Shown: in pieces, positions 1 through 64,000 of the stretch
Layout: each line of letters begins with the position of its first letter
Position numbering within the stretch: position 1 is the first letter of the stretch
Assembly: GCA_030390025.1 (NCBI GenBank)
Contig: CM059432.1
Coordinates: 71,364,001-71,428,000, forward strand
From: Squalus acanthias
Taxonomy: Eukaryota
DNA: 64,000 nt
Direction of reading: 5' to 3'
Program-made: the position numbers and the translations under genes
Notes under the pieces: generated by a model
Told to the model about the DNA's origin: nothing
Seen by the model: only the letters and a program-made list of their open reading frames with translations
Database searches by the model: none

Positions 1-108
1 CCAGAAGTGGAACTCTGCACCTCCCGGGAGCCCTCAGGTCTTGGCGCAGATTTTTCCAGATTGCAGCCCTCCGCCCGCGGGAGGCCTGCGATCGGAATAT
101 CTGGGCCC
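1..108. mobile_element. Probable right end of a Harbinger-type non-autonomous element (left part outside the window)
   Basis: GC-rich segment ending GAATATCTGGGCCC, resembling the GGGC(C/T).GAT.TT termini of other MITEs here, followed by an abrupt switch to AT-rich DNA. Confidence 0.35.
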
Positions 109-129
109 ATATATGTAAGGCTTCTAGTT

Positions 130-345
130 TTGGACTCCCACACATTTTTTCTACGTCTACCCTATCAAACCATTTCATAATCTTAAAGACCTCTCGGTCT
201 TCTCTTTTCTAAAGTAAAGAGCCGCAGCATGTTCAGTCTTTCCTGAGGTATAACCTCTCAGTTCTGGTATCATCCTTGTACATCATTTTTGCACCTTCTC
301 CAGTTCCTCTGTATACTTTTATAATATGGAGACCAGAACTGTATA
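130..345 (-). mobile_element. Decayed CR1 LINE ORF2 3' fragment
   Basis: Reverse complement resembles the VQFWSP...LEEVQ...IPEL...FSLE...EVFKIM region of the CR1 copies elsewhere in the window. Confidence 0.65.
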
Positions 346-465
346 TAGGGTACATTTTTGTCTTCACCACTTGGGCAGTTGTTGCAATGGAATGAAAATT
401 GAGGGAGATCTATAAAGTGTGGGCACTGGCTCCACTAGATTACCACCCTGTGATATCTTAGTTAT

Positions 466-1058
466 CAAGATAGGCTAAAAGAGTTGGGACTCTCATCTTA
501 GAGAAGTGTAAACTTAGTGGGGATCTGATTGAGGTTTATAGGATAATGAAGGGAATAGATTGTGTTCCAGCTGACAGTTTATTTCAATTAAATAGGTTAG
601 GCAGGACCAGGGGTCACAAATTTAAGTTGTGTAAGGTTAGATCTAGGTTAGATGTCAGGAGATGGTTCTTTTCCCAGAGAACAGTGGACCTCTGGAACAG
701 GCTGCTGTCTCGTGTGGTGGATGTTGATTCACTGAATTCCTTCAAGCGAGAGGTGGGCCAGTTTCTGGCTGGGGCAGAGATCACCTCTTACAGAAGGTAG
801 GTACTGCAGGGAATTCAGGGCCAGAGTGATCTCCTGGACTAGTTTCGATTGCCTAGATGGGTCGGAGAGGAATTTTCCAGATTTTTTTTTCCCAAATTGA
901 CCTGGGTTTTCTATTTTTTTTTGCCCTTCCTAGGACATCACACGGTTTTGGGTGGGGTGGAGTGTATATATCGTGATACACAAGGTATCGCAATTGTGTG
1001 GGACAGGCTCGATGGACCAGATGGTCTTTACCTGTCCGTCATTGTTCGTATGTTTGTA
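466..1058 (+). mobile_element. CR1 LINE 3' end with 3' UTR
   Basis: ORF 546-800 contains RTRGHKFKL...RRWFFSQRTVDLWNRL (CR1 ORF2 C-terminus); ends in a TGTTCGTA-type short repeat tail. Confidence 0.85.
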
Positions 1059-3727
1059 AATAATGGTGATAATCTACCCCAGCAATTTTCATCCCTTTTC
1101 TGCCCATTATAATATTCTGCATTAAAGCACTTGTACTAAAGTCTGCTGGACCTGAACTCTAACTTTTTCATGTTATATTGTACACTATGGTACAGAACAT
1201 TCATTGCAGATACCTCTAATTAGTGCAGACGTGCAGACTGCAGCACTACTGAGGACTGTGTTCTAATGATGGTGGAGTGTATATAATTGCATATTATGTA
1301 GAACAATAGTATGAATTCCAGCTACATCTATCTCAGGTTATAATTTCATAACAAAATAAATGTGGTCTAAGAACAAAATGTTATTCATCCTTCAGTGAAT
1401 GACTGTACAGAAAGAATGAAACAGAAAAGAAAACATCTAATCTCCACCAGACTACCGAAGTAGAAATGTGATTTTGAATTAAAGATTATGGTGTTCTGCA
1501 CATATATAAATGCTATACTCATCAATGCACTGACACCTACATGGTGAATCAGTTGGACAAAGGCATTGTAATGAATTGATGGATTAGAGGTAAAGTTAAG
1601 TTCAGATTTACCATAATTACTGGAAGGTGTTCTGCTTGAAAGCCAAAAATGAAATAGACCCTATTCATGAATATAAAAAGCTAGGAAAAGATTATTAAAA
1701 TTTATTTTCTAGATTTAATGAAAAAGCACAATCAGGGTGCACTTACACTGCAGCTAGTGGTCTGAGACTAGAAGCTGCAGTATCAGTACCTCAGTTATAC
1801 TGCCTGGCACTAATTGAAATCCTCCCGCCAAGGAGAGCTTTCTGAGAAGGTGTTCTTACCAGCGTGTGTACAGTTTCCCTCCCAGCTGCTACATGTTAAA
1901 TATTTTGAATATGCGGTGGGCGTGTCGGTACTTCTAATCATTTAAATCAACTCTGGGCAGGTTTATACAATGCTCAGGAGATGCAATCGACCTTGGCGTA
2001 CTTTCCAAACTAGATTTGACACCATACTGGAGTTACACTCCATTCAGTATCAACCCGGGTGCTCTGATTTTTTGCCTCTCCTAGGAGATTATTGGCCTGC
2101 GCCGGTGGTGGGAGGTGGGGGGATGGTGGTGGCGGGAAGAAGTGTATGGCCATGCTGGTCCAGCCATCATGGTTTTGGGGCAGGCTTAATGGACGAGCTC
2201 GTCATTTCCTGCCCATCAATTTCATATGTTCGTATGAGACTGCCTCCTCCAAGGGTCTCACTGCTTCTCTCTAGTGTAACTTTAGCATCACAGCCAATGG
2301 AAACCGCTTCACAGTGATGCTCATATTGCAGTACAGAATCATTCTCAGATTCCAAGTTCCAATTTTAAATTGAATACCCAAAAGCTTGTAAACATAAAAT
2401 AATCGCTGAAACAACAGAATACGAAGAAAGGAATTCAACTGTATGTAATAACAAAATTAAGAAATCCTGAGTAGCATGAGATGAATTGTTAATAAACTAT
2501 TTTAAACGGACCATGAAGATTTAAATAAAACTACAACATTAATCAACATCTTAGTGATAATTGAAGATATAAGTAGTTCCAGAACAGGAGCTGTCTGTGA
2601 TTGAACAGCTTTTGTCATGCGGAGGGGGTTGGAGAATTACTCTGGAATAGTGACCGTGCAAATGTGTTCATGAAGATTTCCTCTGGTCAGTATTTCTGGC
2701 AAAGCCATAAACATGTTCATAACTAACACATTTATGACTTCACTAGAAATATTGACAAGAGAAAATCCTCATGAATGTGTTTGCAATGTCATTACACATG
2801 GTGACCGGAGTATTCTTCTTCCCCGTCCCTCCCACCCCCACCTCTGGCCTGATATAGGGGGGAGGGTTTACATTAAGAACCCTCACTCTTGATGGAAGCC
2901 ATGCAACATGCCCAAATTTCATGAAACACAATGTAAACTTTCAGAATCGATAATACAATTAAACAAAAGTGAAGAAGGCTTATTTAAAGAAATTGAGAAT
3001 GAATTATGAAACAGTTCTTTACATTCACTCACAAATACCAACAGCACTCCCCAAACAGTTGGTATCACTGAACAATCTGATTTTGGAAACAATCCCATTT
3101 TGACATCTAACAGATGTACTTCACTCTGAGTGATTATGATCTTGTCATTCATACTAGCATCCATTACAGGGTTTGTAAAGTTTCTATGCAAAAAAGCTTT
3201 GTAGTTTCTTTTAAGTCTTAAACCAGAACCGTCATTCCTATTTGCATTGTACCTGATGCTTTCTCTTTAGTGCTGACTTCAAAGCTTTTGTTAGCTGAGT
3301 TCTCAAATACTTTCCTTGCTGAACAAAGTTTTCCCTACAGAGGATGGTAATGGATTTTTTCATCATCAGCTCCCCATTGGCAATACTTTGATGAACTTCT
3401 GCACCTTATTCTTGAATTGCAATTAGTTAAAAAGTTCTATGTGCATGTCTAACCAATAGACATAATCATTTAGGGCCCTTAACATAGCAATCAGCAAGTA
3501 AACATCTTTCTGCCATTCATTTGAATACTTTCAAGAATAGAGGTTACTGCTAGTTGTTAAAACAATTTGAACCAGGTAATATCTGTGCTAATGAGCTAAG
3601 CATATTAGTATCATCAATTGATGGAGTGTAACTAACTTGAATGCTGTACTTGTCTTCATTATCAGATAGTGTGTAGCTAATTCTTCCTGAATTAGATCTG
3701 GTTGTTGCTTTCTGGGATTTGTTTGTG

Positions 3728-3912
3728 GGGGTCATTTGAATCTAACTCGCCTGATGGGAAGGGCATGGGTTCGGATCAGACACCATTTTACACCCTGCCT
3801 GACTTTACGTTCCATTGAGGTCAACGGAGAATAAAATCAGGCGGGGTGTAAAATGAGCGTCCGGCCCAGACACACCCAGTTCCCACCATGCGGATTAGAT
3901 GAAAATTTCCCC
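3728..3912. mobile_element. 185-bp palindromic MITE (Harbinger-like)
   Basis: GTG direct repeats at 3725-3727 and 3913-3915; termini GGGGTCATTTGAATCTAA and TTAGATGAAAATTTCCCC; inverted arms CATTTTACACCCTGCCTGA and TCAGGCGGGGTGTAAAATG around a CCATTGAGGTCAACGG centre. Confidence 0.8.
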
Positions 3913-4985
3913 GTGTTTCAGCAGCAGCAGGTTGATGGGGAAGATGCATAAAGATCCATAACCCGGGGAATTAAGCCAATCAAACCAGCAACATTCAAGG
4001 CATGTGAGAATAGACAACCTTTCGGCCAGGTACCAGATGCTCCTTTCATTCTGATCATGTGGAACAAGAAACCTTAATGGGTTTCAAGCGGAATTAGACA
4101 GGTTCTGGTCAACAAATGGGATTCAGAAATGCACTAAGGGAATACTGTGGATAGGTGAGCTAGACGGACAGACGGTCTTCTCCTGCCTGAAACTGTTACT
4201 ACTGTAAACTGTTTGTTTATTTTTCAGTGTGCTGCTTTTCCACATTTTGAAGATCAGGATCTAATACATCCATAGCAGGCCAATCTGCAGTGTTGTAATT
4301 TTTATACACCGCTCCAATTATTTGGAACACTTTTCCATTAAATACAAAACAATTGAAATCAATAAACGCATTTGAACAAAATGCCATATAGTAACTAAAG
4401 GAGCAGCTCCACTCTAACAACTGTTTCAGTTATTGATTCACATAAACAAATATTTATGTCAATCAATAAATAGGCTGGTTTATCATCAGTGTAAGACCTT
4501 AAAATTACATGGAAAAAGAAAGTGATTGATTATAATATAGAAATATAGAATTTGCGTAATACAACCATCAGTGCTCTCAAATGATTGAAACCCTGCAAGG
4601 TTACTGCGGAATTGCTTTTGATTTCCAACCGTGCTCTGCAGATTTTTCTTTGCTGCTATTTTGAACATTCAGAATTGTTGGTTCTAAGCGACTTTTTTAT
4701 GGTCCAGGATTGCGTTTGGTATAAATAAAATGTCGCTGAGCATCCATAAGCCCATTCCACCACCTATGGCAGAGTAGGAATCGCACCTCACTGTTAACCC
4801 GGGAATCTCTACCCAAGCAGAATTTTCAGAGTCAAGCAATTTGCATAACACAGGTGGGCAATATCAGAGCCAGCTACAGAAAGAGGCAGCAAAAGGTGGC
4901 ACTTGTCAGTCGCTTGAAGATGAAGCTGGTAAAACCAGCTTTAAAGATTTGGGCAAATTTGAAATCATCCCTCTTTACATGAGGA

Positions 4986-5083
4986 ACAAAAGCAAAATAC
5001 TGCGGATGCTGGAAGTCTGAAATAAAAACAGAAAATGCTGGAAACACTCAGCAAATCAGGCAGCATCTGTGAAAAAAGAAACA
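4986..5083 (-). mobile_element. Penelope-like element terminal fragment
   Basis: Closely matches 59548-59645, the end of the GIY-YIG-bearing element at 59541-60378. Confidence 0.75.
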
Positions 5084-5549
5084 AAATTCAGCAGGAGGCA
5101 GGGAGAGTGCAGGTGAGACCGAAAACGGCCGAAGAACCCGGGGGACTCAGAGGTCCTGTTGATCTTAATGGTAGGACTTCATTAACATTTTGTAGGTCCG
5201 TTCCTCCCCACCCCCCCCACACAGCCTGCCATTGGGGATGGTTCCCGGCAATCGGGAGGGAGGAGAGGCCCGCGATTAGGAGGACTGGGGAGAGGACAGT
5301 AATCGGGGCTAGGGGAGGCTGAACTAGGGGAGGCTGAAGGGTTCCTTGAGGGGCTGGGGGGAGCAGTCCTGCTCTTCATGGCCCACAGAGAGTACTGAAA
5401 GAGGCACTTACTTTTGTGAGCCGGCAGCTCCTGCCTCCCTTTCACTGCTAACTTTCCCGACCCCTGAGAAACCTGTGCAGCAGTAGTAAATTTCAAATCA
5501 GGCTCCCAATTGCACAGACCCAACTGTTGCTTCTTTAAACTAGTAAATG

Positions 5550-6988
5550 GGGGGAGGGAAATCCCAAGGAAACTAATATTGAATCAGGGACAGGTACTGA
5601 ATAAAATTCACGTAAATTCAGAAAATAATGGCACTAAAGAGTGACAAATCCCCAGGACCAGATGGTTTCCATTCCAGGGATTTAAAGGAAGTAGGTGAGC
5701 ACATTGCAGATGCCCCAACTATAATCTTCCAAAGTTCTCTCGATTCAGGAACCATTCCTTTAAATTGGAAAATTGTGCATGTCACTCCGCTATTTAAAAA
5801 TGGTGAGCGAGGGAAACCAGGGAATTATAGACCAGTTAGTCTAACATCTGTTGTCGGGAAATTGCTAGAGTCTATAATTAAGGATAGGGTGAGCGGCAGG
5901 AGACAGAGAGTAGGGATAATGGGTAGGTACTCAAATTGGCAGGATGTGACTAGTGGTGTCCCGCAGGGATCTGTGTTGGGGCCTCAACTATTCACAATAT
6001 TTATTAAATACTTAGACGATGGCATAGAAAGTGATATATCCAAATTTGCCAATGACACAAAGATAGGCGGCATTGTAGGCAACGTAGATGAAAGCATAAA
6101 ATTACAAAGGGATATTGACATATTAAGTGAATAGGCAAAACTGTGGCAAATGGATTTCAATGTAAGCAAATGTAAGGTCATCCACTTTGGACCTAAAAAG
6201 GAGAGAACAGGGTCATTTCTAAATGGTAAAAAGCTAAGAACAGTGGATGTCCAAAGAGACTTGAGGGTCCAGGTACATAGCTCATTAAAATGTCATGAAC
6301 AGGTACAGAAAATAATCAAAAAGGCTAGTGGAATGCTGGCCTTTATTCTAGAGGACTAGAATACAAGGGGGTAGAAGTTGTGCTGCAGCTATACAAAGCC
6401 CTGGTTAGACCACACCTGGAATACTGTGAGTAGTTCTGAGCACCACACCTTAGGAAGGATATATTGGTCTTGGAGGGAGTGCAGCGTAGGTTTACCAGAA
6501 TGATACTTGGACTTCAAGGGTTAAGTTACGAGGAGAGATTACACAAATTAGAGTTGTATTCCCTAGAATTTTGAAGGTTAAGGGGTGATCTGATTGAAGT
6601 TTTCAAGATATTAAGGGGAACTAATAGGGTAGATAGAGAGAAACTATTTCCGCTGGTTGGAGATTCTAGGACTAGGGGGCATAGTCTAAAAATTAGAGCC
6701 AGACCTTTCAGGAGTGAAATCTGGAAACACTTCTACACACAAAGGGTGGTAGGAGTTTGGAACTCTCTTCTGCAAATGGCAATTGATGCTAGATAAATTG
6801 TTAATTTTAAATCTGAGATTGATAGCTTTTTGTTAACCAAAGGTATTAAGGGATATGGGCCAAAGGCGGGTATATGGAGGCGGGTATATAGGTCGCAGAT
6901 CAGCCATGATCTCATTGAATGGCAGAACAGGCTCGAGGGGCTGAATGGCCTACTCCTGTTCCTATGTTCCTATGTTCCTATGTTCTTG
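5550..6988 (+). mobile_element. 5'-truncated CR1 LINE (RT pseudogene, internal deletion)
   Basis: KSPGPDG, NYRPVSLTS and VPQGSVLGP motifs; stops and frameshifts; (TATGTTCC)n 3' tail. Confidence 0.95.
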
Positions 6989-7188
6989 TGGTAGGGCAGC
7001 CTGCTGCTGCTGCTGTTGCTCCTCTTCCTCCTTGCGATGCAACCAAATTAAAAGTTACAAGAAAGGCACCCATCATAAGTTGCGTGCTTATTGAGGGTGC
7101 GTTAGCTAGCCGGCTGGCTAGATTCAAATGAAGACCAGCAGTTAAAATAGCCTCAAAGTGATGAGGTCGGATGGGTTTGACACACATC

Positions 7189-7439
7189 GGGCTGGATTTT
7201 GTCTTGGGGTCAGGTTGGGGTCGTGTTAGCCACATTTTGTGTTTCCCCCCCCCCCGACTCCAGATTAATGTGGATGAATGATGCAATTTTCACTTAATTG
7301 GGTAATTGAGTTCCAGCATGTGGGAACCCATGAACCAATTAGTGGTTTCAGTCTGAAAGTCGCCTCTGATGATGTCATCATTGCAGGTCAGAGACCGTCT
7401 GCCTGGTCTCAGAGACTGCCTGGCTTTTGGTGTGAGAGG

Positions 7440-7479
<40 letters not shown>

Positions 7480-7905
7480 CAATCCATAAGGCCAGGCAGT
7501 CTGTGAAGACAATGCAGCAGCATCAGAGGCCACTTTCACACACACAATACTACTACTCCCTTCATCACATCTCCGTTGTAATAGTGGACCTGCAGCTGAT
7601 AGTCAGCTATCCACTTGTGCTCCCACCAGGTTTCACTGGCGTGTTTCACATCAGGCGTACTTCACGTCAGAAAAGGGTTAAACTAGCTAAAACGTTTCAA
7701 AATGGCATTACAGAGCCAATTTAGAGCTTGTTAAGGGCTTTAATGGCCTCTCCCGCCTCTTGGAGGCGGGACGGAGTCGGGAACTCCGCGACCGGTTTTG
7801 TCAAAATTGCGTGGAGGCGGGATGGGGTTGGGACCCCTGACCCCACAACTTTAACCCCCCACACGCCTCCAAACCCGACTCCACAGGTCATTGAAAATCC
7901 AGCCC
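7189..7905. mobile_element. Harbinger MITE, family 2 (relative of 24642-27934)
   Basis: TIR GGGCTGGATTTT...AAAATCCAGCCC; flanks ATC/ATT; both ends align in reverse orientation to the ends of 24642-27934 and directly to 38414-39067. Confidence 0.9.
7443..7475. repeat. (GA)n microsatellite inside the MITE
   Basis: Uninterrupted GA run. Confidence 0.95.
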
Positions 7906-8307
7906 ATTGTCTCCGCCACCCCTAAAACCAGTTCCCAATTAAAATCCCCCTCCCCCTACAAGAGAGAGAGACTGAGGTCAGAGATAGTGAGAGAGAGGAG
8001 TAGAGAGAAAGAATCTTCATGTTAAAGTTATTTATTTTTAAAAATCAGTTGAATTTCAAAGCCAACTAATGATCTCTACCTGTGTGTTATTAGAAACAGT
8101 CAATGCCAATCCCTTACACTTGAGACAGCTATTCTAATTGGGAACACCTATGAGAGAGAGAAAGGCAGACAGTGCAATTCCTCATTCTGTCTGTGATCTT
8201 TAAAAAAAAAACAATTGAATTGAATTTTCAAAGCAAACAGTGCCTTTTTTGAGCAAAATTGAGAGGTCGCACAACACCAGGTTATAGTCCAACAGTTTTA
8301 TTTGAAA

Positions 8308-8350
8308 TCACAAGCTTTCGGAGCTATCGATTTGCTCCTTCCTCAGGTGA
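8308..8350 (-). ncRNA. Minimal type I hammerhead ribozyme motif in the Penelope 3' terminal repeat
   Basis: UCAC-CUGAGGA-A-GGAGC-loop-GCUCC-GAAA-GCUU-GUGA: 4-bp stem I, 5-bp stem II, catalytic core boxes, palindromic stem III region. Confidence 0.8.
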
Positions 8351-8682
8351 AGTAAATTAGATACAGAATCTCCAAAGCATATATAGATGGAAAACAAAGC
8401 ATGTGTATTTTACAATTGCAGACCAATAAATTAAATCATCCTGACTATCTGCCGAGGTGTGATAAAGTTAATTAAGTCAGCCAGGAAGGTACCACATCAA
8501 AGACATAGCAAGATACAACTGAGACAATGAGGTGTAGTCGCAGGGGTTCTAACGTGTCAAAAGCTGCCGTCTGTATGTAAAACGAAAAGCTTTAAAATTT
8601 TTTTACTTTTTTACTGGGAAAATTTTTACTTTTTTACTGGGAATCACATCTGTGAACAAGCTAACGATGACTCGAGTCCGGA

Positions 8683-9432
8683 TCACGTCATGTATCGTGA
8701 CATAAACCCAAGATCCCGATTGAGACCGTCTTCATGAGTGCGGAACTTGGCTATCAGTTTCTGCTCGATGATTTTGCGTTGTCGTGTGTTTCTAAGGTTG
8801 CCTTGGAGAACGCTTACCCGCAGATCCGAGGCTGAATGTCCTTGACTGCTGAAGTGTTCCCCGACTGGGAGGTAACAATCCTGCCTGACGATTGTTGCGC
8901 GGTGCTCGTTCATACGTTGTCTCAGTGTCTGCATGGTCTCGCCGATGTACCATGCCGCGGTGCATTCTTTCCTGCAACGTATGAGGTAGACAACGTTGGC
9001 CGAGTCACATGAGTATGTACCATGTACCTGGTGGGTAGTGTCCTCACGTGTGATGGTGGTATCTGTGTTGATGATCTGGCATGTCTTGCAGAGTTTGCCA
9101 TGGCAGGGTTGTGTGGTGTCGTGGTCGCTGTTATCCTGAAAGCTGGGTAATTTGCTGCGAACGATGGTACTTCTGAGGTTAGGCGGCTGTTTGAAGGCAA
9201 GTAGTGGAGGCGTGGGGATGGCCTTAGCGAGGTGTTTGTCGTCATCGATGACATGTTGAAGGCTGCGAAGAACATGGCGTAGTTTCTCCGCTCCGGGGAA
9301 GTACTGGACGACGTAGGGTACCCTGTTGGTTGTGTCCCGTGTTTGCCTTCTGAGGAGGTCTATGCGATTTTTCGCTGTGGCCCGTCGGAACTGTCGATCG
9401 ATGAGTCGAGCGTCATATCCCGTTCTTACGAG
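8683..9432 (-). pseudogene. Penelope ORF C-terminal part (linker and GIY-YIG endonuclease), about 250 codons without stops
   Basis: PCHGKLCKTC, NVVYLIRC...WYIGET...LRQRMNEHR, VGEHF, EQKLI...GLN motifs; the N-terminal ~60 aa of the track ORF lie outside the element. Confidence 0.9.
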
Positions 9433-10955
9433 CAAACCAGATAGGAAAGGAGGGGAGAAGTGAAGGGAACTGGTTGAGAGTGAAGCGGCTTCTTGCTGTC
9501 CACCCTTGGAGGAAGTGATGGGAGAGGGGGAGAGTGGTTTGAGGGTTAAGGATGAGGTGAGAGGCAGTGGAGCGGGGGCACAGGAGGATACAGGGTAGAG
9601 CGGATAGTTCAAAGGGGAAGAGGTAAGGGATGTGATGGGAGTGAGGAGATGGTAGGAAGGGAAGGAGATAGTGCAAAGGGAAGAAGGTTAGGAGTGAGGG
9701 CACAGGGAGAAACATGAGTGATTGGGGGAGGCGATAGAAAAGGACCGGCTGAGGGCCACATTTTCCCTGAAATCCCAGCCCAAATGCAGCCTGCAGCTGT
9801 TGGTGCTCCTTTCCCCAGCATACTTCACCATAACACCCACTACCTCCACCGGAAAGGAAAGAAAAGAAAAAAAAGAGCTGAGTGAAAGTGGGCAGAGAGA
9901 GAGAAGAAAAAAGAGTGAGGGAGACAGAAGAGAAGAGAAAGACAGAGACAGAAGCAGAAGAGGGGAGATGAGGGATTGATTTTAATTCCGGGCGGGTTTC
10001 AGGCTGGCGGGAGTGGAAAATGTGTGAAACGCACTCACTGGAGAAAATTTGAACTCTTGGGCTTGATTAACTGGTCCACTGTGGCTGCTGGTCTGCAGAA
10101 AATTGGGTGGCCATCCAGAGCTTGAGTAAAAATAACAGTCGGCAGGGTCAGGGCAGCTTTCCTGAACATAAGTAACCCGGGGCATTTTAACTGCTCACCT
10201 ACCAGGTGGGTACAGCTAAAATAGCTCAGTGAGACAGAAGTAGCAGAGGGACAGCTAAGAGAGAGACTATATTCTGCAAATTACCTTATGCAACACCACA
10301 GGTGATTGGCTTGTAAAGAAAAGAATGTGCACATAAAGCAAATCGTGATGCAGAAGAGTTTACAATATTACTGTCAGCACATACAGCACTCTGCTTGTTA
10401 CCAGTTTCAAGAAAGGCAAAAAGATCAGTCATTTTAGAGTTACAAAACTGTTTCAACTTCCAGAAAAGCAATTTGTGAATGCTTTCGGCAGTAAAACATA
10501 AATGCTTGCCTGCAGTCACTTGTTTCATAAAATTCAGTGGATACTTATCCTGTTTATATTCCTTTTAGTACTGTGTATTACTCAGCACTCAAAGGCAAGT
10601 CAAGATGACACTGGTGTAAGTGTTTGGGGATGTCACATTGGCACCAGTAGGGTTGTTCTTCTGAAATTGACCAACATTATTGGGCCAGTGTAGAAGGAGC
10701 TTTATCTTTTGTGTAATCCATGCAATGTCTAACCTAGGAAAGCTACATATTTACTCAGGTGGAGTAGAAGAGTGTTCCATTCCCCAGCATTGCCATCTCT
10801 TAGCCTGATGAGGACAAAATTCTCAGCCAGCAGTGAGGAAATCTTCATCCAATCAGACTTGACTGGGTTCAAAGTTTGACCCCAAAGTCAAAGGATAGTG
10901 TGCTAACTTACTGTACCATCCTGCTCCTGTCAGCATGATTATTATTATTTTCAAT

Positions 10956-11728
10956 GGGGGAAAAATTCAGCTGCTTGCGCCTCCCGTTAGCGCCTTAAGA
11001 GGGCGCTAATGGGGCGTAAAGCAGCTAACGCCCGGGCGCAGCGCCGCCCACGCCTCCCGAAAAATTTAGTGGGAGGTTAGCGGCGGCGGCAGCCGGTAGC
11101 GCCCTGTGGCGCTGCGCCGCCGGCGATGACGTCATCGCCGTGCGCAGCACCCCGCTCGCGCCCCGGCCGTGAACTTCAGTCGCGCCCCCTGATTTACCGC
11201 CAGACGCGATGTCCGACGGGTTCAGGGAGGCGTACGTGCGGCCAGGGCGGCGATATTTAAAGGGGAGGTGGCAGGCGGCCATTTTTGTTGCTGGCCGCCT
11301 GCCAGCACCTGCCCCCGTTGCTGTCCCCGGCCCCCGTGAAGCCCCCCCACCGTGAAGTGCCGGCTGCGCTCCAAGAGCCCGGCACTTCTCTTGAGTGCCG
11401 GGCTCTTTTGCCGGCACTCCCGATCCCTGGGGGCCCAGCTGGGCCCCGGTTCGCGCTGCGCAGGGTCCCTCCCCTTTAAGAAGGGGAGGAAGGCCTGCAA
11501 TACCGCGGCGCGACGTGCCGCAGCGCGTGGCGCTGCGGCACGTAGCGGCAGGATATTCACTCGCAGCGCCCCAAGAGGGATGCGGGGTGCTTCCAGTGGC
11601 GCCCCGCTTCCCTCTTGGGGCGCAACCACTGAAGTTCTGGCGCGGGGCCGCTAATTTTTTCGGGGCGCTAAAAGTCGCGCCCCGGCGAGGTTAGCGCCCC
11701 AAATGGGGCGCGACTCAATTTTTACCCC
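10956..11728. mobile_element. 773-bp Harbinger MITE, family 1 (shares ends with 32507-36675)
   Basis: AAT TSD on both sides; TIR GGGGGAAAAATT...AATTTTTACCCC; the first ~85 bp nearly match the reverse complement of the right end of 32507-36675; CpG-rich. Confidence 0.95.
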
Positions 11729-12034
11729 AATATCTTTATCTGTCCAACAATGTCCGTACCAAGGATGGTTGAGGAATTTTTGGGACTCTTCCTGGATATC
11801 ATGTGCATCTGTAAAATTCCTATTAAAACAGCTGGCCCCAAACTAATGAGGAACTAGACAAATACTAATAATACATAAAATTTGCCATATTTCTAATTTC
11901 AAACTGTCTGAAATAAAATGTATATCCTAGAGTGAGTCATATGGCATCTTCATATCACTTCAATTATGCAATTGTGTATCTTGAGCTTCTATGCACAAAA
12001 TTAGAATCTTTTTTTCTCAACAAAGAAACTTATT

Positions 12035-12771
12035 GGGCCATATTTTGCTGTAGAAAACATGGTGAGACTAGCAACGCTCACCGTTATTAAAGTGTAAATC
12101 GGACAGCAACTTCCGGTGACTGGACATGCGCAGTTAAACACTACGCTATACCGGTATCTCACCAAGAGACTCAGCATTGAAAAACATGGAACGGCATGAA
12201 GTTGGGGTACTTACATGATAGATACCCAGTAAACTCACCAGAAAAAGTTAGGGCTTGTCCATTCCAGCGTAAGTACATTTTTAGCGGCATGATAAGTCTT
12301 AATGAATACCAAACAACCTCTCTGGCAATGAAAATTTACTTTTACAAGTGTGGAGTCTCATTCCTTCAGATTTTAATTATTGTTGCAGATTTTAAAAATA
12401 AAACATTTTTAATAAAACTTTTTTTAAACTTTTTCTTTCTGTCTCTTTTATCTCTCTCTCTCTCTTAATCCCATCTTTCTTTCCCTCTCTTTATTCTGCT
12501 TTCTGTACATAATTTGATATTGAATTAAATATTCTAACTGACACTTCCAGGTTCAGACTGTGCTGCTCATTAACGATTCTTCAATCTGATTGGTTAAGGA
12601 GATACACAGTTGCTTTCCCTGTTCACATAGGTTCCAGATGCCCTGTAGAAGGCGCCGCACCATTTTGGCTCTCTAAGTTACAATAAGTTCCAGTGCAAAA
12701 TCCCACAGAAAGTCTGTGGGCAAGTGCAAGTGTAATGAATGGCGTTCGCCGCTGAGAGCAAAATCCGGCCT
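12035..12771. mobile_element. Harbinger-like MITE with AT-rich interior
   Basis: ATT TSD at 12032-12034 and 12772-12774; termini GGGCCATATTTTGCT and AGCAAAATCCGGCCT. Confidence 0.75.
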
Positions 12772-12799
12772 ATTATGTACAAAAGGAATAACAAGCTAG

Positions 12800-13154
12800 G
12801 GGGGAGAAATTCATTGTAGCCCAGGATTGGGCGGTAACTTTTGAAAAGTTTGAGAATTAGCGCCAGGCGCTAATGCTTCAGACTGCATGCAAAATTCAGT
12901 CTCATTGCACAAAGGAAGGATTGGAGCGCTAAATCAAGCACTAATAGCCTAGTTCAGTGGCGTTAAACTCGAAGTTCTGACCAATATCAGGTGCAGTCTA
13001 ATCACAAGTCATCATTGCCACAGGCTCTTTCCAGTGCTTAAAAGGGTGGTTCATTGATGCTGCAGAACCTCAATCTCATCATTACTGGTTGTGCAGTCGT
13101 CTCAGCCAGCAGCAGCAGGTCAATGAGAAGGAGCCGGACGACTCCTGGTTTCTT
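12800..13154 (+). mobile_element. Left (Myb-side) end of a Harbinger, truncated by CR1
   Basis: GGGGGAGAAATT terminus; TTAGCGCCAGGCGCTAA and GAGCGCTAAATCA motifs shared with 32507-32650. Confidence 0.7.
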
Positions 13155-14245
13155 GGTTAACAGACAGAAAACAGAGACTAGGAATAAATGGGTCTTTTTC
13201 GGGTGGTAGGTGGTGACTAGTGGGGTACCGCAGGGATCAATGCTTGGGCCCCAGCTATTCACAATATATATCAATGATTTGGATGAGGGAACCAAATGTA
13301 ATATTTCCAAGTTTGCTGATGACACGAAACTAGGAGGGATTGTGAGTTGTGAAGAGGATGCAAAGAGGCTTCAAGACGATTTAGACAAGTTGAGTGAGTG
13401 GGCAAATATATGGCAGATGGAGTATAACGTGGATAAATGTGAAGTTATCCACTTTGGTAGGAAAAACAGAAAGGCAGAGTATTATTTAAATGGTGATAGA
13501 TTGGGAAATGTTGATGTACAAAGGGACCTGGGTGTCCTTGTACACCAGTCACTGAAAGCAAACATGCAGGTGCAGCAAGCAGTTAGGAAGGCAAATGGTA
13601 TGTCGGCCTTCATTGCAAGATGATTTGAGTACAGGAGCAAGGATGTCTTACTATAGTTATACAGGGCCTTGGTGAGACCACACCTGGAGTACTGTGTGCA
13701 GTTTTGGTCTCCTTACCTAAGAAAGGATATACTTGCCATAGAGGGAGTGCAGCGAAGGTTCACCAGACTGATTCCTGGGATGGCAGGACTGTCGTATGAG
13801 GAGAGATTGGGTCGACTAGGCCTGTATTCACTAGAGTTTAGAAGAATGAGAGGGGATCTCATTGAAATGTATAAAATTCTGACAGGGCTAGACAGACTGG
13901 ATGCAGGGAGGATGTTTCCCCTCGCTGGGGGGCCTAGAACGAGGGGTCACAGTCTCAGGATACGGGGTAGGACATTTAGGACTGAGATGAGGAGAAATTT
14001 CTTCACTCAGAGGGTGGTGAGCCTGTGGAATTCTCTACCACAGAAGGCTGTGGAGGCCATGTCACTGAATATATTTAAGAAGGGGATAGATAGATTTCTA
14101 GTCACAAAAGGCATCAAGGGGTATGGGGAGAGAGCGGGAATATGGTATTGAGATAGAGGATCAGCCATGATCATATTGAATGGTGAAGCAGGCTCGAAGG
14201 GCCGAATGGCCTACTCCTGCTCCTATTTTTCTATGTTTCTATGTT
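13155..14245 (+). mobile_element. 5'-truncated CR1 LINE
   Basis: VPQGSMLGP, KFADDTK, RPHLEYCVQFWSP, RTRGH motifs; in-frame stop at 13621-13623; (TATGTTTC) tail. Confidence 0.95.
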
Positions 14246-14352
14246 TAATCCAGTGCCCTGGACCAATGATCCAGAGATGTGAGTTCTAATCCCACCACAG
14301 CAGCTGGGGAATTTAAATTCAGTTAATTAAATAAATCTGGAATTAAAAAACT
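14246..14352 (+). mobile_element. Internal 5' part of a tRNA-derived SINE (same family as 60801-61236)
   Basis: Aligns to roughly positions 38-145 of the reverse-complemented 60801-61236 element, including the B box. Confidence 0.8.
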
Positions 14353-14526
14353 AGGAGAAATTCCCTACCTTAGCACCGCCCGTTACCGTGGCATTAAGTG
14401 AAGAAAGCGGCGGCCGCTGCTCTTTCGCCAGCTGGTGGCGGGTCCCGTGGCGGCTACCATTTTTGATGTCCCGGTAGCGCTGCCATTCCGAAGTAGCACC
14501 GTGAAAAAAAAATGGCGGCGTGGTGA

Positions 14527-14558
14527 AGTCCAGTAACATAACCACTATGCAACCGCAC
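14527..14558 (-). mobile_element. Head (A box) of the same SINE family in the opposite orientation
   Basis: AGTCCAGTAACATAACCACTATGC is identical to 61201-61224. Confidence 0.8.
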
Positions 14559-14571
14559 GGCTTTCCTTATA

Positions 14572-15372
14572 TCACTCTTGGGCTTCATTGGTTGGGTTTC
14601 TCACGGACATCATCAGCCAAGCTTGAAGTGGGTATTCCTTGTCTACTAGAAGCCACCCCTTAAGTCTGCTTGCAGGTCCAAAATGATCAGGGAGCTTGGA
14701 CTGCCGCAGGATGAAAGCATCATGGCAGCTCCCCGGGAATCTGGCGCACACCTGCATAAACCTTTCCTTGTGGTTGCACACCAGCTGCACGTTGATGGAA
14801 TGGAAGCTCTTGCAGTTTACGAATACCCCTAGTTGATCTGCGGGTGCGCGGATTGTCACACGTGTGCAGTCGATGATGCCCTGCACCTGTGGGAATTCTT
14901 CCAGGCCCGCTCATTCTGACTGGCTTCATCACAGACAAAGTTGAAATAATTGCCCGCCCTGGCAAACATCCTATCAGTGACCTGTCTTATGCATTTGTGT
15001 GCAGCCGACTGGGAGATCCTTGGTATGTCTCCCACAGTGCCCTGGTAGGATCCAGAGGCAAGATAGCTGAGGGTAGTGGATACTTTCACAGCCAGTGGTA
15101 ATGAGTGGCCACCAGGTTCCAGCATGGAGCAAGTCTTTTTTTGGGAGGCCACAGATGTCTGCCACCACCTGACGCAGCAATCTCAGCCTCCAGAAGCAAT
15201 GCTCTTCTGTGAGGTCTAGGAAGCTGAGCATCTGCCTGTACACCCTGTTATGCGGGTAGTGCCTCCTGCGAGCTCGGCCTCTCTGCTGCTCCCCTCTCTG
15301 CTGACCACCTGCAGGTCTCTCCCCAGCAGGCTGTTGCGATGTCCAATCTAAGACAGTTAAGGTGCCACCCAT
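14572..15372 (-). pseudogene. HARBI1-like Harbinger transposase, frameshifted and 3'-truncated; element end probably near 15806
   Basis: RVYRQ..SFLDLTEEHC, LAVKV...GSYQG, GIIDCT, SINVQLVC, FPGSCHDAFIL, LLVDKEYPL motifs spread over three frames. Confidence 0.92.
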
Positions 15373-17207
15373 CCTGATCTAAGACTGAAAACGTCTAAAA
15401 GTATAGAAACTAACCTCTCACCACAAGTACTGTGAACAAACTCTTTCCCAGTGGTAGATCAGAAAGCAGCTGTGAGCACTGAGTATTTATTGCTGTATTT
15501 GCCTGACTTTTAATAAGCCCCACGAATTGCTGTTGTGTTCCCGTCTTGGTTTCAGCTCGGGAAACCCATGGGTGCACCGTTAAATTCGACTGTTGGTAGA
15601 AATATTGCTACAATGGCGCTATTAATGTATTTAAATCGATAGCCCGCCTCTCCGGAAGGGGTTACGCGCAACCTGCCCAATGCGCCCGAGTTAAACGCGG
15701 AAGTCGGCATATTGGAGCCGGCTTCCAGACGTGAATGCATTTTCAGCCACTTCAACCCCCTACCCGCACCTAAACCCATGCTCTGCTCCACGTTAATAGT
15801 CCCCCCAATGTTTCACGCCGATGACTTTTCGTCAGGCATTGCAAGTCAGAATTGTACGGTATGTTCGAGATGTATGAGATCCTTTGTGAGACAAACCTAT
15901 GTTCTGAGCATAGTAAAAAACTTTTGTGGCAAACTTATGCAAGCTGTAAATCACCCTGTCATTCTACATAAGTCATCATTGTCTTTTTCTATAATTAGTA
16001 TACAAAAGCACAGAACCATAGAAAGTCATAGGCCCCGAAAATCTGCAGGCCAGCGATTCCAGCACTTGCACCCATTGGGAACTTCTGCTGTTGACCCAAG
16101 TGAACTTTCCAGGGTCAGGGGAGGTTTCCACTAGGGCGCACTTGGGATACCCATTATATAAACCAAGTTAGTGCGTCCAGGCCTGTTGGGGCCTTCCCCC
16201 GATACAAGATATTGCCACTCTCCCATCCTGTAGCGCCCCTAATTAGGTTCCAGGGCAAGATCTCATCCTGGACCCCCAGGTGATACCCCATCCACCGCTG
16301 GGTCAGACAGTACACCCGTCTGCTCTGCTTGCACCATCTATATTCCGGGTCCCTTTGAGGTCATGGGGGTGCAGGAATTCCTGACATAGGGAGTCCTCAT
16401 CTCCGTCCCCATGCCCCCTTACAACAATGGTTTTGTAAGGGCAGGCAGAGGCTCCACCCACACAAAACAATCCCAGAAATTTCACCGCTAGGGCAGGACC
16501 TGGCATATCTGGGTCTTGGACTAGTTTCTAGTATATCAGCATATCCCGGCCAAAACGCTAGCAGGAATAAGCCAGAAAAACAGAAAATATTTTATAAATG
16601 GTAAGTGTTGGACGTCCTGGAGAGATATATGTTGGACATCTTGGGGAGTTAAGGGTTAACAGTCAAACTTCATTTATCTTGGATTAACAGGCTTTCCAAT
16701 ATAAACAGGATGACTTTGAAGTGTTGTGAGGAGAAAGCATGGCTTGTCTTCTGATATGTAAAGTGCCTGTGTGAGGAAATAAGTGTTAGTAATAAAGTGT
16801 AACTCTAAGGTAATAAAAGATAACAGTTGATAAGGCATTTTCTTAAAAGAGTTTAGAGACTGCTCTTGTTTAAGGGAAGTAGTTCTGAGGTAAACAAACT
16901 GCAACTGTTTACATGACTAGTCTGGTTTCAAAGGGTTTGGGAATAGATACATCATACAGTCTTATTTATGACATTTCCCTTTGATGTAATCAAAATGTGG
17001 TGTATAAAGGATCATGGTTTTCAACAGTATGTCAACGTGTGCTTGAAAGATACAGAAACCGGAAAAAGTCACTCTCTGTATACAGTTAAAGACCGATTAC
17101 CTTTTACTGTGTATCAAAAATGCCTGTTTCGAATACTCCCTTGCGAAGTCTTGTGCTTGCTCAAAATGTGTTGTTGTGAACCAGAGGAGAAAGGTGGTTG
17201 ACTGCTA

Positions 17208-17946
17208 ACAGTGAGAAACTATTAAATGTTGGTGTTCAGAGAGATTTAGGTGTCCTCGTACAGGAAACACAGGGAGTTAGCATGCAGGTACAGCAAGCAA
17301 TTAGGAAGGCAAATGGTATGTTGGCCTTTATTGCAAGGAGGTTGGAGTACTGGAAGTAAGGTAAGGAAGTCTTGCTACAATTGTACAGGGCTTTGGTGAG
17401 ACCACACCTGCAGTACTGTGCACAGTTTTGCTCTCCTTATCTATGGAAGGATATACTTGCCTTAGAGGCGGTACAACAAAGGTTCACTAGATTGATTCCT
17501 GGGATGAGAGGGTTGTCCTATGAAGAGAGATTGAGTAGATTGGGCCTATACTCTCTGGAGGTTAGAAGAATAAGAGGTGATCTCATTGAAACATATAAGA
17601 TTCTGAAGGGGATTGACAGGGTAGATGCTGAGAGGTTGTTTCCCCTGGCTGGAAAGTCTAGAACTAGGGGTAGGCCATTTAAGACTGAGATGAGGAGGAA
17701 TTGCTTCACTCAGAGGGTTTTGAATCTTTAGAATTCTCTACCCTAAAGGACTGTGAATGCTGAATCATTGAGTATATTCAAGGCTGAGATAGATAGATTT
17801 TTGGACTCTAGGGGAATCAAGGGATATGGAGATTGGGCGGGAAAGTGGAGTTGAGGTCAAAGATCAGCAATAATCTTATTGAATGGCGGAGCAGGCTCGA
17901 AGGGCGATATGGCCTACTCCTCCTCCTAATTCTTATGTTCTTATGT
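17208..17946 (+). mobile_element. CR1 LINE 3' fragment
   Basis: LYRALVRPHL...RGDLIETYKIL; 3' UTR ending TTCTTATGTTCTTATG. Confidence 0.93.
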
Positions 17947-20900
17947 TAAAGCCCAGGAATATGCCAGAAGGGCCATACATTTTAACAAATAATGTCACGT
18001 AATGTAATCATTTATCATCCTTTAACTGTGCACTTACCCTTCATTTATTCATATTGGCAGAGCCTTTAACTTTACTACAATCAAAAGCACTCCACATTTT
18101 GTGTAATTCATCAAATAGGGTACCACTGCCCAAATAAAAACATGGGCAGTTCTATAGAAAGCATGATATTGTGTGATTAAGACTCCTTCAAGGAAGCATC
18201 AGATGTTATGATTAGTCCGTCATTCACATATCTTCGTAGTGTCATCAAGTCTGCTGTCACACCTTTCTTTGGGAAGAGGAGCTTTCGCTTTCACTTTTAC
18301 TAACTGTCTGTCACAGTGAGGCCTGACCACCTCGGCTGCAGGTGCAGTTGTGCAAGTACCGGCAGGTGGGCACAGAGCACCCATCATGCAGCCAGTTGTG
18401 CTTGACCTCTCTGGAGGTCCCTCTCTTGTTCAAAACACCTCAGATAAAGTGATTCCCTTTGGGAAACCCATTGTTGCTAGTAGTGGTGCTAGGAGAAAAA
18501 ATAAATAATTTACAACAAGTAGCACAAAGGCTCAAGAGAACCTATATTATGGAGCAGACAGGAGACAACAATTATCCTTGAAACCTTGTATATGGGGGGT
18601 GGGGGAATGTTTGCACAGTAAGTCTACCCCGATTAGTTCAGGCATGTGTAGCATTGCATCAAAGATACTGATGGCATATTTGATAAGAATTCTGGTTGTA
18701 GCTTGAGCTTCATTGCACGTGTGCTCAGTTTTGCCAGTGGTTGGAGCATAGCTATCATGACACATGGCTGCACAGATTAGTCTTGCACTCTTCATTCCTC
18801 TTCAACTAATTTCTGCACAGATGATCCCAGAACAAGCAAATTGTGTCCCAAATGATTCTGTGCTGCTGGCCATATATGATGATAAAATATACACTTTGGG
18901 TTATAAAGGCCAGGGGTGTCCAAACCATGCCCTGTGTACCACATATCAAGTCCTGTTAAGCCAGCTCAAGCACCTCAGTCCTATTTATACTTACAGTGGC
19001 TTAAAATCATCGGCTCTGCTCTACTTGTGTAACTGCAATGGAGCAGATACCAGTGTATTCACTCTTGACCCCACAGGAGTCAAAGCAGGGTCACATCACT
19101 TGCATTTTTTCAGTAGGCCCCTGTGCCACTAAAAGTGCATCTTGGGTGCCATGCACTTGGCTTGCAGACACAGTGGGTCCCACTTATGTCTATTGGAAGA
19201 CCTGTACTCAAGGTTCATTCCAGTGTCCAGCATGGGCCAAGGAAATTCCCAGCATGGGAAATCCCTCCCCTCGGCACCATTCCCTCTGATGTCACAGGTC
19301 ATGTTTGGGGCGAATGGAAGTTCCACCTTCCCCAGGCTCTCTCAGGAATTTGCAGCTAGCGTGATTTTGAGCAGTGACTTAAGATTTCCAGATCCTGCCA
19401 GATCTCTCGTCTCCATCAGTGCTCCTTTGACTGCCTCATGCCTCAGATCCATCATTGGGGCTGAGAATTTTTGGCCCAATATTTTTTATTTGCTTGTTTG
19501 CTTTGTTTGAATATTTTTAGTACTGTTCCCTCATTGGTGGATACATGTTCAATCACAACACTAAATTCTGTTACTATAAGCAACTTTTGATATATGCAAG
19601 TTAATGGGAATGTGGATGTAGTCTCAGAGGTACTTAGGTAAAGACACGGTCTTCTCTGCAAAAGCCAGCAGTCCTGCAGAGTTATGTTGTCCTTTCACGT
19701 TGCTACTGTAGTCAGTGAGGAAAGCGATGAAGTTCTTGGCCCTACTGCATATGCACCATTGACCTTTATACACCCCTGGTCAGAAAACTGGCTGACACTG
19801 CACATTTCTCTTGCTATTCATGGAAGGATCCAGAGACATAAAAATTGAGGGTTGTTGTCACCTTGACAGCCACTGGGAGTACTGTTTCTATGTGTGAGAT
19901 TATCTGCAGGTATTCTTGAAACAGATGGCACACCTAGATAAACGCTTCCCTGCAAACCTGAGCCTCTGGAAGCAGCATACCTCAGTCGTTGCCAGGTGTA
20001 TGGGCCTGCAGATATAATAGGAGATATAGCAATGGACACCAATAGAATACTTCTGCTGCTATCTGACATCTCCTGCATTCCTTCCCCTACTTAGCCTCAT
20101 TGCACAGTTACAGACTGTGTAACGTATATTCATAACAATTTCTGTGTTTTGATGACTAGGAAGCTTGACTGACTGCAATGGTTAAAAGAAAAACTACACC
20201 TAACATAATGGAGCAAGTTACAAACCACATCCAGAATTCATAATACTACACATGGAATTAAATTAATAGTACATTATGAAGAACATTTTAAACAGTTACA
20301 CGTGATCCAATTTTCAGTAACTCAGTGAATAATTTATATTGAAGGAAGTAATGTCATCTTCAATTGTGCTTTCACAATCAGTACCAGTTCTCACAACGCT
20401 CCTTGTCTAAGACAAAAATCCAGTATCCGAGCCACACTTCAAAACGTGGCAGTTGTCTTCATTCATGATATGGGTGAACCTGGGTGAGATTTTAAAAAGT
20501 ACAATTTAATGTGGAATTGCTGCCCTGGTGCCAGTTGTATAAAACATAACACTGAACACAATTTACAGGCTTCTTTGGTGCCCAGAACTTAAAAGTCTGT
20601 GTATAGATGTAACTATTGTTGTCTCCTCATCCTTACATTCACTGTTTGTTTCTAATATGTCAAAGTATATAATTTTAATGGAACTTACAACATTAACACA
20701 TAGATAATTGCAGGAGTGAAAATACCTGAAGTTGTGACAATATCTTGTCAGTATCCATTTTTCTGGACTCTTTTACACAAGGAAGTTTATAAAATTCATA
20801 TGCTTTCATTGCAAAAAAGTAAATAAGATGGAAAAATATTTTGTCCCTTCATTGCTCTGTCCTGGAGGTTCTAAATTAAGAATGAATTATTATAATAAGC

Positions 20901-21742
20901 TCCTGTTATAATTGCAGCCTTATTTATTTTTCATGATGTTTCATTTTTTATTCTCTCGTGCGCTTTCTCACACTTGAGTGGCTGTTACTGTTTCTGAACA
21001 ATGACTAGCAGAAGGGGAATGAATCTCTCCTATTCTTCCACTCCAAATTAACGGCTGTTATGCTAAATCCATCTATTCCAATGGCTATGATTATTTTACA
21101 ATTTATTTCCATGGTCACATGAGGAAGTTATATGACCCTTTTTTGGCAGTGGATCCACCATATGCAAAATAAAGTCTGGCAAGATTTTAAGTAGTGTACT
21201 TCACAATTCCAAATATATCCACTTGCAGATATAAGCTCCAATTTTAAACAGCTCCACATCAGCTTAAGGCCTCATTGTGGGCTCGCAAGGTTCTTAAGAA
21301 TTTGGCACACAATGTCATGGGACTGTTTCGCAGTGGAACAGATTTTGTGATTGGCACTCTTGGTGGGAGAGACAAGATGTGCTATTTTCTAGCACAAGCT
21401 TCCTTTCCATGGAATAATTATTCAAATTAGGTTTCCCAACGAATTTGAATATGTTCGGCTGAGTTGCACTCCCAGCATTTTACCTTACTAATATGAAATT
21501 AGAGCCTAACCAATCCCGGGTCTGACGTGGTTGTCTTCTTACAGCCAGGTTGTTGGGACATTAAGTTTGAAAGTTGCTTTTTTTTGCGATTTTGCATTTC
21601 AGTGGGGTGCATTGCGTTCTCAGCATTTTTCTTGTGTCTATTTCTGTCATTTCTGCAAGAACCTTTGACTTGCATCCAAGAACTTCCTGTAGTCTCTTTC
21701 CTTGCTACTGCTTTGTACCTTGCAGCTAACATAGTGCTAAAA

Positions 21743-22270
21743 ATGGGAATTGGTCTGGATCCCAATTGGCTGCATGATCAAAGGAGGACAGTTTCACGAG
21801 GGAGCATCATATACAAAGACAGCGACAGCTTAGGAATTATGTGAGCTATCATCAATACCCATGGATCTGTATTTATAGACCCCAGCAATCATACCTGGGC
21901 ATGCCTGAGGACAACTGTCTTTGCTCCTCAATAGAGAGGTTAAGGCAGATCTATGTTATCTGCTTGAGGTGGACCTGTAAACAGCATGAAGAACTGGTAC
22001 AACTCTTCCTGCAGCTTTGAAGTTCACCACTGCATTAAGATTTTATGCTATGGGAGCCTTCCAGGGGACATCTGTCAAATCAGCCAATTTGTTGTCCACA
22101 GATGTATAAAGCAAGCGACAAATGTAATGCTTGCCAGGGAAAATACCTTCATAACTTTCTCTGTGAAAAGGAAGCTGCAGCTAGAGACACAGGACTTTTT
22201 CTATGGGACAGGCTGTCCAAGAGGCCAGATAAATATAGATGGCTCCTACAAGGCCAGTGCATGTGTGAGG
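21743..22270 (+). pseudogene. Old HARBI1-like transposase remnant
   Basis: IYRPQQSYLGMPEDNCL and GSLPGDICQISQFVVHRCIKQATNVM...FITF match the N-terminal half of the 35004-36164 protein. Confidence 0.7.
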
Positions 22271-22514
22271 ATTTTGTAATTTTACACTGTTCTTGTTTCT
22301 GGTGGTAGTACTGGCTCAGAGGATAACTTTGAACATGTCTTTCAGTGCAAGCTATTAGAGTGCCTCACTAGATATCTGCCTTACACCTTTTGTACAATAA
22401 AAGACCATTAAGAGAAGGGCAAAGGCTATCTCCATGCTTTGCATGGTATGTCCTTCCTGAGGGTGCACCAGCACTTTCATACATTTGTGCCATAATTTCC
22501 TTGTCCCACATATT

Positions 22515-22963
22515 GGGGTCAATTTAACTTGCCAAAATCAGCATTAACAGGGTGGTAACGGCCACAAAATTGAGTTGGTAAGCTTATTGCCCCATTAGCG
22601 ACGACAATTGGCCCACAAACAATGGCCTACCACTGGGCGATAGAGGAGAAGATGTCCTGGAAAGCTAAGTTTTAAATTAGTTTTGTGAGGCTAGGTGGAA
22701 CAGAAGCGCTTCTCCAGGCCTCAAAAAATGATTTGGGCTGCTGCTGACTCTGGCTCCCTCCCTCTTCGAGATCGCAACACCTCTCTGGACTTATCTTGCT
22801 GCTTGGTAGCCCCTGGGCTGCCTGATATTGAGCTGGGCTATTTGGAGCCTGAGTATGCCAGTTCCATTTAAATGAGGCGAGAGCCCCAAAATGGCTCCGG
22901 TCTCTTTGCCCCCAAAATGGGCCTGTTGTGTCAGCTGGCCACCCAAAAGTTAAAATCAACCCC
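22515..22963. mobile_element. Harbinger-like MITE
   Basis: Termini GGGGTCAATTTAACTT and AAGTTAAAATCAACCCC; flanks ATT/AAT. Confidence 0.65.
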
Positions 22964-23264
22964 AATATATGCAAAGGTGGGGACACTTACTTTAGTCAAT
23001 CCTCCTGTAATCAGAAAACCTCTTCCTCACTTCGACCCAAATGCTTTGGACCTGGGAGATTGCATTTACTCAGTGTGCTACCTCCACCCATGCAGCTTTC
23101 ACAGGAGACTGGCATTCAACTCCAAAGCGGACCACTCTCCTTTGTTGCATCCCCTGCAGCAAAACATCCAACATGTCCTACATAAATGTCACATCCTGCC
23201 AATCAGAGAATTAACCCTTTATCCCTACTCTGTCTCTTACCTCCCAACTAAATACTGACCCATG

Positions 23265-23555
23265 TCACAAGGCTTTCTCCAATTCTGTACACTCTCATTT
23301 TTGCTAATAATCTCTTGTGCAGAACCTTATCATATGTCTTCTGGATGTCCATATAGATAACATCCATAGGTATTCCCCTATCCACCACACTAGTGACCTC
23401 CTCAAAAAAATCAACTAGATTAGTCAGACATGAACTACCCTTCACAAATCCTTGCCAACTCTCTTTGATCAGCAGCTACTTGTCCAAATGCTCAATCACT
23501 GTCTCTGATGATGTATTCCAGTAACTTCCCCACAATTGATGTTAAACTGACAGGT
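23265..23555 (-). mobile_element. CR1 RT internal fragment
   Basis: SCLTNLVDFFEEVT...DVIYMDIQKTYDKV. Confidence 0.85.
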
Positions 23556-23888
23556 TGGAGCCATAGTGGTTGATCTGTAGAATCATAAACATATGTTTAA
23601 ATCTTTCTCAAGATACCAGCCCATCAGCAAATGTACTTTAGATATTGGTCTCTGTCACCATATTATATAAAGTCTGAAACAATAACATGTCTCTGATGGT
23701 AACAGTTAACATGGCTGATTCATCAAAGGTGATAACTAGAAATGTTGACAAATTCTTTTCACCAGATGATTTGTTCCAACATTTGAGAATAATATTGAAA
23801 TCACTACTTTGAACAGAATAGTTAACATGTTATCCATCGCTAGCCTGTCATAGAATCATAGAACGGCTACAGCACAGAAGGAGGCCAC

Positions 23889-24069
23889 ATTAACCACATT
23901 TAAAAAGTACTTGGATGTGCACTTGGGATGCTCTAACCTGCAGGGCTACAGACCAAGAGCTGGGAAGTGGGATTAGGCTGGATAGCTCTTTGTTGGCCGG
24001 CGCGGACATGATGGGCCAAAATGGCCTCCTTCCATGCTGTAACTTTCTATGATTCTATGATTCTATGAT
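23889..24069 (+). mobile_element. Short CR1 3' end inserted into the 3' UTR of another CR1
   Basis: TTTAAAAAGTACTTGGAT...GGGCCAAAATGGCCTCCTTC...(TTCTATGA)3; the host GGAGGCCA...TTTGGCCCATCGAG is interrupted. Confidence 0.8.
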
Positions 24070-24641
24070 TTGGCCCATCGAGCCCATGCTAGCTCTCTGC
24101 GAGAGCACTTCAGCTAGTCCCACTCCCCCGCCCTTTCCCCATAGCCCTGCAATTAATTTTCCTTCAGGTACTTATCCAATTTCCTTTTGAAAGCCATGAT
24201 TGAGTCTGCCTTCACCACCCTTTCAGGCAGTGCATTCCAGATCCTAACCACTTGCTGCGTAAAAAAGTTTTTCCTCATGTCGCTTTTGGTTCTTCTGCCA
24301 ATCACCTTAAATCTGTGTCCTCTGGTTCTCAACCCTTCCGCCAATGGGAACAGTTTCTCTCTATCTACTCTGTCTAGATCCCTCATGATTTTGAACACCT
24401 CTATCAAATCTCCTCTCAACCTTCTCTGCTCCAAGGAGAACAACCCCAGCTTCTCTAGTCTATCAACATAACTGAAGTCCCTCATTCCTGGAACCATTCT
24501 CGTAAATCTTTTCTGCACTGTCTCTAAGGCCTCCACATGCTTCCTAAAGTGCGGTGCCCAGAATTGGACACAATACTCCAGTTGAGGCCGAACCAGTGTT
24601 TTATAAATGTTCATCATAACTTTCTTGCTTTTGTACTCCAT

Positions 24642-27600
24642 GGGCTCGATTTTGCCAGGCCCTGAAGAGGTGGGATTGGAGGCGTGTGAGGTGTTAAAAT
24701 CGCGAAAAATGGTGGGCGGGCCCGATCCCGCCTCCATCCCACCTCCGAGCAATTTTCCCAAATGCGAGTTTTCTGACCCCGTCTCCATCCCACCTCCAAG
24801 AGGCGGGATAGGCCCTTAAGGCCCTTAACAACCAGTTAAGTGCCTCTATAATCCCATTTTGAGAGGCCTTTCTGATTTTAACACTTTTCCCACGTGCTTC
24901 ACGCCTCCTCTGAAACACGCCAGTGAATCCTGGCGGCCTCACAAGTGGAATGCTTACTAACAGTTGCAGCTCCACCATTAAAAAGGAGTTTTCAGCAATC
25001 ATCATTTGCAGGTGGCAGAACTTTGTTGTCTCAGGTCTGGGGGAACTTTTAGCAGGCATACCCATTGTTGTGGAAGTTTGGAGCCTGACACCCATCTCCA
25101 GTGTGACCTCCTGGGAAACCCCTCTCGCCACCTTGAATGAGTGCTTCCTCAACTGAAGCATATACCAGAAGCATGGGAACCATTTATTTCCTTTCCTCCT
25201 GGACATCAGATTCGGACGAAGACCAGCCGTGGCAGCAACAGATCCATGAACAACAGCACCACCAACAGCAACAGCAACAACAGGAGCGCCAAGCTGCTGC
25301 TCACCCACCTGAAGCTGCACAGGCCAGAAGGCGCTAGCGCGCGACCACATTGCTGCCCGGGATGCAAGGGATGCACTCCTCTTGGCCAGATTTGCTTAGC
25401 CTGCACAATCAAACACTTTTGCCTTGCACCTTCTTATCAGACCATCGACAATGGCCAAGAACCTGCGGATTCCTATCACTCTGACCACCATACTGACAAT
25501 TGCAAGTCATCCTAAGCCCTCAGTGTGGAAGTCCCATTAGCGATATGACAGACGCCACAACTGCAACAGTTACCATCAGAATTTTTTATTTACAATAAGC
25601 AACTGATGGCTTTTCACCATTAAACATGACATTTCACCCAAGTGACTACCCTTGTGACTACTTGTGCATTATCTTCCTCTTACGCGTGCTCCCACGTGGT
25701 GCTTCCCCTGTGGCTTCAGCAGATGTGGAGGCCCCTTGCTCACTTTCTTGCTACTCCTTTCTCGACACCTTTGGCGGGCGTCCTCTGGGATTGCGAGCTT
25801 GTGAGGGCTCGGCAACAGTCTGCTGCTCCTGTGGCTGTGCAGGGATTGAGACGCCGATCTCAGTTGGGTGGGGACTCTGGTGGGGCTCTGACCAAGGACT
25901 TTGCAGTGGCATGGTCGTGTGAGCGCTTGGAGAGGAGCCCCCACTTCCTTGTTGTCTGCCACCAACATCCCTCTCATGGGTCAGCCCCACTTCAGAGCTA
26001 GCAAGTGGCTTGACAGCACCTTGCTGCACTTCAGGGGGGCCATGAGGACCCGTTTCTGTACTGGAAGTCCTACTCCCGAGGACTTGCCTGAAGGTCTGGT
26101 TTGTTTGCTCAATAGCTAATCATCGCTCCTCAAGAGATGTCAGTCTATTCTGAACAATGACCATGTTTTCCATACCCTGGTGACTAAGCTCCTCGATGGA
26201 CATAGTCATCCTCTCCTCTACCGTAGCCATCCTCTCCTCTATGGGAGCCAGCCTTACCATGGAGGTAGCCATCCTATCCACGGAGGTTGCCATCCTTTTC
26301 GTGGTGATGCATTCATGCGCCAACGCCTCCACAAAGGCTCTGCTCATGTTAGCGGTGGACTCCTCCATTCGCTCCACACTCGCAGCGACCCTGGAGACAA
26401 AACCTGCCAGAGACTCCTGCACCTCTTCCTGGAGTTCCAGCACCGCTCTTCTTCTGGATGGACCCGGAGGCAGAGGGTCGACATGCAGCTGAGCCAAGCT
26501 GGAAATTCCTACGCCCTCCGACTAGGACTCTCCACTGCTGTCCCTGTCTCCACCATCTGCTGATGCTCACTTGTGAGCTGTGATACACCAGGTGATAACA
26601 CTACACTATCTCGCGAAGGTACTACCGAGGTGTGAGTGTCTGCGCTGGTGCTGGGTGCGCTGAATTCTGCTGACACTGCGCCCTCAGATGTTACAGCTTC
26701 CTCTGAGGTGTCTGGAGGCTCAGGCAGTTCCTCCTGGATAGCGGGGACGGGGGCTTTCGATGGTCCTGTGGGGGAGTAAAGGAAAGAGTCAGAGATGTGA
26801 GGCCAAGGTTACATGCACATTGAATATTGCAGATGATCATAAGTCAATCTGTTAGCGCATCAGAATCATTATCAGTGACTCATGCAATGTCAATGAGAGA
26901 GATGAAAAACTATTCTGTCACCAGCTTGCTCTGATGCACCCGTCTGTCCATCCCCCACTTGCGCATCCTCCTCCACTCCCACGATCTCCAGGGCCGCCTC
27001 CTCCCAGGGGGTGAGCTGGGCTACTGAGGGTGGCCCTCCTCCTGTCCGCTCTTTCCCTCTTATTGTGAGCTCTCTTTTCCTGCAATGAGGGAGACAAGTG
27101 GAGTTTGAGTGAGAATGAAGGAGTGAGTGTAGAGAATCCGTAGCATAGATGCCTAGAAGGAGACAAAAATTCAGTGAGGTGGCAAGACCAAGGGCCCTCC
27201 CTGTGTGTTATAACTTGTTTTCATAGCATCACAGCGATAGGGAGTGTGAGGGCTGCATAGTCAAATAGTTAAGGGAATGTGAACATACAGAGAGAAGGAA
27301 TGGGTAAGGGTGCAGGGATGTCAGTGTCAAGTAGGATGTGGAGGAAGAGGTTGCTAAAGCTGAGTGCTGGTGATGAGAGGCAATGGGGATCAGATTGAGG
27401 GTGATGGGAAAGTCATACTTACTTTTCCAGTGCGCAGAAGGTCATGAAACCTCTTCCTGCACTGCAGGCAGGTTCTGCAGCACATTGATAAGGAGCTGAC
27501 CTCCTGGGCCACTTGCATCCACACAGCCTTCGTCTGCTGGGGAGGCTTTTTCCTCCCTGAAGAAGGGAAGAGCAGCTTCTTATTCCCTCTTGCTCCCTCC

Positions 27601-27934
27601 ACCAGAGCTTGCAGGTCGGCGTCATCAAACCTCGGTGCAGCCTTAGGTCTACTGCTGGACATTTTGCCTGGAAGAAACTATCAGAGCAAAGGCCAAAAGG
27701 TTTGCAGTCTGCAGAAGAAGCAAGGCTGCTTGCAGGCCTTAAATCCAGCAGCATTGATGACATCATCGGAGGCGAGTTCAGAATGGAAAGACTAATTGGG
27801 TTCCCACACGCTGGAAATCAATTGCCCAATTATGGGAAAATCGCATATTTTTCCCACATCAAATTGGAGTCGGGTGGCTAACACGAAAAGCGGATGACAC
27901 GCCCCCAGCCTGCCCCAATGACAAAATCGAGCCC
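24642..27934. mobile_element. Harbinger family 2, transposase-deleted but Myb-gene-retaining element
   Basis: TIR GGGCTCGATTTTG at both ends; flanks CAT/TAT inside a CR1; only a short Q-rich putative transposase N-terminus (ATG 25172) remains on +. Confidence 0.92.
25660..27662 (-). pseudogene. Three-exon Myb/SANT-like DNA-binding gene (exons 27662-27423, 27079-26922, 26765 to ~25660), disrupted
   Basis: APRFDDADLQALVEG...W..VAQEV...RTCLQCRKRFHDL then GTAAGT; exon 2 is 158 nt against 160 nt in the 49-kb paralogue (frameshift); stops in exon 3. Confidence 0.88.
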
Positions 27935-29049
27935 TATGCCTCTATTTATGAAGCCCAGGATCCCATATGCTTTTTTAACCACTTTCTCACCCTGTCTCTC
28001 ATTTCAATAAAGCTGCATTAATAGTCTGTTGTGAATTTTCTTCATAATCTTCAAATTTTCCTCAGAAAACTTTTCAAAATTATTTCTGGCTTATCATACC
28101 ATACCTTTAAGAGGTTTCAGTTGACTAAATAGTTGAGTATAGGCAGCTTCACCTATTGAGTATAAAATGGGTCTTTTCATACCCTGTTCTGGTTTTACAC
28201 TTCATTTGTGCTAAGCGTTACAATTAAGGATATTAGGGGAATATTTTGGAAGTATTAGTGTTTTGCCTCTACCATAAGCATAATCTCAGATGAGTGATTT
28301 TTTTTCTCTAAAATAAGTACTTTGCACTTTACACTTTCATGCCGGATAACTCATCAGGTGATTTAAACAGATGAAATGCATGGGATCAATCAGAAGAGAA
28401 AATGTAATTGGAGTTGGCACCCATCCTTTTGTATGCTAATATACTGGGTTCCATACCTTTTTCTATTATAGTCATTCCCTGCACACCTTCTTTCAATGAT
28501 CCAAGAGGTCAGTTCCTTGTTCTGCCAGGTGTTTCTGAATCTCAACAAAGCACACTATTGAGTTACAATAGAAACAGAAAGCACTGCTCCATCTTTGAAT
28601 ATGGATGACTGCTTTGATGTGAGCCCATAAATAACCAAAGGAGAGTTATCTGAAAGTTCACTAAAAAAATGACTAAACAAGAGGTAAATGTTATACAGTA
28701 ATATTAAAAATATATTAATAATTGCACTAAATAGCTCTTTATAATGTTGTAATGTCTCAAAGTGCTGCAAATGCAATCGCTATTGTTATGAAGGTAAATG
28801 TGACTGCTGGGGATGTTGATTTTGGTGTTTTAACTATTTATCTTGTGATAAACCTATGCATCAAAATTTCACATTAGTAGCAGTATTGACTCATGAGATT
28901 AGGGAGCTGAATAAGACTACTTACAGCATGGCCTCGCTACTTCTGTCTACATCAGGCTTACAATATTACTGCTCACTTAAACCTTCACTTTTAACACCTG
29001 AGATGATCTTAAAAACTCGTAATTGTGATGTTTACCTGTTAGCACTCTA

Positions 29050-29392
29050 TAAACCCGATAAATTCTGTAAGCTCGCCAAGGCTTCTTCGACAGCACCTCC
29101 CAAACCCACTCCCTCCACCAAATAGAAGGACAAGGACTGCAAATGCATGGGAACAGCATCACCTCCAACTTCCCCTCCGAGGCATACAACAACTTGACTT
29201 GGACATATAATGACTTTCCTTCATCGTCACTGGGTCAAAATCCTGGAACTCCCTACCTAACAGCATTGTGGGAGTACATTCACTACATGGACTGCAGCAG
29301 TTCAAGAAGGTGGCACACCACCATCTTCTCAAGGGCAACTAGGGATGGGCAATAAATGTTGGCCTTGCCTGCGACACACATATCCCAAGAAT
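29050..29392 (+). mobile_element. 3' fragment of LINE type B (CR1/L2 group)
   Basis: Homologous to ~31310-31640; tail GGGCAATAAATG.TGGCCTTGCC...ATCCC. Confidence 0.88.
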
Positions 29393-29397
29393 TCATA

Positions 29398-29837
29398 GGG
29401 GGCAAAATTCGGTTCCTTTGCGCCTGCCTTTAGCACCTCCGGGGGGCGGGGGGGGGTTGCACTAATAGGGTGCAAAAGGGTTTATCACCCGGGGAGGTGG
29501 CAGAAAAAGCGCCTCCCGTGAAATTTGGCTGGGCGTTGTTGAGGCGCTAGCCAAGAGCAACGTGCACCACCTGTAGCGCCCTGGGCCGCTGTGCCGCCGG
29601 TGATGATGTAATCGATGAACGACACGACCCCTTAGCGCCCTGGCGTGAACCCTTACTGCCCCGTGGCAGACATTTGGCTGTGTCCCGCGAGACTGATGTC
29701 CGCTTGTGGGGTGGTAGTTAAAGGGGAGGTGCGGCCTACGACCCATGCCGCCACTTTCTTCTTTTGGCTGACTTCCTGGTCAGCCCTTCATGGCGGCCAT
29801 TGGCATGGGCCGTGGCCGCCATCACGCAGCCCAGCAC
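29398..29837. mobile_element. Half of a family-1-like Harbinger MITE, cut off by a LINE
   Basis: Starts GGGGGCAAAATTCGG; collinear with ~10956-11300; no matching right end after the LINE. Confidence 0.75.
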
Positions 29838-31645
29838 CAGTCCTGCCACATCAAGTCGTGAATGGTGGTGGACCATTAAACAACTAACGGGAGGAGGAGG
29901 CTCCATGAATATCCCCATCCTCAATGATGGTGGAGCCCAGCACATGAGTGCAAAAGACAAGGCTGAAGCATTTGCAACTATCTTCAGCCAGAAGTGCCGA
30001 GTGTATGATCCATATCGGCCTCCTCCTGAGGTCCCCACCATCACAGAAGCCAGTCTTCAGTCAATTCGATTCATTCCACGTGATATCAAGAAACGGCTGA
30101 GCGAACTGGATACAGCAAAGGTTATGGGCCCCGACAACATCCCGGCTATCGTGCTGAAGACTTGTGCTCCAGAACTAGCTGCGCCTCTAGCCAAGCTGTT
30201 CCAGTACAGCTACAACACTGGCATCTATCCGACAATGTGGAAAACTGCCCAGGTATGTCCTGTCCACAAAAAGCAGGACAAATCCAACCCGGCCAATTAC
30301 TGCCCCATCAGTCCACTCTCAATCATCAGCAAAGTGATGGAAGGTGTCAACGACAGTGCTATCAAACGGCACTAACTCACCAATAACCTGCTCACTGATG
30401 CCCAGTTTGGGTTTCGCCAAGACCACTCAGCTCCCGACCTCATTACAGCCTTGGTCCAAACATGGGCAAAGGAGCTGAATTCCAAAGGTGAGGTGAGAGT
30501 GACTGCCCTTGACATCAAGGCAGCATTTGACCGAGTGTGGCATCAAGGAGCCCTAGTAAAACTGAAATCAATCGGAATCGGGGGGGAAATGCTCCACTGG
30601 CTGGAGTCATACCTAGCACAAAGGAAGATGGTTGTGGTGGTTGAAGGTCAATCATCACAGCCTCAGGACATTGCTGCAGGAGTTCCTCAGGGCAGTGTCC
30701 TAGGCCCAACCATCTTCAGCTGCTTCATCAATAACCTTCCCTCCAACATAAGGTCAGAAATGGGGATGTTCGCTGATGACTGCACACTGTTCAGTGCCAT
30801 TCACAACGCCTCAGATAATGAAGCAGTCCATGCCCACATGCAACAAGACCTGGACGACGTTCAGGCTTGGGCTGATAAGTGACAGGTAACATTCGCGCCA
30901 CACAAGTGAGCGTCTAACCACCGACCCTTGACATTCAACGGCATTACCATCACCGAATCCCTCACCATCAACATCCTGGGGGGGGTCACCATTGACCAGA
31001 AACTTAACTGGACCAGCCACATAAATACTGTGGCAACAAGAGCAGGTCAGAGGCTAGGTATTCTGCAGCGAGTGTCTTGCCTCCTGACTCCCCAAAGCCT
31101 TTCCACCATCTACAAGGCACAAGTAAGGAGTGTGATGGAATACTCTCCACTTGCCTGGATGAGTGCAGCTCCAACAACGCTCAAGAAGCTCGACACCATC
31201 CAGGACAAAGCAGCCCGCTTGATTGGCACCCCATCCACCACCTTAAACATTCACTCCCTCCACCACCGGCGTACCGTGTCTGCAGTGTGTACCATCTACA
31301 TGATGCACTGCAGCAACTCGCCAAGGCTTCTTTAGCAGCACCTCCCAAACCCGTGACCTCTTGCATCTAGAAGGACAAGGGCAGCAGGCGCATGGGAACA
31401 CCACCACCTCCAAGTTTCCCTCCAAGTTACACACATCCTGACTTGGAAATATATCACCGTTCCTTCATCGTCACTGGGTCAAAATCCTGGAACTCCCTCC
31501 CTAACAGCACTGTGGGAGTACCTTCACCACACGGACTGCAGTGGTTCAAGAAGGCGGCTCACCACCACCTTCTCAAGGGCAACTAGGGATGGGCAATAAA
31601 TGCTGGCCTTGCCAGCGACACCCACATCCCATAAACGAATAAAAT
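29838..31645 (+). mobile_element. 5'-truncated LINE type B, RT pseudogene
   Basis: [54 protein letters not shown]; stops and small deletions; A-rich tail. Confidence 0.95.
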
Positions 31646-32871
31646 TTAAAATCCCGAGCCTGCAATCTCTCTCTTGCAATCTTTCTTGTCTTTAGTTTAT
31701 CAATCCCATTATAGTCATTGCTCCTTTTAAAAAAAAATTAAGCTCCATATACATGAATTCTACATATTCTTTCTTCTCCTTACATTCCCACTGTATTGAA
31801 ATCTAAACTCACTGCACAACCTCCTACTCTTGCTCATTATTTTATAAGACCTTAAAATCATGGAACCCCTTAACTCCTTCAGTCTTTTCATCCCACTAAA
31901 TTCTTTAGGCTTTTAAAACTAAAGGTCAGTGTCGGCTAATCACTACTTACTGATTTATTTCATTTTCTCCTTTAATCTTTTCATCATTGATGGTATCCTG
32001 CACTACAGGTTTTGATGCTTCTGCAATTCTCAATTAAAAGAAAAATGCTGCTGGAATAAAGCAATTTTGCTTTCCTTCTTTTATGCTTTCTACCTTTACA
32101 AAATTGTTCATGTTAACTGATGACGCTGCTACTCATCATCATATTAGCAATTAGGCGCTGTGGATGTCTAAGTTAATAGATTTGAAAACTCAGAGCTCTT
32201 GTCTTTGTCTCGCTTGACAGGCATAAACTGGGTGGGCAGGCGAGGAAAATGAGGGCTGTAGCTATTCCTCCACCAAATGCTGTTTCTGCCGGAAGTGACA
32301 TCAGGCATATAGTGCATCCACCCAAATATGGACAGGCATATTATATTAAGATGCAAATGGCAGGATGACATCATGCAACAAATTTCCCAACAATTTCTGG
32401 CTGCAAGGAACACCAGTTCATTACTGGGTCCAGTGTTGCTAAGAGCCATGGGAAGAGGGGTTACATTTTAATAAGCCACTTTTGATTCGGCAAATTTAAA
32501 GATTTAGGGGGAAAAATTAGGTCGCGCCCCATTTGGGGCGCAAATATCGTCTGGACGCAAATATTAGCGCCTGGCGCTAATTATCGCCACTGACTGGAAA
32601 CTTCACTTTTACCGCCCGGGAGGTGAGTGGAGCGCTAAATCAGGCGCTGCACACCTGTCTTAAGGCGCAAAGGCCGAGCAGTGAGGCGCTAACTCAGAGC
32701 GCGAGCGCAGCGCAGGTGCTGCCAGTTAGCGAGGGAACACAGACACACTGGCGCCGGCCACTTCTTAAAGCGGGGGGGGGGGGGGGCCAACTTGCTCCCC
32801 AGCCACACCCTGCTCATTGCAGCCTTGAATCTCGGCCTGGAGAGACCTGTGAATCCATTTTGCTGCCAAGG

Positions 32872-34691
32872 ATGGAGAGGGTGAGAGAACGAGCTCATCG
32901 CTTCACCGAGCGGGCCTTGGATGCTCTGGTTGGCGCGGTGGAGCGCAGAAGATGTATACTCTTCCCTGAGAGTGGCAGGAGGCCTTTGCCACGCGAGTAC
33001 AGAAGAGTGTGGAGGGAGGTGGCTCAGAGCGTCTCCTCCAGGAGCATGGTGCCCAGGACCCATGTTCAATGCCGCAAAAAGTTCAACGACCTCACTCGGG
33101 TCGTCAGGGTGAGTGGCTTTTTCTCAATACCTCTCCATCCCTCTATCTCAACCTCACTCTATGGCCAGAGGGTCTTAAAACCCCAATGCACAACACTCAT
33201 CCAGCACCTATGGCCCTTTCATGAAACACACACACACATTCCACACTTTGCATAGAGTAAGGGCTATTCACCTATGGGAGGCACATCAGGCAAGACCATG
33301 GCTGCATACAGTAAGGGCTATTCACCTATGGGAGGCACATCAGGCAAGACCATGGCTGTATATTTACTCAGATGCTGTCCTTTTTCTTACAGGCCAAGCT
33401 GGCGCATAATCGGAGACAGCAGCAACGGACAGGAGGAGGGCAGCCTCAGCTGCAACCCCTCAGCGATCTTGAGGAACGCGTCCACAGGATTGTGGCAAGC
33501 CGGGTGATCGGTCCCGTCGCCACTGGAGACGCCGACCCCGTTCTGGACAGCAATGGTAAGGTCATCACCTTTTTGTCCTCTGTCCTTCCACTTGTCCCTC
33601 ACAACACCAGCCTTTGACACTTTCAATCCAACTTGCTAACTCGCTGCACTTATTCCTCCCTTACTGCCACCCTGTCCTCACGCTAAAGCCACTCTTGTAC
33701 CTCCCTGCTTTCAGATGGTGATTCACCAGCTGAGGAGACTGGCCCTGAAGCTGCCACTGGGAGTGAAGCTGCAGCCGAGGAGGAAGAGGAAGCCGGAGCA
33801 TCAGTGCCACCCTCTCCCGAGGAAGCCCATGCTCACACTGGGAACACGCCTTCCCTGGAGGGGAGCAGGGGGGAAGGGTCTGATGAGGGTGAAGCTCCAG
33901 GACCCAGCGGGCTGCAGCAACGCCATGGGGGTAGGGAAGAACGGGGGCCTTCTCCCCAGAGGGAGAGTATGCCAGAGACTCCTACTGCAATGGACGCAGA
34001 GGAGGAGCGGCTGATCGCAGAAATGAACACCCAGGCGGTGGGCATGCACACTGAGCTCATGGGTGCAGTGGGAAGGGTGCCCGAATGCATTGAGTCACTG
34101 GCAAGGAGTGTGGAGCACTTCGCTGTAGCACAGGCGGATGCCACACTAACGCTTAGTGCTGCAATTCAGTCACTGGCTGCCGTGATCCCATCTCTGACTG
34201 CTCTCATGCAGACTCAGATTGAGGCCACGCGAGCACAGACTGCTGCCAACCTCGATGGTTCGTTCACATGTCCCCGGGGCTCTCACCGCGCCGCAGCAGG
34301 CCAGCAATCTGTTCTCCAGCAGATTGCTCCGGATGCTGAAGTGCTGCCCCGTGGGAGTGCCAGTGTGTCGGGCGAGCAGGGAGTTGCTGTCCTCTCTCAC
34401 GATGACAGCATTCCTGCTGCCAACACTGTCACTTCTCCACTGCACTTGCCACCGCCTGTAGGACAGACTGCTGCCGCCCATGCAGAGTTGGTGCAGTCTG
34501 CAGCCGGGCCCTCCAGGCCCAGAACTGGTCGAGGCCGTCCTTCAGGGGCATCTGCAGTGTCAGGGTCTGACGATCAGCAGCCTTCCACCAGCCTTGCTGC
34601 AGCCACTGAGGTCCCATTACGGAGGAGCAGTAGGGTTAGAAGGGGGGAAGTGCGCAAGGGAAGGAGATCACCCTCGAAGGGCAAAAAGTAG
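32872..34691 (+). CDS. Harbinger Myb/SANT-like DNA-binding protein, join(32872-33108,33393-33555,33715-34691), 458 aa
   Basis: RFTERALDALV...W.EVA...RTHVQCRKKFNDL; introns GTGAGT..TTACAG (phase 0) and GTAAGG..TTTCAG (phase 1); spliced length 1377 nt with no internal stop; basic C-terminus. Confidence 0.9.
33249..33362. repeat. 54-bp tandem duplication in intron 1 of the Myb gene
   Basis: AGTAAGGGCTATTCACCTATGGGAGGCACATCAGGCAAGACCATGGCTG at 33256 and 33310. Confidence 0.95.
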
Positions 34692-35003
34692 GAGGTGTGA
34701 CAAAATGCTGGTCATTTTTTTATTAAAGGCCGAGGTTCATGGTCCAACTTTTGTTTAGTGTTTTGGACATTATCTCCAGGTTGTGAGAACCAGTTATGTT
34801 ATTGACTGTTTTTTTGTGTTTATTTCTATGAGTTTGTCATGAGGAATTGACACACACAGAGTTTGTAAAATAAATAAGTTTCTGTATTCAAAATATACAT
34901 GGTTGGTGTTTGGAATTATTGGTGCCTTGGCCGGCTTAGGGGTTGCGTGCTGGGTTCATTGATGTTGTTAGCAATGGCAGAAGCCATTTCCACAGCAGGG
35001 GCC

Positions 35004-36164
35004 CTAGAAGCGGCTTGCTATTAGCTGTTGACGGACGGCCCTTGCAGTTTCACCATTGTGGGCCGCCCTCCCGCCTTGGTGCTGCTGATGATCATCCTCC
35101 TCGTCCTCTTCCTCCTCTTCTTCCTCCTCCTCTGGTGGTGCTCCAAGGCCTGGTGGCATTGGCTGGGTCCTGACGATTGCCATGTTATGCAACATGCAGC
35201 ACACAACTACGAAGTTGGATACTCGCTCAGGCGAGTACTGCAGGGCTCCTCCAGAATGGTCGAGACAGCGGAACCGTTGCTTCAGCACACCAATTGTGCG
35301 CTCAATGATGTTCCTGGTAGCTTGATGGCTCTCATTGTACCGCAGCTCAGCAGGGGTGTTGGGCGTACGGAGCGGTGTCATCAGCCAGGTGCTCAATGGA
35401 TACCCCTTGTCCCCGAGAAGCCAACCAACTGGCTGATGCGGTGCCTCAAAAAGTTCTGCCACAGTAGTCTGGCGCAGGATAAAAGCATCGTGGCAGCTGC
35501 CAGGATAGTGGGCATTGACAGCGAGTATCAGCTGTCTGTGATCACAGACCAACTGAACATTCAAGGAATGGAACCCCTTTCTGTTCCGGAATTCCTCGGC
35601 ATTCTCATGTGGAGCACGCAAAGCCACATGCATGCAGTCAATGGCGCCCTGCACCATGGGGAAGCCCGCTATCCTCGCAAAGCCCAGAGCGCGGTCACGC
35701 TGCTTGTCTGGGGTCATGGGGAAAGAGATGAACTCTCGTCTCCTTCTGAAGAGGGCATTTATGACCTGCCGGATGCAGCAATGCACCGCGAACTGGGAGA
35801 TATTGGCGAGGTCCCCAGCAGCAGCTTGAAATGAGCCAGTAGCATAGAAGTTGAGAGCCACTGTGACCTTCACTGCCACCGACAGAGACGTCCTGGACCT
35901 CAGTTGAGGCTGCAGATCTGGCTGCAGCAGGTGGCAGAGCTCAGTGACCACCTCCTTGCTGAATCGCAGCCTTCGCAAACACAGCTCCTCAGACATATGA
36001 ATGTAGGAGAGCTGTTCACGATATACCCTGGGAGGGTAAGCTCTCCTGTACATACGCCTGTTGGCCCTCCTCCGTCTGGCCATCATTGCCACTCTCTCTC
36101 TGCGTCTCTGTGTCCTCCGATTCAGCTGGAGCAGGACGACGCCCCCAATCAGTGCAGCCCCCAT
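35004..36164 (-). CDS. HARBI1-like Harbinger DDE transposase, 386 aa from the first ATG
   Basis: Uninterrupted ORF; GAIDCMH (D), NRKGFHSLNVQ, PGSCHD, LLGDKGY (D), IIERTIG.LKQRFRCL (E), CCMLHN; acidic tail. Confidence 0.95.
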   Translation of the reverse strand: MGAALIGGVVLLQLNRRTQRRRERVAMMARRRRANRRMYRRAYPPRVYREQLSYIHMSEELCLRRLRFSKEVVTELCHLLQPDLQPQLRSRTSLSVAVKVTVALNFYATGSFQAAAGDLANISQFAVHCCIRQVINALFRRRREFISFPMTPDKQRDRALGFARIAGFPMVQGAIDCMHVALRAPHENAEEFRNRKGFHSLNVQLVCDHRQLILAVNAHYPGSCHDAFILRQTTVAELFEAPHQPVGWLLGDKGYPLSTWLMTPLRTPNTPAELRYNESHQATRNIIERTIGVLKQRFRCLDHSGGALQYSPERVSNFVVVCCMLHNMAIVRTQPMPPGLGAPPEEEEEEEEEDEEDDHQQHQGGRAAHNGETARAVRQQLIASRF

Positions 36165-37034
36165 AGTCTCTTTGCAAGCAAAGTAATGAAGGACAGCAAC
36201 CAAAGTACTAGCGAAGTTAGGATCAGTAGGCAAAACTACCTCACAAAGCGTTGAGTCAATGCAGAAGTCTCTCTTTCTCTCTCTCCGAATCTCTCTCTCT
36301 CTCTCAGAACGAGTGGTGCATAAATGTCAACCACAGAAAAAGACAGGAAGAGGCCCCCTTTAAATAGCGCCCCCCCCAGCCCCACAGCGATTGATAGCGT
36401 TCCAGTCTTCCGGTCGTTGGATGCGCCAGGCGGTAAGGCAGGGGGCGCCACTCAATTTCCGCTCCGGGGTGCCACAAGGGCGTTGCACCATGGAATGACG
36501 TCACAATCTGCGCGCGCAGGTGGTCGCAGCGGTAAAGTTTAGCGCCGCCACACAATGTCTAGTTAAGTTCCCGAGCGGCGCAAACATCGCTGCGCCCGGG
36601 CGTTAGCGGCTTTGCGCCCCATTAGCGCCCTCTTAAGGCGCTAACGGGAGGCGCAACCAACTGAATTTTTACCCCTTAAACTTTTGAGATTTTTTTTCTT
36701 ATTTTCGGCTGCCACTGCTGGCAACGTTATGTTGTGACAAGGTGCCACAGCAGTTTCCCTCCATCCACCTTAGGTGGGCTACCAGTGGTGCCATAAATGG
36801 CTCCAGCACTCACCCAAATTATTTTAATGACTCTGATCTTGCAAAATGGGTCAGGAGCAGTAGCACAGGCAAGGAGCGTTTGGAAATCTCAGCCAATTGA
36901 AGAGCTGCTGCCATTGCGACTGAAGAGGGATATCTGCCCCTATGCCTGCATATTATTTTGAATTGGACTTGTATATAAAGTACTTTTTGACTACTAAAAA
37001 GCTCCAATGTTAGCTGAAGGCTGCATAAGACATT

Positions 37035-37240
37035 TGGGCTGATTCCAATTGGGCATTCCCATCCAGGAATGGTGCTTGCAGGGACCACTGATCGAGAATT
37101 TGTAGACCCGCAGCTCTGATTTTCTGTCAATTTAAGTTAATGGATGGGAAAATGAGAGGCTGCAGACCCACGATTTCCTGATCAGCGCACCCTCTGCGCA
37201 CTGCTCCTTGCTAGCAGCAGATGATTAGGGAATCAGCTCC
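37035..37240. mobile_element. Old ~205-bp palindromic MITE
   Basis: Termini GGGCTGATTCC and GGAATCAGCTCC; inner arms CTGATC..GCAGCTCT and AGAGGCTGC..GATCAG. Confidence 0.55.
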
Positions 37241-37274
37241 ACTGAATGTTTTCAAAGAAAAGAAAACAAGAAGC

Positions 37275-37530
37275 TACAGTTAGATAGCGCCTTTCACAAT
37301 CTCAAGATGTCCCAAAGTGCTACGCAACCAATGAAGTACTTTTAAAGTGTAACCAACTGTTGTAATGTAGGGAAACATGGCAGCCAATTTGCACAAAGCA
37401 AGATCCCACAAACAGCAATGTGATAATGACTAGTTAATCTGTTTTCGTGATTTTTTTTGAGGGATAAATGTTGGTCAGGACACCAGGGAGAACTCCTCTG
37501 CTCTTCTTCGAATAGCGCCATGGGATCTAT
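37275..37530 (-). mobile_element. Deu-domain-type SINE (SacSINE1-like), 3' part
   Basis: Reverse complement reads AGATCCCATGGCGCTATTCGAAGAAGAGCAG...GTGAAAGGCGCTAT; homologous to 49756-49977; family name from recall. Confidence 0.75.
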
Positions 37531-37936
37531 TTCTGTCCCTTAATGACAGTGATCCAATTTCTGCACTCCACTGAGGCCTCCCCATCAAAGGTCCACTAAT
37601 TCTCCACTAAATGAGAACTGATGGCATTGGCGCGCTGAAAACCCAGACGTTATGTTTGAGATACAACAAGGGAGACTTAGAATATCTTAAGTGAGACGTA
37701 TCTGTTGCCGAGACTGGCAGAAATGATTTACTTTGAAGACTTAAGACTGAAGAAACTATAAGCACTGATTAGTGGAGCAAAAAAAGAGTATTTTACAGCA
37801 TTCTTTTATCCTTCAACCCGGATAGACTCGTTTCTGACAGCCTGAGGCCTGGGGCATTTTCGCCCCTACCCACAATGAGAGGTTTTGAGTACCAGGTATA
37901 AGATTCCCAATAGGCATTCCTCTGTTTGCAATTATA

Positions 37937-38413
37937 ATGGAGGAGCAGGAGCAGTACAGGATGGAGGAAAGGAGAGGGAGGCAGCATCTGAGGAAGATGC
38001 ACATGACAAGATATTACCCCCCCCCCATTCAAAGAATTTACAGGTCATACAGATCATATGGCGATCTCAGTGAGGAGCTCTCCATGAGAAGAATAGGCTT
38101 TCCTGAAAGAGGCAACAGGAGAGCTGTGCCAGCAACTGTATGAAGATCTGTGGCCAAGATCGTCTGCCTGGAAACTCTGTCTGTGGCTGTGAAAGTGACG
38201 ACTTCATTCAATTTTATGAGACTGGCTCATTTCAAGCAGCCACATGGGACTTGTGTAATATCACTCAGGGTGCTGTCCAGACCATCAGGTCACCAACACG
38301 CTACTCAGGAGAGTTGGGAATTAATTCAGTTTGGCATCACAGCAAGGTAGTGTGTGATAGGGCCATACAGTTTTATTATGTTACCCTATTCCCAGGGGAG
38401 ATGGCAACACATA
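37937..38413 (+). pseudogene. Old HARBI1-like transposase remnant, interrupted by a MITE
   Basis: YPP..RIYRSYRSYGDLSEEL, LSVAVKVT, FYETGSFQAATWDLCNITQ. Confidence 0.8.
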
Positions 38414-39067
38414 GGGCTGGATTTTGATACTGGGGCAGGTTGGGGTCGTGTTATCCACTTTTCGTGTTATCCACCCGACTGCAATTGGATGTGGGAGATT
38501 GATGCGATTTTCACCTAACTGGGCAATTGAGTTCCAGCATGTGGGAACCCATGACCCAATTAGTGTTCTCAGTCTGAAAGTCGCCTCTGATGATGTCATC
38601 ATTGCTGCTGCATTGAAGGTCTGCAAAGACTGCCTGGCCTTCGCTGTGAGAGGACCTGGATGCAAAATGAGCAGCAGCAGCCCTAAGTCTGCTCCCAGAT
38701 ATTTTTGCACCACCACTCCCAGATATGTCTCCCATTCACCACCACTCCCAGATCAGCCAGCCAGCCAGCCAGCCAAATGTGCTCCCGTCAGGTTTCAATT
38801 TCGTGGTTCAGAACAGGCGTGCTTCACGTAGAAAAAGGGTTAAAATCACAAAGGCCTTTCAAAATGGCATTATAGAGGCAATTTAGTGCTTGTTAAGGGC
38901 CTTAACAGCCTATCCCGCCTCTTGGAGGCGGGACGGAGTCTGGACCAGCAGACACGATTTAATGAAAATTGCGTGGAGGCGGGCTTGTGCCCGCCCGCCA
39001 GTTTTCACAACTTTAACCCCCCACACGCCTCCAAACCAACCTCCACGGGTCAATGAAAATCCAGCCC
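38414..39067. mobile_element. Harbinger MITE, family 2
   Basis: TIR GGGCTGGATTTT...AAAATCCAGCCC; flanks ATA/ACA; retains MSSSSPKSAPR, the start of the Myb gene. Confidence 0.92.
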
Positions 39068-39182
39068 ACACTGTCCGTGAAGCCCTTAACCATAGTGCTG
39101 TGTAAAGGGTTACTTGTGCTTCTATTAATTTTAGAGGGTGAACCATGGTGCCCAAGGAAGATAAAGGACAACAGTTGGTGCG

Positions 39183-39443
39183 TTAGTTTCCTTGAATGTT
39201 CATCAGATCATTGACATTTTTCAGGCACTGGTTTGCAGTCCTGGAGGTGAGCAAGGTGGTAGTCAGTGCCATTGCCACCTCCCTCAATGTGGCAGGTGAA
39301 CATTTTTTGAGGTTTCCTCCCATGAGCACACAATAGGCCTTCCTTTGCTGCATTTCATCCAGGACTGTCTGAAGACTGGTTTCATTTGTGCTCTTCTTTC
39401 TGCCTTCTTCCAATGCTTTGCTCCCTTTTGGTTTCTCTGTCAT
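39183..39443 (-). pseudogene. Decayed Myb/SANT exon 1, convergent with the 37937 transposase remnant
   Basis: SLQTVLDEM...REVA...RTANQCLKNVNDL resembles RT..QCRKKFNDL. Confidence 0.6.
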
Positions 39444-41015
39444 GCCACGTGCTCTCTATGACATGTGTACTTGACAATTACCTCCATCTTGCAATATGTT
39501 CGGTACTAATTTGCTGCTAACCCAGACAGCTGCTGCAATCCTCAGCCTTTCCAGCCATTTAAATGCTTGCCATGGAAATTTACAATCCCCCACAGTGCAG
39601 TACTCCCACATTATATGGAGTTGTTTTATTGAAATGCCAGTGGGTACTTCAATTAACTGACACCCACCTTCTTTGGCGGGGACAGTACTGCAGCTGATCA
39701 GCAGAATGTAACATTGGCATAAATGGTCCTATGGATTTTTCGGGCCCCAGCATCCTCACTCTAAATGAACAGCGCACAAAATTCAAGCAAAGTTTCATAT
39801 TATTTCTGACTCATAATTTTCACCAACTGTCTTTGCTTTTAAAACTTACTCTGTTAGCTGAGTGACAGATTTCATGCTGAGTCTCTCAAAGTGCCTCGAA
39901 CATAGAATTGCGTTCCTGACCTGCATGTTAATCGACAATTTTGCGGCTATAATCATGAAATAATATTATCATCTGCATGGGAAATACTGTGCAATGTGCA
40001 CAGGCCAAGAAGCTTTTACTGGGTTAATCCATGATGGAAGTCTAATTCCAGTTTTCTTTGAAAAATAAAAAAGGTTCAAGCATGACAGCCATTACAAAGA
40101 GCAGTGTTGACAGCAAGATCCCATGCCCGATCCTTACATGGCGAAATGATCACACAAAGCCTCAAACCAAGGCTAATATATCCTGGATTTTGTGCTCAGT
40201 CCAAGACATTGGTCAACTTTCAGGATAAATTAGCCTTATATTTAATGTTGTTACAGTTTCATTAAAAATTTAGTTTCATTTCATTTTCTGCACATTGCCT
40301 TCTACTGCATTCAGTTTTAATCTGCATCTTTTTTATTTTTCCAGTCATATCTGTTTGGGAGCTCTATTAATATATTCATATTAGTTATGTTTTAATTTTA
40401 TTATTTATATAATATTTTAAAGAAATGTTCCAAAAATACTTTAATCACTGTGCCAATTATATCTGCCCAATCTCTTTGCCACAATAATGAGCACTATTCA
40501 TTAATGTGCTTTACTTTCACATTTCAATTTCCATACTATCTTAAAATTAAATGTTATGGTATAGGGGCATAAAATGATTGAAGATTAATGTATCAGAGCT
40601 CGTTACCACAAGGAAGGATATATGCTCAATCTTACATCAGATTTATTTATTCATATACATGATAAATCATGTGAGGTACAAAATAGACCTATGGGCCTAG
40701 AAATTGGATATGGCCACAAAACGAGCAGTGTTAAGGCCCAATGATGTTAATCTGCGCCAGGTCAAAATGTTCTCGGTCGCATGCAAAATTCATGCTCAGT
40801 CCTCATTAACACAATTGTAATCTTGATCTCAGCACTAAAACCACTGCTTATTGGCTTACGGCTCTACAGGTGGGCTACTATCGGGTACAGTCTAATTCCT
40901 AGTCATGTTTGGCACTGGCTTTATTCAGTACTTAAAGGGGAGGTGCATTGATGCTACAGCACCTCATTGTCAAACCACTTGCAAGTTCACCTGGAAGAAC
41001 ACGGCAGTGGAGCAC

Positions 41016-42166
41016 ATGGCTGAGCCTCAGCACAGGGAGAGAGCCGCAGATTCTCAGACACAGCACTTGAGGCACTGGTCATGGCCGTGGAGAGGAAGCG
41101 GGCTGCCCTCTTCCCACAGACTGGCAGGAAGCCCTTGCCACACGCATCTCGAAGGCTCTGGCAGGAGATAGCCGCCCATGTCACGGCCAGCACTGTGCTT
41201 CACAGGTCGGCCATCCAGTGCTGAAAGAAGTTTAATGATCACATGGTAGGCCGAGGTGAGTGAAGGCTTCAGCAAATGCCATATCCCACCATCTGCACCA
41301 CAAGCCTCACACACTGCTCAATGCACCACACCCCCATCACTCACCTACCAACAATCTCTACCTATCACTACTCAGACCTCACAATCATAGCTTCACTTCA
41401 CCCTCGCAACATTACCACTGCTGCAACCTTCACACCCACATCTCACACCTTGCACACACTGACAGCTATTCAACTATGGCAGGCACATCACCCAAACACA
41501 TTGCACCGCACTCACTCACACATTTCCCTTTCTCTTGCAGGCTTAGGTCGCGCATAACAGGAGGGAGCAGTGGCAGACAGGCAGGGGGCAGGCTGCCAGC
41601 CAGGACCTCAGCCAACTGGAGGAGTGAGTGCTGGAGATCATTGGGCAGCAGATCATGTAGGCCGTGGCAACCAGCGAAGTTGAAGCCCATGGGGACAACA
41701 ACGGTATGCTCATCCCTAATCCTTCTTCTCACATCCCACTACCCCCTCATCCCACAGTCTCATCTCAATGTCAAGCTGCTGATGCTGTATGCATGCATAT
41801 CTTGCTTCCCCCCACCCCTCACCATAACCTGACTCTTGTGCTTTCAGATAATTAATAACAATCACATGAGCAGCCTGACCCCGAGGCGATGCAGGAGAGC
41901 GAAGAGGGAGAAGAAGACGCAGCATCCCTGCTTCTCTCACTCACAGACACCAGCGCAGAATCTGGCACTGCATGTACTTTAGAGGCTAGTGTAGAAGCAG
42001 GATCTGCACAGGGTGAGGCACTGGGCACGAGTGGGCTGCAGCATGGCGAGGGGAAAGGGTAGCTCGGGGCCAGCTCCCCGGAGGGTGAGTTCGCGCGCGG
42101 GTTCTGCTGCACAGGACTCAGATGAAGACCTCGGTGGGGCAGGCTTCAGATGAGGAGTGCTGGGCA
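41016..42166 (+). pseudogene. Myb/SANT gene copy A (exons 1 and 2, start of exon 3), disrupted
   Basis: MAEPQHRERA..., QC*KKFND then GTGAGT; exon 2 after TTGCAG near 41541; stops and frameshifts. Confidence 0.82.
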
Positions 42167-43008
42167 TTTTTTTCTTTTATTCGTTCATGGGATGTGGGCG
42201 TCGCTGGCAAGGCCAGCATTTATTGCCCATCCCTAGTTGCCCTTGAGAAGGTGGTGGTGAGCCGCCTTCTTGAACCGCTGCAGTCCGTGTGGTGAAGGTA
42301 CTCCCACAGTGCTGTTAGGGAGGGAGTTCCAGGATTTTGACCCAGCGACGATGAAGGATCGGCAATATACTTCCAGGTTAGGATGGTGTGTGTCTTGGAG
42401 GGGAACTTGTAGGTGGTGGTGTTCCCATGTGCCTGCTGCCCTTGTCCTTCTAGGTGGTAGAGGTTGCGGGTTTGGGAGGTGCTGCCGAAGGAGCCTTGGT
42501 GAGTTGCTGCAGTGCATCTTGTAGATGGTACACACTGCAGCCACGGTACGCCGGTGGTGGAGGGAGTGAATGTTTAAGGGGTGGATGGGGCGCCAATCGA
42601 GTGGGCTGCTTTGTCTTGGATGGTGTCGAGCTTCTTGAGTGATGTTGGAGCTGCACTCATCCAAGCAAGTGGAGAGTATTCCATCACGCTCCTTACTTGT
42701 GCCTTGTAGATGGTGGAAAGGCTTTGGGGAGTCAGGAGGTGAGACACTCGCCGCAGAATACCTAGCCTCTGACCTGCACTTGTTGCCACAGTATTTATGT
42801 GGCTGGTCCAGTTAAGTTTCTGGTCAATGGTGACCCGCCCAGGATGTTGATGGTGGGGTATTCGGCGATGGTAATGCCATTGAATGTCAAGGGGAGGTGG
42901 TTAGACTCTCGCTTGTTGGAGATAGACATTGCCTGGAACTTCTGTGGTGCGAATGTTACCTGCCACTTATCAGCCCAAGCCTGAACATCATCCAGGTCTT
43001 GTTGCATG
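42167..43008 (-). mobile_element. LINE type B 3' portion
   Basis: MQQDLDDVQAWADKWQ, YKAQVRSVMEY; T-rich tail at 42167. Confidence 0.93.
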
Positions 43009-43089
43009 CCTTCTCAAGGGCAATTAGGGATGGCAATAAGTGCTGGCCTTGCCAGCGACGCCCACATCCCATAAACGAATAAAAAAAAA
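43009..43089 (+). mobile_element. Isolated LINE type B (or partner SINE) 3' tail with poly(A)
   Basis: Near reverse complement of 42168-42251. Confidence 0.88.
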
Positions 43090-44400
43090 CACTGGCCAAA
43101 GCACCACACCCCCAGTGCACACTGACTAACAATCTCTACCTACCAACATTCACACCCACATCTCACACCTTGCAGACAATGACAGCTATTCAACTATGGC
43201 AGGCACATCACCCAAACGCATTGTGCCACACTCACTCACACACTTTCCTTTCTCTTGGAGGCCAAGGTGGCTCACAACAGGAGGGAGCAGGAGCGCACAG
43301 GTGGGGGACAAGCCGACACCCAACCACTGTCTGCGCTGGAAAATAGAGTGCTGCAGATTATTGGGCACCAGGTGGTGGGCACCCTGGCCATCGGTGACGT
43401 TGACCCCCTTGGGGACAACAATGGTATGTTTATCCCGACTCCTTCTTCTCACATCCCACTACCCCCTCACCCCACAAGACTTTCGCACTTTCCAGCTAAT
43501 CATGCTGTATGCATGCACTTCTCCCTTCCTGCCCCCCTCCCCTCACCTTAACCTGACTCTTGTGCCTTTATGCTTTCAGATAATCAGCAAGCAGCTGAGC
43601 AGTCTGTCCCTGAGGGCACCGCAGAGAGTGAGGCGGGAGAAGAGGAGGAAGAAGAACACGCCGCATCACTACATGTCTCACCCGCAGGCACCAGCTCAGA
43701 TACTGGCACTATGCATTCTTTAGAGGCTAGTCTAGTAGCAGGATCTGCACAGGGTGAGGCACTGGGGATGAGTGGGCTGCAGCAAGGCCAGAGGGAAAGG
43801 GTAGCTCGGGGGCCAGCTCCCCGGGGTGGGGGGGGGAGTTCACGCGCGAGTTCTGCTGCACAGGACTCAGATGAGGACCTTGATGGGGAGGCGTTTAGAA
43901 AAAGGGTGATGGGCATGCACACAGAGATGATAGGTTCAATGGCAAGGGTGCCCGAGAGTCTGTCGGTAATGGTAAGGAGCGTGGAGGAGTCCACCTCCAA
44001 CATTGCACAAGGCTCTGCGCATACCATGGAGCCCATCATTTCCAGTCTGCAAAGGATGGTAGACTCCCAGAGCGACCGTGGCGACCCAGACCTAATGCTG
44101 CGTGTGATGGGCGAGCTGGCAGCTTCCATTGCAGCACAGGTGGAAGCGATGCAACGTCATAGTGCTGTAATGCAGTCTATGCTTGGTGCCATTCAATCTC
44201 AGACTGCTCTCATGTAGTCTCAGCTTGATGCCATGCAAGCTCTGACTGCTGCCATCGTGGCTGGGTCTACCACCATCGACCGGGGCTTTCACGGTGTCAC
44301 AGCAGGCCAGCAATCTGTGCTGCAACAGATTGCTAGGGATGCTGAGGTGCTGCCCTGGGAGAGAGGCAGTGGGTCAGTGGAGCAGGAACCTGCTGTCCTC
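43090..44400 (+). pseudogene. Myb/SANT gene copy B (part of intron 1, exons 2 and 3)
   Basis: AKVAHNRREQERTGGG; acidic exon 3 homologous to 33715-34400; stop at 44215-44217. Confidence 0.85.
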
Positions 44401-45259
44401 TGTGACCTCCCGGATGCAGTGATGGACAGCGAACTGCGAGATGTTAGCTATGTCTCCTGTTGCAGACTGGAAGAATCCGCTGGTGAAGAAATTGAGGGCG
44501 ACGGTGCCCTTGAAAGAGACGTGGTCATCCTGATCTGAGGCTGGAGGTCTGGTTGCAGGATGTGGCAGAGTTCTGTGACCACCCCCTTGGTGAAGCGGAG
44601 CCTTCTAATGCACTGCTCCTCGCTTAATTGGAGGTAGGAGAAGTGCTCTCGGAATACCCTCAGAGGGTAAGGCCTCCTGTTGAGAGCCTCGATGGCTCTC
44701 CTCCTCCTTCTGGCCACATGTTCCAGTCTATCTCGCTGCCTGCGCTCCCTCCGCAGTAGATCCTGGAGGGCGAGGTCGACTGCCAGTACAGCCCCCATTA
44801 ATGTAAGGAAGTGTAACACTTTGATATGTTGTGAGAATAAATGTAACTAATTTTTAGTAGCCACAACACTCCGGAGACTAAACAACCTTTAAATGACTGA
44901 ATTAAACTGTTGCACAATGTCAAACTAACAAGGAAGCAGTGAACCAGCACTAACCTGAGAGCTGCGACTCATTACTCATGATCCCTTTAAGTAGCGCCCC
45001 TGTAGCCGGCTACTGACTGCTTCACGCCTCCTCACCCTGTCGTTGTCGGGGCGAGGCGAGGCGCTAAGGCAGGGGGTGATAATCAATTTCGCAGATCAGG
45101 TGCCTGGTGCTGAAGTTCCCAGCACTAACTCGTATCGGCGGCTGCCGGATTTGGCGTGTGTCGCTGGATTCACCTCGCCGCGGCGCTATTGCCTCAGCGC
45201 CCCGTTAGCGCCCCCGCCAGGTGCTAACTGGAGGCGCTAAGGTACCGAATTTCTCCCCC
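44401..45259 (-). mobile_element. Transposase 5' fragment and terminus of nested Harbinger B
   Basis: RRPYPLRVFREHFSYLQLSEEQCIRRLRF; ends ...CGAATTTCTCCCCC at 45259. Confidence 0.85.
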
Positions 45260-45391
45260 ATAATTTTGTTTGGAATCTTTTGTGGTGGCTCTCATTTCAG
45301 CTTTGTGCCCAGGAGGACACTGTGATATTCCGTGACAGAGGGCTGGTATGATGGGGATGTGGTGAGCAACGGGGATCTGGGGTTTCATTTA

Positions 45392-46535
45392 TTAGAATCG
45401 GAGTCTGATGAGGCGTTCACAGATAGCCCATCTGGACAGGGGTTTTGCTGCCTGCCTCCTCCCTTCCTCCTCATCCTCTTCCTCTTCCTCTACCTCTTGC
45501 TCATCCTTCTTTTCCTCCTCCTTCTCCTCCTCTCCCTCGTCCTCCTCCTGAGGTGGTCCCGCAATCCCTGGTGGCAAGGGCTTCACCTTCATGATGGCCA
45601 AGTTGTGAAGCATGCAGCAGATCACAACAAAATAGGACACCCACTCCGCTGAGTACTGGAGGGCTCCTCCCGAGCAGTCAAGGCAGCGGAACTGTTGCTT
45701 CAGTAGCCCGATGGTCTGCTTGATGAGGTTCCTTGTGGCAGCATGGCTCTCATTATATGAGTGCTGGGCACGAGTGGTGGGGTTGTGGAGGGGAGTCATC
45801 AACCAGGTGCAGAGCGGATAGCCCTTGTCTCCAAGCAGCCACCCTCGAGTTTCATGTGGTGGCTGGAAGATTGCTGGCATCATGGCTGCTGCCAGGATAG
45901 TGGGCATTGACCATCAGGAATCGCTGGGCATGGTCACACACCAACTGCACATTAAGTGAGTGGTATCCTTTGAGGTTACGGAAGATCTCAGGATTGTTAT
46001 GCAGCATCTGCAAAGCCATGTGGGTGCAGTCAATGGCGCCCTGCGCCATGGGGAATCCCGCTATCCTGGCAAAGCCACATGCGCGCTTGTCCTGCTTCTC
46101 TCTGCTAAAAGAGAGGAAAAATTGTCCCTTCTGCTGGTGCAGAGTGTCTCAGTGACCTCTCGGATGCAGCGCTGGATGACGAATTGTGAGATTTTGCCTA
46201 TGTTTCCTGCTGCAGACTGGAAGGATCCGCTAGTGAAGAAATTGAGGGCCACGGTGACCTTGACTGCTCTCAGGCTGCAGGTTTGGTTACAGTAGGTGGC
46301 AGAGTTCTGTGACCACCTCCTTGGTGAAGCGAAGCCTCCTAATACACTGCTCCTCGCTTAAGTGGATATAAGAGAAGTGCTTTCAGAAGACCCTAGGTTG
46401 GTAAACCTCCTGTTGAGAGCCCTCCTGGCCCTCCTCTTCCTCCCTCTGCGTGAATCTTCTTGTCTTCTTCACTGCCTCCACTCCCTCTCCCGAAGATACT
46501 TGAGCGCGAGAGGGACTGTCATTAGAGCCCCCGTG
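45392..46535 (-). pseudogene. HARBI1-like transposase of the outer element, frameshifted
   Basis: GSFQSAAG, GAIDCTH, HSLNVQLVCD, LLGDKGYPL, CCMLHN over several frames; catalytic E position reads K (LIKQTIG). Confidence 0.92.
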
Positions 46536-47466
46536 ACTGTGAGAAAGTGTTGTGAGCAGAAGCCTTTAAATAAGAATGAAGGCATTCTCCACTTGCACCA
46601 ACATACCCTGTAACTTTAGAACCTTGAATAAAGTTTATAAAGCTGCTGGAGTTGCATAAAGTTGCACAGAGCCAATCAAAATGAACAAATGTGTCAGCTG
46701 CAAGTTGTTGCTGATGATTCCTTTAAGAACCACTGCTGGAGCCTCCTTCCTGCTTGACAATGCTTTCTCAGCTCATCTCACTTAAGGCACGCCGGTAAGT
46801 GGAGTGGCAGAGTCGAAACTCGCAGATGGAGTATCAAGTGAGCGTTGCACACTCACTAACGTCACGATCTATATAATCTCCATAATTTTGGTGAGGGCCA
46901 ACATTGGCAGTGCTGCCGGCCATCCAAATATGGAGGCCCTCGCGGGACCCGCCGACAGCGGGTGGTAGAGCAGTGGCCACCATTTTTTCCACCGAATCTG
47001 GCGGTAACTGCTGGCGCTAAACCCCCAAATTTCTAGGCCATGATTTCATATTAAAATGTTACGCATTGAACTTTAAAATTGCCTGTTTGGCAGACAAGAT
47101 GCTGCAGAGATTTAGAATAATTCCTTTCACCCTGGGAATTGGGGTTGAACCAACAAACTGATGAAATGGAAGTGCCTTTTTCACAATTGATTCTAAAGGC
47201 CCTGCATTAAATGAGTTTGGTCTTCATCTTACTAGGCATAGGGAACTATAGCAGAAAATTGTACATTATTCAGTAATAGCTGGCAGGCTTTTTTAAAGGC
47301 ACCATTAGGAAAAATTAATGTGGGAAATGGAATGCCACAATGATGTACAAAGTGTGATTTTCTGCAATTAGGGTACAGTAACTTTGGGATTATTGTAAAA
47401 CGGTCAAATACTAAGCCATTTTAGACAGTTATGTGGAAGTGAGTACATACAGGAAGGTTGCATGCT

Positions 47467-47720
47467 CATAGTATCATAGAATAGTATCATAGAATCATAG
47501 AATCATAGAAATTTACAGCGCAGAAGGAGGCCATTCGGCCTGTTGTGACTGTGTTGGCTCTTTGAAAGAGCAGTTGTGGTTAGTCCCATATCCCCGCTTT
47601 TTGTCCATAATCTTGTAAATTCCTCATCCTCAAGTACCTGTCCAACTCCCTTTTAAAATTATTTATGGAATTATACCACCTTTTCAGGTACAGCATTCCA
47701 GATCCCGATAATCCTCTGAG
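47467..47720 (-). mobile_element. Short CR1 3' end
   Basis: (CATAGAAT)n tail; FKRELDRYL. Confidence 0.85.
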
Positions 47721-47727
47721 TGAGTTC

Positions 47728-48770
47728 CGGCAGGCTGTGACTAGTGGGGTACCGCAAGGATCGGTGCTTGGGCCCCAGCTATTCACAATCTATATCAATG
47801 ATTTGGATGAGGGGACTAAATGAAACATTTCCAAATTTGCTGATGATACAAAGCTAGGTGGCAGTGGCAGTTGTGAAGAGGATGTGAAGAGGCTTCAAGG
47901 GGATCTCGACAGGCTCAGCGAGTGGGCAAGAACATGGCAGATGGAATATAATGTGGATAAATGTGAAGCTATCCACTTTGGTAGAAAAAACAGAAAGGCA
48001 GAGTATTTCCTAAATGGTGAAAGATTGGGGAATGCAGATGCTCAAAGGGACCTGGGTGTCCTTGTACATGAGTCACTGAAAGTGAATCTGCAGGTGCAGC
48101 AAGCCATTAGGAAGGCAAATGGTATGCTGGCCTTCATTACAAGAGGATTTGAGTACAGGAGTAAAGAAGTCTTACTCCAATTATATAGGGCCTTGGTGAG
48201 ACCACACCTGGAGTACTGTGTACAATTTTAGTCTCCTTACCTAAGGAAGGATATACTTGCCATAGAGGGAGTGCAACGAAGGTTCACGAGATTGATTCCT
48301 GGGATGGCGGGACTGTCGTATGAGAAGAGATTGAGTAAACTAGGCCTGTATTCTCTTGAATTCAGAAGAATGAGAGGGGATCTCATCGAAGCATACAAAA
48401 TTATTACAGGGCTTGATAGGGTGGATGCTGGGAGAATGTTTCCCTTGGCTAGAGAGTCTAGAACCAGAGGCCACAGCCTCAGGATAAAGGGTAGGCTATT
48501 CAGGACTGAGATGAGAAGAAATTTCTTCACACAGAGGGTGGTGAATCTTTGGAATTCTCTACCCCAGAGGGCTGTGGAGGCTCAGTCATTGGGTATATTC
48601 AAAACAGAAGTCGGTAGATTTCTGACTAGTAAGGGCATCAAGGGATATAGCGATAGGGCCGGTGAATGGAGTTGAGGTAGAAGATCAGCCATGATCTCAT
48701 TGAATGGCGGAGCAGGCTCGAAGGGCCAAATGGCCTACTCCTGCTCCTATTTCTTATGTTCTTATGCTCT
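47728..48770 (+). mobile_element. 5'-truncated CR1 LINE
   Basis: VPQGSVLGP through RTRGH, with stops; TCTTATGT tail. Confidence 0.95.
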
Positions 48771-50496
48771 TACGTTCCAGCACCTCTCTTTCTGGCTGGC
48801 TCCAGAGGCACAGCCACAGTCCACATGCAGCTGAGCAGAGCTAGGAGTGCCCCGCGCCCTCCGACGAGGACTATCCACTGCTGTCCCTGTCTCCACCATC
48901 TGCTGATGCTCACTTGTGAGCTGTGATCCACCAGGTGACAACACTAATCTATCTCGTGAATGACCCACCGAGGTGCGCGTCTCTGCGCTGGTGCTGGGTG
49001 CGCTCAATTCTGCTGACACTGCGCCCTCAGAGGTTGCAGCTTCCTCTGAGGAGCCTTCCGGCTCTTCCTCCTGGACAGTGGGGAGGGGGCTCTTGATGAT
49101 CCTGTGGGGGAGTAAAGGCATGAGTTAGACATGTGATATTAATGTAGCAGACACATCCCATTGTGCAGATGATCAGAACTCAATCTGTATGAACATCAAA
49201 TGCCATATCAGTCACTCATGCAATCTAAATGAGAGGGTTGCAAATCAATTCTGTCACCAGCTTGCTCTACTGTGCCCGTCTCTCCGTCCCCCACTTCCAG
49301 CTCCTCAGCACCTCCGATGATGTCGATTGCAGCCTCCTCAGCGGTGGTCAATTGTGTCAAGGAAGGTGGCCCTCCTCCTGTCCTGCCCCTCTCCCTCTTA
49401 TTGTGGGCTCTCATTTCCTGCAATGACGGACACAAGTGGAGTTTGAGCGAGAATGTTGGAGTGAGTGTAGAGCATCCATAGCAAAGATGCTTAGAGGGAG
49501 ACAAAGATGTAGTGAGATGCCAATACCAAGGGCCCTCCCTGTGTGTTGTTAGTTGTTGCCATTGCATAACAGTGATAGTGAGTGTGAGGGGTGCATATTA
49601 GAATGGTGGAGTGATTCTGTACATAGAGAGAGAGTGATGGTTAAGGGTGCAAGGGATGTAAGGGTAGGTTGGGATGTGCAGGAGTAGGTTGACAATGCAG
49701 AGTGCTGGTGATGAGAGGAGATGGGGAGCAGATTGAAGGTAAATGTGATGTTATATGTCCTGGCCAATATTTATCCCTCAACCAACATAACAAAAACACA
49801 TTATCTGGTCATTATCACAATGTTGTTTGTGGGAGCTTGCTGTGCGCAGATTAGCTGCTGCGTTTCCTACATTACAACAGTGACTACACTCCAAAAGTAC
49901 TTCATTGGCTGTAAAATGTTTTGAGACGTCCGGTGGTCGTGAAAGGCGCTATATAAATGCAATTATTTCTTTCTTTCTACTCACTTTTGCTGAGCGTAGC
50001 AGATCATTGAACCTTTTGCTGCACTAAACCCAGGTGCGTGAGCACAAAGACCTGGCGCTCACCTCCTCAGCAATTTGCAGCCAGGCTGCCTTGGTTTGCT
50101 GCGGAGGCTTCCTCCGTCCATTTGAGGGGAACAGCACCTCTTTCAGCCCTCTCACTCCCTCCACAAGAGCATGGAGGATGTCATCATCAAATCGTGGAGA
50201 GGCTTTTGATCTTGACCCACTCATCTCTCTATCTGCCATGCTGAAAAGCATTAGAGAATGAAGGAAAAATCACAAGGCTGCAATGGGCCCCTTAAATGCA
50301 GCTGAATGGACAATGTCAGCAGAGGCGAGCAGCAGACCCGAACCTACTGATTGGGCCGGGCAACGCACACGACGGGCTTACAAAACCCAGTTAAGGGAAA
50401 ATACTTAATACAGAGCGGATTAAACCGGCAGCGGGACCGGGACCCGCCGACCAGCAAACCCAACTCCAACCCGCCTCCACTCGGAAAATCGTGGCC
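48771..50496 (-). mobile_element. Myb-side half of a family-2-related Harbinger (exons ~50224-49985, 49417-49258, from ~49101)
   Basis: ASPRFDDDILHALVEG...W.QIAEEV; terminus AAAATCGTGGCC at 50496; collinear with ~26430-27660. Confidence 0.85.
49756..49977 (+). mobile_element. Deu-domain-type SINE 3' part inserted in Myb intron 1
   Basis: TGTCCTGGCCAATATTTATCCCTCAACC...GTGAAAGGCGCTATATAAATGCAA followed by a TTTC tail. Confidence 0.8.
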
Positions 50497-51364
50497 TTTG
50501 TGTCTGTCTTCAGGAAGAAGGCGCAAAAATCTTCCCAGAAATAGTGGAGAACCAAGGGTCTAGAGAGAATGAGGAATTGAAAGAAATTAGTATTAGTAAA
50601 AAAATAGTACTGAAGAAATTAATGGGACTGAAAGATGATAAATCCCCTGGACCTGATGGCCTACATCCTTGGGTTTTGAAAGAGGTGGCTATAGAGATAG
50701 TGGATGCATTGGTTGTCATGTTCCAAAATTCCACAGTTTCTAGAACGGTTCCTGCGGATTGGAAGGTAGCAAATGTAACCCCACTATTTAAGAAAGGAGG
50801 GAGAGAGAAAATGAGGAACTACAAACCAGTTAGCCTGACATCAGTAGTAGCAAAATGCTAGAATCTATTATTAAGGACGTGGTAACAGGGCGCTTAGAAA
50901 ATAATAATAGGATTGGGCAGAGTCAACACGGATTTATGAAAGGGATTTCGTGTTTGACAAATCTGTTAGAGTTTTTGAGGTTGTAACTAGCAGAATAGAT
51001 AAGGGGGAACCAGTGGATGTGGTGTGTTTGGATTTTCAGAAGGCATTCGATAAGGTGCCACACAAGAGGTTATTAAATAAAATTAGGGCTCATGGGATTG
51101 GGGGTAATATACTAGCATGGATTGAGGATTGGTTAACGGACAGAAAACAGAGAGTAGGAATAAATGGGTCATTTTCAGGTTGGCAGGCTGTAATTAGTGA
51201 GGTACCGTAAGGATCAGTGCTTGGACCTCAGCTATTCACAATCTACATCAATGATTTGGATGAGGGGACCAAATGTATTATATCCAAGTTTGCTGATGAT
51301 ACAAAGCCGGGTGGGAATGTAAGTTATGAGGAGGTTCCAAGGAAGCTTCAAGGGGATATAGACA

Positions 51365-51967
51365 AAAATGAGAAGTCGCACAACACCAGGTTATAGTCCA
51401 ACAGATTTATTTAAAATTACAAGCTTTCGGAGCTATCGATCGCCCCTTCTTCAGGTAAAGTTACAATGAGTGAATCTACAAAAGTTCACAGAATATAAAC
51501 ACAGAAAATGCAGAGATACAATCTTTCCTTACATCAAAGACACACCAAGAGCACAGCCAAGACAATGAGATGTGTCCCAGGGGTCCAACGTGTCAAATCC
51601 TGCTGTCTGCAGCAGATCTCTCTCCATATCCCTTCCTCTCTCTCCGTCCTTTTTGGGTTTGTTTTTTGTGTTTGTTTTTTTGTGTTTGTTTTTTAAAAAC
51701 TGGAAAGACAGACAACGATGTCAAGTCACGTTCTGTAGCGTGACATGAACCCGATATCCCTATTGAGGCCGTCCTCATGAGTGCGGAACTTGGCTATCAG
51801 TTTCTGCTCGATGATTTTGCGTTGTCGTGTGTCTCGAAGGCCGCCTTGGAGAACGCTAACCCGCGTTATTTATTATTTAATTTTTTAAAAATCTGTTGGA
51901 CTATAACCTGGTGTTGTGCGACTTCTCATTTTTGTCCACCCCAGTCCAACGCCGGCATCTCCGCATC
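51365..51967 (-). mobile_element. Short Penelope-like insertion with an inverted terminal repeat
   Basis: Direct repeat GGGATATAGACA at 51353-51364 and 51968-51979; 48-bp perfect inverted repeat at 51361-51408 and 51889-51936; GIY-YIG C-terminal remnant near 51725-51864. Confidence 0.93.
51417..51458 (-). ncRNA. Minimal type I hammerhead ribozyme motif (second copy)
   Basis: UUAC-CUGAAGA-A-GGGGC-loop-GCUCC-GAAA-GCUU-GUAA. Confidence 0.8.
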
Positions 51968-52680
51968 GGGATATAGACAGGCTAAGTGAGCGGGCAAGAA
52001 CATGGCAAATGGAATATAATGTGGAGAAAAGTGAAGTTATCCACTTTGGTAGGAAAAATAGAAAAGCAGAGTATTTTTTAAATGGTGAGAGATTGGGAAA
52101 TGTTAGTGTTCAGAGGAACCTGGGTGTCCTTGTACATGAATCACTGAAAGTTAACATGCAGGTACAGTAAGCAATTAGGAAAGCAAATGGTATGTTGGCC
52201 TTTATTACAAGAGGATTTGAGTATAAGAGTAAAGACATCTTACTGCAATTATATAGGGCTCTGGTGAGACCACACCTGGAGTATTGTGTATAGTTTTGGT
52301 CTCCTTACCTAAGGAAGGATATACTTACCATCGAGGGAGTGCAACGAAGGTTCACCAGACTGATTCCTGGGATGGGGGGATTGTCCGATGAGGAGAGATT
52401 GAGTAGACTAGGCCTATATTCTCTACAGTTTAGAAGAATGAGAGGTGATCTCATTGAAACATACAAAATTCTTAAAGGGCTTGACAGGGTAGATGCAGGG
52501 AGGATGTTTCCCCTGGTTGGGGAGTCTAGAACCAGGGGTCACAGTCTCAGAATAAGGGGTCGGCCATTTAGGACTGAGATGAGGAGAAATTTCTTCACTC
52601 AGAGGGTGGTGAATTTTTGGAATTCTCTACCCCAGAGGGCCGTGGAGGCTCAGTCGTTGAGTATATTCCAGACAGAGATC

Positions 52681-54472
52681 TTATGTGAGAAATAAAAGAA
52701 TGACCAGGGTGAGGGTAGGGCCGGTCAAGGACAGTAGTGGGAACTTGTGCATGGAGTCAGAAGAGATAGGAGAGGTGATGAATGAATACTTTTCGTCAGT
52801 GTTCACCGAGGAGAGGGGCCATGTTCTTGAGGATGAGAGTGTGATAAAGGTGGATAGGCTGGAGGTGGTAGATGTTCTGAGGGAAGATGTTTTAGCAATT
52901 TTGAAGAACCTGAGGGTCGATAAGTCCCCTGGGCCAGATGGGATATATCCTAGGATTCTTTGGGAGGCAAGGGAGGAGATTGCAGAGCCTCTGGCTTTGA
53001 TCTTTGGGTCCTCACTGTCCACGGGGATGGTGCCAGAGGACTGGAGAGTGGCGAATGTTGTTCCTCTCTTCAAGAAAGGAAATAGGAATGACCCTGGTAA
53101 TTATAGGCCGGTTAGTCTTACTTCGGTGGTTGGTAAGATAATGGAAAAGGTCCTGAGGGATAGGATTTATGACCATTTGGAAAGGGGCAACTTAATCAGG
53201 GATAGTCAACACGGATTCGTGAAGGGTAAGTCTTGCCTAACAAATTTGATTGAATTCTTTGAGGAGGTAACTAAGTGTGTAGATGAAGGTAGAGCAGTTG
53301 ATGTCGTATACATGGATTTTAGTAAGGCGTTTGATAAGGTTCCCCATGGTCGTCTCATGAAGAAAGTAAGGAGTTGTGGGATAGAGGGAAATTTGGCCGA
53401 TTGGATAAGTAACTGGCTATCTCATAGAAGGCAGAGGGTGGTGGTGGATGGAACATTTTCGGACTGGAGACCAGTTACCAGCGGTGTGCCACAGGGGTCG
53501 GTGCTGGGTCCTCTGCTGTTTGTGATTTTTATCAATGACTTGGAGGAGGGGACTGAAGGGTGGATCAGTAAATTTGCTGATGACACCAAGATTGGTGGAG
53601 TAGTGGATGAGGTGGAGGGCAGTTGTAGGCTGCAAAGAGACATTGATAGGATGCAGAGCTGGGCCGAAAAATGGCAGATGGAATTTAACCCTGATAAGTG
53701 CGAGGTGATTCATTTTGGTAGGGCAAATTTGAATAAGGATTACAGGGTCAACGGCAGGGTTCTGAGGAACGTGGAGGAGCAGAGGGATCTGGGGGTTCAT
53801 ATCCACAGATCTCTGAAGGTTGCCACTCAAGTGGATAGAGCAGTAAAGAAGGCCTATGGTGTGTTAGCGTTTATTAACAGAGGGTTTGAGTTTAAGAACC
53901 GTGAGGTTATGCTGCAACTGTACAGGACCTTGGTGAGACCACATTTGGAATATTGTGTGCAGTTCTGGTCACCTCACTATAGGAAGGACGTAGAAGCATT
54001 GGAAAGAGTGCAAAGGAGATTTACCAGGATGCTGCCTAGTTTGGGGGGGAGGTCTTATGAGGAAAGATTGAGGGAGTTGGGGCTTTTCTCTTTAGAGCGG
54101 AGGAGGATGAGAGGCGACTTAATAGAGGTTTATAAGATGATGAGGGGGATAGATAGAGTGGATGTTCAGAGACTATTTCCTCGGGTAGAGGCAGCTGTTA
54201 CAAGGGGGCATAACTATAAGGTGCATGGGGGGAGATATAGAAGGGATGTCCGAGGTAGATTCTTTACTCAGAGAGTGGTTGGGGTGTGGAATGGACTGCC
54301 TGCTGTGATAGTGGAGTCGGACACTTTAGGAACTTTCAAGCGGTTATTGGATAAGCACATGGAGCACACCAGAGTGATAGGGAGTGTGATAGCTTGATCT
54401 TGGTCTCGGACAATGCTCGGCACAACATCGAGGGCCGAAGGGCCTGTACTGTGCTGTACTGTTCTATGTTCT
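52681..54472 (+). mobile_element. Young 5'-truncated CR1 LINE
   Basis: Open ORF2 remainder, short 3' UTR and TGTTCTA tail; no visible TSD. Confidence 0.96.
52685..54397 (+). CDS. CR1 ORF2 fragment: complete RT domain and C-terminus, 570 open codons, no endonuclease domain
   Basis: [49 protein letters not shown] motifs all intact. Confidence 0.9.
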   Translation: MRNKRMTRVRVGPVKDSSGNLCMESEEIGEVMNEYFSSVFTEERGHVLEDESVIKVDRLEVVDVLREDVLAILKNLRVDKSPGPDGIYPRILWEAREEIAEPLALIFGSSLSTGMVPEDWRVANVVPLFKKGNRNDPGNYRPVSLTSVVGKIMEKVLRDRIYDHLERGNLIRDSQHGFVKGKSCLTNLIEFFEEVTKCVDEGRAVDVVYMDFSKAFDKVPHGRLMKKVRSCGIEGNLADWISNWLSHRRQRVVVDGTFSDWRPVTSGVPQGSVLGPLLFVIFINDLEEGTEGWISKFADDTKIGGVVDEVEGSCRLQRDIDRMQSWAEKWQMEFNPDKCEVIHFGRANLNKDYRVNGRVLRNVEEQRDLGVHIHRSLKVATQVDRAVKKAYGVLAFINRGFEFKNREVMLQLYRTLVRPHLEYCVQFWSPHYRKDVEALERVQRRFTRMLPSLGGRSYEERLRELGLFSLERRRMRGDLIEVYKMMRGIDRVDVQRLFPRVEAAVTRGHNYKVHGGRYRRDVRGRFFTQRVVGVWNGLPAVIVESDTLGTFKRLLDKHMEHTRVIGSVIA

Positions 54473-54627
54473 AATAGATTTTTGAATATTAAGGGAATGA
54501 AGGGATATAGGGATAGTGCAGGAAAATGGAGATGAGGTAGAAGATCAGCCATGATCTTATTGAATGGCAGAGCAGGCTTGAAGGGCAAAATGGCCTACAC
54601 CTGCACCTATTTCTTATGCTCTTATGA

Positions 54628-55340
54628 AAAAATTTCTCCGCATCTCCCCTCTAGATTTTGCCAATGATTTTAAATCTATGGCCTGTGGTTATTGACCCAC
54701 TCGCCAGATGGAATAGTTTTTCTCTATCTATTCTATCAAAACCTCTATTAGATCACCTCTTGATCTTCTCTGATCCTAGGAGAATAGGACTAACTTTTCC
54801 AACCTCTCCTCATATCTGAAGTCCCTCATCCCTGGTAACATCCTGGTAAACCTCCTCTGTACCCTTTCTAATCTTTCTTCACATCATTCATGAAGTATGG
54901 TACCCAGTATTGTCCACAATACTCCAGCTGAGGCCTAACCAGTGATTTATAAAGTTCTAGCATGATCTCTTTGCTTTTATATTCTCTTCCTCTATTTATA
55001 AACTCAAGTAACCCATATGCTTTTTTAACCACCTTATCGACTTGCCGTGCCACCTTTAAGGATTTGTGTATATGGATACCAAGGTCTCTCTGCTCATCTA
55101 CACTTTTCAAAATCGTGCCATTTATAGTATACTGTCTTGCCATATTCCTCCCAAAATGCATCACTTCACACTTCTCTGCATTGAACTGCATCTGCCATGC
55201 TTCTGCCCATTTCACTATCCTGTCTATGTCATCCTGAAGCCTATAACTATCCTCATCACTATCTATTGCTTTGCCAAGTTTCGTATCATCTGCAAACTTT
55301 ATAATGCTGCTCCCTACACCTGAGTCTGTCCCAATACACA
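54628..55340 (-). mobile_element. CR1 RT fragment
   Basis: KFADDTKLG...WQMQFNAEKC...LVRPQLEY. Confidence 0.9.
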
Positions 55341-55372
55341 ACAACAGAATTTACTACTGACAGTAAGTTAAG

Positions 55373-56016
55373 GGGGGAAAAATTCGGTTGCTTTGCGCGT
55401 CTCGTTATGCCTGGGCGTGGCGCCGCTAACGCCTCCTGCGAAATTTTGCGGGAGGTTAGCGGCAGCGGTAGCCAGTAGTGCCCCACGGTGCTGCGCCTCC
55501 GGCGATGACATCATCGCCGTGTGCTGCGCCCCGCTTGCGTTCCGGCCGCAAAATTCGCTTGCACCCCTGACCTACCGCCGGATGCTATGTCCGACAGGGT
55601 CAGAGTGCCTTGTTTGCGGCCGGGGCAGCGATAATTAAAGGGCAGGTGCCGGGCGTCCATTTTTTTTGGGCTGTCTGCCAGGACCTGCCCCTTCTCGCCT
55701 CCTCCTGCGGGGTGCCGGCCGCGATCGGTCAGCCCGGCACTCCTCTTGAGTTCCGGGCTCTCTTGCCAGCAGGGCCCCGGTGTGCGCTGTGCTAGACCCC
55801 TCCCCTTTAATCAGTGGAGGGAGGCCTGTAGCGCTGCGATATTCAATGGGAGCGCCCCAAGAGGGAGGAGGAACGCTTCCAGTAGCGCCCTGCCTCCTGC
55901 TTGGGGCACTACCATTCAATTTTGGGCATGTGGGCGCTAACTTTTTCGGGGCACTAAAAGTAGCGCCTTGGCGAAGTTAGCGCCCCAAAGGGGGTGCAAC
56001 CCAATTTCCCCCCCCC
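55373..56016. mobile_element. Harbinger MITE, family 1 (second complete copy)
   Basis: AAG flanks; TIR GGGGGAAAAATT...AATTTCCCCC; collinear with 10956-11728. Confidence 0.9.
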
Positions 56017-56564
56017 AAGATATCTAATCAGTCATTAGCTGAAATTGTTAAACATTTATTACATCAACATACAGAAATAAGATATTTAACTCCTGCTAAA
56101 TGAAGGAAACATCATAAATTGATGGCAGGAAAAGAACGGTAAAGTACAAAAACAATCTCAGAAGCTGAATTGTTTATTTGTGATCAAAATGACAAGGCAT
56201 ATAAGGTTATTGCTGATTTGGGGGTATGTCTGGCAAAGCAGCAGCTCTTAAAGGACTATTGCTTACACTGAAAGGAAAGCTGATTTGAAGAGCAGCAAAT
56301 CAAAAATTCTCCTTATGGGCAATGGAGGGAAGAAAACAGAGGAGCAAGACAAGGAGCATTTGAGGATCCTGCCTTCGATGTGCTGCAGCAGGAAGTGTGT
56401 CAAAGGTAGCCCTCTTTGCTGCTGAGGTCATCACAGACCGAACAGTCCTAATGAGATCTGAGAAGCCCTGTGACAGTGTTCTATTCAAAGCATCTATTGA
56501 AGCATTGGTAGCTGCCACTCCAGAAGCCACCACTATCCATAGAAGTTCTTCCTGGCATCATTCC

Positions 56565-57235
56565 TGGCTGTTCGCTGATGATTGCACAGTTTTCAGTTCC
56601 ATTTGCAATTCCTCAGATAATGAAGCTGTCCATATTGCATACAGCAAGACTTTGACAAAAGCCAGGCTTGGTCTGATAAGTGGCAAGCAACATTTGTGCC
56701 ACACAAGTGCCAGGCAATGATCATATCCCACAAAAGAGAGCATAACCACCTCCCTTCAATGGCATTGCTGAAACCACCCCTCACCCCCACCCCCACCCCC
56801 CCCCCACCCCCCATCATCTACATCCTTGGGGTCCCCATTTACCAGAAACTCAACTGGAGTAACCACATAAAAGCCATGGCAACAAAAGCAGTCAAAGTCT
56901 GGGTATTCTTTGACGAGTGGCTCACCTTCTGAATCCTCAAATCTTCTCCACCACCCACAAGGCACAAGTCAGAAGTGTTTTGGAATGCTCCCCACTTGGC
57001 TAGATGGGAGCAGCTGCAACAACACTCAAGAAGCTCAACATCATCCAGGACAAAGCAATCCACTTGATCGGCACCTAATCCACTGGCCCAAATATCCATT
57101 CCCTCCACCATGGCACCGTGTATCATGGCTACAGTGTGTACTATCTGCAGGATGCCCTGCAGCAACTTGCCAAGGCTTCTTCGGCAGCACCTTTCAAGCC
57201 TGTGGTCTCCACCATCTAGAAGGACAAGGACAATA
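56565..57235 (+). mobile_element. Decayed LINE type B fragment
   Basis: LFADDCTVFS...SDNEAV; homologous to ~30765-31380. Confidence 0.85.
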
Positions 57236-57611
57236 GCTAGAACAGCTTTTCCTTGAAGTTTAATCATCACGTAATACCAATTGGGATGTAACTTATAATT
57301 TATTACATCACCATAAAATTGGAGAGGTTAAATAAGGAACAGTTGGATTTATATACACCTTTCTAGATGGGATATGTTTCAATCCATTAACACTCCTACT
57401 TCAAGAACCTAAAAATAATAAATATACCTTCTTTTGAATCTTATTTTGGAAAGCAGCTTTCAAATATTATTCCACCTCTTTATAGAACCTTAACTAATCT
57501 TTCTGTCAATAAAATTGCTTCCATTACTTACAGAAATCGGAGAGCCTCCTTCAAGCAACTAAGTTATTATGCATAGCACTAAGAGAAGGAAAAATTGTAA
57601 AAGGAATGATG

Positions 57612-58838
57612 GGAGGAAAATTTCAACTGCTGTCCATTTCTTGCCAGGAAACTGGGTGACCGGCAGTTGAAAATCTGATGGGGACCTTGTGCACCTATTT
57701 ACCCGCCTGAATCAACTTTCGGGCAGGCCTTTACATGGCCGGTTAAAAATGCATATCAGAGTCCTACACCTGTTATAAAGCCTCGATTGCAACTTTCAAG
57801 GAGAAATGGGTGAAGCATGCATGGTTTAAGCTAGTACTACATTCTCCAGGCATTGGGAGGCTTAACTGGTGACCAATAAAGGGACAGCTGTAGGTCTCTC
57901 CCAAAAGGTGTGTTCTTTGATTTTTTTAAAGAATTTTGTGGGACCAGGATTGGTTCTAGGGGCCCACAAAAATCTTCTGGCCTGCTGCCGACTTCTCTTA
58001 CCTGCCGGTTGGCTACATGCTGTAGCCGACCAATTTTACTCCTGAACAGGCCGGTGAGTTGCAGTTTGTTGCACGTGGTTGATGCCGGAAGCTCACCAAA
58101 AAATATTAATGAGGACCGAACCTGAAAGTGGTTCAGGCTTCTGACTACCACATTGGGCAGGTACTGTGGGAAACACCAGGCTGGATTTTTACTCGGAGGT
58201 GGGGAGGGAGCGGGGTCGGGGGGCGGGGGGGGGGGGTCACGGTCAGGATGGCTGGATTGAGATTGGGAATGCCCTGCCGAATTTAACGGCAGGACATGAT
58301 TAACATTTTTTTTCTCCATTTCCTGGCCGCAGTCAGCTGGATTAGTCGGGCAGATAGGCCTTCGGCAGAAAACCACAGCTGGGGAATGGAGAGGAGGGAG
58401 GGAGGGAGGGATTGCAGGCCTTGGGGGGGTTGGAGATCGGAGGCCGGGGGCTTAGGGCCGTCGGAGATTGGAGGCCGGGGTGTGGGGGCTGGGGGGTGGG
58501 TGGGAGATCAGAGGCTGGGGGGGCGGGGTGGTGGTTGAGATCAGAGGCTGGGTGGGGGGAGGGGTGTGTGAGATTGGAGGCCTCATTGGGAAGGTTGGAG
58601 ACCTAGTGTGGGAGGTCGGGTGGCGATCGGAAGGGTCGGCAGGGATGTCCAAACGCGGGGGCTTGGCAAGGCAAGTATGCTGGATCCAGAAGGTAAGTGG
58701 AAAGGTTGGATGCCTGTCCCCAGTCCCACCTCCGTTAAAACCAGAAGTGGTTAGGTTGGTGTTGGGATTCAGATTTTTGACACTTTAACCTCCCACCCGA
58801 CCCAAACCTGCCCATTTTCTGGTGTTATAATTTCCCCC
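57612..58838. mobile_element. Probable composite of non-autonomous Harbinger-like elements with a G-rich core
   Basis: Termini GGAGGAAAATTTCAAC and GTTATAATTTCCCCC; internal GGCTGGATTTTT terminus near 58179; no clear TSD. Confidence 0.45.
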
Positions 58839-59540
58839 ACTGTTGCTATCGCACCCATTCTGTGCCCAACCCGAAAGTCATCCCCATGGATTCCTAGAGG
58901 AATGAAGAAACAGATTAAAACAACTTTTGGAAATGTCACCTAATTTGTTGGTATCTCAATAATGGATTTAGCTTCTAAATCCTTTGGAAAGTGAAGCATG
59001 TCCAAGAGTCCCACGTCGTGTTCTCTTGGTGTTATTCACAACAAACATTTGATCACCAAACTTCCCTTCCTGCTCCCCACGTTAGCTATTATTGTTAAAA
59101 GATCCCTGCTGCAGGCACTGTCCCCCTTCCTTTCAAATCCACCGTTATCAACCTCCTCTTCAAAAAACTCACCCTTAACCTCTCTGTCTTTGCAAGCTAC
59201 CGCCCCATCTCCAACTTCCCTTTCTTCTCCAAAGTCTTTAAGCGTGTTGTTACCTCCCAAATCCGTGCCCATCCTTCCCGCCACTCCATGTTTGAATTTC
59301 TCCAATCAGTATTCCACCACTGCCATGGCACTGAAACGGCCCTAACAACAATCACAAATGAAATCCTCTGTGACTGTGACCATGATACACTATCCATCCT
59401 CATCCTTCTCAAACTCTCTTCAGCTTTTGACACGGTTGACCACACCATTCTCCTCCAATGCCTGTCCTCTGTTGTCCAGCTGAGTGGGACTGCCCTTGCC
59501 TGATTCCACTCTTACCTATCTGGTCATAGAATCTCCCTCA

Positions 59541-60378
59541 CACAATGCAAAAGCAAAATACTGTGGATGCTGGAAATTTGAAATAGAAACAGAAAATGCT
59601 GGTAATGCTCAGCTGGTCAGGCAGCGTCTGTGGGGAGAGAAACTGAGTTGACATTTCGGGGATGACATTTTGTCAGAACTGGAAAAAGTTAGAGATGTAA
59701 CAGGTTTTAAGCAAGTAGGGAAAGAGGGGAGGGGAGGAAAGAACAAAAGGGAATGTCTGTGATAGGGTGGAAAGCAGGAGAGATTATGATTGTACAAGGC
59801 AAAAGGAGATGGTAATGGGACAAGTAAAGAAACAAAAGATGGGGCTAGAGGAGGTGTAAATGGAAATAATCAACAGCTGCCATCCGAAAAAATGGGGGCA
59901 GAGGTTTTGATCTAAAATTGTTGAACTCAATGTTGAGTCCAGAAGGCTGCAAAGTGCCTAATCGAAAGATGAGGTGCTGTTCCTCGCGCTTAGGTTGAGT
60001 TTCATTGGAACAGCATAGGAGGCCAAGGACAGAGACGTCAGTGTGGGAGTGGGGCAAAAAACTAAAATGACAGGCATTCGGAAGCTCGGGGTCACGCTTG
60101 AGGACTGAATGGAGGTGTTCCGCAAAGTGGTCACCCAAACAATGTTTGGTCCCCTCAATGTAGATTAGACTGCATCATGAGCAGCGAATACAGTACATTA
60201 AATTAACAGAAGTACTAGGAAATCGCTGTTTCACCTGGAAGGAGTGTTTGGGGCTCTGGATGGTAGGACGGGAGGAGGTAAAAGGGCAGGTGTTGCATCT
60301 CCTGCGCTTGCACAAGAAGGTGCTGTGGAAGGGGAGAGGGTGTTGGGGGTGATAGAGGAGTGGACCAGGGAGTCACGG
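59541..60378 (-). mobile_element. Penelope-like element (second family), decayed GIY-YIG 3' end
   Basis: 13-bp TSD AGAATCTCCCTCA at 59528-59540 and 60379-60391; FAEHL...HF...REEQHLIFRLGTLQPSGLN. Confidence 0.9.
59646..59680 (-). ncRNA. Degenerate hammerhead ribozyme motif
   Basis: AGUU-CUGACAA-...-GAAA-UGUC-AACU; stem I intact, core G8 lost, stem II poor. Confidence 0.5.
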
Positions 60379-60800
60379 AGAATCTCCCTCAATGGCTTGT
60401 TATCCTGTCCCCGCAACATTACCTCTGGAGCACCCCAAAGATCTATCCTTGGCCTGCTCCTATTTTTCATCTACATGCTGCCCCTCGGCAACATCATCTG
60501 AAGACATGACGTCAGGTTTCACATATACGCTGACAACACCCAACTCTACCTCACCATCACCTCTCTCGATCCCTCCACTGCCACTGTTGTCAGACTGATT
60601 GTCTGACATTCCGTCCTGGATGAGCCACAATTTCCTCCAGTTAAACATTGGGAAGGCTGAAGACTATGGGTATAATTTTGACTTTGAGCAACAGTGTAAA
60701 ACAGGCAACATAGGGTCAGCAGCCCATTACACATCTCTCCCCATTTCTTGAAGTCAATGGAAATGAAAATCAGGAGAGATGTATAACAGGTGTCAGATTG

Positions 60801-61236
60801 TTTTTTTAATTCATTCACAGGGTGTAGACATCGCCGGCAAGGCCAGCATTTATTGCCCATCTCGAATTGCCCTTGAGAAGGTGGTGGTGAGTCGCCTTCT
60901 TGAATACAACCGAGTGGCTTATTAGGCCATTTCAGAGGGCAGTTAAAAGTCAACCACATTGCTGTGGGTCTGGAGTCACATATAGACCAGACTGGGTAAG
61001 GACGGCAGATTTCCTTCCCTAAAGGACATTAGTGAACCAGATGGGTTTTAATGACAATCCAGCAGTTTTATGGTCACCATTACTGGTACTAGCTTTTTAT
61101 TCCAGATTTATTTAATTATTTGAGTTTAAATTCCCCAGCTGCCCATGATGGGATTTTGAACACACATCTCCGGATCATTAGTCGAGGCCTCTGGATTACT
61201 AGTCCAGTAACATAACCACTATGCTACCATACCCCC
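60801..61236 (-). mobile_element. Full-length tRNA-derived SINE with a LINE type B 3' tail
   Basis: A box TAGCATAGTGG, B box GTTCAAAATCC; the last ~100 nt match the LINE type B tail. Confidence 0.88.
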
Positions 61237-61707
61237 AATTACAAACAATGCCTAGTTCCACCTTCGTAACATCACTCATCTCCAACCCTGCCTCAGCCCA
61301 TCTCCTGCTGAAACACTCATCTTTATTTTTGTTCCCTCCATACTTGCGTATTCCAATGCTCTCCAGGCCGGTCTCCCATCTTCCACTCTCCATAAACTTG
61401 AGCTCATCCAAAAACTCTGCTGCCCGTAGCCTAATTGCACCAAGTCCCGTTCACCCATCACCCCTGTGCTCGCTGACTTACATTGGCTCCCTGTCATCTT
61501 GAATTGTTTAGAATGACCACTTGGGCAAAGTACAGCAGGAAAGTAAGTGGTCGTGGAACTGTACCCTAGTATGAGTCATCACCATGTTGATAAGAAGGGA
61601 GAAAATTAAATGGGGAAAAAATCCCTAGAACAAACTGAACATTTTAAATACATCATGCTTCAACAACATCAACAACTACTTTCATTTATATAGTGCCTTT
61701 AACAACC

Positions 61708-62357
61708 AAACATATGAAGATGACAGACATTAAAAAGGCCAGCTGGTCCATCAAACCTTCCCTGCACTCATGATGCCTGGAGCATCCTGACTAAGCCCTT
61801 CCACCCCTTACAGCCATGTAATCTCCTGGGAGAGACAAAAAAATACATAAAGAAAACCAGGACCAGAAAGGGTAAAAAAAATATGGAAATTTCCTCCCTG
61901 ACCCCCTCAGGCAATCAAAACCATTCCAGAGACCACATTGACCATGCTGACATTAACTATTACATCACTTACCTTTTATAAGATGCAATCTCTGCCCCAG
62001 CCAAGAACCAGTCCAGCTCCCTATTGAAGGCATGCAGAGAGACTCACCACTTTCTTGGAAAAGAAGAACAACCTAACATCTAGCCTATTCCTACCGTTGC
62101 GTAGTTTTAATGCATAACCCCCTGGTCTAGCCCAATCTGTCAACAGAAACAGTCGATCAATAGGGGTGCAATCCAGCCGTTTCATTATTTTATATACCTC
62201 TATCGGGTCATCTCTAAGTCTACACTGCTCTAAAGTAAATAGACCCAGCTCTTTAAACCTATCTGATTAACTTTCTTTAAGCTATGAATCATTATTGTGG
62301 CTTTCCTCTGAATCTTTTCTAAGGACACTATATCATTCAACATGCAATAGGACCAAA
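61708..62357 (-). mobile_element. Old CR1 3' fragment with a long 3' UTR
   Basis: Reverse complement encodes LKELGLFTLEQCRLRDDPIEVYKIM...RPGGYALKL. Confidence 0.7.
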
Positions 62358-64000
62358 CTTTTTTTAAATTCGCTTTATGAGATGTGGGCGTCGCTGGCAA
62401 GGTCAGCATTTATTGCCCATCCCTAATTGCCCTTGAGAAGGTGGTGGTGAGCCGCCTTCTGAACCGCTGCAGTCCGTGTGGTGAAGGTACTCCCACAGTG
62501 CTGTTAGGAGGGAGTTCCAGGATTTTGACCCAGCGACGATGAAGGATCGGCGATATACTTCTAAGTCAGGATGGTGTGTGATTTGGAGGGAAACTTGGAG
62601 GTGATGGTGTTCCCATGCGCCTGCTGCCCTTGTCCTTCTAGATGGAAGAGGTCGCAGGTTTGGGAGGTGCTGCTGAAGAAGCCTTGGCGAGTTGCTGCAG
62701 TGCATCTTGTAGATGGTACACACTGCAGCCACGGTACGCCGGTGGTGGAGGGAGTGAATGTTCATGGTGGTGGATGGGGTGTCAATCAAGCGGGCTGCTT
62801 TGTCCTGGATGGTGTTGAGCTTCTTGAGTGTTGTTGGAGCTGCACTCATCCAGGCAAGTGGAGAGTATTCCATCACTCTCCTTACTTGTGCCTTGTAGAT
62901 GGTGGAAAGGGTTTGGGATGTCAGGAGGTGAGACACTCACCGCAGAATACCTAGCCTCTGACCTGCTCTTGTTGTCACAGTATTTATGTGGCTGGTCCAG
63001 ATAAGTTTCTGCTCAATGGTGACCCCCAGGATGTTGATGGTGGGGGATTCGGCGATGGTAATGATGTTGAATGTCAAGGGGAGGTGGTTAAACTCTCGCT
63101 TGTGTACTGTAAACATTATTGATTATTTGTAAAATTAATCATTGCATTTATATTAACTATAAGGCTGTTTTTAAGGCTTTATTTTTTACTGTGGTGGATG
63201 AATGTAATGGATTTACTATGTAATGGATTTACTATGTAATTGATGAGTTGTACAGGTATTATTGTTTTTGAATAAAAATATTTAAACTCTCGCTTGTTGG
63301 AGATAGTCATTGCCTGGCACTTCTGTGGCACGAATGTTACCTGCCACATATCAGCCCAAGCCTGAACGTCGTCCAGGACTTGTTGCATGCAGGCATGGAC
63401 TGCTTCATTATCTGAGTAGTTGTGAATGGCGCTGAACACTGTGCAGTCATCAGCGAACTGCCCCATTTCTGACCTTATGTTGGAGGGAAGGTCATTGATG
63501 AAGCAGCTGAAGATGGTTGGGCCTAGGATACTGCCCTGAGGAACTCCTGCAGCGATGTCCTGGGGCTGTGATGATTAACTTTCAACCACCACAACCATCT
63601 TCCTTTGTGCTAGGTATGACTCCAGCCAGTGGAGCGTTTTCCCCCTATTCCCATTGACTTCAGTGTTACTAGGGCTCCTTGATGCCACACTCGGACAAAT
63701 GCTGCCTTGATGTCAAGGGCAGTTACTCTTACCTCACCTTTGGAATTCAGCTCCTTTGTCCATGTTTGGACCAAGGCTGTAATGAGGTCAGGAGCCGAGT
63801 GGTCTTGGCGGAACCCAAACTGGGCATCAGTGAGCAGGTTCTTGGTGAGTTAGTGCCACTTGATAGCACTATCGATGACACCTTCCATCACTTTGCTGAT
63901 GATTGAGAGTAGACTGGTGGGGTGGTAATTGGCCGCGTTGGATTTGTCCTGCTTCTTGTGGACTGGACATACCTGGGCAGTTTTCCACATTGTCGGATAG
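62358..64000 (-). mobile_element. LINE type B, running off the window edge
   Basis: Collinear with ~30225-31645; T-rich tail at 62358. Confidence 0.95.
63104..63281 (+). mobile_element. 178-bp AT-rich insertion, possibly an L1/Tx1-type 3' UTR
   Basis: 16-bp direct repeat TTAAACTCTCGCTTGT at 63088-63103 and 63282-63297; AATAAA near the 3' end. Confidence 0.65.

Follow-up and report, generated by a model that had tools for sequence, protein, structure and literature searches.

The described systems closest to the transposon analysed here are Harbinger3_DR and Harbinger3N_DR of zebrafish (PMC3016246, PMC2836001, PMC9710019, PMC9392472). As far as the available portions of those reports go, they share with the shark element a DDE transposase combined with a Myb-like gene, a 3-bp duplication of the target site (TSD) and repeated subterminal motifs, and the target flanks of Harbinger3_DR (AAACAC...GTCTTT) are nearly the same as those of the shark family, whereas the A/T-rich target centre of the latter (WWW, with CWG in only 3 of 87 TSDs) sets the two apart. 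Harbinger3_DR moreover had to be rebuilt from a consensus, and in the extracts of the literature at hand movement of a vertebrate Harbinger is reported only for one rebuilt in this way; in the shark family, in contrast, about a quarter of the copies naturally keep both frames. Rice Ping/Pong/mPing (PMC2836001, PMC4561436), in the accessible parts of its description, is likewise a two-gene system with a 3-bp TSD, MITE partners and an extended target preference, but activity of mPing has been demonstrated, its TSDs are TTA/TAA and its preference spans 9 bp, while the shark family uses 25 TSD trinucleotides in 87 sites and prefers 15-19 bp.

Harbinger-Snek of sea kraits (PMC8437027) is described, in the available part of that study, as having undergone explosive expansion that then slowed, with hundreds of intact copies, RNA reads and short non-autonomous partners, near-identical copies being few, all of which recalls the shark family; having arrived by horizontal transfer, it nevertheless accounts for 8-12% of the genome, whereas the shark family occupies an extrapolated ~0.4% of the assembly and falls within a shark/ray clade. 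The 269 fully intact copies reported there for Laticauda colubrina are also a counter-example to the premise of the initial annotation of this locus that vertebrate copies are usually defective. HARBI1, NAIF1 and MSANTD1-4 belong to the same two protein families but, according to the portion of the source at hand (PMC9392472), are single-copy host genes without terminal inverted repeats (TIRs), whereas the shark element is multi-copy and decays neutrally. The Harbinger-like ISL2EU carries a YqaJ exonuclease as its second gene (PMC9179366); that of the shark element is Myb/SANT, and a Pfam search returned no YqaJ match. A 2022 survey found no Harbingers in the elephant shark and urged that other cartilaginous species be checked (PMC9179366). 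Harbingers have scarcely been described in cartilaginous fish, and here we report one family with thousands of well-preserved copies. The element combines the sequence traits of the PIF/Harbinger superfamily, namely a DDE transposase, a separate Myb gene, TIRs, a 3-bp TSD, an extended palindromic target, which in vertebrates spans 15 bp, and non-autonomous partners.

Structure of the element and its two genes

Our analysis supports the view that the 64-kb window, that is, the whole stretch of DNA analysed, contains a Harbinger with both genes intact, which belongs to a young family of many copies (Table 1). The structural part of the initial annotation held throughout: the boundaries are right, with TTA on both sides, the transposase frame is open with D, D and E all present, and the three Myb exons join without a stop into 458 aa across two GT-AG introns. 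The matching TIRs claimed there are likewise present. Since the ends (left GGGGGAAAAATT; right, as reverse complement, GGGGTAAAAATT) agree at 11 of 12 bases, beyond which they lose register, the TIR is short and imperfect; PIF/Harbinger TIRs usually measure 25-50 bp (PMC9179366), which makes these 12 bp shorter. GCGC[CT] occurs seven times in the first 300 bp, seven times in the last 300 bp and four times in the 3,569-bp interior, and these subterminal GCGC-core motifs are likely to represent putative Myb-binding sites. CpGs are indeed kept at the ends (observed/expected 0.75 and 0.94, versus 0.31-0.36 in the flanks), yet in a set of 30 copies 26% of the minor-allele events are CpG transitions while CpG bases are ~9% of sites, and the copies of the family are therefore decaying. 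All other Harbingers in the window are broken, as had been stated: its six other transposase-like regions contain stops or frameshifts or are fragments, the longest open frame being 173 aa.

Table 1. Coordinates of the element and its parts within the window
Feature	Position	Strand	Basis
PIF/Harbinger element, full length, 4,169 bp, two convergent genes	32507..36675	.	same ends in 30/30 best copies and 76/80 positional copies
Left half of extended palindromic target (AAAGAT)	32498..32503	+	flank sequence
Left TSD (TTA)	32504..32506	+	sequence
Left TIR, 12 bp	32507..32518	+	11/12 vs right TIR; conserved across 106 copies
Left subterminal cluster of GCGC-core motifs (TTAGCGC/GCGCTAA type)	32524..32756	.	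motif count
Myb-like gene, exon 1 (Myb/SANT trihelix domain)	32872..33108	+	PF13873 E=1.4e-9
Intron 1, GT-AG, with 54-nt tandem repeat at 33249-33356, copy number variable	33109..33392	+	copies, homologues
Myb-like gene, exon 2	33393..33555	+	GT-AG splicing model, homologues
Intron 2, GT-AG, 159 bp	33556..33714	+	skipped in contigs of two runs
Myb-like gene, exon 3 (acidic linker, helical region, basic C-terminus)	33715..34691	+	open frame
DDE transposase gene, 386 aa	35004..36164	-	ORF; PF13359 (DDE_Tnp_4) E=1.7e-39
Codons of D176; D252; E288	35637-35639; 35409-35411; 35301-35303	-	transposase ORF
Right subterminal cluster of GCGC-core motifs (TTAGCGC/GCGCTAA type)	36423..36654	.	motif count
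Right TIR, 12 bp	36664..36675	-	11/12 vs left TIR; conserved across 106 copies
Right TSD (TTA)	36676..36678	+	sequence
Right half of extended target (AACTTT)	36679..36684	+	flank sequence

D176, D252 and E288, which we take to be the catalytic triad of the transposase, are kept in 106, 106 and 105 of 106 copies, respectively. The predicted-structure model of this protein has a pLDDT of 85.6; with it, Foldseek returned no match at E<=0.001, the best weak hits being DDE transposases/integrases at E=0.017, and a sequence search of the PDB found no matching solved structure. Homologues are mostly from sharks and rays, the closest among the matches listed being 71% identical. Relatives in the databases are labelled 'putative nuclease HARBI1'.

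For the Myb-like gene, joining of the two exon junctions in RNA reads, which the initial annotation had proposed to examine, was found at one of them. In run X1 (depth 73) and run X2 (211), but not in X13, contigs leave out intron 2, which is present in all 106 genomic copies, so that 33555 is joined to 33715; the RNA status of X1 and X2, which come from two studies, is a software guess, and family Myb transcripts are thus probably spliced at intron 2. At intron 1 no 33108/33393 joint is listed in the read and contig data of the runs examined; its boundaries are nonetheless kept (GT in 105 of 106 copies, AG in all 106), and the homologues P0008 and P0121 align over the junction without a gap there. 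For exon 3, searches gave neither a Pfam match nor a homologue. The raw polyA run X19 (organism I) contained no reads on either gene, its eight partially matching reads covering the CT microsatellite only. Runs X9-X12 (metagenomes and organism C, with 5-7% of the words) were left out.

Abundance and intactness of the family

A 30-mer from the transposase has 4,127 exact matches in the genome, and a control 30-mer none. All 34 of the scored best candidates in a similarity search were full length and 98-100% identical, and in a positional sample of 80 copies 67 were full length, 39 had an open transposase, 38 an open Myb frame and 21 both. Extrapolation from 21/80 gives about 1,000-1,100 copies with both genes open genome-wide, and full-length copies are extrapolated to ~3,500. 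That the window copy is special, as had been implied, is not supported: about a quarter of sampled copies likewise have both frames open. Six of the 21 carry no change at 88 conserved transposase positions, or ~300 genome-wide if 6/80 is extrapolated. Of the 30 matches to the 5' 30-mer that came first, 22 are elements of 726-898 bp with both ends, that is, non-autonomous and Tourist-like.

Age, selection and current activity

We consider it probable, with good confidence, that the window harbours a full-length copy of a shark/ray family thousands strong, which inserted into a palindromic 15-19-bp target with a 3-bp TSD, whose burst has likely ended and whose copies now decay neutrally. Terminal branches have a median length of 0.68% (0.47% without CpG), and that of the window copy is 0.51% (0.27%). 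At one measured shark rate, a per-generation value whose interval is tenfold and which was obtained in another species (PMC10587355), its private divergence of ~0.5% would amount to millions of generations, and the spread of the family likely ended long ago; a literature search found no per-year neutral rate for sharks. Private changes have a pN/pS of 0.98 in the transposase and 1.25 in Myb, whereas for changes common to at least five copies the ratio is 0.41 in the transposase (core 0.26) and 0.36 in Myb residues 1-110 (Fisher p 2e-4, 7e-6 and 7e-4, in that order). The frames would be open because few substitutions' worth of time has elapsed, and not because the host maintains them. In addition, the window copy, compared with its siblings, bears rare missense changes at conserved transposase positions: T135I is private to it, since the other 105 copies of the 106 have T at residue 135, as do 26 of 30 homologues, and T178M, which lies two residues beyond D176, occurs in three of 106.

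The initial annotation regarded the element as recently active and possibly still mobile, and proposed a search for near-identical copies in the genome. That this copy is still mobile is not supported: against mobility stand the lack of a near-identical independent sibling, the two missense changes and the neutral private changes. No independent near-identical pair was found among 106 long copies, 26 subfamily-B halves and 31 short copies, and searches with the window copy, L068 (youngest-looking subfamily) and L137 (a near-majority short element) as queries gave no pair closer than 0.27%. Best matches in the youngest-looking subfamily lie at least 0.23% from its majority and at least 0.27% from one another, and for the short partners the figure is at least 0.34%. 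The sole near-identical pair among the long copies, L046/L047 (0.07% apart), was rejected as independent twins: the two lie 32 kb apart and share flanks at 98.5-99.5%, which points to local duplication. These counts cover ~130 long copies out of a total above 4,000 (the 106-copy set being ~3%), zero twins in 104 gives an upper bound of only ~3.5%, and a small young active sublineage could escape a similarity search that passes over very frequent words and limits scoring to 34-40 candidates. The assembly holds no second haplotype of the element's flank, and the run records, in which the flanks are short and crossed by no record, contain no empty-site joint for this locus.

Given these observations, we think it unlikely that transposition of the family continues at present, with some of the ~1,000 doubly open copies, possibly including the window copy, as its source. 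In favour of it are the frequency of such copies, the six unchanged at conserved positions, the conserved element ends and the spliced Myb transcripts in two probable RNA runs; against it are the lack of an independent near-identical pair in the sampled copies, the CpG decay among copies, T135I, T178M and a best sibling of only 98.9% identity. Horizontal transfer into the lineage shortly before the burst would explain both the purifying selection on shared, subfamily-defining changes and the presence of 58-66% of sampled family words in seven organisms. For class 2 elements, neutral evolution is expected inside a genome and purifying selection when they pass between genomes by transfer (PMC12400950); there is also the sea krait precedent, as far as the available part of that report goes (PMC8437027). 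However, the transposase is nested in a clade of shark and ray proteins (support 99/99), no non-elasmobranch protein exceeds ~56% identity among the matches listed, and older related families occupy the same window. Moreover, 21 of 25 variants tested from runs X1, X2 and X13 also occur among this genome's copies and four do not, which fits descent in close relatives with continued subfamily turnover. We hold transfer to be improbable.

That the host has instead domesticated the two genes as a pair, as in the case of HARBI1 and NAIF1, an alternative raised at the outset in the form of a single orthologous copy, can practically be dismissed. Both frames are open, the gene model has spliced introns and domesticated Harbinger genes seem to be present in sharks, but the 4,127 30-mer matches, the thousands of dispersed copies with TSDs of their own, the retained TIRs and the private pN/pS of ~1 fit a transposon. 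For the family whose burst has likely ended, the slow shark clock carries a warning of general reach, namely that present activity does not have to follow from 99% identity and open frames. With the native intact pairs, a transposon selective for sequence could be assayed directly.

Target sites, unequal TSDs and LINE hotspots

The copies constitute a natural insertion-site dataset, in which a long target palindrome is common to zebrafish Harbinger3_DR and LINE sequences become hotspots. Among the long copies 88 of 106 have equal 3-bp TSDs, and among the short ones 25 of 31. Over 87 sites the preference reaches up to 1.2 bits of information, at positions -5 and +5, and over 78 sites 7.65 of 12 bases match the Harbinger3_DR flank consensus, as given in the available part of its report (PMC3016246), against a background of 3.43; at the window site eight of 12 agree.

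In PIF/Harbinger elements the two proteins interact, and excision requires both. By analogy with Harbinger3_DR and mPing, the Myb protein would bind the repeated subterminal GCGC-core motifs, carry the transposase into the nucleus and position it on the short TIRs, whereupon the transposase would cut the TSDs with a 3-nt stagger and the donor site would reseal precisely. Insertion would follow into T-W-A-R-A-S-W-C-[WWW]-G-W-S-T-Y-T-W-A sites, and several subfamilies may have spread together with their ~893-bp and ~740-bp non-autonomous partners.

Unequal TSDs occur in 24 of 137 copies, and neutral decay does not account for them. The staggered-TSD excision model for mPing, in the accessible portion of its description, offers a reading. 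We tentatively suggest that some of the ~1,000 copies with both frames open still encode a working pair, with integration at a 15-19-bp palindrome that sharks and zebrafish have kept in common, and that the excised element brings its donor's 3-nt overhang into the new site, which would explain the unequal TSDs. If overhang carry-over is true, Harbingers would have a piggyBac-like joining step, and if working pairs remain, they would constitute an unreconstructed vertebrate Harbinger. For the 18 mismatched long copies no stored empty site confirmed contiguous flanks; empty paralogous LINE sites carry a single trinucleotide copy at three of five other loci.

LINEs would offer suitable targets by the thousands, near the ORF2 start and in the 8-mer 3' tail, and hotspots may arise for this reason. 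At one such hotspot, 729 and 691 Harbinger-type junctions stand against 7,936 empty sites, which amounts to ~700 insertions at one LINE base. Hand counting found foreign trinucleotides at ~4 of 75 certain left-end junctions and at 4-5 of ~125 others; the idea that they are confined to the Myb-side end was dropped, as both junction classes contain them. A composite LINE-plus-Harbinger element was likewise rejected, because insertions of either orientation occur at the hotspot and are 0.9-2.5% divergent from each other.

Anatomy of the window element and probable transcripts of its family

The element is real and belongs to the known PIF/Harbinger superfamily, every testable feature of which we observe in it. 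The initial annotation's description holds throughout, for the ends and TTA duplication, the 386-aa frame, both domains, the 458-aa Myb product joined across two GT-AG introns, the CpG content and the broken state of the other copies. The ends are identical at 11/12 bases, with register lost beyond, and carry both high CpG observed/expected ratios (0.75 and 0.94 vs 0.31-0.36 in the flanks) and a concentration of GCGC-core motifs (14 in 600 bp vs 4 in 3,569 bp); the six further transposase-like regions in the window are all fragments or contain stops or frameshifts. The transposase model is confident (pLDDT 85.6); Foldseek returned only weak DDE recombinase matches to it (best E=0.017), and no sequence match to the transposase was found in the PDB. 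By analogy with characterized systems (PMC2836001, PMC9710019, PMC9392472), transposition would require both proteins, the Myb protein would bind subterminal motifs and import the transposase, and excision would be precise.

Features of the Harbinger element and related sequences in the window
Feature	Position	Strand	Remarks
Harbinger element	32507-36675		TTA triplet on each side
Transposase frame		minus	386 aa, open; PF13359, E=1.7e-39
Myb/SANT exon		plus	PF13873, E=1.4e-9
Tandem repeat in intron 1	33249-33356		54-nt
Non-autonomous Harbinger, ~770 bp	10956-11728	minus	AAT duplication; ends related to the window copy's family (94% over last 88 bp)
Older broken relative	41048-46436		both genes; nested, interrupted by further insertions; 66-75% DNA identity
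Short element	7189-7905		Harbinger-like ends, GGG..AATT / GGGCTGGATTT
Short element	38414-39067		same ends
Short element	55374-56013		same ends
Older relative of the LINE bearing the insertion hotspot	50496-50848

Of the two junctions that the initial annotation proposed to check with RNA-seq reads, one is supported by contigs. Intron 2 (33555/33715) is skipped exactly, with GT..AG ends, in family contigs of sequencing runs X1 (organism A) and X2 (organism B), probable RNA runs from two studies, at depths of 73 and 211; the skip is absent from contigs of run X13. For intron 1 (33108/33393) a joint was not found in the run contigs; the GT is retained in 105 and the AG in 106 of 106 genomic copies, all of which contain both introns. 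This intron varies in length between copies, from 230 to 608 bp, and alignments to two database proteins run through the junction. In the 12% examined of raw polyA run X19 (organism I), zero reads fell on either gene. The spliced transcripts are family-level and unassigned to the window copy in particular.

A large family, probably shared by related species

When the 3.71-Gb assembly was searched by similarity, the best 34 of 6,393 candidates, window copy included, were all full length at 98-100% identity. Because these were the best matches, a second sample was drawn by position. It comprises the first 82 exact matches to a transposase-core 30-mer along contig C1 (4,127 matches in the assembly; control 0), minus two copies already in the set (L010, L011), one of them with both frames open, which leaves 80. 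Both ends were present in 76/80 and full length in 67/80; the transposase was open in 39/80, the spliced Myb gene in 38/80 and both in 21/80 (95% interval 17-37%), and both were open in 25 of the 30 best matches. Extrapolated to the genome, these fractions give ~3,500 full-length and ~1,100 both-open copies; the exact 30-mer filter is biased toward younger copies. The element's first 30 bases match 2,302 places, the first 30 of which comprise 8 long copies, 19 members of a ~893-bp non-autonomous family (one of 734 bp) and 3 of a ~740-bp family.

The premise that vertebrate copies are usually defective is countered by published intact Harbingers, 269 of them in Laticauda colubrina (PMC8437027). 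Repeat tables of whale shark and grey reef shark name Harbingers (PMC8455134, PMC12498223); PMC9179366 reports none found in elephant shark and a cover of 0.002-0.14% in teleost genomes. In the main texts reached by our literature search an intact elasmobranch Harbinger family is undescribed; Repbase, Dfam or supplements may name this one.

The 120 homologues listed are nearly all from sharks and rays, the closest among them at 71%, and in a tree of 35 homologues the query falls within a clade of 10 shark/ray rows (support 99/99); an elasmobranch host is therefore likely. Each of seven coded organisms contains 58-66% of sampled words. Of 25 variants taken from three of these organisms' runs, 21 are found among this genome's copies as well and 4 are not; the sharing fits a family common to related species with lineage-specific subfamilies. 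The homologue tree also holds short-branched clades of transposase-like proteins spanning distant sharks and rays (P0020/P0022/P0056; P0039/P0041; P0011/P0013; P0004/P0005; P0006/P0012/P0014/P0015/P0017/P0019), which are candidate domesticated genes; one of them may be true HARBI1.

Target preference and unequal triplets

The palindrome T-W-A-R-A-S-W-C-[WWW]-G-W-S-T-Y-T-W-A emerges from 87 insertion sites. Its flanks resemble those of zebrafish Harbinger3_DR, whose reported target is AAACACCWGGTCTTT (PMC3016246): the 78 sites outside the main hotspot match on average 7.65 of its 12 flank bases, vs 3.43 +/- 1.53 in flanking DNA, and at least 8 are matched at half of sites vs 0.8% of flanking DNA. 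Ten of 106 copies, in both orientations, have inserted at a single base close to where ORF2 begins in a LINE with endonuclease and RT domains. Of five other loci of this LINE, three are unoccupied and contain AAA once, a fourth carries another copy and the fifth is deleted from the hotspot base; genome-wide, 729 and 691 junctions (ends of this family and of related Harbingers) compare with 7,936 empty sites, an occupancy of ~8%. In 12/106 copies the insertion is within or next to (TATGACTC)n repeats, presumably CR1 3' tails.

Several Harbinger families use the hotspot, with about 700 insertions (e.g. the junction at locus L012; empty sites L208, L210, L211). The one deleted LINE copy (L209:1500) lacks exactly the stretch from the hotspot base to the apparent 3' region, possibly an imprecise excision scar. 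Insertions are stacked at the hotspot in L010/L131 (G000:C1:23878771-23883870), where a full-length copy is joined by an 893-bp partner and a duplicated end, and the flank carries a ~30-bp duplication.

The target triplets are unequal in 18/106 long and 6/31 short copies (24/137: loci L112, L136, L004, L131 and 20 others), 10 of the 24 differing at two bases; decay of 1% would yield 8 and 0.16, so that neutral decay leaves a large excess. Flank rearrangement explains some cases (L004, L131); L112 has contiguous LINE flanks and, as its left triplet, TCA in place of the AGA of the site. Triplets foreign to the LINE occur by hand count at 8/200 listed hotspot junctions vs 0/100 empty sites (p=0.056), or at 13/200 vs 2/100 if the AAT variant is counted as foreign (p=0.16). 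The mPing model (PMC4561436) has staggered cuts through the TSD, from which we infer that an excised element would carry donor triplets. Such donor-overhang carry-over could account for the unequal triplets, a tentative reading that we consider somewhat improbable; its rival is ectopic recombination between copies.

Selection, age and present activity

Six copies were set aside because of large deletions, as outliers or as the duplicate (L034, L045, L047, L085, L094, L100). In the rest, changes found in a single copy are neutral (pN/pS 0.98 in the transposase, 1.25 in Myb) and include 20 and 14 stops, respectively; inserted copies are thus not maintained. Changes common to at least five copies, compared by Fisher tests, reveal purifying selection: pN/pS is 0.41 for the transposase (0.26 for its core) and 0.36 for Myb residues 1-110. 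The remainder of Myb, at 1.30, shows no such selection. Source elements thus needed both functions. The window copy carries T135I (T in 105/106 copies and 26/30 homologues), T178M (T in 103/106 copies; M also in 8/30 homologues) and, in Myb, R96Q, and 6 of the 21 both-open copies have zero changes at 88 conserved transposase positions; judged by its sequence, the window copy is therefore not the best candidate for function.

The 106-copy tree contains several subfamilies, up to ~10% from the window copy, with a median terminal branch of 0.68% (0.47% without CpG columns) and 0.51% (0.27%) for the window copy itself. One pair 0.07% apart was rejected as recent-transposition twins: the two copies share their flanks, lie 32 kb from each other and reflect a local duplication. 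That the family is still mobile seems to us quite unlikely: the closest non-duplicate pairs are 0.27% apart (youngest-looking subfamily query, 26 half-elements) and 0.34% apart (short-family query, 31 elements), and a near-identical independent pair was not seen in the ~3% of copies examined, a sample that leaves room for a small active sublineage. The family's burst, we believe with good confidence, is over. At the epaulette shark rate of 7e-10 per base per generation (interval 1.4-14.1e-10; PMC10587355), 0.27% corresponds roughly, the rate being another species', to 3.9 million generations (1.9-19), and at an assumed 1e-8 to 270,000. Seven copies (L077, L096, L044, L080, L083, L058, L099) are placed ladder-like between two subfamilies, which suggests that they may be mosaic (recombinant).
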